Of a DNA stretch of 64,000 nt, positions 1 through 64,000 are shown in pieces (position 1 is the first letter of the stretch; each line of letters begins with the position of its first letter). Both the position numbers and the translations under genes were made by a program. The notes below the pieces were generated by a model that was not told the origin of the DNA, made no database searches, and saw nothing but the letters and a program-made list of their open reading frames with translations. Origin of the DNA: Leucoraja ocellata (taxonomy: Eukaryota); contig JAWMAR010000535.1 of the NCBI GenBank assembly GCA_036785375.1, positions 310,001 through 374,000 on the forward strand, written 5' to 3'.

Positions 1-28
1 CCCTCAACGTTCCTCCTCATAAAATACA

Positions 29-105
29 GATCAAACTTCAAACTGGTAAGTTCTCGTTTAATCTTACTATTTTACTTCGGAGTCACGTGAGTGACTACGT
101 GAAGA
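29..105 (-). repeat. Probable DIRS internal complementary region (ICR)
   Basis: 70-105 is an exact 36-bp reverse complement of 2265-2300, lies downstream of the YR ORF, and the match stops abruptly. The extent to about 29 is inferred. Confidence 0.6.
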
Positions 106-284
106 TTTCAAAGCTCTGTGACCTCATGCTGTGGAACGAGTCCATGCTTCGCAACTGCCTTGGGTATTGGGAGAGAGCATCATTAGTAATTTTAAAAACA
201 CACTTATACAAAGAGTTGTGTGGTATAACGAAAAAATATAAATTTTTTAATTGAAAATCATAGCCCTGTAACCTTTCGGGCAAA

Positions 285-737
285 TTATATTGTTGAACGT
301 AAAATGAATTCCGAACACGATGATGGCTCCAAAAACTGGTTTATTATAAAAAACCTTTGGAAAGTCCTTTCGGATGACCATCCTGCCATTCCGAGGATTT
401 GGTCTGTGGGTACCTCTAGAATTTTTGCTGCGGATGTTGCTGCAGCCCTGGTGGAATGAGAGTTAAAAACATTAGTGTCTATTCCTGCCATCTTTAGGAC
501 ATATTTGAGCCACCTTGATATAGTTTGGGTCGTGACCCTTTTGTGCGGTTTCTTGTAAGAGATTAACAACGCCATTTCCTGACCTCGAATGCTCTTAGTA
601 TATTCTATGTATAGTTGGATATGTCTTGCTATACACAGTCGTTCGTCATATGGATATACCATAAATTCAAACACTTGACCCGATGAACCTGGTCTGTTTT
701 GTTTTATTAAATCCTGTATGACAAACACCAGTTTCTC
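285..737 (-). pseudogene. DIRS-type tyrosine recombinase C-terminal fragment
   Basis: TISRWLK..L..AGI, HSTRAAATSAA (H-x-x-R) and AGWSSERTFQRF. The expected FYNKP with the catalytic Tyr is shifted out of frame in a T6 run (+348-353). Confidence 0.85.
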
Positions 738-879
738 GGGTCCACGCCTTCGGCGTCTCCGTACTTCTAGCGCCCTGGACCCATCTAATACTTTAACCAA
801 AGGATTAACAAACAGATTTTTATGAAAAAAACCCTATTTTTAGGTCTACACCATTTTCCCACATACCTATAATAAGGGT

Positions 880-958
880 CATAGTAACATAGAAAAAACA
901 TAGAAATTAGGTGCAGGAGCAGGCCATTCAGCCCCTCGAGCCTGCACCGCCACTCAAT
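880..958 (-). mobile_element. CR1 3' tail fragment embedded in DIRS copy 1
   Basis: Matches the CR1 3' end seen at 27905-27970 (GGCGGTGCAGGCTCGA..GAATGGCCT.CTCCTGCACCTAATTTCTATG). Confidence 0.8.
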
Positions 959-1762
959 TCAATGGGGTCCGTGGGGTTGTACCTGATTCGTCGGGATTTT
1001 GCTGTGTAGCCGGTCAAAACCGGCTCCAACGCTCTCAGCGCTCCTGGCTGCTCGTTTATCTCAGACCGCTGGGACCGACCCCGGTACTCACGGTACTGTT
1101 CCCTCGCAGTCGTTGCAGCCGGTCAACCCCACTCCAATGCCCTCAGTTCTGGGCGCTCCCGCTCTCTGTAACTTAAACCGCTGGGACCGACCCCGGTACT
1201 CACGGTACTGATCCCTCGCGGTCGTTTGCAGCCGGTCAACCCCACTCCAATGTCCTCATTTCTGTGAGCCTCGGCGCTGGCCGCTAGCGCTGCTTCAAAC
1301 CAGACTCGCTTCCAAAGCGACACTGGCATACTTTGTACTTGCGTCTTTGCTTTGCTGCCCACCCGGCCGAGAAGTGAATTTTTCCCCGGTGCGGGAGCGA
1401 AGTCGGGCACAGGTGTTTTCCTCTTCGGAAATCGGTGTGCCGTTGCTGCTCCTGCCGGCTGCCCGCACTCCACGGTTCTCCCCCGCCAGCTTTCTGCAGC
1501 CTTCATGGACCCGGTCCATGTCTCCACCTAAAAGGTAAGTGGAAGGAACGCAGAGTCTCTTACCTGCTGTTCCCGACTTTCAAATTCTCCCGCTGGTGAA
1601 CGTCGTTCCCTGCGTGTCAGATTCGAGCCGCTCGGACCGACCCCGGTGTTCACGGGACTGGTCCCTCGCGGCAGTTCCGCAGTCGGTAAAACCGGCTGTT
1701 CCCTCAGTACTGGCCGCTCCCGGCTGCTCGTAGGGACCCCTTGGACCAACCCCGGTGCTTAC

Positions 1763-1842
1763 CGTCTGAAGAAGGGTTTCGGCCCGAAACGTCCCCACTT
1801 CCTTTGCTCCATTGGTGCCGCTGCACCCGCTGAGCTTCTCCT
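1763..1842 (+). mobile_element. Penelope pLTR-derived fragment with hammerhead motif, inserted in DIRS copy 1
   Basis: CTGAAGAAGGGTTTCGGCCCGAAACGTC at 1766-1793; flanked by CCCCGGT(G/A)CTTAC at 1750-1762 and 1849-1861. Confidence 0.7.
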
Positions 1843-2539
1843 GTGTACCCCCGGTACTTACAGCACTGGTCCCTGCTTTCTGTCCTGCAGCCTCGGCGCT
1901 GGCCGCTAGCGACTGCTCCAAGCCAGACTCGCTTGAGCCTGGCATACGGGACGTCTTTGCTTCGCTTCCCGCCCGGTCGAGAAGTGAATTTTGCCAGTGC
2001 GGGAGCGAAGTCGGCACAGGTGTTTCTTCTCCTGGAAATCGGTGCCGTTGCTGCTGTTGCCGACTGCCCGCACTCCGCGGTTCTCCCCCGCCAGCTTTCC
2101 GCAGCCTTCATGGATCCGGTCCATGTCTCCACCTAAAAAGGTAAGTGGAAGGAACGCAGAGTCTCTTACCTGCTGTTCCCGACTTTCAAATTTTCCTGCC
2201 GTTCCCCCTGTGTGACTCGTTGCAATGCGTGTAGCGATATGACACGCATGCGTTGGAAGCGGGTTCTTCACGTAGTCACTCACGTGACTCCGAAGTAAAA
2301 TTGAATATATGCACTGGAAGAGTAGGTGAAGGGAAGACTTAGAAGCTTAATGATTGGTCATGAATAGCAGTATGAAGGCAGAAAATGGACAATGAGGAAC
2401 ACTTGGTGCAGTAGTGGAGTTGTAGCCTTACAGCAGCAGAGACCCGGGTTCGATCCTGACCACAGTGTGGTGTTTTTCTACACACCATGTGCAATTAAGC
2501 AACAAAGTAAAGAATATTATCCAGAAATAGTAAACTGCT

Positions 2540-2760
2540 CACACAGAGGGAAGTGGGTGTATAGAATGAGCTGCCATAGGAGATAGTTGAGGTAGGTAGT
2601 ACAACAACATTTAAAAGGCATTTGGACATGTACATGGACAGGAAAGGTTTGGAGGGATATGGGCAAAATGTGGGCAGGTGGGACTAGTATGGATGGGGTA
2701 GTTTAGTCGGTATGGGCAAGTTGGGCCAAAGAGCTGTTTCTGTGCTGTATAATTCTATGC
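2540..2760 (+). mobile_element. Old CR1 LINE 3' UTR fragment
   Basis: ACACAGAGGG..GAATGAGCTGCCA..TTGGGCCAAAG..GTTTCTGTGCTGTAT, as in other CR1 tails in this window. Confidence 0.65.
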
Positions 2761-2808
2761 TGGAATGTTGAAAAAGGGAGGAAGAGTGGAAAACCTTCCC
2801 TTAACGTC

Positions 2809-3656
2809 ATGGCGAGCGGCAGCCTCGCCAGCAGCCCGTCTGTGCCTTCAACTTTTTTTTGTTATTTTTAGTGCGTCTAAATGAATGATTTAACGTTTCT
2901 CTGTATTTCTAATGTGGGGGGTGGGGGGGGGGGGGGGGAGAGAATAGGGCGAAAGCGTTCACAGTCACTTACTTCGACAGAGATGCGACTTCTCTCCATG
3001 TCGTATCTTCGTCCCCCTCGCGGCCTAACAACTAGTTTGGTGCGGCCTTTCCAGACCGGAGACCAGCCCAGAGTTACAGCGTCAGGCTCGGCGTGGAATT
3101 ACCATCGCGGAGCCTGGGATCCTTTGCCAAGCGTCGCTAGTGTTGGAGCTCCGACCGCGGGGGTCTGCTGACTGCAGCGGTCTTCGGAGATTCTAGCCGA
3201 GGGCACCAGCTTACCATCGTGGAGCCTGGGATCCCTTGCCGGGGATCACCAGAAGAAGCTCCGACCACTGGCCCGTGGTCTTTAACATTGTGAAGCCGCG
3301 TTATCCAGTAAGAAGCGTCCGATTCGGAAACTCCAAACCACGCAGTGTCTTCATTTCCGTCTCGACATCGGAGTTTCGATCATCCCGACGAGAGGGCTTG
3401 TACATCGGGCTGTCCCTGGCAGCGACTGCGGAGGGTTCAAGACCCGACCAAAGGTGATGAAAGGAGGAAGATTGACTGAACTTTATCGCCTTCCATCACA
3501 GTGAGGAATGTTGATTCCACTGTGATGGATGTTTACGTTAATCTCTATCCTGTATTGTGTTATTTTTATTTGTTTGGCTGTATGGTAACTCAAATATCAC
3601 TGCACCTTAATTGGTGCATGTGACAATTAATGTGAACTTGAACTTGAACTTGAACC
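2809..3656 (+). mobile_element. Non-coding GC-rich retroposon with LINE-type 3' stem-loop and (AACTTG)n tail
   Basis: Ends with a TGCACC-TTAATT-GGTGCA stem, then TGTGACAAT and a repeat tail. Head and the GCCTTCCATCAC..GATGGATGTTTA block resemble 10297-11203 and 48464-48994. Confidence 0.6.
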
Positions 3657-4384
3657 TTTTGATCTCACGTATCGTGGAGGGGAAAATCCCTTCAACAAAT
3701 TTAAAGCAGCAGAGAAGGAGGTTGATCGTTTATGACAGAGTTCGGAAACCACACAACATTCCACTGCCACCATCAGCTAATTACAGCATGAATAATGGAT
3801 TGAGTAAAGCAAGTGAGTCCTGGAATTAAAGTCTATTACAACCTCTTTCTCTCTCTCAACGACAACGAGGAAAGGCCGTCATTTGTTCCAGCCTCTCGCC
3901 ACAGGTTCCCCCTCCCCCACCTCCATGTTTCAGTTTAAAGGCTTCTGACCCAAAACATCACCTATTCATTTTCTCCGGAGATGCTGCCTGATCAACAGTG
4001 CTGCACAAGCATTTTGTATCTATCCAGTAAGAATTTCATTGTTCTGTTTCAAGACATATGGCAATAAAACAATCTTCAATCTTGACTTTTTAATTAATAA
4101 AAACAAACAGATCTAGAATTACAGATTGAGAAATGAATAAAATTAGCAATGCAGCTTAATATGCCAATGAGCCTGTGAACAGAGCACGGGGGATCATTTC
4201 TACAGCAACAGACATAAGAAGTGAAGACGTTATAATTATGTGTATTCACTGTCAATTCACTGTCCGGCTCATTATATTATATAAAGAGACACTGAAGAAT
4301 GTGCCAAAAATATTTACAGGGCATATTCTAGAACTAGAAGGCACAGCCAGCAAGACAGAAGGAACAGCCAGGAATCCAGCTTCA

Positions 4385-5134
4385 TGGGCCTGTCCCACTT
4401 CGACGATTTTACCACCAACTGGAATGCTGACTGTCAGAATGGAACACACACACACTGTTTCCTTTACCAGCCCGTTATGCAGGCGGGGGACAGGGCAAGC
4501 GGGGGAAGCAGAGTCTAAAAAAAAAAATCACACGGTGCAAAGCCAAGGTGATCCAGACACACACCGCGATGAACAAGAAGGTTGGCGCTGTAGTTTAGAT
4601 GGCTAGCACAGTGTACGGTAAGTCCTTTAAAAGAGGGGGGGGGAGAAGTGGGTGAGAATGGAAGAGAAGGAGTAGAGACAACTTTTAATAAGCCAGAGAT
4701 AGATACACGGCTGTGAAGCTCGGCGGAAATTTAACATTACTGGTCTGTTATCCTTGGTTCTGAAAACTACTGCTTACCTTTTTTTTCCCAATGAGCCAAT
4801 GAAGTTCACCGGTCAGCACCGGCTCCAACCTATGAGAACCTCTGAGAACCTTCGACCTCCTAGCAACCCACTAGGACCTCCGGGTGACCCACCTACGGCA
4901 CGAGAATTCTCGCTACTCTCCATGGCGGCTTCAATCTAGTCGCCGCTACTTTTTCAACATGTTGAAAAATTCGTAGCGACCATAATCAGGCCGTGACTAG
5001 TTCCCAGAATGCGGGAACTCCTCGCTACCATGAAGGCGACTCCCCGGCAACTACCCATGAACATGTGGCGACCATGTGGTGACTGCATAGTCTCCTGCAG
5101 TCGCCTAAAAAGTTGCCATAGTGGGACAGGCCCA
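4385..5134. mobile_element. PIF/Harbinger-like MITE
   Basis: TIRs TGGGCCTGTCCCACT / AGTGGGACAGGCCCA with TCA/TTA flanks; internal sequence shared in inverted orientation with 39638-40136. Confidence 0.75.
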
Positions 5135-5674
5135 TTAAGAAAAGGAAGATTGAGGTCTTTTAAATAATGAAAGAACAAAGAAAAACTCAAAAGTTCCTTT
5201 GCATGATTTAGACTTTAGAAACACAGCGCTCTTTGACCTACCGAGTCCGTGCCGACCAGTGATCACCCCGTACAGTAGCACTATCCTACACACTAGAGGC
5301 AATTTACAATATTTTTACCAAAGACAATAAATCTACAAACCTGCACGTCAGAAGAGTCTCCTTCAGAAAACCATGCAGTTTGAGTTAGTCCCTCAAATAG
5401 CACATTTTAGCATTAATAAAGCTATTAGGAACTATTATCTTTCAGGCTAGTGAGGCTGAAAAACATGCAGTGGATTGCAGGCATTACACCTGTTGATGGT
5501 ATCTTGAGGAGTGTTATACCATTAAAAAAATGATTCGACCAATTGAAAACCATACCAAAACGACAAAAAGATTAATTCCTTCACAGGTACTTGGCTCTGA
5601 AATGAGTCCAATATTGCTGGGTTCCTAGTTAAGTAGATTTTCAACCGGACCCGACTGTTATCCACAGAATAAGG

Positions 5675-5960
5675 GGTGATATAGTGGTGCAGCAGTAGAG
5701 TTGCTGCCTTACAATGTCAGAGAACCTGGTTCAATCCTGATTATGGGTGCTATCTGTACGGAGTTTGTACATTCTCCCTGTGACTGCGTGTGTTTTCTCC
5801 GGGTGTTCTGGTTTCCTCCCACATTCCAAAGGCATGCAGGTTTGTAGGTTAATTGCCTTTGGTTAATTATCCCTAGTGCGTAGGATAGAACTACTGTACA
5901 TGGTTGAGTGAGCTGAAAGGCCTGTTTCCACGCTGTATCTCGAAATGAAACAAAACTAAA
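5675..5960 (+). mobile_element. HE1-like tRNA-derived V-SINE
   Basis: A-box-like TAGTGGTGCAGCAGTAG, B box GGTTCAATCC, V-core GGAGTTTGTACATTCTCCC..GGTTTCCTCCCACA, CR1-like tail. Confidence 0.85.
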
Positions 5961-5994
5961 AAGTGTAATGACACATTTTTCTTTACTCCCCCAG

Positions 5995-6324
5995 GTATTC
6001 AAACAAAAGAGCTTGAAAGTAGTGGGTCTGTAACTGCTGTAAAAGGCAGTTCTGCAGCATTACATTGTGCCTCTTCAAACAAAGATCTCAAACTGGTATT
6101 AGTTGAATGGGAGAAGTCCGAAAACAGAACGAAACTCGTTGTGTTCAACGCGGCCACAAACGCAACAACTCCCCACAGTGAACGAATAAAATTGGAAGTT
6201 AATGGACATCGATCCACGATCACAATCATAGGAGTTCAGCCAGCAGACAGTGGCTGGTACACCTGCATATTTCATACCTATCCAAACGGCAAAATAGAGG
6301 GCAAAGTACACTTGGATGTAAACG
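5995..6324 (+). CDS. TIGIT: IgV-domain exon of a TIGIT-like (nectin/PVR-binding family) receptor
   Basis: Acceptor tttttctttactcccccag, donor G|gtaatg, phase 1-1, open frame (G)IQTKELESSGSVTAVKGSSAALHCASSNKDLKLVLVEWEKSENRTKLVVFNAATNATTPHSERIKLEVNGHRSTITIIGVQPADSGWYTCIFHTYPNGKIEGKVHLDVN. It has the V-set C, W and D-x-G-x-Y-x-C; CIFHTYPNG parallels TIGIT CIYHTYPDG. The exon is well supported; the symbol is tentative. Confidence 0.75.
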
Positions 6325-7158
6325 GTAATGTTTTACAAAATATGTCAAATTTATGAACTGCTTTGAATGATGTAAAATTAAGCAATATTTAAATGGAGGT
6401 TTTCAAAATGGTGAATGGATACATTTATTCCAGAGAGCTCAGATAAATCTCAAATGGATACATTTTTATAATGATTAGAAATCCCAATTTGCTGAAAGAT
6501 TTTTCTTAAATACTCTCATCTGCCAATTATGGATCACGCTAATAGTGTTTATAAAAGTACCACAACTTTTTAATACAAAAGGTGGAAGTTATATGGAACT
6601 AGCTGCCAGAGTGGGCAGTTGAGTAGGTTGTTGTGTACTATTACAACATCTAAAAAACATTCGGACAGGTACATAGATAGGAGAGGTTTAGAAGGATGTG
6701 GGCCAAATGCAGGCAGGTGAGACTAATGTAGGTGGAGCACATTGGTAGGTGTTGGCTGGAAATCTGAAACATAAACAAAAAGTGCTTGAAATTCTCAACA
6801 AGTTAAGCAGCATCTGTGGATGGAGAAACAATATTAATGTTTCAGATTGAAAACCTTTCCGACTTAATGTTTCATGTTGACGGCCCTTAGGTAAAACTGA
6901 TGAAATGTTAATTGTTTCTTACTCCACAAAAGCTGCCTCACCTGCTGAATTACTCCAGCATTTTGAGTCTATCTTCAGCCATGTCCTTGATGGGTGAAAG
7001 AACAGGCCTTAGCAGCCCCATGGTCCATTCCATTTCTTGTACCACAACGTTTTTGAGGTGATTCATTCATTGAATCTGATCTTTGAAGTTGATCAATAAT
7101 AATATAATTCAGTGAATAATTTGAACATGCATTTGTAAACCTTTTTTGTTATTAACAG

Positions 7159-7215
7159 GGTATGACATAACTGCAAAGTACCATCTTAAGAAAAATATCT
7201 TAATATACCTTGCAG
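7159..7215 (+). CDS. Stalk/TM-start exon of the TIGIT-like gene
   Basis: Acceptor cttttttgttattaacag, donor CAG|gtgaga, 57 nt, phase 1-1, open frame (G)YDITAKYHLKKNILIYLA. Confidence 0.7.
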
Positions 7216-7772
7216 GTGAGAATTAAAACAAAACTCTGTCCATTATCCTCACAATTTCAGTATTAGTTTATAATCTTGAATTACTATTAATTTAATGTTG
7301 GTAGAATATTACAAAGAATCTGTAAAACATGTACAGGTTATGCTAGTTATGCAAATAGAAGTTACTACATAGCTTTTCAAATCCAGTTATACTAAACTTA
7401 TGTTATTTATTTTTATTATGTTATCCTAATGGTTATACAGTATTAATTTATCTTGCCCTTTAAGCTTTTATGCTTCAATGACTTCTGTACAATCAATTTG
7501 ATTTCACTTGAAATATCATGAATGCATTATCAACTACTTTTGGGCGGCTGTGGCTTTTAACCCAAATAATTTGAGCAGCTAATTTGCGGTGTCTTTAATG
7601 CTCTTAATCTTCATATAAAACGGGAAGCTCAACAGCAATTGGACTCGGGGAAGGATTGTCAATAACAAAATGCATCACATTGCAACAGTGCAAATGATAG
7701 TACACAAGGGCTGTGTAAATAGGGAACTGCAGCATCATTTTACAGCAATTGGTGTTCTTATTATTTCAACAG

Positions 7773-7841
7773 TTTCAATTGGTGCCATAGCAATTATTGT
7801 TGCTGTGTTGATTACATGGAAGTTGAAGAGAAAGTCTTCAG
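7773..7841 (+). CDS. Transmembrane exon of the TIGIT-like gene
   Basis: Acceptor gttcttattatttcaacag (alternative in-frame AG at 7744-7745), donor CAG|gtgagt. Spliced product gives ILIYLA|VSIGAIAIIVAVLITW followed by KLKRK stop-transfer. Confidence 0.8.
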
Positions 7842-8074
7842 GTGAGTCCTACGTGACTGCAAACATTTCCTTTCTGCTTAACTTCCTCTAAATTTAATTT
7901 CCAAACAGACATTATTATTTCACAATGCAAACAACTCCAATAACATGTCACAAACAAGGAGACTTGCTTCCCTGGACTAAAATGTAGAAAAATTGCCACA
8001 CGGCATTATTCCAACTTGCATAGGTTTTCTCTACCCCTTAAATTACAAAATTACATTTCCTCAAGGAAAAGGAC

Positions 8075-9845
8075 ATGGAGGATACTGAGATCAGTGTGGG
8101 ATATACCAATATGTTCGGACATTTGAAGATCAAGTAGATGGTGTTAGGTCTCTTAAAAAGCAAAAAGATGGATGAATCCCCAAGGCAGCAGCTGGGCTTG
8201 TATACTCTGGAATATAGGATGAGAGGGGATCTTATTGAAACACATAAGATTATAACCATATAACCATATAACCATATAACAATTACAGCACGGAAACAGG
8301 CCATCTCGGCCCTACAAGTCCGTGCCGAACAAATTTTTTTTTTCCCCTTAGTCCCACCTGCCTGCACTCATACCATAACCCTCCATTCCCTTCTCATCCA
8401 TATGCCTATCCAATTTATTTTTAAATGATACCAATGAACCTGCCTCCACCACTTCCACTGGGAGCTCATTCCACACCGCCACCACTCTCTGCGTAAAGAA
8501 GTTCCCCCTCATATTACCCCTAAACTTCTGTCCCTTAATTCTGAAATATGGATTATGAAGGGTTTGGACACGCTAAAGGCAGGAAACATGTTCCTGATGT
8601 TGGGCGAGTCCAGAACCAGGGGCCATAGTTTAAGAATAAGGGGTAAGCCATTTAGAATGGAGATGAGGAAACACTTTTTCACACAGAGAATTCTCTGCCT
8701 CAGAGGGCGGTGGAGGCCGGTTCACTGGATACTTTCAAGAGAGAGCTAGATGGGGCTCTTAAAGATAGCAGATAGTCAGGGGATATGGGGAGAAGGCAGG
8801 AACGGGGTACTGATTATAGATGATCAACCATGATCACATTGAATGGCGGTGCTGGCTTGAAGGGCCGAATGGCCTACTCCTGCACCTATTGTCTATTGGC
8901 ATGATGGCAAGAGTGTAGATTGTCAGGGCCTTGGTGAAGGTCTTTGTATCTACTCTAGCCAAGCAAGGTTATGGAGGGCTGGAGAAAAAAAAAGTGTAAT
9001 TTTGTTTAAGAGGGAAATTGAGATAATCCAGAAAATTATACGAGAGTCTCACAACAATGGAAGGGAAGTTATTGGAGAAGATTCTTAGGGATAGGATTAA
9101 CATGCATCTAGAAGAGAATTGGCTAATTAGGGACAGTCAGCATGCCTGTGTGTAAAACAGGACATGTCTTGCAAGCTTGATTGACTTTTTTGTAGAATTG
9201 AAGTAGGTGACTGTTGAGGGTAGGGCTGTGGATGTTGTCTACGTTTGACAAGGTCCCTCTTGGAAGGTTGATCTAGATGATTAAGATGCATGGTGCACAA
9301 TGACTTGATAGTTTGTATTCAGAACTGGCTTACTCATATAAAATGACGGAGGTTAGAAGTGGAAGAGTGTTATTCTGACTGTGTGACCTGTGTGTTCTGC
9401 AGGGAACAGTGCTGGGACCTCTGTTGTTTGTGCTATCTGTCTGTCTATCTGTCTAAGTGCGTGCGTGTGTGTGTGAGACTTGGACAAAAATGTAGATGGG
9501 CTGTTTAGCAAATTTGCAGGTGATTCAAAAATAGACAGTGAAGAAGGCCATCAAAGGATGCAACTGAATCTAGATCAGTTACAGATATGGGTGGAGAAAA
9601 GGCAGATTAAATTAACAGAGCCAAGAATGCAGTGCTGCCCACAGCAAATGGTAATGCCTGGAATGTGCTGCCAGAGTTGGTGGTGGAAGCAGAATAACAG
9701 GCATTTAAGAGATTTTTAGATAGGCACATGAATATGAAGGGGAGGAGGGATATGGATCATGTGCAGGCAGAAGGGATTAGTTTAATTTGGCGTCAGGTTT
9801 CGCACAGATATCATGAGCCAAAAAGCTTGTCCCTGTGCTGCACTC
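8075..9845 (+). mobile_element. Composite of CR1 LINE fragments, including a minus-strand CR1 tail at 8251-8545
   Basis: ORF2 remnants (SKFAGDSKI, GESRTRGHSLRIRG); the (TATAACCA)n-tailed antisense insert is flanked by GATTAT at 8248 and 8551. Confidence 0.8.
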
Positions 9846-10296
9846 TTCAAAGTGAATCTCATCTCTTTGTGGCACAATATAACATTTGGCTGTGTGCTTC
9901 CGGCTGAGTCAAGGCCACTGGTGCTAGTCTGCTGTGAATTGCATTTGCAAGCGCCCACTATTCCTTACAGACTAATATTTCAATCCCAGTTACATTTCAG
10001 ATGATAAACTTTGAATCAATGCATATCATGCTTCATAAATACAAGTATAAATTCAGATGTTTGCTAAATGTAGAGCATTCTATGGTCAGTTAAACAGCAT
10101 GGAAACAAGCTCTTTGGTCCAACGTGGTCAATGCGGACCAATGTTGCATCTGTCTGCGTTTGTCCAGTATCACTCCAAAACCATTCTATCTGTATACATG
10201 TCCAATTGTCTTTTAAAGTAGGTAATTGTACCCACCGTTAGCACTTCATCCAGCAGCTTGTGCCAAATACCCATCGCCCTTTGTGTGAAACAGTTA

Positions 10297-11203
10297 CAAG
10301 ATACAAGATACAAGATACATTTAATTGTCATTTGGACCCCTTGAGGTCCAAACGAAATGCCGTTTCTGCAGCCATACATTACAAACACATAGACCCAAGA
10401 CACAACATAATTTACATAAACATCCATCACATCGCTGTGATGGAAGGCCTAATAAACTTACCTCTCCACTGCACTCTCCCCTCCCCCGATGTCAGAGTCA
10501 AAGTCAAAGCCCCCGGCTGGCGATGGCAATTGTCCCGCGGCCATTAAAGCCACGCCGGGTGGTGCGAGGTCGCACACCGGGTCTTGGTGTTAGAGCCCCC
10601 GGCGTGCGCTCGCAGAGTCCCGCGGCCATTCCAAGCCGCGCGGGGCAGTGATGTTAGGCCCCGCTCCAGGAGCTCTTCGACCCCGCAACTCGGGCGGGGG
10701 AAGTCGCCGTTGCGAGAGCCCTGAAAAGCGGTCTCCCTCCAGGGAGCCGCGGGCTCCCGGTGCCGCCGTCCACAGACCTGCCGTTGGAGCCTCCGACTCT
10801 CCGGTAGCAGCAGCAGCAGCAGCAGCAGCAGCGGCAGCGGCAGCAGCAGCGGCAGCGGCAGCGGCAGCGCTCCTCCACCGCTCCACCCGCTCCAGTCTCG
10901 GCCAGCCCCGCGACGGCGACGGTGAGTCGTAGCACCAGAGTCCCCGGCTTCTTCCTGTTGGAGGCCGCTCCTCGTTGCGGCCCCAACGACAACGGAAACC
11001 CGACGAGAAAAGGTCGGGTCTCCAGTGCAGGGAGAGATTTAAAAAAGTTTCCCCCCCCCCCCCTCCCACCCCACCCCCGCCCCCCCACACACACACCCCA
11101 ACAAAAAAATAACAAAAACTACATTTAAACACAGACAGAAAATAATAAAACGCGGACAGACTGCAGAGGCCGCTGCTGACCAGAGTCGCGCCGCCCACCG
11201 GAC
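10297..11203 (-). mobile_element. Non-coding GC-rich retroposon with (TCTTGTA)n tail, inserted in a CR1 3' fragment
   Basis: Near-identical, inverted, to 48464-48994. GGACCTC-AAG-GGGTCC stem before the tail; internal (CAG/CGG)n at about 10808-10868. Confidence 0.7.
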
Positions 11204-11399
11204 GGTTGCACCCCCCCCCCCCCCCCCCCACATCCCATTAAATCTTTCCTTTCTCATCTAATTTTTGATTCCTCTACTCTGGGTAAAAGACAATGACCAT
11301 TCACCTTATCAATGCCCATCATGATTTTGTAAACCTCTGTAAGATCACCCCTCAGCCTTCTATATTTCAAGGGAAAAAATACCCAACCAAAGGGCACAA

Positions 11400-11870
11400 G
11401 GGCGACACAGTAGTGCAGCGGTAGAGTTGCAGCCTTACAGCGCCAGAGACCTGGGTTCGATCCTGACCACGGTTGCTGTTTGTACGTACTTCCTGGGACC
11501 ACTTGGGTTTTCTCCGGGCGTTCCGGTTTCCTCCCACATCCCACAGACGTACAGGTTAAGCCCCTGTCCCAATTAGGAAACCTGAACGGAAACCTCTGGA
11601 GACTTTGTGCCCCGCCCAAGGTTTCCGTGCAGTTCCCGGAGGTTGCAGGTGGTTGCCGGAGGTTGCAGGTAGTGGAAGCAGGTAGGGAGACTGACAAAAA
11701 CCTCCAGGGACCTCCGAGAACTGCACGGAAACCTTGGGTGGGGAGCAAAGTCTCCAGAGGTTTCTGGTCAGGTTTCCTAAGTGGGACAGGGGCATTAGGT
11801 TAATTGGCTTCTGTACATTGTCCCAATGGTGTAGGATAGAACTAGTGTACAGTTGATCATTGGTCAGCTA
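11400..11870 (+). mobile_element. HE1-like V-SINE interrupted by a MITE
   Basis: tRNA head with GGTTCGATCC and V-core; sequence resumes GGTTAATTGGCTTCTG after 11797. Confidence 0.8.
11559..11794. mobile_element. Palindromic PIF/Harbinger-like MITE
   Basis: Inverted arms of about 85 bp starting GCCCCTGTCCCA; TTA duplication at 11556-11558 and 11795-11797. Confidence 0.85.
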
Positions 11871-12262
11871 AAATCTCTGGTAGGCTCTGCTAAAATCCAC
11901 ATAGACAATGTGTATTGCTTTTTCCTCAGCAATCCTCCTGGTAATTCAATTTAGTTAGTTAGTTAGTTTAGTTTACCAAGGAACAGTAAAAATTACAGTA
12001 AACTAGAGCACCTGGAGAAAACCCACGCAGGTCATGGGCAGCATGTACAAACTCTATAGTGACAGTATCCCTAATCAAGATCAAACCCGGGTCTCTGGCG
12101 CTGTAAGGCAGCAACCCAATAACAACATCTCAGTTATTGATAGGATGGTTCAGTTGCCTTATAACAGCTAGGAAGAAACTTCAAGATGTCGCATTTGAAG
12201 AAAAATCAGTTTGGCATTAATGTGCTTCCAAAAATTACCTTTACATTGTTCTAACAAAAGAA

Positions 12263-13030
12263 GTACGTACATGGTAAATGGTAGGGAATTGAAGAATACA
12301 GTTGAACAGAGGGATCTGGGAATAACCGTGCATAGTTCCTTGAAGGTGGAATCTCATATAGATAGGGTGGTAAAGAAAGCTTTTGGTATGCTAGCCTTTA
12401 TAAATCAGAGCATTGAGTATAGAAGCTGGGATGTAATGTTAAAATTATACAAGGCATTGGTGAGACCAAATCTGGAGTATGGTGTACAATTTTGGTCGCC
12501 CAATTATAGGAAGGATGTCAACAAAATAGAGAGAGTACAGAGGAGATTTACTAGAATGTTGCCTGGGTTTCAACAACTAAGTTACAGAGATAGGTTGAAT
12601 AAGTTAAGTCTTTATTCTCTGGAGCGCAGAAGGTTAAGGGGGGACTTGATAGAGGTCTTTAAAATGATGAGAGGGATAGACAGAGTTGATGTGGACAAGC
12701 TTTTCCCTTTGAGAATAGGGAAGATTCAAACAAGGACATGACTTCAGAATTAAGGGACAGAAGTTTAGGGGTAACATGAGGGGGAACTTCTTTACTCAGA
12801 GAGTGGTAGTGGTGTGGAATGAGCTTCCAGTGGAAGTGGTGTCGGCAGGTTCATTGGTATCATTTAAAAATAAATTGGATAGGCATATGGATGAGAAGGG
12901 AATGGAGGGTTATGGTATGACTGCAGGCAGGTGGGACTAAGGGAAAAAAAAAAAAAAGTTGTTCGGCACGGACTTGTAGGGCTGAGATGGCCTGTTTCCG
13001 TGCTGTAATTGTTATATGGTTATATGGTTA
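12263..13030 (+). mobile_element. CR1 LINE 3' end (ORF2 C-terminus plus 3' UTR)
   Basis: RDLGITV..LYKALVRPNLEYGVQFWSP..LERRRLRGDLIEVFK; (GTTATATG)n tail. Confidence 0.92.
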
Positions 13031-14258
13031 AGTAAATTATAAACATTAAGAACAGTGGTTTTCTCAAGATTTCTGGCATCTGCATTTCCTTGTTGCTTCA
13101 CAATGGGTATAACAACATTTAGGAAGTGCAGAAAACAACACCTCTCCTTCTTCAACGTTCTTCCTTGAACTAGAGGTCCACCACTGATTTTCCGGCACTC
13201 TTGGTTCCAGAGCCTTTCTGGATTAGCTGGACCAAATAGAGGAATGAAATGGTGCCGGGACTGTCCACCCATGCCACCAGGGTGCCAAAATACTGGCCTA
13301 CAAAGTCAGCCTCAGAGGTTGGCTAAGGGAACGGATCTACAGGCTCCGGTCGAAAATTCAACCCACCGATTGGTCACGGAAGTCCCGATGAAGTCGATAT
13401 CGGCCGCCATACCCGGCCAAGGCACCACATTTTCGGAGGGATTTCCAGGGGGGAGGGGAGGATTTCAAGTGTGCTCTCGTAATTTTGCCCAAATGAAAAG
13501 AGATGTCGGACCACCAGTTGCTGGTATTGTCTACAGAAAAAAAAAAAGCGGTTTGTTCTGCTGAATATAAACAGCCTGGTAACACAGCCTCGTTTACAAT
13601 TTACAATGAAATACAAAGAGCTATTTTTTGTCTTTAAAAAGAAAACAGATGGGTCGGGCTCTGCGAGACATGGTAATGCGTGAAACCTGCTGATGCCTTG
13701 ATGGCTGCCTCTTTCATTTTGCAAAAAGCATGTTTGGATTTTCACACTTGGCTTTGCACTGTCTGTCAATAAAGATTCCCACTGTCAAAATTACTTTGTA
13801 GTTTGAAAACAAAAGAGCAAGCAGTCAACTGATCAAAACCGATTTGTTTCTCCTTACATCTAATTCACCCCAATGTGCATTGAAAATTGGAAAATTACTT
13901 GGCTGCCCTTGTTAAAAGAAGAGTTTTAAGGACAGAACTAAAGATGAAATAAAGATGTTCTTCAAAGCAAATGCTGAAGAAGAGCAGACATGCCTGGAAT
14001 TATTGGATTTTCGTGTTTGTTCCTTGTGTGATAGATAGGAGAATTTTACAATAAATATATGGGAATATATTTCATACAGACAGAAGCTGCAATCTCATTG
14101 TGATGTCAAATTGGGATTAATATTAGAGTAACTCAATGGGTCACAGGTTAATAGAGTATCTGTCCCTCCAATACTTTGTTTGTACTCAAGATTCCAGCAT
14201 TTGCAGGTCCTTGTGTCTCTGGGGATAAATATTTATTTAAAAGGGATTTCTAGTGAGA

Positions 14259-14725
14259 AACTTCAAGAGACGTCATGAAATTGCAGAGAATTGTGGATAC
14301 AGTCCAGAACATCACACAAAGCAACCTCCCTTCCATTGACTCCATATACACTTCACCAAGGACCAGTTGCACCCCAGTAACTCCCTCTTCACCCCTCTCA
14401 CATCAGGCAAGAGGTGTAGAAGTGTGAGAACGCACACCACCAGATTCAGGGACAGTTTCTTCCTAGCTGTTATCAGGCAACTCAACCATCCTATCACCTC
14501 TAGGGAGTGGTCCTGAGCAGCCACCTATATAATTGGACGTCTACAGATTGTCTTTAATCAGATTCTACTGGACTTTATCTTGCACTAAACATTATTCCCT
14601 TAATCCTGTATCTGTACACTGTGTACAGCTCGTTGGTAATCATGTATAGTCTTCCTGCTGACTAGATAGCACACAACACACTGTACCTCGGTAAACTTGC
14701 CAATAAACTAAACTAACTAACTAAC
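14259..14725 (+). mobile_element. Rex1/Babar-like LINE 3' fragment
   Basis: Degenerate HP..SLF.PL.SG.R.RSVRT.TTRFRDSFF.AVIRQLN, then a GTACCTCGGTA stem, AATAAA and (AACTA)n. Confidence 0.7.
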
Positions 14726-15067
14726 TACTGAAGCCTATCCTTTGGGATTGAAGGATCATGGATTTCCCCAGTTTGTTTTACGTTTGGTTAATTAAGGAGC
14801 CATGGAAGATCAGAATTATTATCTCCTTGGCAATGAAGAACTGGTCTGACACTATCCTCGGAGCAGGCAGCAAGTCTTCACACACTACCAGTCAATTTGC
14901 TCTGTATACTTTCAACTTCCCGGAAAAAGTATTTAATAAATGAATTTAGCCCTATTCTTAGTTCATTATATTATACCTAGTCTCTCAATCTGTGTAGTTG
15001 AAAGTATTTAAACAACATCCAAGGGAGATAGAACCAAGCAATTTTAAATAACTCTGAAAACAACTGC

Positions 15068-15290
15068 AGGCGGCACAGGGATCAGCTGGTAGAGTCGCTG
15101 TCTTGCATCACGAGAGACCTGGGTTTTGGTGCTTGCACATTCTCCCATTAACCAGGTCATGGGTTCCCTCCTGGGTGCTCCGGTTTTCTCCCACATCCCA
15201 AAGACATGCGAGTTTGTAGGTTAATGGACCTCTGTAAATTGTTCCTAGTTTGTAAGGAATGGATGTGAAATTGGGATAACATAGTGGATG
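15068..15290 (+). mobile_element. HE1-like V-SINE
   Basis: GGCGGCACAG head and V-core. Confidence 0.7.
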
Positions 15291-15559
15291 CATCATTTAT
15301 TGAATAATGCTACACAATAATCTACAAATCTTGTTTATTATAATTAATTGCAAAGACTTAATTGGCAATTGAGAAAAGTCTATTGCCACCCATGAGGTTA
15401 TGATTTACCATTCATGAATGGCTGTGACTGCACAAATTTACACATATGCAGCTATTTATGTGTTGTCAATCACTGGAATTCACCCCAATAATCTACATAT
15501 GATAAGTTTTACAAGACTGACAGTACAGGCTTACAGTTTAATGTCAAACAGCTTAGGGA

Positions 15560-15870
15560 TGCAGTGGCGCAGTGGTAGAGGTGCTGCCTTACAGCACCAG
15601 AGACCTGGGTTCGGTCCTGACTAGGGGTGCTGTCTATATGGAGTTTGTATGTTCTCCCTGTGACCACGTGGGTTTTCTCTGGGCGCTCTGGTTTCCTCCA
15701 ACATTGCAAAGACGAGCAGGTTTGTAGGTTAATTGGCTTCGCTAAGTTGTAAAATTGCCCCTAGTGCGTGTGTGTAGGTTAGTGTACGGGGTGATCGCTG
15801 ATCGGCATGTACTCGTGGGCTGAAGGGCTTGTTTCTGTGCTACATCTCTAAATTCTAAAAGTCTAAAGCG
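15560..15870 (+). mobile_element. HE1-like V-SINE
   Basis: A/B boxes, V-core, CR1-like tail. Confidence 0.85.
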
Positions 15871-16122
15871 ACAGATTTCATTAAAAAGACTTCAGCAGAT
15901 ATACTCCTACTCTGAATTCTGTGAGAATTCCTGAGAAATACACGCTGCTGCACATATCATTTTTGATGTCCATTGGTGGTTTCTTTAAAGAGTAGCACTG
16001 AGGAACTATAATTGTGTTTGGAATTTCTCCGGGTGAGAATATTGCAGTTTTTCACATTGTGGATGAAGTCTTCTTTCATCAGTAGTTTGCCACCATCAGT
16101 ATTTTGCCTTTTTTTCCCACAG

Positions 16123-16200
16123 AAATAAATCAAAAGTCATATATCCCTGTATGAAAATGAGGATAGCACACCAAGCACCGTATATCACAATTTACAATGA
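16123..16200 (+). CDS. Probable terminal cytoplasmic exon of the TIGIT-like gene (frame ambiguity)
   Basis: Strong acceptor ttttgcctttttttcccacag. Phase-1 reading gives EINQKSYIPV*; the adjacent frame gives SHISLYENEDSTPSTVYHNLQ* ending at 16200. Confidence 0.6.
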
Positions 16201-17804
16201 ATACAGCTGGATCTAATCTAATAGCTTCATTCAACAGGATGGAGTGCATTTCATTTGGCTTTGCTTGTCCATGTTATTGCAATTCCATATAAACTGCATG
16301 GGTCATTTCTCACTTATGAATGATTGGGATGTCATTGTCACTGCTGTGGCCTGATGAAGCTTAACCATACCTCATTCCAGTTTGAAATGTTGCTGAACTG
16401 GTGCACGATAAAGTATTGAGGAGACACACTAAAATCATTCGATATGTTATCTGCCATAAGCATGTAAGTGGAATCATTAGTTAGGTTGAAGCAGTACATT
16501 CATAAGACCACAGTTGGTTATTATTTATGTCTGAAGATACAATAAACTGCAGATGTTGGAATCAACAGCAAACAATAAACTACTGGAGAAACTCAGCAAT
16601 TCAGGCAGCATTTGTGACGGGAAATGTACAGTTGAAATATTAGGACAAGATCCTTCATCTGGATTGAGATTTAATTTCCTATTTTCTTAATTCTATATTT
16701 TACCAATATACTCTTTATATATTATGATTATCTCTCAACAGAGCATGGTCGAAACGCATCCAAAATACCTCCGATATATGAAAATGTGGATAACAGTAAG
16801 TTCAATAAGTCCTGTACCAATAATTCTCTGGCAAAGTAAAAGTCCTAAAGGCTACTCAAATGCTCGATTGACTGCGAGACAAACAATAAGGTGTGCTGGT
16901 GAAAGAATTTTTTCTCAGACTAGAAGGGATACAATGGTGTTCCTCAGGGTTTGGCATTAAGACCAACTGTGCTTTTGATTTACATTAATGACCCAGACTT
17001 ATGTAAACAGGGTTTCATAGTGAAGTTTGGAGATGGAACAAAACATGGAAATTTAGTAAGCCGTCAATAGGATAATAACCAATGAAATGAATAACAATAT
17101 GGCAGATAAATTAAGGCCAATTGGGGATGAATTAATTCAATTTGTTAGGAAGAGTGGGGAGAGTCAGTGTAAACTGATTGATATAATAATAAAGGTTGAG
17201 GAGATAAAGACACATTTTAGCTTTGTAAGTAGATGCAGAAGAGTATTAATGCAAGGAACTGATACTAAACCTAGGTAAAATGTTGATTAAGCACCAGCTA
17301 TGAGACTGTGGCCTACTCCGGATACCTATTGTGTAAAGTTTCTGAGGCCTCAGCATGGGATCAGAGATTTACAAGGGTGAGACCAGGGCTACCTTACTGC
17401 AGTAATGGGAATAGATTTGAGAAACTGTAATTGTTCTGAACAAAAAATGATTGGAACTAAAAGATTTGATTTGGAATGCTCAAAATTCTGAAAGATTATG
17501 ATGGGGAAGGAGGAAACAAAAGTATTGTCTTCAAAACAAAAGTATTGCTACCAAAAACAAATAGATTTAAGAAAACAATCAACATGGGAAAGAACTATAG
17601 AGGACTTGGGTAAAACATTCAGTGTACACAGCACTGAAAGGATCATGGTTGCCAAGTGACATTCTCTTGTCGTAGAGTTAAAAGACATCTCGACAGGTAC
17701 ATGGAAAGGCAAGGTTTAGAGGCATACGGGCCAAGCACGGCAGGTGGGACAAACAAAAATGGGGCATCTTTCAATCATTATCATCTGATTCAATTATATG
17801 AGTA

Positions 17805-18250
17805 TATCACTCCCACCACTTCTCTTATAGTGAACATTACTCCCACACATGTGCCATAGTGCACAACATTACTTCCATCATGCGTGTGCTATAGTGCACA
17901 TCACTTGTGTGTTATAGTACACAGCATTCATCCCAGCACTTGTGTTATAGTGTGCAACATTTCTCCAATCACTTGTGTGCTATGGTGTACATTACTCCCA
18001 CCAGTTGTGTGTTATAGTGAACATCACTCCCTCCCGTGAGTGAGCTATAGAGCACACTGTTCCCACTACTTGTGTGCTTTAGGGCACAACGTTATTCCCA
18101 TCATGTGTGTGCCAGAGTGGGCATTGCTCCCACTACTTGTGTGCTACAGTGGGCAACATTATTCCCATCACTTGTGTGTTAAAGTGTACATTTCTCCTAT
18201 TGGGCACATTACTTCCATCACATGTGTGCTATAGTGCCCAACATTACCCC
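17805..18250. repeat. Degenerate minisatellite, unit about 33-36 bp, roughly 13 copies
   Basis: Recurring CATTACTCCCA(T/C)CACTTGTGTGCTATAGTGCA(CAA). Confidence 0.85.
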
Positions 18251-18569
18251 TCCATCTAAAGTAAAAATTGTTTCACATTTACAGTTACATGCTTTAATGA
18301 GGCCATTAGTATGATCCTAACAGTTCTATTGGGGCAGCTGAACACAACTTCAGAAAACAGATCCCATCTGATTAAATGGTGATGCTTCATTAAAATAATC
18401 TCATTCATGCATGTCTTACTTAAAATACATGAGATAGATTATGGTCAGTGTAACCTTTGCTTTAGGCTGCACACACACACACAAATTCCATTTCTTCTAC
18501 ACAAACTGTGAATCTATTGCTAATTCAGGTAGCTTTAGTACATCATGGCATGAGTACTTAAACTTTAGA

Positions 18570-18805
18570 CCAACCAATGATCACCCTGTACACTAGTATT
18601 ATCCTACATACTAAGGCCAACTTACAATTTTACTGAAGCCAATTAACTTACAAACCTGTATGTCTTTTGGGAGGAAAGGTGGGAGGAAACCGGAGCATCC
18701 GGAGAAAAGTCACGCAGCCACAGGGAGAATGCACAATCTCCTTACAGACAGGATTGAACCCAGGTCTCTGGCACTGTAAGGCAACAACTAGGCCACTATG
18801 CCACC
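18570..18805 (-). mobile_element. HE1-like V-SINE
   Basis: Reverse-strand V-core GTGGGAGGAAACCGGAGCA and tRNA head. Confidence 0.8.
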
Positions 18806-18974
18806 CGATGATCAACTTTTCCCAAAGATCTTTGCCCATTATCAGATACGGCTGATACAGATACTTTAGCACCTGTGGTAGCCACACAGAAGTCAGCCTT
18901 ACAGCAATCGAGGGTCTGTGTGTGCTTTCCCATTTCAAATGTGAAATAAGACCTCAGTATAATATAGAAAAACA

Positions 18975-19175
18975 AGGAACCACAGACGCTGGTTTACAAA
19001 AAAAGACACAAAGTACTGGAGTAACTGAGTGGGTCCGGCAGAATCCCGAAGAATATAGATAGGTAACGTTTCAAATTCAGATTCAGTCCGAAGAATGGTC
19101 TGAACCCAAAATGTCACCTATTCATGTTCTCCAGGGATGCTGTCTGACCCGCTGAGTTACTCCAGCACTGTGTTT
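18975..19175. mobile_element. Head-to-head Penelope-pLTR-derived palindrome (degenerate)
   Basis: CTGGAGTAACT.AG.GGGTC ... GACCCGCTGAGTTACTCCAG inverted arms. Confidence 0.7.
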
Positions 19176-20061
19176 TTCTTTCACAGCATAGTATGATTGT
19201 TATTAAACATATATTATTAGCTAAACCTTTCTCATTACCAAACATAATGTGGGCTCTCTGCGTTTTTCAAGGATCTGTTCAGCACTTCCAACATTATCAG
19301 TTTTACATTTGTGTTTTTGCTCTCTAATTTAAAGATGATCTCAGGCCTCCTTTCAGTATTGCATGACTAAGTTTGACATCATCCTGGACATTAATACACT
19401 TGTTATTGAATTATGCTACTCATGCATATGACATTTAGTCCTGTCTGTGGAAAGAGAAAGGACAAATAGACTGAAATTACATCATAGGATATTAGTAGAA
19501 GAATTCTTAATGAAGGTCTCAAACATATCTTCCTGCTATTTTAACAGGGATATTAAACTATTTATCTAATTGCATAAATTAGCGCCATTGATTTTCTCAT
19601 AATCTTTGCCATATCTAAAATTAATGATGCTTAAAAATAACTTAAAATGGGAAATTTAGATCAGTTTTTATGCTTGCAGCTCTAAGAAAACTGTTGTCAG
19701 TGCAGAACATGATACTTGGTGCTTGAATTAATAGCTGACACAGGTCACCTTGCCAGCTAGTTACGTGGCACAACCAAATGGAGGAGAGTTAAAGGTGTCT
19801 GTTCAGTTACAGCGTACTCTGCTGTGTTCCTCTCTGATGCTGTAGCAAATTTACAATTAAGAACGATGAAGAATTTTGGTAAGCTGTTGTCACATTTTCA
19901 TGTGAGATGATGCCAAAAACGTTATTCTTCACTTTCATTCAAACTCTGTTCTGATATACTGCTTCAAGTTTGTCTACATTACACTGCTCTGGCTGGACTC
20001 CATGTTTAGGGAGGCGGTTTCCTAAAAATTAAAGGAAATTAAATGAGGAGGAATTTATTTA

Positions 20062-20221
20062 NNNNNNNNNNNNNNNNNNNNNNNNNNNNNNNNNNNNNNN
20101 NNNNNNNNNNNNNNNNNNNNNNNNNNNNNNNNNNNNNNNNNNNNNNNNNNNNNNNNNNNNNNNNNNNNNNNNNNNNNNNNNNNNNNNNNNNNNNNNNNNN
20201 NNNNNNNNNNNNNNNNNNNNN
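20062..20221. other. Assembly gap (160 N)
   Basis: Run of N. Confidence 1.
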
Positions 20222-20774
20222 GTACAGTGAAAAGCTCTTGGTGCGTGTTAACCAGTCAGCAGAAAGACAATACATGATTACAATTGAGTCATCCACAGTG
20301 TACAGATACATGATAAAGGGTATAACGGGAAAGGGGAATGATAAAAGGTGGTGAATCTGTGGAATTCATTGCCACAGACGGCTGTGGCGACCAAGTCATT
20401 GGGTATTTTTAAAGCAGAGATTGATAGGTTCTTGATTAGGTATGGCATCAATGGTTCTGGAGAGAAGGCAGGAGAATGGGAAAAATAGATCAGTCATGAT
20501 CGAATGGCGGAGCAGACTCAATGGCCCTAATGGCCTAATTCTGCTCCTATGTCTTATGGTTTTACGGTCTTATGGAAATAATTAGGATTTTTTTGTTGGA
20601 GATTTGCAATCCATGCAGGATGTTTCTTGAGCGGGCTCTATAACAGGCATGATTTCGTATGTGATCCAACAGCTTTTGTCAATGGCAAAGTGCATAATTG
20701 GCAAGAGATTTTGGGGGGTTTATCAGCAGAGATTCATATAGATCAGGCTTCTGATCCCATGTTTAACCCCTGTG

Positions 20775-21005
20775 ATAGGTACAAAATGCTAGGGCAACTG
20801 AATGGGTCAGGCAGCATCACCAGAGAAAATAATTGGTGACGTTTGTACTTAGAACCCCTCTGCAGACTTCTTTGGTCTGAAGAAGGGTTCAACCTGAAAC
20901 ATGACCTTTACTTTTTCTCCGGAGATGTTGTCTGATCCGTTGAGTTACTCCAGCATTTTGTGTCTATCTTTGCTACAAATCAGCATCTGCAGTTCCTTCT
21001 CACAC
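20775..21005. mobile_element. Head-to-head Penelope-pLTR-derived palindrome
   Basis: Inverted arms around about 20870; CTGAAGAAGGGTTCAACCTGAAAC on the + strand. Confidence 0.75.
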
Positions 21006-21139
21006 AGTAAATCTGTGAGCTGGTGAAACCAAAGATTGCTCTTCAGACCAAGTGAAGACTGTTAAATGATATACACAGACAACAAATCAGGACTTTAAAA
21101 GAAGGGATATAATTCAATTTTATATTACTGCACAGGGGA

Positions 21140-21310
21140 ATAATAATAATAATAATAATTTTTATTTATATAGCACTTTTAAACAAAATCACTTTGAACC
21201 AAAGTGCTTTACAGAGATTGATCAAATTAATTGAATAGATTAAATGTCAATAAATTCATACAAAATTAAAAAAAAAAAGAAAAAGATAAAAAGGAAAAAG
21301 ACACAGAACT
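21140..21310 (-). mobile_element. L2-type 3' tail
   Basis: Minus strand TGTAAAGCACTTTG..AAAAGTGCTATATAAATAAA followed by (ATT)n. Confidence 0.7.
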
Positions 21311-22410
21311 AGGCTGAGGTTAGGTCACGCGAGGGAAAAAAATATATTTTTTAATACAACTTAATTTTCTTCTGATCAATACTGGATTGATTATAAAAAT
21401 GATAACTGGGTGCATATAGTCATTAGGAGGAGAGTTGACAGGCATAGTCATACAGTGTGGAAATAAGCCCTTCGGCCCAACTTGCCCACACTCACCAGCA
21501 TGTCCCATCTATATTAGTCCCACCTGCCTGCGTTTGGCTCACATCCCTCTGAATCTGTCATATACATGTACTGAATAACATAAAAAGGAACAAAATTTTT
21601 CCATAGTCCTATAGGTAGCAAGCAGGCAGTAAGTAATGTTGGGGAGGAAGGGAAGCCCATTAGAGACCAAAAATGGTGACCTGTTGATAGCTGCTGACTC
21701 GATTAGTAAATTGCTTCTATCTTTATCGAGGTAAAGATGAGATGGTAAGATAGTTAAGAGGCTAAAATGCAATAAAGAGGAAGGCAAGCCATATTTAAAG
21801 TAGGTTGGTCAGCAGGTTTGAATGGGATGTATCCTAGGTTGTTGAGGAAAGAAATTATAGAGACACCCACCTTGACAGGCCAACCATCCTCAGAAACAGG
21901 CATGGAGGACAACTGAAGAACTGTAGCATTCTGTCACTTGTTTAAGATAAGGTCCTAAAGAAGAACCCAGCATTTAAATGCCATTCTGGTTATCCTCACT
22001 GGTGAAGTTGTTATGAGAAGTAATAAATCAGGAAAACCTAAGGGTCGCTTGGCTGATAGCCAATTAATTAATGGGAACCAGCAAACCAAAATGAAAACCA
22101 ACAAATCTAATTGAGTAATCAATGAGGATTGATGAGAGCAATGTGGGGGATAAGGATTTCCAGAGAATTTGATAAATTAGCACTTAATTGAATTCATACC
22201 AGAATTCAAGTCCATAGAATGAAAGGGTGTGATAAAAATGGACATCAATGATACCATCCTTTTATGTGACATTTGTTACTGATTTGTATGCGCAGGGATA
22301 TTCTAAAAGATGCAGATTCCATAAAGCTGGGATATTTAGTATAGATATTCACATTCATAAGGAATGGCAAAGCGACCATGGTTCAATATCAGGTTTAGCA
22401 TCCATTCATT

Positions 22411-22930
22411 GGGGCGGCACAGTGGTGCAGCAGTAGAGTTGCTACTTCTCAGCACCAGAGACCCCAACTTGATCATCACTGTGCTTGCTGTCTGTATGGA
22501 TTAGTACATTCTCCCTGTGATCACATGGGTTTTCACCTGGTGCTCTGGTTTTCCTCCCACATTCCAAAGATGTGAAGTAGGCTAATTGGCTTCTGTAAAT
22601 TGCTCTTAGTACATCACATGGTTAGCCTGGAGAAACTATGATTGACGACAGGGCATCACGGTGGCACAGCGGTAGAGTTGCTGCCTTACAGCGACAGAGA
22701 CCCGCGTTCGACAATGGGTGATGTCTGTACGGCGTTTGTACATTCTCCCTGTGTCCACATGGGTTTCCCCCAGGTGCTCCGGTTTCCTCCCACATTCTAA
22801 AGAACTATAAGTTTGTAAGTTAATTGGGTTGATAAAATTGCAAATTGTCGTAGGATAGCACTATTGTACCGGTGCTTGCTGGTCGCCGTGCACTTGGCGG
22901 ACCCGCGATGTTTCTGCATTGTATCTCTAT
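22411..22930 (+). mobile_element. Two adjacent HE1-like V-SINEs (about 22411-22610 and 22652-22930)
   Basis: Two tRNA-like heads, each followed by a V-core. Confidence 0.8.
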
Positions 22931-23309
22931 CTGTTCTTGGGCCGTCTAAGCTAAGAGTAGAGGGGGATGTAATAGAGGTATTCAGTATCATGAGGAGTCC
23001 AGTCAGGAAGGTAGGAGTGAAATGTTTTTTTATTGGTAGTACCATGAGATCCAGGTCTAAATGATTGACAAGGGAATGAGAACTCTCAGGAGGAAGAATA
23101 TATTGTTACACAGTGGGTGGTTAGCATCTGGAGGCAGCACAAAATGTGGTTTTGGACCAGTTCTTGATGAATAGTCATTGAAATGCGGCTAGGAAAGAGT
23201 GGGGTGGAATAGATAGATTGATTGATTGATTGAATGAGTGATACTTTTGGTACAGTGAAATTCCTTGCTTTGCTTACCTCCTCGGTCGACTGTCAGGACT
23301 CACGTGGAA

Positions 23310-23490
23310 AACGGCGTTCTGACATCCCTTCCCTCATCAACGTCCCTCTCCCCTCGCTAATATCCCTCTCTCTCTCTCTGACATCCCTTCCCTCATTCCA
23401 ACATCCTCTTGCCAACCTCCCTTGCTCTCTGATATCCCTCTCCTCTCGCCAATGTCCCTCTCTCTCTCTGATGTCCCTTTCTCTCGCCAA
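23310..23490. repeat. Pyrimidine-rich degenerate tandem repeat
   Basis: Recurring CTGA(C/T)ATCCCT and CGCCAA(C/T)GTCCCTCTC blocks. Confidence 0.6.
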
Positions 23491-23751
23491 CGGGCCGAGT
23501 CTGGGTTGGCTCTGTGGCGGCGACCGAGCCTGGTCCTGGTTGGATCCACAGCAAAGGCTGGGTCGCTCCAGCACGGCTGCACAGCGCTCGCCAGGAAACT
23601 GGGTTGCTTTTGTAGATAGGCGGCACTGATTTGTGGTAAATAATCTCCTAATACAGTTTACCATTTGCTGATTCTTTGACTAAAACCTTACTCTTGTGAT
23701 ATTAATTTTTCTGTATTTGGCATTGTCTACACTGTTAAGTGAATTCTCGAG

Positions 23752-24037
23752 ACTTTAGACTTTAGAGATACAGCGTGGAAACAGGCCCCTTGGCCCACCA
23801 ACCAGCGATCACCCCGTATACTAGCACCATTACACACACTGGGAACAAATTACACTTTACAAAAGCCAATAAACATACAATCCTGTACGTCTGCGGGAGG
23901 AAACTGGAGCACCTGGAGAATCCATGTGGTCACAGGGAGAATGTACAAACTCCAAACCCACAGCACCCGGAGCCAAGATCAAACCCATGTCTCTGGAGCT
24001 GAGGCAGCACCTTTACCACTGCACCACTGTGCCACCC
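23752..24037 (-). mobile_element. HE1-like V-SINE
   Basis: Full reverse-strand head, core and tail with (TTTAGAC)n. Confidence 0.8.
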
Positions 24038-25675
24038 AAACTGTTAAAATATCATTTTCTCCTGATTACACTGATCCCAACTCTTCCCATTTAATAGTAT
24101 TTTCACTCCGAGAACAATCTCCCAAATTCATGCCAAACCAGTGAATTTTGTGAATCTCCCTTTCAGTGAAGACCAGAAGTTTGTGCCCTGAGGACCAACA
24201 CTGGCAGCAAATACTGTATCTGCAATTAATTGCAGTGTTTGTTGCCAGATCGCACTGGCAGTTTTAACTGAGAGAATTGACAGATTTTCCGTTATCTGTG
24301 CAACAGAATTCAGATTGTTTCGTGCAACATAATTGTTAAAAAAAGACAGTAATGAAACGTACATTAGATGAATATTTCCAATTGTATATAATTAATATTT
24401 CTCCTTGCTTCCAGATGCTGGCAAAATAGACATGCATTTCAAGGATTAGATGTGAGAAATCAGAAAAAAACATAACGTTATGTAAGAAAATTGATTTACT
24501 ATAATAGTGCCAGCATGTTCTATTTCCGACACTACTGTGATGATTTGAAGACACAAAATGCTGGAGTAACTCAGAGGAACAGGCAGCATCTCTGGAGAAA
24601 AGGAATAGGTGATTTTTCTGGTCAAGACCTTTCTTCAGGCTGAGAGTCAGGGGAGAGGGATACTAGAGGTGTGAAAATGCCGGCACCGATGACTTAAGGA
24701 ATGTGGAATCCATTATGGTCCATTGTTGGTTGTAAAAGAGGTGACAATTAAGGTATAAAAATCAGTGAAACCAGCAGGATGATTGGGGTGGGACAGGGGT
24801 GGAGAGAGAGGGAATGCAAGAGCTACTTGAATTTAGAGATATCAATAGTTGTACCGCTGGGTTGTAAGCTGCACAAACAAAATCTCTTTTTTGCTTCTTT
24901 CCTAAGTATTTACACTTTAAAGTGTGTACTTTATTTTCACCTTCAGACTATTGGGTCTTGTGAATTCCCAGTCATACCAGTGTGACTTGGAAGCTGCCAG
25001 CCCTACTAACATTCTCTTTCTGTTTATTTCTCTTTTATTTGCTTCTCCTTCACTAATCTTTCCCAACTGTGCTGATTTTTCTTTACGGTTGCGTTTCCAT
25101 GGACACCGGCTGTTCTAATTAACCCAGTATAACCTCTGAGGCTTTATGTGCAGACATACATAATGCATCGCAGTGGACAATTCAAACAGCAGCCACGATC
25201 GCCGCGTCGATCCATGTCCTTACACAACCCCAAAACAAAGGCGCTTTCCAAAAGTAAGAACTACATAACAACCAAGAGACAGAAGAACATTTATTTTCCC
25301 TAGATCAGAGATTCTGAGCTGCACGTCAATGCTGTACCACCAGTTAAAGCATGCAAACTTGAGGAATTAATCTGGGTTTGTTTAGGAAAATATATTTGCT
25401 CATATATTGATTTCCTTCCTTATCCATGTGCATCACAGTGATCAAAGGCCACATTTTGCAGGCACAGTTACAGTGAGGTTAACGATGCTTGCTATTATTA
25501 ATTTTTAATTGATACAGAAAACTCTGGCTTCGGGCAGGTGTACAATTAAATACCAATATCCAAATGTTTCAGTCCCCATTGTGCTGCCCCTGGGTTGGTT
25601 TAGCTTCACAAAAAATCACATTCTGCCATCTCTCCACCTATTGAACCATATACAATGTTATGAAATTAATATTTA

Positions 25676-26235
25676 GTTTAGAGATACAATATGCAAACAG
25701 CCTCGTCGGCCCACCGATTCCATGCTAACCATCCATCACCTGTTCATACTAGTTCTTACTAGTTAATACCAGAAACATACAAAATTCTTAATGGGTTGGA
25801 CAGGCTAGATGCAGGAATATTGTTCCCGATTTTGGGGAAGTCCAGAACAAGGGGTCACAGTTTAAGGATAAGGGGGAAATCTTTTAGGACCGAGATGAGA
25901 AAAAAAAAATTCACACCGAGAGTGGTGAATCTCTGGAATTCTCTGCACAGAAGGTAGTTGAGGCCAGCTCATTGGCTATATTTAAGAGGTAGTTAGATGT
26001 GGCCCTTGTGGCTATAGGGAGAGAAAGCAGGTACAGGATACTGAGTTGGATGATCAGCCATGATCATATTGAATGGCGGTGCAGGCTTGAAGGGCCGAAT
26101 GGCCTACTCCTGCACCTATTTTCTATGTTTCTATGTTATCTCATTTTCCCATCCACTCCCTACATACTAGGGGCAATTTATAGAAGGCCAAACAACCTAC
26201 AAACCCACACGCCTTTGGGATGTGGGAGGAAACCA
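25676..26235 (-). mobile_element. HE1-like SINE (minus) interrupted by a + strand CR1 3' end (about 25770-26135)
   Basis: SINE halves on either side of CR1 GKSRTRGHSLRIRG and a (TTTCTATG)n tail. Confidence 0.8.
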
Positions 26236-26597
26236 GAACAACAGATATGAACCAGAACAATGAAATGTTTCCTTGCTGCAGCTTCAAGGGCATATTAGGC
26301 ACAGTAACAACAACAAAAATAAGTATGGAGTCAGTTATCAGTTATTCTGAGTAAACTAGATCATGTTTGTGAAAAGACACATTGTACATAGACAAATCAA
26401 AGCCCACAATAATTTGGCACCGAGGTAGGGTTGTGGTTAGGGTTGTTTAATGTGGTTCAAGAATCTAACAGGTATTGGGAAGAACTTGTTCTTGAAACAG
26501 AAGTAATGATTCTCAGGCACGTGCACTGACCTCCGACAGTAGCAGTACCCTCTGTGTGTGTGTCTTGGGTGATATTAGCTGTAGTCATATTGAGGCG

Positions 26598-26900
26598 ATA
26601 GACGCAGCGTGGAAACAGGCCCTTCTGCCCACCGAGATCAGCAATCACAACGTACACCAACACTATCCTACACACTAGGGACAATTTACAATTTAGAGAA
26701 GCTAATTAACCTACAAACCTGTTTAGGAACGAACTGCAGATGCTGGTTTAAATCGAAGGTAGACACAAAATGCTGGAGTAACTCAGCTGGACAGGCGGTA
26801 TCTCTAGAGAGAAGGAATGGGTGATGTTTCGGGTCGAGACATACAAACCTGTGTCTTTGGTATGTGGGAGGAAACTGGAACACCCTGAGAAAATGCACAC
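26598..26900 (-). mobile_element. HE1-like SINE interrupted by a Penelope-derived fragment (about 26722-26840)
   Basis: TACAAACCTGT occurs on both sides of the insert (26713 and 26842). Confidence 0.75.
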
Positions 26901-27334
26901 ATCTCTGAACATGCTGCCAGACCTGCCTGAGTTATTCCAGCACGTCCCCCCCCATATTTTGAGAGGTGGGTGACATCCCCGCCAGGTTAACCTGCCTGGG
27001 CTTGCGGGAAATATGGCCAGCGCGGAGAAGCAGCACCGGTATCCCGTCAGTCCAGACAGGGCTGTTGGTTAACCTGGTGAGACAGGCATAGTTGAGCTGC
27101 ATTTAGCGCTGGATTGAGCCTCCGAAGCCTCGCGCGCGTGTGTGAGTGTGCGCATGCGTACGCGGCCGCCAAAAAATTGTGTCCCCGTCCCCTCCATGTT
27201 TTGATAGTGAGTTCCGCTCTTGGGCAGAGGGCCAGTTTCCGTGCTGCATCTCTAAAGTCTAAAGGTCATGCTGAATGCGCACAACTGTCTCTGGGGAATT
27301 CAGTACACAGTTCATTTGGTATGTTCTCAACATA

Positions 27335-27970
27335 TTTCATAGCAAAAGGATTTGAGTATAGGAGCAGGGAGGTTCTACTGCAGTTGTACAGGGTCTTGGT
27401 GAGACCACACCTGGAGTATTGCGTACAATTTTGTCTCCAAATCTGAGGAAGGACATTATTGCCATAGAGGGAGTGCAGAGAAGGTTCACCAGACTGATTC
27501 CTGGGATGTCAGGACTGTCTTATGAAGAAAGACTGGATAGACTTGGTTTATACTCTCTAGAATTTAGGAGATTGAGAGGGGATCTTATAGAAACTTACAA
27601 AATTCTTAAGGGGTTGGACAGGCTAGATGCAGGAAGATTGCTCCCGATGTTGGGGAAGTCCAGGACAAGGGGTCACAGCTTAAGGATAAGGGGGAAATCC
27701 TTTAAAACCGAGATGAGAAGAACTTTTTTCACACGGAGAATAGTGAATCTCTGGAACTCTCTGCCACAGAGGGTAGTCGAGGCCAGTTCATTGGCTATAT
27801 TTAAGAGGGAGTTAGATGTGGCCCTTGTGGCCAAGGGGATCAGGGGGTATGGAGAGAAGGCAGGTACGGGATACTGAGTTGGATGATCAGCCATGATCAT
27901 ATTGAATGGCGGTGCAGGCTCGAAGGGCCGAATGGCCTACTCCTGCACCTAATTTCTATGTTTCTATGTT
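27335..27970 (+). mobile_element. CR1 LINE 3' end
   Basis: LYRVLVRPHLEYCVQF / RRFTRLIPGM..LEFRRLRGDLIETYKIL; (TTTCTATG)n tail. Confidence 0.92.
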
Positions 27971-28046
27971 TCCCCAATAATTGGGTATTGGAAGAAGAAT
28001 GTCTACTAACGCATTCAATACACAGAGCAACTAGAATATCTAGATG

Positions 28047-28268
28047 TTTAAGAAGGAACTTCAGATGCTGGAAAAGGGAAGGTAGACAAAAATGCTGGAG
28101 AAACTCAGGCGGGTGAGGCAGCATCTATGGAGCAAAGGAAATAGGCAATGTTTCGGGTCGAAACCTTCCTTCAGATGTCTGAAGAAGGGTTTCGATCCGA
28201 AACGTTGCCTGTCCTTCGCTCCATAGATGCTGCCTCACCCGCCTGAGTTTCTCCAGCATTTTTGTCTA
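28047..28268. mobile_element. Head-to-head Penelope-pLTR palindrome with 16-bp flanking direct repeat
   Basis: Inverted arms of about 92 bp centred near 28176; CTAGAATATCTAGATG at 28031-28046 and 28266-28281. Confidence 0.85.
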
Positions 28269-28494
28269 GAATATCTAGATGGCTGGACAAAGCCATCACT
28301 TGCATAGAATTGCAGCCGCAGCCAAAGAGGAGGAAAAATGCTAATAATCAGCAGCTACTGTACCTTGCAAGTTGACAATGATCATTAAACATGGCTTGTT
28401 TGCGCTAAATCATATCTTATTGTGCAAGGCTAAGGGCGACTACGAAGTTCCGTTAAATATTAAATCTGAGCCATTTGCTGATTGGTAGCATAAT

Positions 28495-28800
28495 GTTTAG
28501 TTTAGAGATGCAGTGTGGAAACATGCCCTTCAACCCATTGAGTCCATGCCGACTATCGATCACCCACACACACTATCCCTCCTGCACTCTAGGGGCAATT
28601 TACAGAAGCCAATTAACCTACGAACCTGCACGTCTATAGAATGTGGGGGTGGGAGGGGGGAGGGGGGGGGAGCACCCGGAGAAACTCCACATGGTCACAG
28701 GGAGAACGTCCAAACTCTCCACGTACAGCACCCGTGGTCAAAATCAATCCCGGTTCCTTGAGGCTGTGAAGCAGCATCTCTACCGTTTTGCCTCTGTGCA
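28495..28800 (-). mobile_element. HE1-like V-SINE
   Basis: Reverse-strand tail, core and head. Confidence 0.75.
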
Positions 28801-29844
28801 GTGCATATCAGCTTCAGTGCATATCAGCTACACACATACTAACGCTCACACAGATGTGCATCTAGCAATGGTTTCCACGCTACAACATATTTGACTTAAC
28901 GTGCCCCTCACATACATGAGGGAAGCTAGATTTGGAATTCTCAGTGAAATACATTTTTAACGGCCTTATGCACGAGAGTAACCATTAAACTTCTCGTAAA
29001 GGGTGTACTTGAAAACCCAAACCTCAAGTCCACCAGCTACTATATTTGAAGAAATAATTCATGGAAAGATGAAGAAAACTTCTTTCCTTCCACAACATTC
29101 TCCTCAAAACCTCTACTTCCCAAATAATCTTTTCAAACCCTTTATGGCAAATGGTTGAGATGTTCTAATAAAGATTTTTTTTTAAAAGACATAGTTCGAT
29201 AGTCCTAGAGCTATTATTCTTGATTACAATCCTAAAGCTATCCCGCATTCGAGACTCCTTCAAAATAAAAGGTGTATATTTAATACAAGCTCTGAAAGGG
29301 ATAGAGGCACAAACGCATTGAAACGTTTATATATGTTTAAGGATACAGTAAACACTGTTATTAGTTATCGTAACATGGTGACTAATTTTCTGAATTGGTA
29401 TCCAGAGGCCTGAACCAATGATCCAAAGAAATGATACAATACAATACAATACAATACGGTTCATATTATAACCACAGCGTTGGGGAATTCAAATTCAGGT
29501 AATTAAATTAATCGGGAATGAGAAACCTCCTCTCAATATGGCTGCCATTATGTTACAATAATGTGGTAAAAGCCCATCTGGCTCACAACTGCCCTTCAGG
29601 GAAGAACATCTATTATTCTTCACAGTTTCCAGACTCCAAATCCATCAATGTGATTGATTCTTTTACAGGCATTTGGAGTCAGAAAATAAATGGGGACAGC
29701 ACCAGCAGTATGCACACTCTGTGAATGAATAGTTCATCATGGAGCCACACAGCACAGAGACAGGCTCTTCAGCCCAACTCTTCCATATTGACCAATATGC
29801 CCATCAAAGCTAGTCCCATTGTGCCCATTTTATTTGTCCTGAGA

Positions 29845-30325
29845 CTCCTATGGTGCCAGAGTGAGGCCACACACAAATAAGTGGAGGAATACCACCTCAT
29901 AATCTGTCTGGGCAGCTTACAACCCAATGGTATGAGCATTGAACTCTACAATTTTAGGTAGTTAACCAAAAGTTCGCCCCTTCCCCCTTCTCCTCCTCCA
30001 CTCTTCCCTGTGCCCCACATGGACTCTCACTCATTTCTCTGTTCCCCCTCAACCAACATCCTTCCTCTGGCTTCACAATTCACACATCTTCAATCCTTTC
30101 CTCACACCTTCTGTCCTTTCATCACTGGCCTTTGTACAAACATGTGCCTATCACCCCCCACCACGCCCCCACCTGTCTGCACCTGCCAGGCTTTGCCCTG
30201 CCCCATCTCACTTCCTGCTTTCACCCCATCACACCACTACACAGTCTGAAGAAGGGTTCTGACCAGAAATGTCTCCTATCCATGTTCTCCAGAGATGCTG
30301 CCTGACCAGCTGAGTTACTCCAGCA

Positions 30326-30327
<2 letters not shown>
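29845..30327 (+). mobile_element. Penelope-like element 3' end (decayed) with pLTR motif
   Basis: EE.HLIICLGSLQPNGM.IE..NF remnant, then CTGAAGAAGGGTTCTGACCAGAAATGTC. Confidence 0.75.

Positions 30328-30329
<2 letters not shown>

Positions 30330-30370
<41 letters not shown>
30330..30370. repeat. (GT)n microsatellite
   Basis: Directly visible. Confidence 0.95.
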
Positions 30371-30376
<6 letters not shown>

Positions 30377-32827
30377 CAAATCTCAAAACATTAACTCGGT
30401 TTCTCTCTCCACAGACACTGCCCGATCTACTGAGTATTTCCAGCACTTCCTATTTTATTTCAGATCAATATTTTGCAGTATTTTGCTAGTGTTTCAGTCA
30501 ATATTTATCCTTCCATTGGAACAGTTTGTCAGTCATTATCATTTTGTTGGTCGTGGGATGTCACATGGCTGCCATATTTTCTGCATTACAAGTCAAATCG
30601 AATACATTGTCAACATGCACAAGTAGGGTGAGGTACAGGTACAATGCAAATCTTGCTTGCAACAGCATCACAGGCTGAGATGCAGAGATTACATTCCAAA
30701 AGATCTTTTATTCTAAGTAAAATATCTTGAGATATCTGGAAGTCATGAGAGCTATTATATAACAATGCTGTTTTCCCAGGCCATGGGGTTGGGGAATAAG
30801 TTATTAACTATACTGAAAGACACCAATGCATTATCTAAGTAAACAGGGTTTTCTAAATTGAGTTGATTGAAAAATCAGGGCACGTCTTTAGTTTATACTT
30901 CATAAAACAATAGTAGGTATTAATGCTAATCCAATTAAAGCAAAGTACTCAGAAGAAATTCAGATTGATTTACAATCAAATACAATTCTTCATGCATAGC
31001 TTGTAATTCTACTAATCTGCGTGTTTATTAAAAAATAATAATTCTGCTTTTAACTGTCGCAGACTGTCACAAATAAAATCTACACTTGATTTTTACGCTT
31101 TTATCCACCTGAATGATACGAGGTTATGAAAAGCAAATGTGCCAGATTTTATACAACACTCTTCTTCACAAACCCAATTCACATTGTTTAAAATTATCTT
31201 AAATCCAGCTCAAAAAAGCACAAGCGGTCACATATTTATAAATACATGAAGAAAATAATTAAGTCAAGGATGAGTACGGCAACAGACAAGGGTACTATTC
31301 AAAATTCTTACCACACAAGGTGAAGCCAGCACTCAAACTAAAATTCATAGTCAATCCTTTTGTAAAACAGAAAGTATGTACAACTTTCCCTTCTCTTCCT
31401 AACTGCAATTGATTCTTGCTGCAAACTTAATTTATTTCTCTCTCTTATAACAACTTTCCTAAACCTCATATGTCGAAAATACGGTCTCTCATGCAACTGC
31501 GATCAGTTCTGAGGGGTCGAACATTATTCTCAGACTACAGTGCGTTTATTGTTTGTTTTCAAGCTCCCTTGAAGTCTGTGGCTCCTGTTCTTTAATTTTT
31601 TTAAATAAATCAGTTCATTAATCAATCTATCTTACAGTGTTTGTAAAGAAAAAAAATTCAGATTCCAGCTATCTGAGATAAAAACAGTAATTGCTGGTTA
31701 TCTTAAAGATCATTGACCTGAAACTTGAATTTTATTTATTTCTCCGCAGATGCTGCCTGACATGCTGATTACTTGAAGCACTTTCAATCTTTATTCCATC
31801 CTTAAATGCATCTCTGCTCCCATTCTTATTTAACACATCACCAAATAAATCTGGGCAAGTATTACACCGTCCCAACTTGTTGGGTCTGCATACCAACCAT
31901 CAGGCCACTCCTGAATTGTTAAACCCAGAGAGTTAACTGGTATCAAACGACAATTTAAACAGAGAAATATTTTCTGAGCCTCTTCCTCAAGAGCCTTCCA
32001 CTAATTATGATATTGATATTATCATTTGTTTTATTGCCTCATTCAAATTAACATTCAATACTTGACTTTTTAGCATTCTCGAATTTATCTGTACAGATTA
32101 TAAATGTTTCCTCACGTTATGTTCAAAGACATATTTACAGATTAGTCCAACCGTGATTTCAGTCTTGGCTGCCCGGTGCTTACATAGAAAGAGAAATTTT
32201 AAAATTGAGTCCTGCAACATTACATCCCTTGCAACATGACAGTGAAGCAATGATGCATTTGGGGAATCAATGACATGCAAAAGCAACCCTGTTGACTCAG
32301 CAAGTACTTTTTTTTTAACGTAAGTGTACCATCTTTTAACATAAAAGGATCATGATGGGGACATAGCAATCTATCAATTAATAATTTTATCCCAATGCAA
32401 ATTTTCCCTGTTCCTACCTCGTTGAGATCTCCTGTAGCCTGCTTACATTGTAAAGACTATGGGCCCATAAACACTTGACAATGCCTCCTCTTGGCCATGT
32501 CTCCTCAGGTGTCAGAGGTTATGGGGAGAAGACAGGTGAATGGGGTTAGGAGGGAGAGATAGATCAGCCATGATTGAATGGCAGAGTAGACTTGATGGGC
32601 CGAATTGCCTAATTCTGTTCCTATCACATGATCTCTTTGCCTCCAGTGCTAATACACTGCATTGTACAGGAGCCCTCCAATCTACAGCCCATCCATGAGC
32701 AAGACTTCACACGGTGGGACATGAGATCCTGCCCCAACACCACTGCTGTCATTGCATGTTTCACCATTTAATATAATTTCAGAGGCATATAATAGCAGTT
32801 TAATTTTTTTTTCACAATTACATGAAG

Positions 32828-33075
32828 GTGGCACAGAGGGGCACCTCGGATGCTGTCTGTGTGGAGTTTGTCTCACTGTGACTGCGAAGGTTGTTTCCAG
32901 TTTCCTCCCGCACCCCAAAGACGTGTAGGTTAATTGGACTTGGTAAATCGGCCCTAGTGTGTAGGGAGTGAGAAAGTGGGATAACATAGTACTGGTGTAA
33001 ATGGGTGATCGATGGTTAGCGTGGACTTGATGGGCCGAAGGGCCCGTTTCCATGCTGTATTTCTAAACTAATTAC
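32828..33075 (+). mobile_element. HE1-like V-SINE (internally deleted)
   Basis: V-core and CR1-like tail GGGCCGAAGGGCCCGTTTCCATGCTGTAT. Confidence 0.75.
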
Positions 33076-33669
33076 TTAAAAAAGAATGTTAAACATACAC
33101 TAAGCTATTTAAACTAAATTAAAGCATAGATATAAAATCAAATAAATGTAAATAACTCAACCAGAAGTTTAAAGAAGGCTTTATATAGAATCAGGTGTCT
33201 CCTCATTTCAATATACTGTGGGACTGCCTCTGCACTATCCTCCCTTCCACATGGCACTCAACGGATACAGAAGCCAAAGTCTCACTGAACATTAGCAGGC
33301 TGGCACGTGGTCATAAGGTCATAACCTGTGGCATGAAAAAAAGCATTACATCAGATTTTACCAGCAAAGTAATGACACGGTGAACAGACCTTTCAACTAT
33401 TGATGTGGGATTGGGGAAGAAACTTCACGAATGGCTCCAATGCTAATTTGCAAACATACCTGTCCAGGTGAAATCATCAGGTTACTAACTCTACAAATAC
33501 ACCAACCTACCATCTGCTTCAACATTGAAATGCATTGAATGGTGTCCAGTTTTAGTGTTTCAAGAAGGACTCCAACTCGAAAAGTCACCCATCCTTTTTC
33601 TTCAGAGATGCTGCCTGATCCGCTGCATTACTCCAGCACTTTGTGTCTATCTACGGTATAAACCAGCAT

Positions 33670-34160
33670 GTCCGCTGCTCTAGATGTCAGCAGATCTATA
33701 TCGGTGAGACCAAGCGGAGGTTGGGCGATCGTTTCGCCGAACACCTCCGCTCGGTCCCGCAATAACCAAGCTGACCTCCCGGTGGCTCAGCACTCAACTC
33801 CCCCTCCCACTCCGTCTCCGACCTCTCTGTCCTGGGTCTCCTCCATGGCCACAGCGAGCAGCACCTCATTGGAGGAACAGCACTTCATATTCCGTTTGGG
33901 GAGTCTGCACCCCGGGGGCATGAACATCGAATTCTCCCAATTTTGTTAGTCCTTGCAGTCTCCTCCCCTTCCTCAGCCCCCCTGCTGTCTCCTCCCATCC
34001 CCCAGCCTTCTGGCTACTCCTCCTTTTCCCTTTCTTGTCCCCACCCACCCCCGCCCCCGATCAGTCTGAAGAAGGGTTTCGGCCCGAAACGTTGCCTATT
34101 TCCTTCGCTCCATAGATGCTGCTGCACCCGCTGAGTTTCTCCAGCTTTTTTGTGTAATCT
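33670..34160 (+). mobile_element. Penelope-like element 3' end: GIY-YIG endonuclease remnant plus pLTR
   Basis: RCSRCQQIYIGETKRRLGDRFAEHLRSV..ADLPVAQH..EEQHFIFRLGSLHPGGMNIEFSQF, followed by the hammerhead motif at 34066-34093. Confidence 0.9.
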
Positions 34161-34799
34161 GCAATACCTTGTTTCTACAATATAGATTATGTTACCTTTG
34201 ATGTCTCAGTTGGTAAATGTAGAGTGGACTGAGTTACAGTAATGATACAGCTGACCCGCTGAGTTACTCCAGCACTTTGCGTCTATCTTTGGTATAAACC
34301 AACATCAGCAGTTCCTTCCTACGCACTTTGTTGTTTGTATAGTCGATCAAGAGTACACATCATGGAAGAGTAAGTCCAGTCCTTTAAATGATTGGAGTCA
34401 AATTTAAAATGCAATTGTAGATTTTTTTAATGTAGCAAAATTAAATTTTAATGCGACTTCTTAACGTGTCCAGTCTGGCTTTTTTTTTCTCATAATCCAG
34501 TATTTATCTCCTTGTCCGTGATTTGACTTTGAATTATCATGCTGTTCTACTTTTACACTTCAGATCCTGTGTGATTTATCTCACAATTTTCCATTTGATT
34601 CGTTCAGGAGATCCACAGTTTCTTTCACTGTTCCATCAGGCCCCAGATGTCAGTGCTGTGATGTTTATCAGCTTGCATTTGCAACAACATGGCATGTAAA
34701 ATATTTGAATACTGATTGCGGAAGGAAAAATCAAATCTACAGCAGATACTGCCACATTTTATTACAGGTCCTGATACAGTAAAACCTTGGGCAGCTTAC

Positions 34800-35160
34800 A
34801 AAAAAGATTTCTCCAACTTCAAATAACCCTGACATTCCCTCTCTCTCTGTCCCCCCTCCACCTTAGTCATCCTGCTCGTTTTACTGTTTGTGTCCCTTCG
34901 TTATCACCTCTTCCACAGCCAACAATGGACCGTTGTGGGCTCCACTTTTCCTGAACTCGGTCATTGGTGCCAGCTCTGATTTGTTCTGTATATCTTCCTA
35001 CATCTAATTTCCCTCTCTCCTGACTCTCAGTGCGAGGAAGTGTCTTGACCTGAAACGTCAACTATTCCTTTTCTCCAGAGATGCTGCCCGACCCGTTGAG
35101 TTACTCCAACATTTTGTGTCTATCTTCAGTGAAGCAGCATCTGCAGTTCCTTCCTACATA
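34800..35160 (+). mobile_element. Penelope-derived pLTR copy
   Basis: TTCTCCAACTTCAAATAA end-of-ORF remnant through GAAACGTCA..AGATGCTGCCCGACCCG.TGAGTTACTCCA. Confidence 0.7.
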
Positions 35161-36974
35161 TTAAAACTTATGCCTTTTTTAGTTATGTATTACTATATTT
35201 TAATAACTTTACGAACTCTAAAAAAATAATTAAAAGGGATTATGTGTTAAGAATCTCACAGCCTTATGTTTGTTAACCTGGCCAGGGTCATTAAACCTGA
35301 CATTTAACAAAGAATTGAGTGAAAGCATTGAACAAATATTGTGACTCCCCCTGCTCTTCAGAACTGGTGCTCAACAGGGAACAAAAATATACATTATATA
35401 TGCAGACATGCTGTCCTTCAGGAAGAATTAATAGGCTCGAGTTACTGTATGTGGAATATTTTTGGCACACAGACATTGCATTTCATAGATATGTTAAGCT
35501 TTGCAATGTGGCTGTTATTACACTGAAGTAGCCATTATGTGTAATTGCCAGTACAGAACATCACTGGTAGACAAAATTAAAAATATAAAGGGGAAACAAT
35601 CCACATGCTCAATAGAACAATATACCTCTCCCGTTGCTATAGAAACCGATGTTCTGTGGTGGACCTATTCCAAATCATGGAACCTGTCGCACTATCAGCT
35701 CCAGATCTTCTGATTTCTTTCTGAGATGAGAAAGCAGGATTTCTGCTGGCAGGGCTATGCGTCTTGGATATTTTTAAACTCTCTTTCGTGGCAATAATTA
35801 GAAATTAAATTTGAATAATCCAAAATTCTATTGACATTAGCTAATGTGACTCATATTGTGAATTCACTGACAACTCCAATTTGCTTCATCCATGAAAGGG
35901 TGGAGTTAAAAATATTGCAGTGTGCCAGCTGTAAATAATGGATTCTCATGATTATATATTCAAGAGGAATATTTAAATGATATATTCAGGTTAATGCATA
36001 ATTGTTTGTTTAAATGTGGGAAAACATTATATTTCTCAGTTCCTATGCAGAACAAAAACAATTGGTCACGTGTTTTTTGTTTGAGGATGCAGTATTTTAA
36101 TCTGCTTTTATTAAATCATATCTATACATTTAAAGATAAAGGTAGTCTGGAGACATTCTTTACCTCAGACTAATCCCTAGATGTGTCAGAAATGTAAGAA
36201 TTTCAATATCTTCAAATGTGTTTTCATTGGAAATAGTTTCTCAGCAGGGCAGACTTTTTAGTGGAGAGTTTCAATTAACAACATTATTTTATATCTGTAT
36301 TTCATAAGTTCACAAGTCATAGGAGCAGATGTAGGCCATTCAGCCCATCGTGTCTAATCGGGTCTGCCATTCAATCATGGCTGATCTATCTTTCCTTCTC
36401 AACCCCATTCTCCTGCCTTCTCCCGTAACCCCTGACACCCTTACTATAAACAATGACACCATTACTAATGTGATGGCCAAAACTGCACGCAATACTCCAA
36501 ATGTGTTCTGGCCAAGGTCCCATAAAACTGCAACGTGATCCCTTGACTCTTATTCCCGAGGACCCCATCGATGAAGGCATGCATACGATATTCTAGTTAC
36601 CTCACACTTCGCAAAGATATGCAGGTTGGCAGGTTAAGTAGCTGCTGTAAATCACATCCCATTGTAGGTGGGTGTGGAAGAGCGAGGGTGAAATGGATGG
36701 GCACACCAGAGGGAAATAAGTGTGGGAAAGAGACGGATGTAAATGTTCAGACAACTTCCTCCGCTGACAGGAATATGTGAAAGGTAAATAGTCAAAATAG
36801 ATCTAAATGGACAAAATAAACGGTGTTGCAGAGAACCAACATCAAATGAATCCATCAATTTACTGATGCTCTCTGTCTGTTGGTTCAAAATATAAATTAC
36901 TGCAGGTTAAAAAATAAATATATAGGAACAGCTGCAAAAGCTGCAACAGGCCTTGGATACTAGACTGTTGTATT

Positions 36975-37575
36975 AGTTTAGTTTAGTTTCTTATTATTGT
37001 CACGTGCACCGAGGTACCGCGAAAAACCATTTTGTTGCATGTTAACCAGTCAGCGGAAAGACTATACATGATAACAAATAACACATCCACAGTGTATAGA
37101 TACAGGATAAGGGAAATAACATTTAGTGCAAGATAAAGTTCAGTAAAGTCTGATTAAAGATAGTTTGAGGGTCTCCAATGAGGTAGATGGTAGATCAGGA
37201 CCAGTCTCTAGTTGGTGACAGGAGATAGGTGTCTAGTCCAGTTGCTTAATAACAGCTGGGAAGAAACTGTCCCGGCATCTGGAAGTGTCCGATTTCAAAC
37301 TTCTGTACCTCTTGCCTGTTGGGAGTGGGGAGAAGAGGGAGTGACCGGGGTGAGACTCGTCCTTGATTATGCTGGTGGCCTTGCCGAGGCAGCATTAAGG
37401 GTAGATGGCATCAGTGGAAGGGAGGTTGGTTTGCATGTTCGCCTGGGCTAGCTCCATAACTCTGAAATTTCTTGAGGTCTTGGACGGAGTTGTTCCCAAA
37501 CCATACAATACATTCGGTAAAATGCTTTCTACGGTGGATTTGTAGAGGTTGGTGAGGATTGCTGGTATATGCCAG
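36975..37575 (-). mobile_element. Rex1/Babar-like LINE 3' fragment
   Basis: Reverse-complement similarity to 14259-14725; (AAACT)n tail. Confidence 0.7.
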
Positions 37576-37810
37576 ACTAACTTCAGCCAAGTTCATTACA
37601 AGTGAGAGGGCATTGAATACTTTGTCTGGCCTGCATTCACATCTCAGGGGAAAGACCTGGAGCAAAAAAGGGAGAATGCAGCTGTGTGGTGGGTGAGTGG
37701 TGAACCAAGGGGAGATAGAGAAAGAAAGGATATGGTTTTGGTTCCTATCCCACAATACATTTGGTACTTGCAAGTATAGGAATATAGGATTATGGGAAGA
37801 TAACTGACCT

Positions 37811-37990
37811 CAGGTGCTGTCTGTGTGGAGTTTGCACCTTCTCCCTGTGATCGCGGGGGTTTCTTCCGGATGCTCCGGTTTCCTCCCACATCCCAAAAGA
37901 CGTGCAGGTTTGCAGGTTAATTGGCCATCTGTAAAATTGCCCCCAGTGTGTAAGGAATGGATGAGAAATTGGGGCAACGTGGAACTAGTG
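37811..37990 (+). mobile_element. HE1-like V-SINE core
   Basis: TGTCTGTGTGGAGTTTGCA..CTCCGGTTTCCTCCCACATCCCAAA. Confidence 0.75.
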
Positions 37991-38109
37991 TGGGAGAAAA
38001 AAATGCTGGAGTAACTCAGCAGATCAAGCAGCATCTATGGAGAACACAGATAGGTGGCTTTTGGATTGGGACCCTCCTTCAGACTGCGGTGATGTTTTGG
38101 GTCAAGACC

Positions 38110-39290
38110 TTGGTTTCCTTGTTTCAACATGAAACAGAGGGCCTTTAACCCAACCCTAGATTGGTCTCAGCAGCAGCTGCAGCTACTAACCTCGACCAAT
38201 AGTTTCACGAAAGGGCCTTTAATCCAGAAGAGAGGGCCTTTAACCCAACTGATGTTATTACTATGGGCCTTTAAGCCAGCAGGGCCTCTAACCCCAAAAG
38301 GCACTAACGTCCTCAGTGCTTGCTAGACTCTGTTCTACAATCTTGTTGGGACCCTTTCTCAAGCGTACAAATGATCGATCTGCTCCGACTAGCGAAGTGA
38401 TGAAAACCGATGCGAAAACCGCACCGTGGCGCCGATTTCTGCACTTGCGATCGGGAATAGCTCAACACCCTTAATCATAAACTTGTGGTTGGGGGTCCAT
38501 TGAGATCCCGGACAAGCCCCCAATGTAAATAAGCTCTTTCTATGCTTCCCCACAGTCTAGTTTGGTCAATAAACCACTGATTCAAGCACTGGAACAACTA
38601 AACTTTAATTTTAGAAAGCACAACAAATTCCCCCATACGATAACTAAACTGCAGGTTCGATCTTTGTATCTGCTTGGCCAAGCCCTTTAGTCTCGTGCAA
38701 GCAGAAATACTCCAAAAGGTCTCGCAGTCCCAAGAGCTCTTCCAGAAGATCGACCACGGACCTCATGGGGGCTGCCTTTAATAGGTCCCCGAACCTTGAG
38801 GGGCCGAACTACAGTGGGGTGATATATTTACAATCCAATCAAGTATAACACATTACAATAACACATTACTGACGGATACACTGGCCAATTACAGAATCTT
38901 CTTACATTGTTGCAGGTGAAGCTTCTGGAGGGGGCTAACAGAACCTTGAATGTGCAACATTTACCCTGGGATTCAAACAAACCAGACAGGGCTTAACATT
39001 TCAACCAATCAACACTTAACAGTGTAACTGTCTCGCAACATTATTTACAATATATACAAGGCTCTTGCAAAGACCCAATTAACCTTACGCATTTTACATT
39101 TCCAGTTATGTTCTTTGTAGAAATCTCATCCATCTGCCAACTGACGATGTAATATTGATCTGGGCCACACCATCAGAAGCTTGTCCCATTTCTACAGAGA
39201 ACACCAGACTTGACCAAAATGGCCTAGCAATACATGAGTCCTTATTAAAGTGTGGGTACTATGGCTGCTCAATTTCAGCCAGGATTAACA
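38110..39290 (-). mobile_element. Endogenous retrovirus remnant: 5' LTR (38524-39290), tRNA-Pro PBS and leader
   Basis: LTR bounded by TGTTAAT...ATTTACA on the minus strand; TATA-like TATTAAA near 38780; ATTAAA near 38606; PBS 1 nt after the LTR. Confidence 0.8.
38505..38522 (-). promoter_or_regulatory. Primer-binding site complementary to tRNA-Pro
   Basis: Minus strand TGGGGGCTTGTCCGGGAT, one mismatch from the canonical Pro PBS TGGGGGCTCGTCCGGGAT. Confidence 0.85.
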
Positions 39291-41580
39291 CCAGCATCTT
39301 CCCCACTACCGATGTAAGGCTAACTGGTCTATAATTCCCTGTTTTATCTCTCCCTCCTTTCTTAAAAAGCAGAGTTACATTAGCTACCCTCCAGCCCACA
39401 GGAACTGATCCAGAGTTGAGAGAACATAGGAAAATGATTACCCAATGCATCCATAATTTTTAGGGCCACCTCCTTGAGTACACTGGGATGCAGTCCACCA
39501 GGCTCTGGGATTTATCTGCCTTTAGTCACAATAGATTACCTAACAACATTTTCTGACATGTGGATTCCCTTCAGTTCCTCCCTCCCACTAGATCCTCGGT
39601 CCTCTATATGTCTGAGAGATTGCTTGTGTCTTCCATATGGACCTGTTCCACTTAGTTGACTTTTTAGGTTGTCTCATTGGGGAAAAAAAACATAAGCAGT
39701 AGTTTTCAAGACCAAGGGTAACCGACCAGTAATGTTAAATGTCCGCCGAGCTTCACAGCCGCGTATCTCTGGCTCCTTAAAAGTTGTCTCCACTCCTTCT
39801 CCCTCATTCTCCCCCTTCTCTCCCCTCCCCCCCTCTTTTAAAGGATTTAACGTACACTGTGCTTTAGCCATCTTAATTATAGCACCAACCTTCCTGTTCA
39901 TTGTGGTGTGTGTCGGTATCACCTTTGCTTCGCACCGTGTAAATTTCGCTCAGACAGCACCCGCCCCCCCCCCCCCCCCCCCCCCCTGCCCTGTCCCCCA
40001 CCTACATAATGGACTGGTAAAGGAAGTGATGTATGTGTGTTCCACTCTGACAGTTGCCCTTCCAGTTGCCGGTTTGTCAGGCGACTACCGGCAACTTGAC
40101 AATCGCTTGAAAAATCACCTAAATGGGACAGGTCCATTAGTGAAGACAGAACCAAAGTACTTGTTTCACTGTTCTGCCTTTCCCTTGTTTCCCATTATAA
40201 ATTCACCTGTCACTGACTGTAAGGGACCTACATTCATCTTCACTAATCTTCTCCTTTTTACATACCTAAAGAAACTTTTACAGTCAGTTTTTATATTCCC
40301 CGCGAGCTTACTTTCATGCTCTTCCCCCCCCTCCGCCCCCCCTCATAATTAACACCTTTGTCGTCCTCTGTGGAGTTCTAAATTTCACCCAGCCACCTGC
40401 TTTGGCACTTCTTCTGTCCAATTGATATGCCTCTTCTTTGGATTTAACGCTATCCTTGACTTCCCTCGTCAGTCACGGTTGAGCCACCTTCCCAGTTTTA
40501 TTTTTTTGCCAGACAGGGATGAACAATTTCTGGAGTTCATCCATGCAGTCTTTAAATCTTTGCCATGTCATCTCCACTGCCAACCCTTTAAGTATAATCT
40601 GCCAGTCAATCCTAGCCAATTCCCGTCTCATACCTTCAAAGTCATTCAAGTTCAGGACCCTAGCTGCTGAATTAACCTTGTCACTCTCCACCCCAATGCA
40701 GAATTCCACCATCTTATGGTCATTATTGCCCAAGGGGCCTTGCACAACAAGATCGCTAACTAATCCTTCCTCGTTACACAATACCCAGTCTAGGATGGTC
40801 TGCCCTCTCGTCGGTTCTTGTACATATTGGTTTAAAAATTCATCCCGTATACATTCCAGGAAATCCTCCTCCTCAGCACTGTTACCAATTTGGTTGGCCC
40901 AATCTATATGTAGATTAAAGTCATCCATGATAACTGCTGTACCTTTGCTACTCGCATCCCTAATTTCCTGCTTGATGCTATCCCCAACCTCCCTACTGCT
41001 GTTAGGTTGTCCGTATACAACTCCAACAAGCGTTTTCTGCCCTTGGCTATTTCACATTCTACCCATGCCGATTCTACAGCATCCAAGCTAATCTCTCTCC
41101 TTGCTATTGCATTAATCTCCTCTTTAACCAACAATGCCTCCACTCCTCCTCTTCCTTTCTATCTATCCTTCCTGAATATCGAATACCCCTGCATGTTTAA
41201 CCCCCCGCCTTGGTCACCCTGGAGCCATGTCTCCGTTATTCCAACTATATCATATCCCTTTAACTATTAACTGCACATTCAATTCATCCACCTTATTTCG
41301 AATGTTCCTCCCATTAAGGCATAAAGTTTTCAGGTTAGTTTTTCTCATCTCTATTCTACCTTTCTCTTCTGTCCTCCTTTTATGGCCCTCTGTCTCCTTG
41401 CATTGGGTCCCATCCCCTGCCCTGCTAGTTTAAACGTGACATTTCCTACACTCTCCCGTTAGCTGCACGAATACGCATCCACATTGTTGACTCCACCCCC
41501 CAGTTTTTGGTTTAAACCCATCCGTGTAGCACTGGCAAACCTGCCAGCCAGAATGTCGGTCCCCTTCGGTCCCCTCTAAA
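39291..41580 (-). mobile_element. CR1 LINE 5' half (endonuclease to RT start), decayed, interrupted by a MITE
   Basis: DFNLHIDW..FLECIRD.FLNQYV.EPTRG..ILDWVLCN..LG.NDH; WRVANVT.LFKKGGR...GNYRPVSLTSVVGKM. Confidence 0.9.
39638..40136. mobile_element. PIF/Harbinger-like MITE, same family as 4385-5134
   Basis: TIRs TGGACCTGTTCCACTTAG / CTAAATGGGACAGGTCCA with ATA/TTA flanks, inside the CR1. Confidence 0.75.
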
Positions 41581-41779
41581 AGAGTTATCATTGTAGATTA
41601 TTTAATAATTAGGCAAATCATTAATGTTCTCTTCAGTTTCAGTCAAGAGTGCAGGAGGACCAGTTGCTGAATTGTGAGAATAAACACAAGGGAGGGAAAT
41701 TGTGAAGGACAGGGGAGAACCCAATAACCATGGGTCAGGATGGGACGAGTGAAAAGAAAAGAGATCCACAACATAGAAG

Positions 41780-41995
41780 GCAGACACAAAATGCTGGATT
41801 AACTCAGCAGGTCAGGCAGCATCTCTAGAGAAAAGGAATAGGTGACGTTTCCAGTCGGAACCCTTCTTCAGACTAGAGTTCCAACCCAAAACTTCACCCA
41901 TTCCTTTTCTGCAGAGATGCTGCCTGACCCATTCAGTTACTCCAGCATTTTTTGTCTATCTTCGGTATCAACCAGCATCTGCATTTCCTTCCTCC
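41780..41995. mobile_element. Head-to-head Penelope-pLTR-derived palindrome
   Basis: Inverted arms; minus-strand CTGAAGAAGGGTTCCGACTGGAAACGTC at 41844-41871. Confidence 0.75.
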
Positions 41996-42456
41996 TCAAT
42001 ATAGAATATCAGAGGCTAAGAACAAAGATTTAAAATAACAGATCGCTTTGAGTGGAAGTCTCCTATTCACAAGTTGTCATAGGAGCAGAATTCGGCCATT
42101 CAAAACTATACTGCCCTTAAATTGCTCCACGTGCTGGTTAGCAAATGGTTGGGCAGATTGGAAAGTTTGAAAGCTTTGCTGGTGTGGGAGGGAGGGAGGG
42201 GGGAAGGTGGGTGAGGGAAGGGGGAACTTCATTTCACAGAAAAGCACTCGTAACTTGAAAGGAAGGAGCTTTACCGCAAGAGAGCTTCCACTTGAACCCG
42301 AGTCAGAGCAGACTCCCAGCAGAACAGATAGATAAAATAGATAAAGTTGCTTCTGTTTTGATAGAGCATCGAATAGTACAGCACAGGTGCAGGCCCTTTG
42401 CAGCATTTTGTGTCTATCTTTGGTGTAAACCAGGATCTGCACTTCCATTTTTTATG

Positions 42457-43030
42457 ACAAGTCAAGTCAAGTCAAGTCAAGTTTATTTGTCACATACACA
42501 TACAAGATGTGCAGTGAAATGAAAGTGGCAATGCCTGCGGATTGTGCAAAAACAACAGAACAACAGGACAGAATAGAACAGAACCAGTATTTACATTTTA
42601 GGAAAAAAAGAAAAAAAAAGTGTTTTAAAAAAAAGCCAACACAACAGTAAATTAGTAGGTACACAAAATTGCTGGAGAAACTCAGCGGGTGCAGCAGCAT
42701 CTATGGAGCGAAGGAAATAGGCATCGTTTCGGGGCGAAACCTTTCTTCAGTAAATTAGTAAATTAGTCCCTGGTGAGAAAGGAGTTTACAGTCCTGATGG
42801 CCTGTGATAAGGAACTGCGTCTCATCCTCTCATTTTTCACAGCGTGACTGTGGAGGCGCTTGCCTGACCGTAGCAGCTGGAACAGTCCGTTGCTGGGGTG
42901 GTAGGGGTCCCTCATTATGTTGCTGGCTCTGGATCTTCACTTCCTGGTGTATAGGTCCTGCGGTGGGTGAGTGCTGTTCCCATGGTGCGTTCGGCTGAAC
43001 GCATTACTCTCTGCAGAGCCTTCCTGTTTT
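42457..43030 (-). mobile_element. Rex1/Babar-like LINE 3' end with nested Penelope-derived fragment (about 42657-42750)
   Basis: (CTTGA)n tail; CAGTAAATTAGTA occurs on both sides of the insert. Confidence 0.65.
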
Positions 43031-44015
43031 CCTTTTACTTTACACTTTTACTTCCCTTTCTTTTTAACCGCTACACAGGTGTATGACAACATTTTCAGTA
43101 AGCTCAATGATGTTTAAAGGGAATTGAAAATGTACGGCACTTCAGATGCAGACACCAGCGACAAAGGACTCAACATCTGACCACACATAGACAATCCTCA
43201 CACTGTGCCCAGCTGCCAGCTGGGTCTCTTGATGTGGCCACACACCCCACTTGCACACTCGACTACCTGCTCTCTCTCTCTCTGAACTAAACGGTTGATA
43301 TTGCCATTGATTTATTGTTGTCACGTGTACTGGGACACAGTGAGAACCTTTTGTTTGAGTGCTATCCATTTAAATCAGATCATGTAATATCCGAGTGCAA
43401 CCAAACCATACACAAGCATGCCAGTGTTGCCAGGACACAAGGGCCTCAGCTATAGCATGAGCAGGCTCACACTTTAATCCTTGGAGAGCAGGAGGATGAG
43501 GGCTGGTCTTATCGAGGTGTATAAGATCATGAGAGGAATAGATAGGGTAAATGTTTTTACCAAGAGTAGGGGAATCGAAAACCAGAGGTTTAAGGTGAGG
43601 GGGAAAAGATTTAATAGGAACCTGAGGGGCAACTTTTTACACAAAGGGTGGTAAGTATATGGAACGAGCTGCTGGAGGAGGTAGTTGAGGCAGGTACTAT
43701 CACTACGTTTAAAAGACATTTGGATAGGTATATCAGGGCTGCCAACTCTCACCCTTTGAGCGTGAGACTCACGCCCTCAAGCAAACTCTCACGCCCTCAC
43801 GCTGATCAGAAATTTCTCACGCTCAGTGGTGAGAAATTTTGTGATCAACGAAAATTAAAAACTCGGATAAACTGCCTGGTCCGCGGGTGTTGGAGAGCCG
43901 GGGCTGCGGGAGGGATGGAGCAGAACCAGCAGCGGGAACAGATGCGGGGAACCGGGGCTAGCGAGTGTTTGCGGCGCTGTCGAGTGTTTGCGGGGCTGAC
44001 GCTGCAGCTCCGGCC

Positions 44016-44108
44016 ATGGAGCACTCCGGACAGTGCGAGTGTCCCGGGCCGTGGAGCCGTCGGAAGCGTCGCGCCGGCTGCCGCTGCCGCGAGAGTCTCT
44101 GTGTCGAA
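44016..44108 (+). pseudogene. TDP2: TDP2 exon-1-like fragment, copy A (truncated)
   Basis: MEHSGQCECPGPWSRRKRRAGCRCRESLCVE; homologous to copy B. Confidence 0.55.
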
Positions 44109-44109
44109 G

Positions 44110-45220
44110 GGACAGACTCTCAAAGGGAGGTGGAGAGAGAGAGAGAGGGGAAGGAGACAGGGAGACAGTGGGGGAAGAGAGAGGGGGGTGAGATGAGAGA
44201 GAGGGGAGAGACAGAGGGGGCATAAATGGAGCAAGAGAAGAGGGGGGGAGAGAGAGGTAGGGGTGAGAGAGGGGGGAGAGTAGGTGGAAGAGGAGGGGAA
44301 GAGAGATAGGGGTGAGAGAGAGGGGTGAGAGGGAAGAAAGAGGGTAGAGAGAGGGGGTGGAGAGGAAGGAGAGGGTAGGAGAGAATGGGAGAGAGGGGGA
44401 AGAGAGAGGGGAAGGAGACAGGGAGTGGGGGGAGAGAGGGGGTGAGAGGAGAGAGGGGAGAGACAGATGGGGCGTGAGTGGAGAGAGAGAAGAGGGAGAA
44501 GAGGGAGAGAGAGGTAGGGGAGAGAGAGGGGGGAAAAGAGAGAGGGAGAGAGGGGGAAAGAGAGAGAGATGGGGAGGCAAAGAGAAAGAGGAGATAATAT
44601 AATCATAATAATAATAATATCTTTTATTGTCATTGCACATCAGTGCAACGAGATTTAGTATGCAGCTTCCAACCGATGTAAAAGAAAAGTAAAATAAATA
44701 AATAATCTGTGCGACATGACCATCCGAGGGAGACAGTCCAGGGGGGATGGGGGGCACTCAGCAGGGCCGGTTCAGAGCCGCTATAGCTCTGGGAATGAAG
44801 CTGTTTCTGAGTCTGGAAGATCGGGCGAAGAAGGCCTTGTAACGTCTGCCGGAGGGAAGTAGTTCGAACAGTCCATTACAAGGGTGTGAGGAGTCTTTAT
44901 GGATGATAAAGAGAGAGAGGGGAGGGGGGGGGGAGGGAGAGAGGGGAAGAGAGGAGAGAGAGAGGGGGGAGAGAGAGGGGGAGAGAGAGAGGGGGAGAGA
45001 GAAGAGAGAGGAAGGGGGGAGAGTGAGAGGGGTGAGACAGGGGAGAGAGGAGAGAGGGGGAGGGGAGAGAGAGAGGGGAGAGGAGAGAGGGGGAGAGGAG
45101 AGAGAGGGGAGAGAGAGGGGGTTGAGAGGAGAGAGAGCGGAAGAGAGGGGGAGAGAGAGGGGAGAGAGAGAGGGGAGAGAGAGAGGGGAGAGAGAGAGGG
45201 GGGAGGGAGAGGGGGATAGA
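44110..45220. repeat. Polypurine (GA-rich) tracts at about 44110-44595 and 44908-45220
   Basis: Directly visible low-complexity sequence. Confidence 0.9.
44600..44907 (-). mobile_element. Rex1/Babar-like LINE 3' end
   Basis: KDSSHPCNGLFELLPSGRRYKAFFARSSRLRNSFIPRAIAALNR*, TGCAC-TGAT-GTGCA stem, (ATT)n tail. Confidence 0.8.
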
Positions 45221-45466
45221 GGCAAGGTTGCCAACTCCCATGCATTGAGTGTGAGAATCACGCATTTCACCAAATTCTTACGCTGATCACAAATTTCTCT
45301 CGCTCTGTTGTGAGAAATTCTGTGATCAACGAAAATTTCAAAACTCATATCAACTGCATGGGCCGCGGGTGTTGGAAGCAGAAGCAGCGGCGGGGACAGA
45401 TGCGGACGGGGCGCGGAGCTGGCGAGTGTTTGCCGGGCTAGCGAGTCGCTCACTGCAGCTCCGGCT

Positions 45467-45621
45467 ATGGAGCAGCCTCAGTGCAAGAGTCCCGGGCCGT
45501 CGGAGGCGTCGAAGCGTTGCTCCGCTGCCGTGAGAGTCTCTGTGCCGAATTTGCCCTGGTGACTGGCATGGATCAGGCTGCGGCTCGGTGCATCCTGGAG
45601 GACAACCAGTGGCTGCTGGAA
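45467..45621 (+). pseudogene. TDP2: TDP2 exon-1-like fragment, copy B (UBA-like domain start, frameshifted from its ATG)
   Basis: RESLCAEFALVTGMDQAAARCILEDNQWLLE|gtaagt aligns with TDP2 RRLLCVEFASVASCDAAVAQCFLAENDWEME (recalled). No downstream TDP2 exon was seen. Confidence 0.75.
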
Positions 45622-45724
45622 GTAAGTACCAAGCACTGGGTAGATACGGTGAAAGATAGTGGACTTCAAATGGGGGTGGTTGATGAAAGCATCCTGCTTG
45701 CCTGCTAGATTTCCACTGTAACTG

Positions 45725-46060
45725 CAGGAAAAATGTTCCCGATGTTGGGGGAGTTCAGAACCAGGGGTCACAGTTTAAGAGTAAAGGGGGGACCAGTTAG
45801 GACTGAGATGAGAACAAACCTTCTTCACGCAGAGAGTTGTGAATCTGTGGAATTCTCTGCCACAGAAGGCAGTGCAGGCCAATTCACTGGATGTTTTCAA
45901 GAGAGTTACATTCAGTTCTTGGGGCTAACGACATCAAGGGATATGGGGAAAAACAGGAAAGGTACTGATTTTAGATGAATAGCCATGATCATATTGAATG
46001 GCAGTGCTGGCTCGAAGGCCGATGGCCTATTCCTGCGCCTATTTTCTATGTTTCTATGCT
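45725..46060 (+). mobile_element. CR1 3' fragment
   Basis: MFPMLGEFRTRGHSLRV; (TTTCTATG)n tail. Confidence 0.8.
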
Positions 46061-47491
46061 TGAGTATATGGCAATAAAACTCGATCACTTAATTTTTAAG
46101 CCTTCATGCATGGTGGAGGTATAATGTACTCATAGAGTGATACAGTGTGAAAACAGGCCCTTCGGCGCAACTTGCCCACACCCACCAACATGTCCCAGCT
46201 ACGCTACCTGCTTTTGGTCCATGCCTCCAAACCTGTCCTATCCATGTATCAGTCTAACTTTTTCTTAAATGTTGGGATGGTCCCTGCCTCAACTACCTCC
46301 TCTGGCAGCTTGTTCCATACACCCATCACCCTTTGTGTGGATAAAGTTACCCCTTAAAAAGTTACCTCTTAAAAATACTTCATACAAAAAACATTGAAAT
46401 CATATTTCTACAGTGCACTAAAACATGATTTTAATACATCAAATTTCAAAAGGTTCCTACCCTTGGAGGGGAACCCCTTCTTCCACACCCTCTCCCCACT
46501 CGGTTGCTCCCTCACTGGGTACCCCCAAGGCAAGTGATCAGTGATTGCACAGCCTCTCCCCTTTCAAAAACGCTCCAATCCAATTTAAAGCATATTTATT
46601 GCATTCAAGTGCAAGTTAAAAGACTCGTTACAGTATGCACCATATTACACAATTTCAAGCTGAAAAATGCAAATGTTCCGTACCAATGGGGGGGGGGGGG
46701 GGGGGGGGGGGGAGGAGTACCCCCCTCCCCCCGTAACTCAGTGGGTTAGGCAGCATCTCTGGAGAACCTCGTCTGAAGAAGGGTCCTGACCCGAAACATC
46801 ACCAATCCTTTTTCTCCAGAGATGCTGCCTGACTCGCTGAGTTACTCCAGCACTTTGTCTCTATCGTTAATCGATGTTGTTTTCATTTTGGCAATTTCAG
46901 AAATCAATCTCCATAAAATAAATTTTGTGAGAAAAGGCATTTGATAGGATCTCGGATTAAAACATTTGCCGTGCACTCTCACTAAAAAAAACAACAATTT
47001 CACCAACATGCCAGGGATGAGGATTGATATTTGGAAACATAAATCACAATAATTATATTAAAATCCTGCCTAATTTTAAGAAAATATAAGAGAGATCTGA
47101 ATTAAAGAATTTGAGACGGTTCAAATGTTGGGTCACCTGCTTGAGATGTTTAATAAACAATGATACAATGTGAAAGAAGTCAAGGTATGTGCACTATCAA
47201 TTGGATCATCTATCATCTGCTTGCCACTCACCTTGAAGTTAATGCCTCAATATTGCCACTGGGAAAACGGCCAAACTCCAGACTGAGTTACCACCATCAG
47301 CAGGCTGGGGTAGTCATGTGACTGTTCAAGCCCTTACACTTCGCATCACTTCCTTTCTTCCACTGAAGGTTGGCATGGCTACCCCCAGCAATTGCTTCAA
47401 TGGAGGGGAGTGAAGGAGAGGAGGACAGACATAGGCTGGGGTAATGGGCAGACTTATGGAAGACATAACATCGCCTATCTCTTCCCTCCAC

Positions 47492-47727
47492 ACATAGAAA
47501 CATAGAAATTAGGTGCAGGAGTAGGCCATTCGGCCCTTCGAGCCTGCACCACCATTCAATATGATCATGGCTGATCATCCAACTCAGTATCCCGTACCTG
47601 CCTTCTCTCCATACCCCCTGATCCCCTTAGCCACAAGGGCCACATCTAACTCCCTCTTAAATATAGCCAATGAACTGGCCTCAACTACCCTCTGTGGCAG
47701 AGAGTTCCAGAGATTCACCACTCTCTC
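47492..47727 (-). mobile_element. CR1 3' end
   Basis: Near-identical reverse complement of 27740-27970. Confidence 0.9.
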
Positions 47728-47934
47728 ATGTTGACTGACTTGCTGAATTACTCCAGCATTTTGTATTTTATTCAAGATTCCAGCACCTGCACTTCCACGT
47801 GCCTCTTGTATACATTAGGGAGATTTTACAGTGGCTATTTAATTTCCCGACCAGCATATTTTTTGTGACGGGTGAAAAAAGCTGAGCACTAAGGGGAAAT
47901 CCATGTGGTCACAAGTGAATACTCAATGTGAAGT

Positions 47935-48225
47935 GGTGAAGCGGTAGAGTTGCAGTGCCTGAGACCCAGATTTGATTATGGGTGGTATCTGTACAAAGTT
48001 TGTACGTTCTCCCTGTGACCACGTGGGTTTTCTCCGGGTGCTCCGGTTTCCTCCCACACTCCACAGACCTGCAGGTTTTTAGGTTAATTGGCTTCAGTAA
48101 AAACTGTAAATTGTCCCTAGTTTGTAGGATACTGCTTGTGTACGGAGGTTGCTACACGGCACGGACTCGGTGGGCCGAAGGGTCTGTTTCCACGGTCTAT
48201 CCCTAAATTAAAGTAAACTAAATTA
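47935..48225 (+). mobile_element. HE1-like V-SINE
   Basis: Head, V-core and tail. Confidence 0.8.
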
Positions 48226-48311
48226 AACGGCATCAAAGGTTATGGCGAGAAGGCAGGAGAATGGGATTGATAAGAAAAATAGATCAGCCATGATCAAATG
48301 GTACAGTAGAC

Positions 48312-49110
48312 TTAGTTTGGTTCAGAGATACGGTGTGCAAACAGGCCCTGCAGCCCATTGAGTCCATGCCGACAAACGATCACCCGAACACGAATCTATC
48401 CTACACACTAGGGCCAAATTACAGAAGCCAATAACGCACAATTCACATATCTTTGGAATGTGGTGCCGACGACTCACCTCACCGTCGCGGAGCTGGCCGA
48501 GTCCAGAGCGGGTGGAGCGGTGGTGGAGCGCTGCGGGTCACTGGAGGGAGACCGCTTTTCAGGGCTCTCGCAACAGCGACTTCTCCCGCCCGAGTTGCGG
48601 GGTCGAAGAGCTCCTGGAGCGGGGCCTGACATCACCGCCCCGCGCGGCTTGGAATGGCCGCGGGACTCTGCGAGCGCACGCCGGGGGCTCTAACACCAAG
48701 ACCCGGTGTGCGACCTCGCACCACCCGGCGTGGCTTTAATAGCCGCAGGACAATCGCCATCGCCAGCCGGGGGCTTTGACTTTGACTCTGACATCGGGGG
48801 GGGGGGGGGAGAGTGCAGTGGAGAGATAAGTTTTTTTGGCCTTCCATCACTGCAATTTGATGGATGTTTATGTAAATTATGTTGTGTCTTGGGTCTATTT
48901 GTTTGTAATGTATGGCTGCAGAAACGGCATTTCGTTTGGACCTCAAGGGGTCCAAATGACAATTAAATTGAATCTTGATCTTGAATCTTGATCTTGTGGG
49001 AGGAAACCGGAGCACCCAGAGAAAACCCACTCAGTCACAGGGAGAACCCATAGTCAGGAACAAACCCGGTTTCTGACGCTGAAAGGCAGCTGTTCTACCA
49101 CTGCATCACC
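48312..49110 (-). mobile_element. HE1-like SINE interrupted by 48464-48994
   Basis: SINE core split at TGTGG, which is present on both sides of the insert. Confidence 0.75.
48464..48994 (+). mobile_element. 5'-truncated copy of the 10297-11203 retroposon family
   Basis: Near-identical 3' half; (ATCTTGA)n-like tail. Confidence 0.75.
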
Positions 49111-49537
49111 CTTTCCTGTTCCTGACTCTGCTGGGCCAGATTAGCATTTCTGCTCCTATATTTTAGGATCTTATAATCTGATAAGTAAGCAAGGTTAATA
49201 GTATTGTTTTTGGTTTATTATTGTCACATGTACCGACATATAGTGAAAAACTTTGTTTGCATCCACATGAAACATACTATACATGAGTACAATCAATCCA
49301 ACACAAGAAGAACAAGTGGTGCAAAGAGAAAAACATTTAGAGTGGAGAATATACAAGATACATTTATTTGTCAAATGTACCAATTGGTACAGTGAAATGT
49401 GTGGTCGCCATATAGTGTTACAGCATTATAACATTACAGTTAGGGAGAAAATGCAGATATTAAAAAAGTGCAAGGTCGGCAATAACATAGGTTCGAAGAT
49501 TGAGACTACACCTTAGCTTATGGGAGGACCATTCAGT

Positions 49538-51533
49538 TGGTCATCACATGTACTATTGTACATCACAAAATCCCAAATTAGTATACCAAACATATTAAAC
49601 CTAACAGAGGATTTTGGATCTTTCACAGGGTACAGAATAAATTGGAATAAAAGTGAAATTATGTCAATAAAACCCAGAGACTCAACACACATTTTAAAAT
49701 TCCCTTTTAAAATTGCTACAGAAAAATGGAAATAATTGGAAATTGAAATCACTAGAAAATATCAAGCTATGTTTAATGCAAATTACAGCCCCCTACTTAA
49801 GAAATTAAACGCTCTAATTAAATTTTGGAAAACGCTTCCGATGTCTTTAATAGGTCGAATAAATGCTATAAAAATGATCTTTCTACCACAAATTCTATAT
49901 CTATTCCAGTCAATTCCAATATACCTACCAAAAAAGTTTTTTTTTAAACTGGACTCGGATATTACAAATTTTATATGGGACTATAAATCCCATAGAATAC
50001 AAAGAACACACTTGAGTAAACCTAAAGAATTTGGTGGATTAGCACTTCCTAATTTTTTGTATTATTATTGGGTAGTAAATATCAAAAATGTGATTCACCT
50101 GTTGGACAACTCTACCCAGCAGGTGGATTGGGTATAAATGGAGAGAGAAGCCTGCTCCTCTTTTAATATAGGAGCGATCCTCCTCTCACCAACGAACCTG
50201 AATAACACAAAATCCAATAAAAATCCAATTATACACAGTACAATTAGAATTTGGAAACAAATAAACCTTACCCTAAAATTAAGAAATCTATCGCTTCTTT
50301 CTCCAATAGTTAATAACCCGTCGTTTAAACCTTCTATTATAGATAAATCATTTACACAATGGGAAAGAGTAGGAATTAAAACATTTGGAGACATGTATGA
50401 AACTGGAAAATTATTATCATTTCAACAACTACAACTAAAATACAATTTGAGAAATAATCACTATTTCAAATATTTTCAAATATGTGACTATTTGAAAAAA
50501 TATACACAAAAATATCATAACTTGTCTCCAGACTTATTGGACGAAGCAATGAATACAGAGGCCGAATCACCTAATTTAATATCATACTTGTATAACATCA
50601 TTCTAAATATAGAAATACCATCATCCGATGGAATTAGAAGAGACGGGGAACACGAACTAGCTATAAAAATTTCGAAAGAGAGGTGGGATAAATATGTGCA
50701 TAAATGCTCGATTAACATAAGACATATTTTAATTCAATTTAAAACCTTACATAGACTATATTACTCAAAAACTAAAATAAGTAAACTTTTTCCTAATGTC
50801 TCCCCTATCTGTGATAAATGTCTATCCCAAGAAGCTACTATAGCGCATTCATTTGTTTTCTGTATAAAAATCCAAAAATTTTGGAGTGAAATTTTTGAAA
50901 TTTTCACAAAAGTATTTAAAATAAAATTGATACCAAATGCAGAATTGATTATTTTTGGAACAATGAAAGGCAGCCCTGAACTAACTGCATTTCAAAATAA
51001 CCTATTTAATCACGGTTTAATAACAGGAAAAATACTACTTTAAAAACGCCCCAATACCAGCTATAAATATGTGGATTTCAAATATGTTCGAAACATCACA
51101 CCTGGAAGATATGAGACTCCTTCTAGCAGTCAAATCAGACCACTTCCAAAAGATTTGGTCTGCATTTGTCGACTTACTACAAGTATAAGATGCAACAGAA
51201 CTCTGAAAAGAAACGCTTTCAGGACCTGGTGAGGGGGGAGAAAAAATACGAAGTTGGTATAGCCCTTTCAGCTCTGTTTTCTAATTTTAACATAGCTTCT
51301 GTTTCTTTTTCTCTTTTTTCTTTTCTATGGCTTACTTAACTTTTTTTTCCAACTCTTCGTGCCTATGGGTCTTTTTTTTTAAATCACTTTTTCACATACT
51401 CTCTTTCCTTTTTTTCTTTTTAAAGCTTAAAAAATGAAGTGGTACAAGAAATGTATTATATTATCTTTGGCTTATATTATTGTAATATAACTTCTTCTAA
51501 TAAATAAAATTAAATTAAAAAAAAAAAAAAAAA
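49538..51533 (+). mobile_element. L1-clade LINE, 5'-truncated (RT C-terminus, CCHC zinc knuckle, 3' UTR, poly-A)
   Basis: VLLYIT..FGSFTGYRINWNKSEI, GRINAIKMIFLPQILYLFQSIPI, GGLALPNF..YYW, CDKC..EATIAHSFVFC..IQKFW; in-frame stops; AATAAA and A-tail to 51533. Confidence 0.92.
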
Positions 51534-53094
51534 GTGCAAGGTCGGCAATAATGGAGGTTCGAAGATTGACACTACACCTTAGCTTATGGGAGGACCATTC
51601 AGTGGGCTGATAATAGCGTGGAAGGAAGTGTTCCTAAATTTGGTGGTGTGTTCATTCCAGGTTAGGTATCTGCTGCCCGTTAGGAGTGTGGACAAGAGAG
51701 ACTGACCAGGGTGTAAATAACCCTTCAATATGTTGCTGCTTTCCTGAAGCAGTTTGAAGAATCTGTATTTGGTTTCTTCTGTGTAAGGGAGGCAACATTA
51801 TGAACACCTCCTGAATTGGAAGAACTGCTGGTGAAACATTGCTTTACCTGGAAATAGCATTGGGTCACTGGGTGAAGGGAGAGGATCAGGTAAAAGGACA
51901 GGTGTTGCACTTCTTGTATTTGCATGGGAAGGTGCTGTACGACCAAGAATGTAGGCAAGTGCAGAAGAGCAGAAACATGGTTTGGAATTGGAACTTGCCT
52001 TGATCTCGTTTTCCTTCTTCGTCGTGTCAAATCTCCAGTGAAATAAAAGGGCTCCTTGTTACTGTACCAGGTCTTATGTACTGAGCGATCTAGGAGTCCA
52101 ATGACAGACTGCATTGGTGGAGTGTAGTCAAAGATCTGTTCAGCTTCAGCACCCTGTTGACCTGTGCTCAGATTCACATGTGCCAAAGTCCCAAGCTCGC
52201 TGGCTTTTTACATGGTCAAACGGTGGCAGTTTGCTGCAGAATTTCCAGAATTCCCACCAAAATTTGACCCAGGAATATGAGAAGCTCTTTCTGAAACTGG
52301 TTAGGTAAACTCCAGACGAACATTTCCCAATGTTTTTGAACAAAAGTTGCGCATGGCCACATTTGAAGAAACACAGATAAATATGAATGCATCTTTAAGA
52401 ACTCTGCCTGTGTTTGATACATTGTTCTACCAGCCTCTGCCGTTGGCTGTGTGTTGACCATCTTCAATAAAGGATATTTTGTTGGTAACTCTGGTCCTAA
52501 TTGTCTTGATTATGAGCAACGCTAAAGATCTATTTAAAAGAATGTTGAGCTGTCCACTTCCTCTACAGATGGCGCCTGAACAGCTGTGTTCCGCCAGCAT
52601 TTGGATGTTTTACTGAATTTATCTAGAAGGGCATTGGAAGGTGCGTAGTTTTTATTTTAACCTAGTAAGTTGTTTAATGAAGCTTATGAACGGGATAGAT
52701 TATTTTCATTCAGCCTTTGGTTAAAGTTTCCTACAGCAGTTTGGTAATTTCCTGTGGATGGCTACCTTTGTGGTGATCAACCTACTTAGGTCTGGTATCT
52801 CTTAGAATATCATGCCTCATTTCCTGACTTAGACTGGAGAGCACGCTGCAATTTTTGCCACAAAGTTGTATTCTATTGACCAATGTTTAACGTTCTGTTG
52901 TAACAGATTGATCTCTAACGCATTCAATTTGTGGGGGCGTTTTGTTGATGACAAAGATTGTGTCGAACCTTTCTCTGCAGAATCTCATGAGTCTGATTTA
53001 CTCTGAAAGCCCACTCAAATGGAAATTAATTAAATCATTAATTTACTAATGGGCCCAGATGATCTGACTGTTAGCTAGCAGTTATAGATTCATA

Positions 53095-54070
53095 AAGAAT
53101 CATAGTCTTACAGCATGGAAACAAGGCCATTTGGGCCAACTTGCCCACACCAGCTAACATGTCCCATCTACACTAGTCCCACCAGCCTGTGTTTGGCCCA
53201 TATCCCTCTAAACCTATCCTATCCATGTACCTGTCTAAATGATTCTTAAAACATTGCGATAGTACCTGCCTCAACTACCTCCTCCAGCAACTCGGTCCAT
53301 TGGCCCACCACCCTTTGTGTGAAAAGGTTATCCCTCGGGTTCCTATTAAGTTTTTCCCCCCTCATCTTGAATCATGTCCTCTGGTTCTTGATACCTCTAC
53401 TCTGGGCAAGAGACTCTGTGCATTTACCCGATCTATCCTTCTCATGGAATTGTTATTGGAGAAGATGCTAGTACTCATCTTTTGCATGTGGCCATGTTAG
53501 TGACTTGGCTTGATTACTGCTGATGTGCCAATTTTCTGGTTGACCGATCATTGGTAAAGTTGGTCTCTTGCCATGCCATTCGGCCCATAAAGTCTACTCC
53601 GCCATTCAATCATGACTGATCTGTCTTTCCCTCTCAACCCCATTCTCCTGCCTTCTCCCCATAACGCCTGACACATACTAATCAAGAATCTGTCAATCGT
53701 CACCGTAAAAATATCCACAGCACACTGTGACAATGAACTCCACAGATTCACCACCCTCTGACAAACACAATTATCCTGATCTCCTTTCTAAAGGTACATC
53801 TTTTTTTTCTGAGGCTATGGTCTCTGGTCCTAGACTCCCACTGGTGGAATCATCCTCTCCAGATTGACTCCATCCAGGCTTTTCACTATCCGGTAAGTTT
53901 ACATGAAATCCCCTCTCATCTTTCCATTCTCTAGAGAGTCCAGGCCCAATGCTGTCACTCATCATATGTTAACCCAATCATTCCTGGGAACATTCTCGTA
54001 AACCTCCTCTGGGCCCTCTCTAATGCCAGCACATCCATCCTCAGATATGGGGCACAAAACTGTTTACAAT
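53095..54070 (-). mobile_element. Two decayed CR1 3' fragments (about 53095-53445 and 53575-54070)
   Basis: Reverse-strand CR1 ORF2 end and 3' UTR motifs. Confidence 0.75.
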
Positions 54071-54436
54071 AGATGTATATGAACATACTTGGCCAATACA
54101 CTTATTCATTTATTCATTGTTTCTGAGGCCCTACTCTACTTTAAAGTTTGAATACCATAAAATGCATGAATAGGCTGTTCACTGTATTGAATCATAACAG
54201 AATGGCATTTGGAAAATTAGTGTGTTTGTATCCTCCAGGTTTGTTCGATAAAGGTTATCTAGCAGTTATTTTATTCAAAATAACCCACAAGTGTTGGCGT
54301 AACTCAATGGGTCAGGCTGCATTTCTCGATGTCCTGGATGTGCTGTAATCTCTTAATTTAGAGATACAGCACAGAAGCAGGCCCTTCAGCCCACCGTCCC
54401 CACAGACCAGTGATCCCCATACTATCCAAGCGCATA

Positions 54437-56450
54437 GATACATAGAAAATAGGTGCAGGAGAAGGCCATTTGGCCCTTCGAGCCAGCACCATCATTCAAT
54501 ATGATCATGGCTGATCATCTAAAATCAGTACCCTGTTCCGGCTTTTTCCCCATATTCCTTGATACCCTTAGCCCCAAGAGCTAAATCAAACTCTCTCATG
54601 AAAACATCCAGTGAATTGGCTTCCACTGTCTTCTGTGGCAGAGAAATCAACAGATTCACAACTCTCTGGGTGAAAAAAAATGTCCTCATCTCAGTCCTAA
54701 ATGGCCTACCCCCTTATTCTTAAACTGTGACCCCTGATTCTAGACTCCCCCAACATCGGGAACATTTTTCCTGCATCTACCCTGTCCAATCCTCTAAGAA
54801 TGTTATATGTTTCTACAAGATCCACTCATCCTTCTAAATTCTAGCGAATACAAGCCCAGTCGACCCATTCCTCGTGGCCTACAAGCGGGTGTGGAGCGCC
54901 GTTTCCTAGCGGGGACCGGCCAGCACCTCAGTTTCGGTGGCGGCACAGCGCTGGAGCGCTATCGCGGAGCGGAGCGGGCGATGCCTTGCCTGGGTCGCCG
55001 CGCTGGATCGACGCCCTGGAGCTCCGGTGAGCTGTGACCGCCGAGTTCAACACCTCCGGGCTGCGGGTCTGCGGAGCGGAGCGGGCGGCGCCGACTTCAA
55101 CATCGGGAGCCTGGGAGCTCCAAACCGGCGCGGCCTTGTCGGCTTCAGAAGCCGCGGTCTCCGGTAAGGAAGCGGCCATTCCAGGTGGCCCAGCCGCTGA
55201 GAGGACTCTCCCGACGCCGGGGCAACAGCACCCAGCGAGAACGGCCAGGAACATCGGGCCTCCGTAGAGGCAATAGTGGAGGCCTCAATAGGCCTAACTT
55301 TGGGAGAACTGGGGATGGGGACTGGACATTGTGCCTTCCCCCACAGTGGTAACCATTGTGGGGGGATGATTTTTGTGTGTAAGTGATTATTTTAGTTTGT
55401 GTCCAAGATGGCTGTCGGAAGGGAGAGTGGACGCTGGCGCGGTTTAGCTGCCGCTGCTCTCTCTTCACATTGTGATTTTGATTTATTTTTTGTCTTTGGA
55501 TCAAATTCTGTCTTTAATTTGTGTATTGGTGATGTCTTTATTATTTATTTTACTCCGATTATATGTTTTTTACTCTTGTTAAATTCTGTAAGGTGTCCTT
55601 GAGACTTTTGAAAGGCGCCCATAAATAAAATTTATTATTATTATTATTATTATTCTTTCATTATATGTCAGTCCCGCCATCCCGGGAATTAATCTGATGA
55701 ACCTATGATGCACTCCCTCAATAGCAAGAATGTCCTTCCTCAAATTAGGAAGTTGCACACAATACTCCAGGTGTGGTCTCACCAGGGCCCTGTACAACTG
55801 CAGTAGGACCTTGCTCCTAAACTTGAATCCTCTCGCAATGAAGGCCAAAATGCCATTGGCTTTCTTCACTATCTGCTGTACCTGCATGCTTACTTTCAGT
55901 GACTGATGTACAAGCACAACCAGGTCTCGTTGCACCTCCCCTTCTCCTAATCTGACACCATTCTGATAATAATCTGCCTTCCTGTTCTTGCCACCAAAGT
56001 GCATAACTTTACATTTATCCACATTATACTGCATCTGCCATGCTTCTGCCCACTCACCCAACCTATCCAAGTCACCCTGCAGCTTCATAGCATCCTCATC
56101 GCAGCTCACAATGCCACCCAGCTTTGTGTCATCCGCAAACTTAGAGATGTTACATTTAATTCCTTTGTCTAAATTGTTAATATATATTGTAAACAACTGG
56201 GGTCCTTGCACTGTGTTTTGCGGTACCTCACTTGTCACTGCCTGCCATTCTGAAAAAGACCCGTTAATTCCTGCTCTTTGCTTCGTGTCTGCCAACCTGT
56301 TCTCGGTCCATGTCAGTATCCTACCCTCAATACCATGTGCCCTAATTTTGCACACTAATCTCTTGTGTTGGACCTTGTCAAAGTCTTTTCGAAAATCCAG
56401 ATACACCACATCCACTGGGACTCCCTTATCTATTCTACTTGTTACATCCT
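54437..56450 (-). mobile_element. CR1 LINE RT domain to 3' end, interrupted at 54871-55652
   Basis: DVVYLDFRKDFDKV.H, VPQ..V.GPQLF.IYIN, SKFADDTKL, LVRPHLEYCVQ. Confidence 0.92.
54871..55652 (+). mobile_element. GC-rich non-coding retroposon with L2-type 3' tail
   Basis: Ends TGTAAGGTGTCCTTGAG..TGAAAGGCGCCCATAAATAAA then (TTA)n; splits the CR1, with ATTC on both sides. Confidence 0.7.
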
Positions 56451-57271
56451 CAAATTACACTTGTTATAGAAAACTTTACCCTCCAGGAATATTTGTACCT
56501 GAAAGAGTTGGAATTGGGAATAAGTTTACTGACCTTTCCTGGGGATGGGATCAGCAGACACAAGCCTATTTCTCTTCTGTTGTTGGTATCCCTGTGCATG
56601 TTTTCCTCTCCCTCTGACACCCGCCCTGTCTCTCCAGCCCCTGCACTACCCTCCGGGGGCCCAGCACAGAAACAGTTGTGGTAAAGGTGAGAAGATATTC
56701 CTTGGAGCACAGGAGGATGAGAAGTGAATAACATCATGAGAGGAATAGATTGGGTAAATGCTCAGTTAAATCCATCCACAGCAGGTGCAGTCAACAGAAG
56801 TAAGATGAACTATTTATAAGGATATTGAAGTATTTGTAGGGAAATGTAAAAGTTGCACAGGAAACACAAATCACATTTTCCAATATTCACATGTATTCAC
56901 TTTGTGGCAGGTTAGTGATCAAGATCAAAAGTCTCAAGAGCAGAAGTATTTTAAGATATTTAAAGAAGAGTTAAAAAAAAATAGTAATTAAATTATTAAT
57001 TAAGTAATATCAAATGAGATCAATTACCATAACTTAGGATTTAGAACAATTAATAAGCTTGGCATCAACATGTGAGTTGAGTTAATAATCTAAGATTTTA
57101 GAATGAACCAATGCAAATGTTATGTTTGGGATACATTAACCAGTCAGAATATGTAAGACTGTGGTTTCCTTTTCAACAGGTGCTTCCTGTTACTGCCATT
57201 TAATTATTTAGCCGTCTAAGTCAGCTATTTTCTGTCAGTGGAATTCTAAGACAGCTATCCCACGAAACATC

Positions 57272-57311
57272 ATGATAAGAGCAGCTTTTGTCTGCCTGCT
57301 GATTGTGTCTG
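57272..57311 (+). CDS. Probable signal-peptide exon of a second + strand membrane or secreted protein (exon about 57180-57311)
   Basis: Acceptor tttccttttcaacag ending at 57179; ATG with A at -3; MIRAAFVCLLIVS(G); phase-1 donor G|gtaggt. Confidence 0.55.
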
Positions 57312-58299
57312 GTAGGTCCGTCTTTATTATTCTGGAACTTTTATTTAAATCGACAATGGAGTCACTTCATACAAATAGAGAGACAATGTGTGGAGCAAAA
57401 TAAAAGTGTCCTGGACTGAAACTAATAGGGAAACGTGAGGTCAAGTTTAGGTTTAAATTTAAGTCTATTATAGACACAAGTACCAAGGTAAGTTGGTTTG
57501 CAGTGCAAAGATTTTTTTAGAGGGTCGGAGGTGTAAACAGTCCAGTGTAGCGCAACGCACTAGCAAAAAAGTGACTGAATCGTTAAGTACAATGGTTAAA
57601 ATAGGCCTGGTCATAGTGCAGACCAGGAGAAAATTTTACTTAGTTTGATCAATCAAATTGTTCAATTTTTTTGTCCCTTCACTTCATCGTAACATGTACC
57701 TTCTGCACAGAAACAAAGACCATAACATTTAAAAGCAGACGTATTTTAAAGCACAGATATTGTACGTACATAATAGTTCAAGCTGCACTATTAATTGCTG
57801 TTTGTGAGAGAAATAGATCGGGTAAACGCACGGAGTCTCGTGCTCAGAGTAGGGGAATGGAGAACCAGAGGACATAGGTTTAAGGTGAAGGGGGAAAGAT
57901 TTAATAGGAATCTGAGAGGTAACATTTTCACACAAGTGGTGGTGGGTGTTGGCAGGTTAGGCCAAAGGGTCTGTTTCAATGCTCTGTGAATCTTGGACTC
58001 TTTTAATTTAGTTTTTAACTTATTTGGTGTGCATACCGTCACAAAGGAAGGACTGGATATGAGGGATTACAGATCTGTGGATGTTGTTTAAATGCAGTTT
58101 AAAAAAAAACGACTGGATTATTATAGAATCAGATCAGTCTCTGAAAATAGTAATTTTTGAACCCATTATAAAATACTGGCTATACCTAACTGGAACAGTA
58201 TGTCAATTTCTGAGCATGGAACAACAGGCCAGTTGTGAAATCTTGAGGAGGACACACTGAAGATTTATTAGAAATGAGCAGCATTTTCTTTTAGACAAG

Positions 58300-58482
58300 A
58301 ACTTCCAGTGGAAGTGGTGGAGGCAGGTTCAATTTTATCATATAAAAATAAATTGGACGGGAAAGGAATGGAGGGTTATGGTTTGAGTGCATGGTAGATG
58401 GGACTAGGGGAGAATAAGTGTTCGGCATGGACTAGAAGGGCCGAGATTTCCGTGCAGTAATTGTTATATGGTTATATGGTTA
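58300..58482 (+). mobile_element. CR1 3' tail
   Basis: Same subfamily as 12820-13030, with (GTTATATG)n tail. Confidence 0.8.
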
Positions 58483-59139
58483 TAAGTAGGTGCAAGTTCG
58501 CATATAATGGTTCAAGCTGACTGCTGTATATCAATTTAATGTTTCACTTTTTTAGGGTGCACATTGTCACAAAGGAAGGACTGGATATGAGAGATTACAG
58601 TTATGTGGATAGTTTAGAGGAAATGGGGTTGATCCCTTTAAGCCAAAGAAGGTTGAGATGAAACCTTATTTAGGCATTCAGATTTATTAAGAGTCTAAAT
58701 AGGAGATGGAAGGTCAATCTGGTTTTATGAAAAAAAGATTTAAATCTTAACAGAGATTTAAATTGATTGGTAAAAGAACACAAGAGACAAAAGATAAAAT
58801 ATTTTTGCATGCAGCAGTAGTTCTGATCTGGAAAGAAATGAACAGAGAGGTGGTGGAAGCAAATTCCATCACAAAGGGATTGGGTAAATGCATAAATGGA
58901 TAAAAGGGAAAATGGGAAAAAAGCTATAAGACGAATGGAGTATTTCAACAAAAGGCCAGACCAGCATGTCGGGTTGAATGGCCTCCTTCTATACTGTAAT
59001 GATTTTAGTGTGTCTTATTTTTAGGTGATCTTAACTAGGGTCTGTGAGCAGGTTAGTTTGTGTGGAACAAAGGGTTTGAGTAACATGTTATGGTGTTAAC
59101 TACAAGATCTGCATTGAAGACTTTGTGTCTACCATTTGT

Positions 59140-59880
59140 GTAGGAAGGAACTGCTGATGCTGGTTTACACTGAGGATAGACGCAAAATGTTGGAGTAACT
59201 CAGCAGAACAGGCAGCATCTCAGGAGAGAAGGAATGGATGACGTTTCGGGTCGAGACCCTTCTTCAGACATGTCAGGGCAGTGGGCGGGACAGAGATAGA
59301 ATGTAGTTGGAGACGGTACGACTGGTGGGAGAACTGGGAAGGGGGAGGGGATGGAGAGAGTGGAAAAGGAAAAGCTACTTGAAGTTAGAGAAGTCAATGT
59401 TCATACCCCACTCTGACAATGGAGGAGGCACAGGACAGAAAGGTCAGATTGGGAATGGGAGGGGGAGTTAAAGTGCTGAGCAACCGGGAGATCGGGTATG
59501 TTTAGGCGGAATGAGTGGAGGTGTGCAGTGAAATGATCGCCGAGCCTCTGCTTGATCTCGCCGATATACAGGAGTCGACACCTGGAACAGCGGATACAGT
59601 AGATGAGGTTGGAGGAGGTGCAAGTGAACCTCTGCCTCACCTGAAAAGATTGTCGGTGTCCTTGGACGGAGTCGATGGGGGAGGTAAAAGCACAGGTGTT
59701 GCATCTCCGGCGGTTGCAGAGGAAAGTACCTGGGGAGGGAGTGGTTTGTGTGGGAAGAGACGAGTTGACCAGGGAATTGCGGAGGGAACGGTCTCTGCAT
59801 AAAGTAGAAAGGTGTGAAGATGGGAAGATGTGGCTAGTAGTGGGATCCCGTTGGAGGTGACAAAAATGTTGGAGGATTAT
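59140..59880 (-). mobile_element. Neptune-type Penelope element 3' end (Cys linker, GIY-YIG endonuclease, pLTR)
   Basis: PGTFLCNRRRCNTC..FTCTSSNLIYCIRCSRCRLLYIGE.K.RL..F..HL..PVAQHFNSPSH. Confidence 0.9.
59240..59267 (-). ncRNA. Minimal type I hammerhead ribozyme motif (best-preserved copy)
   Basis: CUGAAGA-A-GGGU(CUCG)ACCC-GAAAC-GUC: complete core boxes, 4-bp stem II, loopless palindromic stem III, GUC site. Confidence 0.7.
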
Positions 59881-60395
59881 GTGCCGTTTACCACGGAGTT
59901 GCGGATATCTCCTACACAAGATAACAAATGAACTCCACAACCCCTTAAATTTCAACTTGCTGGGGCTAAAGTGCACTACTACAATATACGAGCCCAATGA
60001 ATTATGTAATATTAATTTGAAGAGATTTGTATTTAAGCATCTGTTAAGTGCAAGTAATATCTGCCCATGGAGTGAATTTCAGAGACATAAGGCAACGCCA
60101 GCACTACTATAGAGAGTATTTTATTACTAAATGGAAATAATCTCCAAGGTATATATAGATATAAATTATTAGAGATATCTGCGGTTTTCAATAGAAATTA
60201 AAACTTAAGAGAAATGACTTTGTGGCTGAGATATATGTATTAAACCTTCAACATCAGCATCTCGTTGTCTACATTGAATTGAATATAAAGTATTCAGACA
60301 GGTATGTCCAAATACATTATGTACATGCACACAACATCAGATAAATCTTAACAGTCAGTGTTTCACTAAACTACTAGTCCATACTTCATATGGAA

Positions 60396-62150
60396 TTTTA
60401 CTTCGGAGTCACGTGAGTGACTACGTGAAGAACCCGCTTCCAACGCATGCGTGTCATATCGCTACACGCATTGCAACGAGTCACACAGGGGGAACGACGT
60501 TCACCAGCGGGTGAATTTGAAAGTCGGGAACAGCAGGTAAGAGACTCTGCGTTCCTTCCACTTACCTTTTAGGTGGAGACATGGACCGGATCCATGAAGG
60601 CTGCGGAATGCTGGCGGGGGAGAACCGCGGAGTGCGGGCAGCCGGCAGGAGCAGCAACGGCACACCGATTTCCGGAGAGGAAAACACCTGTGCCCGACTT
60701 CGCTCCCGCACCGGGGGGAAAAATTCACTTCTCAGCCGGGCGGGCAGCAAAGCAAAGAAGCAAGTACAAAGTATGCCAGTCTCAAGCGAGTCTGGCTTGG
60801 AGCAGCGCTAGCGGCCAGCGCCGAGGCTCACGGAACTGAGGACATTGGAGTGGGGTTGACCGGCTGCAACGACCGCGAGGGAACAGTACCGTGAGTACCG
60901 GGGTCGGTCCCAGCGGTCTGAGATAAACGAGCAGCCAGGAGCGCTGAGAGCGTTGGAGCCGGCTTTGACCGGCTACACAGCAAAATCCCGACGAATCGGG
61001 TACAACCCCACGGACCCCATTGAATTGAGTGGCGGTGCAGGCTCGAGGGGCTGAATGGCCTGCTCCTGCACCTAATTTTTTCTATGTTACTATGACCCTT
61101 ATTATAGGTATGTGGGAAAATGGTGTAGACCTAAAAATAGGGTTTTTTTCATAAAAATCTGTTTATTAATCCTTTGGTTAAAGTATTAGATGGGTCCAGG
61201 GCGCTGGAAGTACGGAGACGGCGTGGACCCGCTAGCCCACGCTGGAGGAAGCCGGTACGAGTGGCAGCAGCATGACAGCAGCCCGCACAGGTGCCTGTGA
61301 GTACCAGGACCGTGTGGAGAGGTGGACCTGCATACAAGACCGGTGCGGTCAGCGGTGGGGCGAGGGAAACCCGCAAACCAGTGCCCGTGTGTACGGGGGA
61401 CGGAAACAGCGGGGGAAAAAAGGAGCTCCTTCACAGTAGCAGTCACATGGATGTGGAGACTAGCCACAGTGGGCAGGAGGTAAGCCCCACATGGGTACCC
61501 CGTGCGGGACCCCTAGAGATCTCTAACTCTATAAAAAAGAGTGGGCAGGACCCTGATGGGCCAGAGCCTGGTAATACAGCGTCCCATGATCCTAAAACAG
61601 CAGGGACTCTGCTGGACATGGTGGCTGATTACTTTAAACCAAGTCAAACAGGGGTAGACTTGGATCCCAGGATGGCAATAGTATTAACTATATGTCTGGC
61701 CACAAACTCCAACAAGAAATTGCAATACTACAGTTACGAATGGTGTAAAATCACTACAGACTCATATATTCTAAGCAGTATTCAGGGTTATCTGATAGAA
61801 TTTACTTATCCCAATAACCCCCCAGTACAACATACACCAGAAAGGCATTTTGTCCTTACAAAAACCGAACAATCTAAAGCCCACATGGTGCTACAAAGAT
61901 TGTACACAAAAGGTGTGATTGAGCATACTATTCATGAAAAATTAGAATTTGTATCAAACATATTTATTAAAAATAAAAAAGATGGGGGTTGCAGGATTAT
62001 CATTGACCTTTTAACCCTAAACACATTCGTTCAATATGTTCATTTTAAGATGGATTACTGCTAAGAATTAGTGTCAGCTGGGTTTTCTATATGACAGGCG
62101 TTGACTCAAAAGATGCATACTATACAGTACCCATCAGAGGGGATCACAGA
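60396..62150 (+). mobile_element. DIRS1-like retrotransposon copy 2 (5' end, gag-region remnant, RT N-terminus), 3'-truncated
   Basis: Same terminus as 2300. Protein remnants: IQGYLIEF..PPVQ, KGVIE, FVSNIFIKNKKDGGCRIIIDL..LN.FV...HFKMD, then VDSKDAYYTVPIRGDHR. Confidence 0.9.
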
Positions 62151-62927
62151 CGGAGCTAGGCCGCGGGCGATCGTCGACCCGAGGGTGGCTGCGGGCAGAC
62201 GTGGACTCAAGGGAGACCTCGGGCGGGCGAGACCACTCTCGATGCAGTGGAGGGCCGACCGATTGTGGCTTCCGTGAGGGGAAACCTATCCACCCGCATG
62301 ACAGACGATTGGGCGGGGGAGACGGAGAGGAGATTGTCCCCCGTGACGGCCAGAGTTCACCAGATGGGATCTGGATTACCAGCGAGGAAAAGGCGTCACG
62401 ATTCCCCGAGTCCCTTTGATCGATGGAGGAATCGTGGGCCTCTCCCACAGGAAGTAATGGCCGCCACGATCACCTTCCCATTGCGCTGCCCCGCACCCAC
62501 GCAGCAATAATGATCGCCGCCAAGTTCTAGAACTTCAAGGAGCCCAGCGGAGCGCGCAGCATGACCTGAGCAGCAGTTTAAAAATGCTAAGTGACAAATT
62601 TAAAGAAATGAATGTTAAGAACCCAAGAGGCACAGAAGACATAACAGGGGTGATGTCACTTGCAGCGCGAGCAGAGGCAGGCAGTCAGATCCATTGTGAT
62701 GTCATCAGCGCTTATTTGAGATTTGTGAACATTTTCATAAATAACTCGAGAAATAATGCATGAAATTTTCAGAAAAGGTGATTTTTGACATCATGGCACA
62801 AATCTCTGTCGGAATATGTAAAAACTTCACCGTTAGCACGTTACGTTTTCGAGGAGATGTGAAACGCACACGAACATCACACAAATAAATACACATCCAA
62901 GATCAGAGTTTTGATAAGTATAGAGAT
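62151..62927 (+). mobile_element. Unclassified repeat, possibly the 3' part of a Helentron-like non-autonomous element
   Basis: GC-rich block, GTGATGTCA repeats, and a terminal AAGATCAGAGTTTTGATAAGTATAGAGAT resembling DINE/Helentron-type ends. Confidence 0.35.
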
Positions 62928-63299
62928 GAGCTGAGGACAGAATGTCTTGCATCGAGAGTGGTGGGTGCCAGAGGTGGTGGTGGAGGCAGATACAATAGTG
63001 GTGTTTAAGAAGTTTTTACACAGGCACATGAATACACAGGTAATTGAGAGATATGAATCATGTGCAAGTAGATGAGATTAGTTTATCTTAGCATCATGTT
63101 CAGTACAGACACTGTGTGCTGAAGGGCCTGATCCTGTGCTGTACAGTTCCATGTTTATGATCTATGATCCATGTACTCTCTCAGTAAATTTGTTTCTGCA
63201 CACTTCTCCTATGTATCATCTTGCTTAAAGTTAATTGTTGCACTTCCAGATCCTATGTCATATGTTAATGAGAGCCGATTAAATCCAGTTATGACTTAC

Positions 63300-63514
63300 T
63301 TTAGACTGCGCGTCACGCAGGTAGCACGTGAAGATTTTGTGATTCCCAAATGCCACCGTGCCACCACATCTCACCACGTGCCATGCACGCGTGATGCACG
63401 CCATACACTCGCCACGACGCAAGCGTCACGCAAAAATGATGTTGCGTCGTGCGTCATGACGCATAAATGCTGTTGTGTAAATGATGAGCAAATAACGCTC
63501 GTGGGACAGGCCCT
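63300..63514. mobile_element. Harbinger-like MITE right half
   Basis: GTGGGACAGGCCCT followed by TAA; no left TIR seen. Confidence 0.55.
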
Positions 63515-63519
63515 TAAAT

Positions 63520-63670
63520 CGACAAACCTGTATGTCTTTGGAGTGTGGGAGGAAATCGGATCATAGTGAGAACGTGCAAACTCCATACCGACAGCACCCG
63601 TCATCATGAATGAACCCGTGTCTCTGGCGCTGTAAGGCAACAACACTACTGCAGTGGCACAGTGCCGCCC
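63520..63670 (-). mobile_element. HE1-like V-SINE 5' part
   Basis: Reverse-strand GGGGCGGCAC head and V-core. Confidence 0.8.
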
Positions 63671-64000
63671 CAATGATCCGGAACACTTTTATCACCATCC
63701 CTTCCAGATCCTTTATGCTCCAAAGATATTAACTACATGATCTGCTCCATTTCAGAGGATGAGGTGCATGAAATTAATTCTAGTTTCATTTTGATAGAAG
63801 CATCGTGCTATGACCAACACTTTAGCATGACAGGGATCTGCAATAACAAAGGATGGGTGTTTTAGATGTGGGATGAGAGAACAGGAACTTGACCATTAAA
63901 GCTCAGCAGACACATTTTCCAATGGCATCAGGTTCCATTAGTTGGGGCTTTCAGCATCAAACAACTGTAGGCTCTCAAAGCTAGCTGATCAAAAATTATA

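Follow-up and report, generated by a model that had tools for sequence, protein, structure and literature searches.

Paired receptors are known in which two proteins share a homogenised ligand-binding exon; Siglec-5/14, Siglec-11/16, CEACAM1/3 and CD300A/C are described as such pairs, and PMC3210942 reports the same pattern for the mammalian KLRC/NKG2, PIR and Ly49 receptors. The receptor family that concerns us here is that of TIGIT (human 3q13.31; Leucoraja erinacea XP_055500539), which has a single IgV domain with a TYP key motif and a DYF(N/S)V tail. CD226 (DNAM-1) has two V domains and shares a predicted nectin ligand with TIGIT, while CD96 has three Ig domains and a long stalk (PMC9263721). 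The same source describes Grb2 binding by the YxN motif of CD226 and inhibition by human TIGIT via Grb2 at a YxN of its own. According to a survey from 2026 (PMC13262535, Table 1), the origin of TIGIT, CD96 and CD226 lies in amniotes. We analysed 64,000 nt of the Leucoraja ocellata genome (the window) together with the DNA around it, and compared a TIGIT-family gene found there (gene A) with a second gene downstream (gene B). Comparison of the two indicates concerted evolution limited to the IgV exon, as in paired receptors. A and B resemble the homogenised pairs in having identity confined to the ligand-binding exon, signalling parts that are orthologous across species, and episodic conversion; they differ from the mammalian pairs in belonging to the TIGIT family and in spanning chimaera, sharks and skate, lineages whose split is dated to ~420 million years ago (PMC6238376).

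Gene A is predicted from its exons to be a type I membrane protein with one extracellular IgV. The parts of both genes are as follows, in window positions unless contig C535 is named.

C535:305787-305850 (window -4213 to -4150), 4.2 kb upstream of the window: signal exon of gene A
5995..6324, forward strand: IgV exon of gene A; 330 nt, phase 1-1, AG..GT borders, Pfam V-set E 9e-13
7159..7215, forward strand: stalk and first part of the membrane span of gene A; 57 nt, phase 1-1, alignable to the same exon in shark A proteins
7773..7841, forward strand: membrane exon of gene A; 69 nt, phase 1-1, with a W-K-x-K-R-K stop-transfer sequence as in shark A proteins
16123..16179, forward strand: decayed first tail module of gene A (last exon of the preliminary description); strong acceptor, best donor score -4.8
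16742..16795, forward strand: intact second tail module of gene A; 54 nt, phase 1-1, AG..GTAAGT, encoding IYENVDN
57272..57311, forward strand: signal exon of gene B, the partner gene and TIGIT orthologue
C535:387148-399823, outside the window: IgV, membrane and tail exons of gene B, the IgV exon being C535:387148-387477

The IgV, stalk and membrane exons and the 22-residue membrane span of the preliminary description were all recovered; the span is hydrophobic, straddles the junction between 7159-7215 and 7773-7841, and carries no charged residue. The signal exon, which that description had failed to find in the window, indeed lies outside it, and no further Ig exon, which would have spoken against a single-IgV receptor, was found between the signal and IgV exons. 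Two other acceptors for the membrane exon were discarded: 7688 (absent from the other haplotype, low score) and 7745 (low score), shark proteins fitting 7772. Gene A is also not part of the V-C2 gene upstream, which has its own membrane exon.

Database comparisons support the placement of gene A among TIGIT-family single-IgV receptors. In a PDB sequence search with the IgV the top nine matches are TIGIT (E 1-2e-10), followed by nectin-1 (8e-9) and CD226 (1e-5); all nine profile matches at E<=1e-9 and Foldseek ranks 1-4 are likewise TIGIT. The comparison that had been proposed with CD96, CD226, PVRIG, CD200 and nectins thus puts the IgV nearer TIGIT by sequence, profile and Foldseek, with VIA Z-scores tied across the nectin clan, where fold alone fails to separate TIGIT from nectins or CD200. 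Together with ZBTB20 synteny (see below), this agrees with the preliminary identification of a TIGIT-like single-IgV receptor in a cartilaginous fish. Gene A has one Ig exon between its signal and membrane exons, in contrast to CD96, and one IgV in contrast to the two V domains of CD226, with which it has a YxN motif in common. It departs from TIGIT itself by an additional stalk exon, by a membrane span of unrelated sequence, and by a tail of YENV modules where TIGIT has DYF(N/S)V. The T(F/Y)P key, as defined in PMC9263721, is present in 28 of 29 chondrichthyan domains, gene A retaining TYP, and neither (V/I)(S/T)Q (in the preliminary description's own wording) nor AX6G occurs in any of the 29, A or B; among six bony-vertebrate TIGITs the Q motif is found in four and AX6G in one. 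Our motif scan therefore agrees with the earlier report of TYP kept and the other two motifs absent. The changed ligand interface proposed from it for gene A does not follow, the loss being common to all 29 chondrichthyan domains.

Gene B is the gene annotated as TIGIT-like in L. erinacea, and lies 71 kb downstream of gene A, beside ZBTB20. Its protein is identical to XP_055500539 at 208 of 213 residues and finishes with a motif of the DYF(S/N)V type, as bony TIGITs do; a (D/E)YF(N/S)V-like end is present in gene B and all six bony rows and missing from gene A. The skate B version, IDYFSV, fits the ITIM pattern (as defined in PMC12151841). ZBTB20 is located 48 kb beyond gene B on the opposite strand (human TIGIT/ZBTB20 gene order: PMC8351692); of the two neighbours suggested for a synteny check it was thus recovered, and DRD3 gave no motif match in the DNA searched. 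An apparent loss of the gene B tail in haplotype C85 proved to be a scaffold gap. By these sequence criteria gene A and chondrichthyan TIGIT, which is gene B, are tandem paralogues, and orthology of gene A to TIGIT is refuted. The preliminary description had allowed for either an orthologue or a lineage-specific paralogue: the paralogue stands, the TIGIT-type tail and ZBTB20 adjacency belonging to gene B, and 'lineage-specific' applies to chondrichthyans as a whole, not to this skate species alone. A reading of gene A as the orthologue of TIGIT, bearing YxN and ITIM motifs in its tail and an altered ligand face of its own, is hardly credible. TIGIT is the best PDB match of the gene A IgV, and a YxN and an ITIM-like motif share one stop-free stretch in only ~1% of simulated 96-nt stretches; against this stand the identity and tail end of gene B, the lineage-wide loss of the motifs, and a YEN frame to which the membrane exon gives no access. 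The idea that gene A stands in for a missing CD226 was also abandoned, as the skate genome contains a probable separate CD226 gene (contig C89).

Within the skate, the A and B IgV exons are alike at 321 of 330 nt; the identity (97.3% over 339 nt) reaches 5 nt into one flanking intron and 4 nt into the other, and the introns are otherwise unalignable. The signal exons are alike at 24 of 40 nt, and the proteins behind the IgV are 15% identical. The paralogous IgV exons differ at 8-9 of 330 nt and alleles at 7 of 330; fixed differences between the loci number only two, both synonymous, and A and B have one polymorphic site in common. As a protein, the skate A IgV is 94% identical to that of skate B and 49-55% to shark A. 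The pair is present in a chimaera, seven sharks and L. ocellata, and in all eight database pairs identity between A and B within a species is 75-97% in the IgV vs 13-24% behind it. The IgV tree groups domains by lineage, forces at least six A/B label changes, and rejects an A clade (p-AU 2e-67; 1e-151 without the six bony rows). Trees of the post-IgV parts set A and B apart at 100/99, and at 100/100 in a second tree without the bony rows, which also rejects a grouping of skate A with batoid B (p 9.4e-5); over stalk and membrane, skate A is 34-48% identical to shark A, and skate B 31-42% to shark B. Chiloscyllium plagiosum A, whose model ends in repeat-like sequence, was left out of the post-IgV trees, and the Stegostoma pair is one fused gene model cut by hand.

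Repeated gene conversion has likely re-copied one IgV exon between A and B, and the unrelated stalk, membrane and tail exons would have been kept separate. That the shared IgV instead reflects purifying selection, recent independent duplications or assembly error has a very low probability in our view. Synonymous sites are common to A and B too (three synonymous differences in 110 codons), IgV domains are diverged between distant lineages (32-72% identity) yet alike within them, a recent duplication would have copied introns and tails as well, and the pattern repeats in eight independent assemblies and both skate haplotypes. These points outweigh the confinement of nucleotide-level comparison to the L. 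ocellata genome and the clustering of bamboo shark A domains by paralogue. Conversion appears to be episodic, since the three A domains of bamboo and epaulette sharks form one cluster (97/98) and the Stegostoma A and B domains (75%) are no closer than domains of different species (71-75%). Protein search sets of 8 and 22 matches contained no A-type protein from a skate or ray, B proteins coming from seven batoid species, and among these matches Scyliorhinus, Mustelus and Heptranchias are represented by B only. Five of six bony TIGIT-type post-IgV parts favour the B profile, with low scores (3.6-25 bits), the single mammal of the set going the opposite way; none of 90 post-Ig parts scored is a bony-vertebrate A-type, in a set not designed as a search for absence.

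In sharks the tail of A contains two YENV exons, against a background of six YENV occurrences in 711,875 six-frame residues. Read in the entry frame, the skate exon at 16123 has a start homologous with shark exon 5; its YEN remnant lies in another frame. With its phase-1 end joined to the 16122 acceptor, the membrane exon would continue for ten codons to a stop at 16152-16154, and the YEN frame, with a TAA at 16126-16128, is unreachable from it. This frameshift is found in both haplotypes and in contigs of two other organisms, with no indel there. Because the exon is decayed (frameshift, no donor), the 'ITIM' of the preliminary description is noncoding. The YxN plus ITIM checkpoint tail is thereby withdrawn, the exon being out of frame and the second tyrosine lying across the dead donor; of the four exons originally proposed the first three remain, and the intact YENV exon at 16742-16795 had been missed. 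A 31-nt micro-exon (13642-13672) combined with an AG at 16136 was rejected as a way of restoring the YEN frame (acceptor score -15, no shark counterpart). The 16742-16795 exon is in frame with the membrane exon provided that the 16123 exon is skipped. Exons without a usable donor are usually skipped, and isoforms in sharks leave out one tail exon or membrane exon at a time, using the same phase-1 borders. We infer that the 16123 exon is skipped and that skate A thereby keeps one YENV.

It is also conceivable, if unlikely, that skate A has lost its signal, the 16122 acceptor being used to make a tailless decoy in competition with TIGIT for the ligand, or the gene being a pseudogene in which conversion passively preserves an open IgV. 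With a score of 9.5, vs 1.0 for 16741, the 16122 acceptor is a strong one, the frameshift recurs in both haplotypes and two other organisms, variation in the latter is lower after this acceptor (8 events in 389 nt) than before it (15 in 263; Fisher p 0.017), and batoid A proteins are missing from the database matches. However, the 16742-16795 exon still has IYENVDN, a preserved frame and its two splice sites, whereas the upstream module has drifted, the signal, stalk and membrane exons are all open, stalk and membrane being as close to shark A as those of skate B are to shark B, and an exon decayed at its donor would be expected to be skipped rather than used. A single raw RNA run (tissue unknown, ~6% read, repeat-swamped) gave no reads on 15860-16525 and at most about one read's worth in the bins covering the membrane and YENV exons. 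A scan of 405 acceptors for the last exon of gene A yielded none matching shark last exons (best score 11), and a stretch of N lies downstream.

Near-identical IgV domains on unrelated tails suggest that A and B would see the same ligand and signal differently. We consider it fairly probable that A is a tandem paralogue of TIGIT (B) with a gene-converted IgV, an unrelated tail, the same ligand and a different signal, A being likely a Grb2-coupled co-stimulatory receptor. The ligand would probably be a nectin, with nectin-3 or nectin-1 as candidates; a complex prediction made without alignment for the IgV and a skate nectin-3-like domain scored 0.15, vs a mark of 0.34. By analogy with the YxN of CD226, the YENV of A could be phosphorylated by a Src kinase and then bind Grb2; a search for literature on YENV together with Grb2 and SH2 returned nothing. 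Having neither a charged membrane residue nor an ITAM, gene A cannot work like DAP12-coupled partners. A would be activating and B inhibitory, although YxN itself does not fix the sign, as human TIGIT inhibits through Grb2 at this motif.

A reading in which A and B both inhibit, or both modulate with one sign, and differ solely by strength, cell type or adaptor seems to us improbable. It would accord with TIGIT inhibition by YxN and Grb2 (PMC9263721), with the ITIM pattern fitting four of eight shark A tails, with membrane spans that in no A protein offer DAP12 or FcR-gamma a charged residue, and with the probable separate skate CD226. YxN is present in all eight A tails and in 5 of 17 B tails, and the coding skate A motif, PIYENV, has P at -2 and misses the ITIM pattern that IDYFSV of skate B fits; moreover, the A and B tails are unrelated and have been distinct since before the chimaera split, on a homogenised binding domain, which is the pattern of opposing pairs (PMC3210942). 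A shared ligand-binding domain on unrelated signalling tails would make A and B a very old paired on/off system. In a more far-reaching form, whose chances we put a little short of even, A is a TIGIT-derived activating counter-receptor, kept matched to TIGIT by conversion for >400 million years beside an existing CD226, and reduced in skates from two Grb2 sites to one. If so, the pair would rank with the oldest known paired receptors and the TIGIT/CD226 axis would date to the origin of jawed vertebrates, the ligand would be fast-changing or mimicked by pathogens, and the skate partner would have been tuned down by the death of one exon.

The presence in a skate of TIGIT at the ZBTB20 locus and of a probable CD226 contrasts with the listing of these receptors as amniote in origin, and TIGIT in the skate has a partner apparently absent from mammals. 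The pair is hidden in databases by mixed automatic names, A and B being annotated as 'TIGIT-like', 'CD226-like', 'nectin-1-like' or 'uncharacterized'. Since the ectodomain is common to A and B, tail-swap assays can directly test activation vs inhibition by YxN, a question still disputed for human TIGIT. No antibody or probe aimed at the IgV of sharks will distinguish A from B.

The window belongs to a 3.4-Gb assembly, in which a second haplotype of the locus was found on contig C85. The IgV exon of the TIGIT-like gene recognized in the preliminary description (here gene A), at 5995-6324, has canonical splice sites, phase 1-1 and a Pfam V-set match, and is thereby borne out; the predicted fold has an AlphaFold pLDDT of 93. 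The proposed TIGIT affinity was upheld by a sequence search of the PDB (the top nine sequences are TIGIT), a profile search (TIGIT accounts for 9 of the 9 matches at E<=1e-9) and Foldseek (ranks 1-4), while a second structural aligner left TIGIT tied with nectins and CD200. When the unique DNA of 6330-40000 was scanned roughly for splice sites (here and throughout, splice scores derive from approximate frequencies), three strong exon candidates emerged, including 7159-7215 and 7773-7841, which jointly encode the 22-residue membrane span described earlier. The signal exon, already noted as missing from the window, lies 4.2 kb upstream of it, with the same sequence in both haplotypes. The introns of gene A carry repeat insertions present in one haplotype only (window 8253-8551, 10137-12833 and 14356-14849).

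The IgV is present twice per haplotype in the genome, the other copy belonging to a tandem paralogue, gene B, which extends from the window into the remainder of its contig (JAWMAR010000535.1, C535):

window 57272-57311: signal exon of gene B
C535:387148-399823: other exons of gene B

Gene B is identical in 208 of 213 residues to the Leucoraja erinacea RefSeq protein XP_055500539 ("TIGIT-like"), with 100% identity in the membrane and tail exons, which marks the DNA as that of a skate. The five residue differences all lie within the IgV; neither gene has a part that varies more than this shared domain. The tail of gene B ends in a DYF(S/N)V-type motif seen in all six bony TIGIT rows, five of which score higher on the B profile than on the A profile, all scores being low. 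This motif and this preference identify gene B, as judged from sequence, as the TIGIT orthologue, and the gene first described as its paralogue; of the alternatives "TIGIT orthologue or paralogue" offered for gene A, only the second stands, since the TIGIT-type tail and the ZBTB20 neighbour belong to gene B. This neighbour is a BTB and zinc-finger gene on the minus strand, 48 kb beyond gene B, for whose fingers human ZBTB20 is the best single-stretch match (200 bits). The ZBTB20 side of the synteny suggested as a check was recovered, in agreement with the human order DRD3..TIGIT..ZBTB20 given in an excerpt of PMC8351692. CD200-like and V-C2 Ig genes lie upstream in the same locus:

C535:23-25 kb (-), 147-150 kb (-) and 244-264 kb (+): a CD200/nectin-like gene carrying two V-type exons, and two V-C2 genes that are oppositely oriented

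We take the V-C2 genes to be CD200R-like; the cluster resembles human 3q13. Among these genes, a tail-like frame at C535:133362 (+) (L054:3362-3616) with the tyrosine motifs VLYATI and DYAVI is a possible inhibitory tail of the BTLA or CD200R type. Between genes A and B, a lone exon-like piece at window 45502-45620 (+) matches the TDP2 UBA domain (PDB 6q00, E 7e-5). The closest ATG upstream of it is in another frame, no convincing catalytic TDP2 motif turned up in the DNA examined, and it is probably an orphan fragment.

Genes A and B are 97.3% identical across 339 nt, a match that extends 5 nt upstream of the IgV exon and 4 nt past its end; beyond this exon a sensitive comparison of 25 kb with 38 kb turned up nothing but short, repeat-like matches. 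Within the exon, 8-9 of 330 nt separate the paralogues and 7 separate alleles; of 15 variable sites, two are fixed between the loci, and a single site is polymorphic in both. The signal exons agree in 24 of 40 nt, and the protein parts behind the IgV (stalk, membrane span and tail) are 15% identical. Among the four IgV copies (window 5995-6324 and three others), 10 of the 15 variable sites are amino-acid changing.

A profile search and a word search of proteins revealed A-type proteins in Heterodontus, Carcharodon, Cetorhinus, two Chiloscyllium, Hemiscyllium, Stegostoma (as a fused model) and Callorhinchus, all of which also have B; no batoid A protein was found by the protein searches. The signal, stalk, membrane span and tail of gene A are common to these proteins. 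Within species, A and B are 94, 97, 91, 90, 86, 86, 75 and 94% identical in the IgV and 13-24% identical behind it. Phylogeny, proposed as a check for gene A, gave opposite trees for the two parts. The post-IgV tree keeps A and B apart at full support and rejects the placement of skate A with batoid B; the IgV tree tracks lineages rather than A and B and rejects an A clade. Gene A is very probably an old paralogue with conversion of its IgV. To judge from these domains, the conversion is episodic, not constant, because the bamboo and epaulette shark A IgV domains group together and the Stegostoma A and B IgVs are no closer than IgVs of different species. In Stegostoma a single RefSeq model of 417 residues (XP_048396163) fuses A and B, which suggests that they are adjacent and co-oriented there also.

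A and B proteins are present in RefSeq under automatic names, and one B entry, from the elephant shark, bears the name VSTM3, an alias of TIGIT. A literature search, which covered few subscription journals, returned no publication on a chondrichthyan TIGIT pair. The accessible text of PMC13262535 places TIGIT, CD96 and CD226 in amniotes, and paired receptors with homogenised binding domains are already known (PMC3210942, in part). The gene A locus, as read from its sequence, is real and more interesting in its evolution than the first reading implied; its expression, ligand and sign are putative.

In shark A isoforms the tail has two phase-1 exons of 22 codons, both containing YENV, and single exons are skipped. 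The last exon of the preliminary description is the first of these modules: read in the entry frame, its start aligns with exon 5 of the sharks, and its YEN remnant does so in another frame. A YxN plus ITIM reading of this tail is not supported: the entry frame stops at 16152-16154, and the "ITIM" straddles the former exon end. No donor above score -1.4 occurs within 200 nt. Between both haplotypes and contigs of two other organisms, the decayed module is free of indels. A profile of shark A tails located the second module:

16742-16795: second tail module, IYENVDN, with intact splice sites and one haplotype difference

It is possible that skate A uses the strong 16122 acceptor, which would yield a ten-codon tail. 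With the decayed exon skipped, a frame of 191 codons is open, and the acceptor of the second module (1.0) outscores the true tail acceptor of gene B (-0.9); skipping of the decayed tail exon is the predicted and favoured outcome, and gene A is likely to be intact in the skate.

A and B have a common binding exon, each with its own conserved tail. We infer that they bind one ligand. The YENV of gene A would be phosphorylated and then bind Grb2, by analogy with the YxN of CD226, shown to bind Grb2 in an excerpt of PMC9263721, and this signal may be a co-stimulation that offsets gene B. All eight database A tails contain YxN, and they lack a membrane charge. Opposite signs of A and B seem slightly the better guess; the sign is the weakest step, because TIGIT itself inhibits through a YxN.

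Of 29 chondrichthyan domains, 28 have the key motif and none has the Q motif or AX6G; among the six bony rows, one has AX6G. The changed ligand interface attributed to gene A holds insofar as these two motifs are absent; their loss is older than the diversification of the pair and is no mark of gene A. Candidate ligands are encoded on other contigs:

C34:8883676 (L005): skate nectin-1 domain 1
C92:2416050 and C1570:66112 (L068/L069): nectin-3-like domain 1

The latter name rests on what we take to be the human nectin-3 sequence. PMC7286890 reports nectin-1 and -3 from sharks, but neither PVR nor nectin-2. A probable skate CD226 was also found:

G000:C89:1793424-1793726, 1800789-1801049 and about 1829600 (L070, L081, L084): probable CD226

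Its two V exons match the first and second domains of CD226, in this order, and DIYVN occurs in a frame further downstream. A second copy of this candidate lies inverted on the same contig.

What the first reader, a model, noticed from the sequence alone, without database searches (positions are those of the whole stretch)
43734..45660. Transposon-like element carrying two diverged copies of TDP2 exon 1 (Pack-type gene capture)
Seen: twice, a CA(G/A)GG(C/T)TGCCAACT terminus with CTCACGC repeats runs directly into a GC-rich leader, an ATG and TDP2-like UBA-domain coding sequence. Copy B keeps the gtaagt donor, which argues for DNA-level capture rather than retroposition. No later TDP2 exons are visible, and copy A abuts a truncated CR1 tail. 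Inference: a non-autonomous hAT-like family spreading the promoter/first-exon/donor cassette of a DNA-repair gene, able to supply new first exons. It lies on the same strand upstream of the 57180 acceptor.
Basis: partly seen in the sequence, partly recalled or inferred. Interest (0 to 1): 0.72.

Follow-up and report, generated by a model that had tools for sequence, protein, structure and literature searches.

The report
Nested transposon spreads TDP2 first exon
In this skate-like genome, both pieces of the DNA-repair gene TDP2 belong to one broken copy of a cut-and-paste transposon that carries the gene's front end to more than 900 places; the piece was likely picked up once by a small transposon and spread after that one landed inside a second, and it appears to be decaying without function.

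Summary
45535-45621 is the TDP2 UBA exon, and the intact gene lies on another contig, C127. Copies A and B are not two insertions. They are the two left halves of one ~3 kb composite element (43734-~46733) that has lost its right end here. Other copies end in a 13-bp inverted repeat. Their target duplications are mostly 6-7 bp, not 8 (49 of 63 with a TSD; shuffled mean 2.3). The exon/donor 24-mer occurs 904 times exactly. The history is a relay. A small TIR element with 5-bp TSDs captured ~1.27 kb of TDP2 (5' region, exon 1, part of intron 1). One copy inserted into a second, TDP2-free TIR family, whose empty versions survive. Deletion derivatives then amplified. The cargo evolves near-neutrally (291/134 N/S against 308/117 expected). 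Window copy B is frameshifted and has a stop codon. RNA was sparse, on both strands, and ran through the donor. No transposase was found. Verdict: an unusually large vertebrate Pack-TIR. Exon donation is not shown.

The parts
43734..43746 (+). Left terminal inverted repeat of the outer (amplifying) element; the true 5' end of the composite
   Evidence: Sharp homology boundary in other loci; pairs with the right TIR and a TSD in 14 complete composites
43747..43875 (+). Outer element 5' subterminal region with CTCACGC repeats (A type)
   Evidence: shared with TDP2-free family members
43876..43886 (+). Decayed remnant of the inner element's left TIR (inferred from its position and likeness to B)
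43882..44108 (+). Copy A: TDP2 5' region and start of exon 1 (ATG 44017), truncated early in the UBA
   Evidence: aligns to host C127:5312989 onward
44109..45222 (+). GA-rich spacer of the composite; contains an insertion private to this copy at 44597-44910
   Evidence: spacer shared by other copies; insertion absent from 39 of 39 other loci
45223..45356 (+). Second, internal left end of the outer family (B type), no longer used as an end in these copies
   Evidence: the junction 26-mer occurs 235 times exactly; the other B loci keep the upstream spacer or its last bases
45357..45368 (+). Remnant of the inner element's left TIR
   Evidence: same motif opens stand-alone inner elements
45365..45621 (+). 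Copy B: TDP2 5' region and exon 1 (ATG 45467, 1-nt frameshift, TAG 45439 in the UBA frame, UBA codons 45535-45621)
   Evidence: coding part 142 of 155 identical to host; Pfam UBA_4
45622..46354 (+). TDP2 intron 1: donor GTAAGT plus ~730 bp, including the host intron's own CR1/SINE fragments
   Evidence: collinear with host C127 up to 5314039
46355..46576 (+). Inner element 3' subterminal region, cut just before its TIR by a deletion shared by this subfamily
46577..46733 (+). Outer element 3' subterminal region; the last ~70 bp, right TIR and TSD are lost in this copy (end approximate)
   Evidence: the CR1 continuation was not found downstream up to 60000

Best explanation
This is one right-end-truncated copy of a non-autonomous cut-and-paste transposon that carries TDP2's first exon and part of intron 1, and it most likely arose by a two-step relay and is likely non-functional. 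Step 1 (structure shown, mechanism inferred): a small TIR element with 5-bp TSDs took up ~1.27 kb of TDP2 once, probably by template switching during gap repair. Step 2 (shown by empty sites): one such element inserted into a second, ~2.3 kb TIR family and duplicated 5 bp. Step 3 (shown by shared deletions; order inferred from branch lengths): the outer family's ends, moved by an unidentified transposase that leaves 5-8 bp duplications, amplified successive deletion derivatives. Step 4 (structure shown, origin inferred): an A-type left half joined upstream of a B-type element, and this composite was the youngest burst. The window copy landed in a CR1 fragment between a tandem pair of Ig V-set exons, gained a private insertion, lost its right end, and is immobile.
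For: Host match: ~1 kb at 80-81% BLAST identity, collinear through the intron, and no outer TIR motif in 30 kb of host locus. A and B share one 5' junction with host 5312989. Counts with reversed-pattern controls of 0: 1436 right ends, 904 exon/donor sites including the host gene, 235 composite junctions. TSDs in 49 of 63 complete ends against a shuffled mean of 2.3, maximum 7. Empty outer elements: 30 of 30 loci found with the junction query lack TDP2 exon 1, and their two flanks join directly; 6 of the 20 re-fetched are complete, all with 7-bp TSDs (4 exact, 2 with one mismatch). Inner element: the 5-bp duplication is visible in L217, L219 and L236. Stand-alone inner copies exist with TDP2 (L278, L354, L371) and without it (L356, L357, L361/362, L366). 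End branches are shortest in the composite (~0.01-0.03) and longest in the long and inner forms (~0.05-0.07). Decay: N/S 291/134 against 308/117 expected, 9 stop changes in 94 copies, and a frameshift after the ATG in 38 of 40 B copies. Runs of 8 coded organisms hold 0.46-0.70 of the exon's words.
Against: No autonomous partner was found, so the superfamily is open. The window copy has no right TIR or TSD of its own. 14 of 63 ends gave no TSD. In most nested copies the left copy of the inner 5-bp TSD is partly deleted, and 2 of 6 assessable stand-alone inner elements fit 5 bp poorly (L354 4 bp, L357 none). Most tree forks are weak: 10 of 62 are starred, and 33 B rows were dropped. The donor GT is kept in 99 of 105 copies. 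30 of 40 B copies have an open frame from an upstream ATG through the UBA to the donor, so raw material for exonisation exists. Synonymous changes are in slight excess (134 against 117), and copies are not independent.
Confidence: 0.87

Rival explanations
1. The cassette works as a mobile promoter and first exon, and some copies, perhaps this one, splice into neighbouring genes.
For: GT donor kept in 99 of 105 copies. Open 74-88 codon frame into the UBA in 30 of 40 B copies. Same strand as an acceptor at 57180 that precedes a signal-peptide-like exon. Helitron-borne NUBPL exon 1 does splice into a bat transcript (PMC4224331 passages).
Against: The window copy is frameshifted and has a stop, and joining to 57180 ends after 7 codons. 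RNA depth over the exon was ~2-21 on both strands, similar across the donor, with no begin/end hot spot. No chimeric protein appeared: only the two TDP2 proteins among 1116 longer candidates, and one read-through relative plus one unrelated weak hit in the representative library. About 70% open frames is roughly what 2% neutral divergence would leave (my estimate, not simulated).
Confidence: 0.1
2. A single transposon captured TDP2 directly, and the inner TIR-like motifs are incidental.
For: In the window forms only ~12 bp of the inner left end remain and the inner right TIR is deleted.
Against: Empty outer elements, stand-alone inner elements with and without TDP2, and the 5-bp duplication at the nesting site.
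Confidence: 0.04
3. The first capture used an unspliced TDP2 transcript as template, since it begins near the gene's 5' end.
For: The capture starts ~160 bp upstream of the first ATG. The start site is unknown, so the boundary could coincide with it.
Against: ~850 bp of intron are retained with no poly(A) and no exon 2. A DNA template explains this more simply.
Confidence: 0.08
4. Retroposition, Helitron capture or segmental duplication produced the copies.
For: Copy A abuts a CR1 fragment, and some loci come in near-identical pairs (L040/L045, L162/L163).
Against: TIRs with distinct 5-8 bp TSDs and unrelated flanks; intron retained.
Confidence: 0.02

Closest known systems
Multicopy animal Pack-TIRs: Pack-hAT-N8_XT carrying the CAPSL 5' UTR, and Ssk-FB4 (Tan et al. 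2021, PMC8277862; passages and section 9 read; supplements not seen)
   Same: Host-gene 5' sequence inside a non-autonomous TIR element, far from the parent gene, spread by repeated transposition with distinct TSDs.
   Different: There 4 multicopy cases were found among the vertebrate-genome survey hits, with 3-5 copies in the frog examples given. Here there are at least 903 copies, a two-family relay, and variable 5-8 bp TSDs. Ssk-FB4 carries almost a whole gene; this cargo is a decaying fragment.
HelibatN3 of Myotis bats (PMC4224331; passages read)
   Same: Promoter-proximal DNA, 5' UTR, first exon and part of intron 1 of a housekeeping gene (NUBPL) amplified to about a thousand copies. That paper reports that 5'-end captures amplify most.
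   Different: Rolling-circle Helitron without TIRs or TSDs, and transcript fusion is reported there. This is cut-and-paste, and no fusion is shown.
hAT5, hAT6 and hAT7 lineages (PMC12730594; passages read)
   Same: Short TIRs beginning CA, with non-canonical 5, 6 or 7 bp TSDs. The inner element's 5 bp fits hAT5; the outer's 6-7 bp overlaps hAT6/hAT7.
   Different: Those groups are defined by transposase phylogeny and one TSD length each. No transposase was found here, and the outer family's TSD length varies within one subfamily.
Plant Pack-MULEs and Pack-CACTA (search listing and abstracts; as summarised in PMC8277862)
   Same: Gene-fragment capture with introns, nested or serial acquisition, multicopy spread.
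   Different: MULEs have long TIRs and 9-10 bp TSDs (PMC8277862); this family has 13-bp TIRs and is in a vertebrate.

Membership tests
Pack-TIR (multicopy) | TIRs on both sides of the cargo | tested here: met
   Family level: 14 complete composites among 39 loci. The window copy itself lacks the right TIR.
Pack-TIR (multicopy) | Distinct TSDs at different loci | tested here: met
   49 of 63 against a shuffled mean of 2.3
Pack-TIR (multicopy) | Identifiable parent locus not flanked by the element | tested here: met
   TDP2 on C127; no outer TIR motif in 30 kb
Pack-TIR (multicopy) | Cargo keeps its intron (not a retrocopy) | tested here: met
   730-850 bp of intron 1 collinear with host
Canonical hAT (outer element) | 8-bp TSD | tested here: not met
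   4 of 49 called TSDs are 8 bp; 21 are 6 bp, 21 are 7 bp, 2 are 5 bp, 1 lies in a microsatellite
hAT in the wide sense (hAT6/hAT7-like; outer element) | Related hAT transposase with the same ends | tested here: inconclusive
   No matching ends near 30 of 150 listed PF05699 loci. A hAT exon beside two copies belongs to another family: 28 of 30 loci continue differently. The internal open frame has no Pfam or protein hit.
hAT5-like (inner element) | 5-bp TSD | tested here: met
   Exact in L356, L361/362, L366 and at the nesting site; one mismatch in L278; 4 bp in L354; none in L357
hAT5-like (inner element) | hAT5 transposase | not tested
   No autonomous inner element was sought beyond the patterns
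Helitron gene capture | No TIR and no TSD | tested here: not met
   TIRs and TSDs are present
Exapted alternative first exon | Transcription start in the copy and splicing from its donor | tested here: inconclusive
   One raw RNA run of a coded organism, ~6% read: low depth on both strands, read-through at the donor, no hot spot; 127 joints and 764 loose ends were not displayed
Exapted alternative first exon | Purifying selection on the exon | tested here: not met
   291/134 N/S against 308/117 expected; 9 stops (94 of 103 copies scored)

The most novel reading that the evidence does not exclude
The captured TDP2 front end is not just a passenger. It helped its carrier spread (17 of the first 30 listed right ends carry it), for example by bringing a CpG-rich, silencing-resistant housekeeping 5' end. 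The youngest subfamily's frameshift also built a new 88-codon exon, starting at an ATG inside the buried inner TIR and ending in a ubiquitin-binding UBA fragment plus donor, scattered at hundreds of sites. Some of these now cap host transcripts or yield small RNAs that regulate TDP2 itself.
Probability: 0.12. Interest if true: 0.78.

Novelty: new variant of a known kind. Interest (0 to 1): 0.5.

Why it matters
The one systematic animal survey I read found multicopy Pack-TIRs rare and tiny. Here a vertebrate cut-and-paste family has amplified a coding exon with its donor at least 903 times. The intermediates survive: empty carrier, stand-alone captor, long, short and composite forms. This lets capture, hand-over between transposon families and end-swapping be read directly from one genome. 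It gives a natural test of whether housekeeping 5' ends help transposons spread, as the bat Helitron data hint. It also warns annotators that UBA/TDP2 hits in skates are mostly transposon cargo. The variable 5-8 bp target duplication points to an unusual transposase that has yet to be found.

Tried and rejected
Autonomous partner: no matching ends near 30 of 150 listed hAT dimerisation-domain loci. A transposase-like exon upstream of L302/L306 is a chance junction with another hAT family. The outer element's recurring ~100-codon frame has no hit, and the Atlas could not read it. Four metagenome contigs share the terminus but showed no transposase-like frame on inspection. Idea that the outer element's interior is a second captured host gene: no TIR-free parent was recognised among the 40 best hits, of which 30 were fetched and 20 re-fetched long; unresolved. 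Idea that A-type elements exist on their own: L167 and L169 look like internal deletions of the composite. Pattern for an inner left end with a perfect TIR: 0 matches; the CATG-ended right end: 1 match. Run search: no RNA holder listed, which is no evidence on expression. Splicing from 45621 to 57180 was not tested with reads, because the stretch laid was 45223-46300 only. No paralogue of the 57180 exon was found in 134 kb, so the native first exon of that gene is unknown. Literature: no paper linking TDP2 to transposon capture or describing this family (open-access library only; Repbase and Dfam could not be searched).

Full report
Observation. Two left termini sit at 43734 (A) and 45223 (B), 84% alike over 322 aligned columns. 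The last 42 codons before the donor at 45622 score as UBA_4, match Leucoraja and Rhinoraja TDP2 at 83-85% and match the human TDP2 UBA structure. The host's own TDP2 is on contig C127 at 79-99% identity to the Leucoraja protein per matched exon, so the genome is skate-like; that label is an inference from these hits. B's ATG (45467) is out of frame with the UBA and the UBA frame has a stop at 45439. A's exon is in frame but cut after ~30 codons.

One element, not two. In 10-kb fetches of the 39 other loci, homology runs on to ~46696. An A-type left end lies 0.2-1.8 kb upstream in 31 of 39; the other 8 still show the GA-rich spacer or its last bases before B. Fourteen are complete, 2.1-3.3 kb, with a right TIR and a TSD. 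The window copy lacks the last ~70 bp and the TSD, sits in a CR1 fragment whose continuation I did not find, and has a private 314-bp insertion.

Counts. Exact matches, each with a reversed-pattern control of 0: right end 1436, exon/donor 904 including the host gene, composite junction 235. Among copies not chosen by exon sequence, the exact 24-mer was present in 4 of 12, 2 of 15 and 0 of 20, so the true number is likely several thousand (about 2700 from 4 of 12, with wide error). Of the first 30 listed right ends, 17 carry TDP2 sequence. TSDs were called at 49 of 63 complete ends against 2.3 by shuffling: 5 bp 2, 6 bp 21, 7 bp 21, 8 bp 4, and one 9-bp call in a microsatellite. Sequencing runs of 8 coded organisms hold 0.46-0.70 of the exon's sampled words, which suggests the family is shared among relatives; only one of these DNA-like runs was laid (X2).

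The cargo. B matches host C127:5313036-5314039 collinearly, including intronic repeats. Aligned-column identity is 92% in the coding part and 87-91% in the intron. A and B share one junction with the host at 5312989, so there was one capture. Older, longer forms extend it to 5312881-5314152: about 160 bp of host DNA upstream of the first ATG, exon 1 and ~850 bp of intron.

The relay. After an earlier AI note suggested a two-step history, I tested it. Long forms read: outer left end, 250 bp of outer interior, an inner left TIR, TDP2, an inner right end, 1.7 kb of outer interior, outer right end. Thirty of 30 loci found with a query across the nesting site are empty outer elements without TDP2 exon 1; the 6 complete ones among 20 re-fetched have 7-bp TSDs. 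A 5-bp duplication at the nesting site survives in L217, L219 and L236. Stand-alone inner elements exist with TDP2 (L278, L354, L371) and without (L356, L357, L361/362, L366), mostly with 5-bp TSDs. The window forms deleted the outer left interior, most of the inner left end, the inner right TIR and the 1.7-kb interior. A tree of 65 rows (33 of 48 B rows dropped, most forks weak, midpoint root) gives end branches of ~0.05-0.07 for long and inner forms, ~0.04-0.05 for short forms and ~0.01-0.03 for the composite, consistent with serial bursts. How A came to lie upstream of B is not resolved. Use of one element's left end with a neighbour's right end is the simplest reading, and nested left ends recur in other subfamilies.

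Function. Over the 33 UBA codons of 94 ungapped copies (of 103 scored), changes were 291 nonsynonymous and 134 synonymous against a spectrum-matched neutral 308 and 117, with 9 stops; copies are not independent. The donor GT persists in 99 of 105. In 38 of 40 B copies the ATG is out of frame, but 30 of 40 have an open frame from an ATG further upstream; the window copy does not. In one poly(A) RNA run of a coded organism (about 6% read), depth over the exon was 2-21 on both strands, carried on past the donor, and showed no begin or end hot spot. Two guessed-RNA contigs also span the donor unspliced. Many joints and loose ends were not displayed. The element lies between two Ig V-set exons that are 97% identical, 11.5 kb upstream of the 57180 acceptor. 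Splicing there would end the TDP2 frame after 7 codons. No chimeric protein was found.

Classification. It works like, and meets the tested criteria of, a multicopy Pack-TIR (PMC8277862, passages and section 9). In cargo and scale it is closest to the bat Helitron HelibatN3 (PMC4224331, passages). It fails the 8-bp test for canonical hAT. hAT lineages with 5, 6 and 7 bp TSDs exist (PMC12730594, passages), but without a transposase membership is open. That the termini resemble Blackjack/Tip100-type hATs is recalled, not tested. I found no paper on this family. Four earlier AI notes in this scan concern the same family; they are not independent support.

Verdict. Real, well-resolved and unusually large gene-fragment capture by cut-and-paste transposons in a vertebrate, with preserved intermediates and odd TSD lengths, but with every sign of neutral decay at this locus. 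Interest 0.5.

Noticed in passing
window 5949-6353, 7619-7888, 57180-57311 and G000:C535 ~387126-387530: Tandem pair of Ig V-set exons, 97% identical and 71 kb apart, each followed by a transmembrane-like frame; a signal-peptide-like exon at 57180-57311 probably belongs to the second gene.
   Followed up: partly
L303:3353-3739 and other empty outer elements: The outer element's interior has a recurring open frame of ~100 codons with no Pfam or protein hit; it could be a transposase relic or another captured gene.
   Followed up: partly
G000:C127 ~5312935-5312990: The host TDP2 5' region has ~55 bp that all aligned long element copies lack, likely an insertion in the host after the capture; a possible dating marker.
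   Followed up: no
L183, L184, L180, L105, L047: A TDP2-free subfamily of the outer family has up to three nested left ends, so end-stacking is a habit of this family.
   Followed up: no
L130: A 1.4-kb copy with an A-type start and B-type body and its own TSD, possibly a composite collapsed by recombination between A and B.
   Followed up: no
L212-L241: None of the 20 long-form copies spanning the donor has GTAAG/GTGAG (those read show GTAGGT), whereas the host and the young B copies have GTAAGT.
   Followed up: no
L324-L351: A separate decayed hAT family with recognisable transposase fragments (75 candidates); two of its copies are fused to the outer element's interior.
   Followed up: partly
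L373-L376: Four metagenome contigs carry the same left terminus with different interiors, so the outer terminus type is not confined to this genome.
   Followed up: partly
G000:C127:5401034: A composite junction lies ~56 kb downstream of the parent TDP2 gene; fetched as L211 but not analysed.
   Followed up: no
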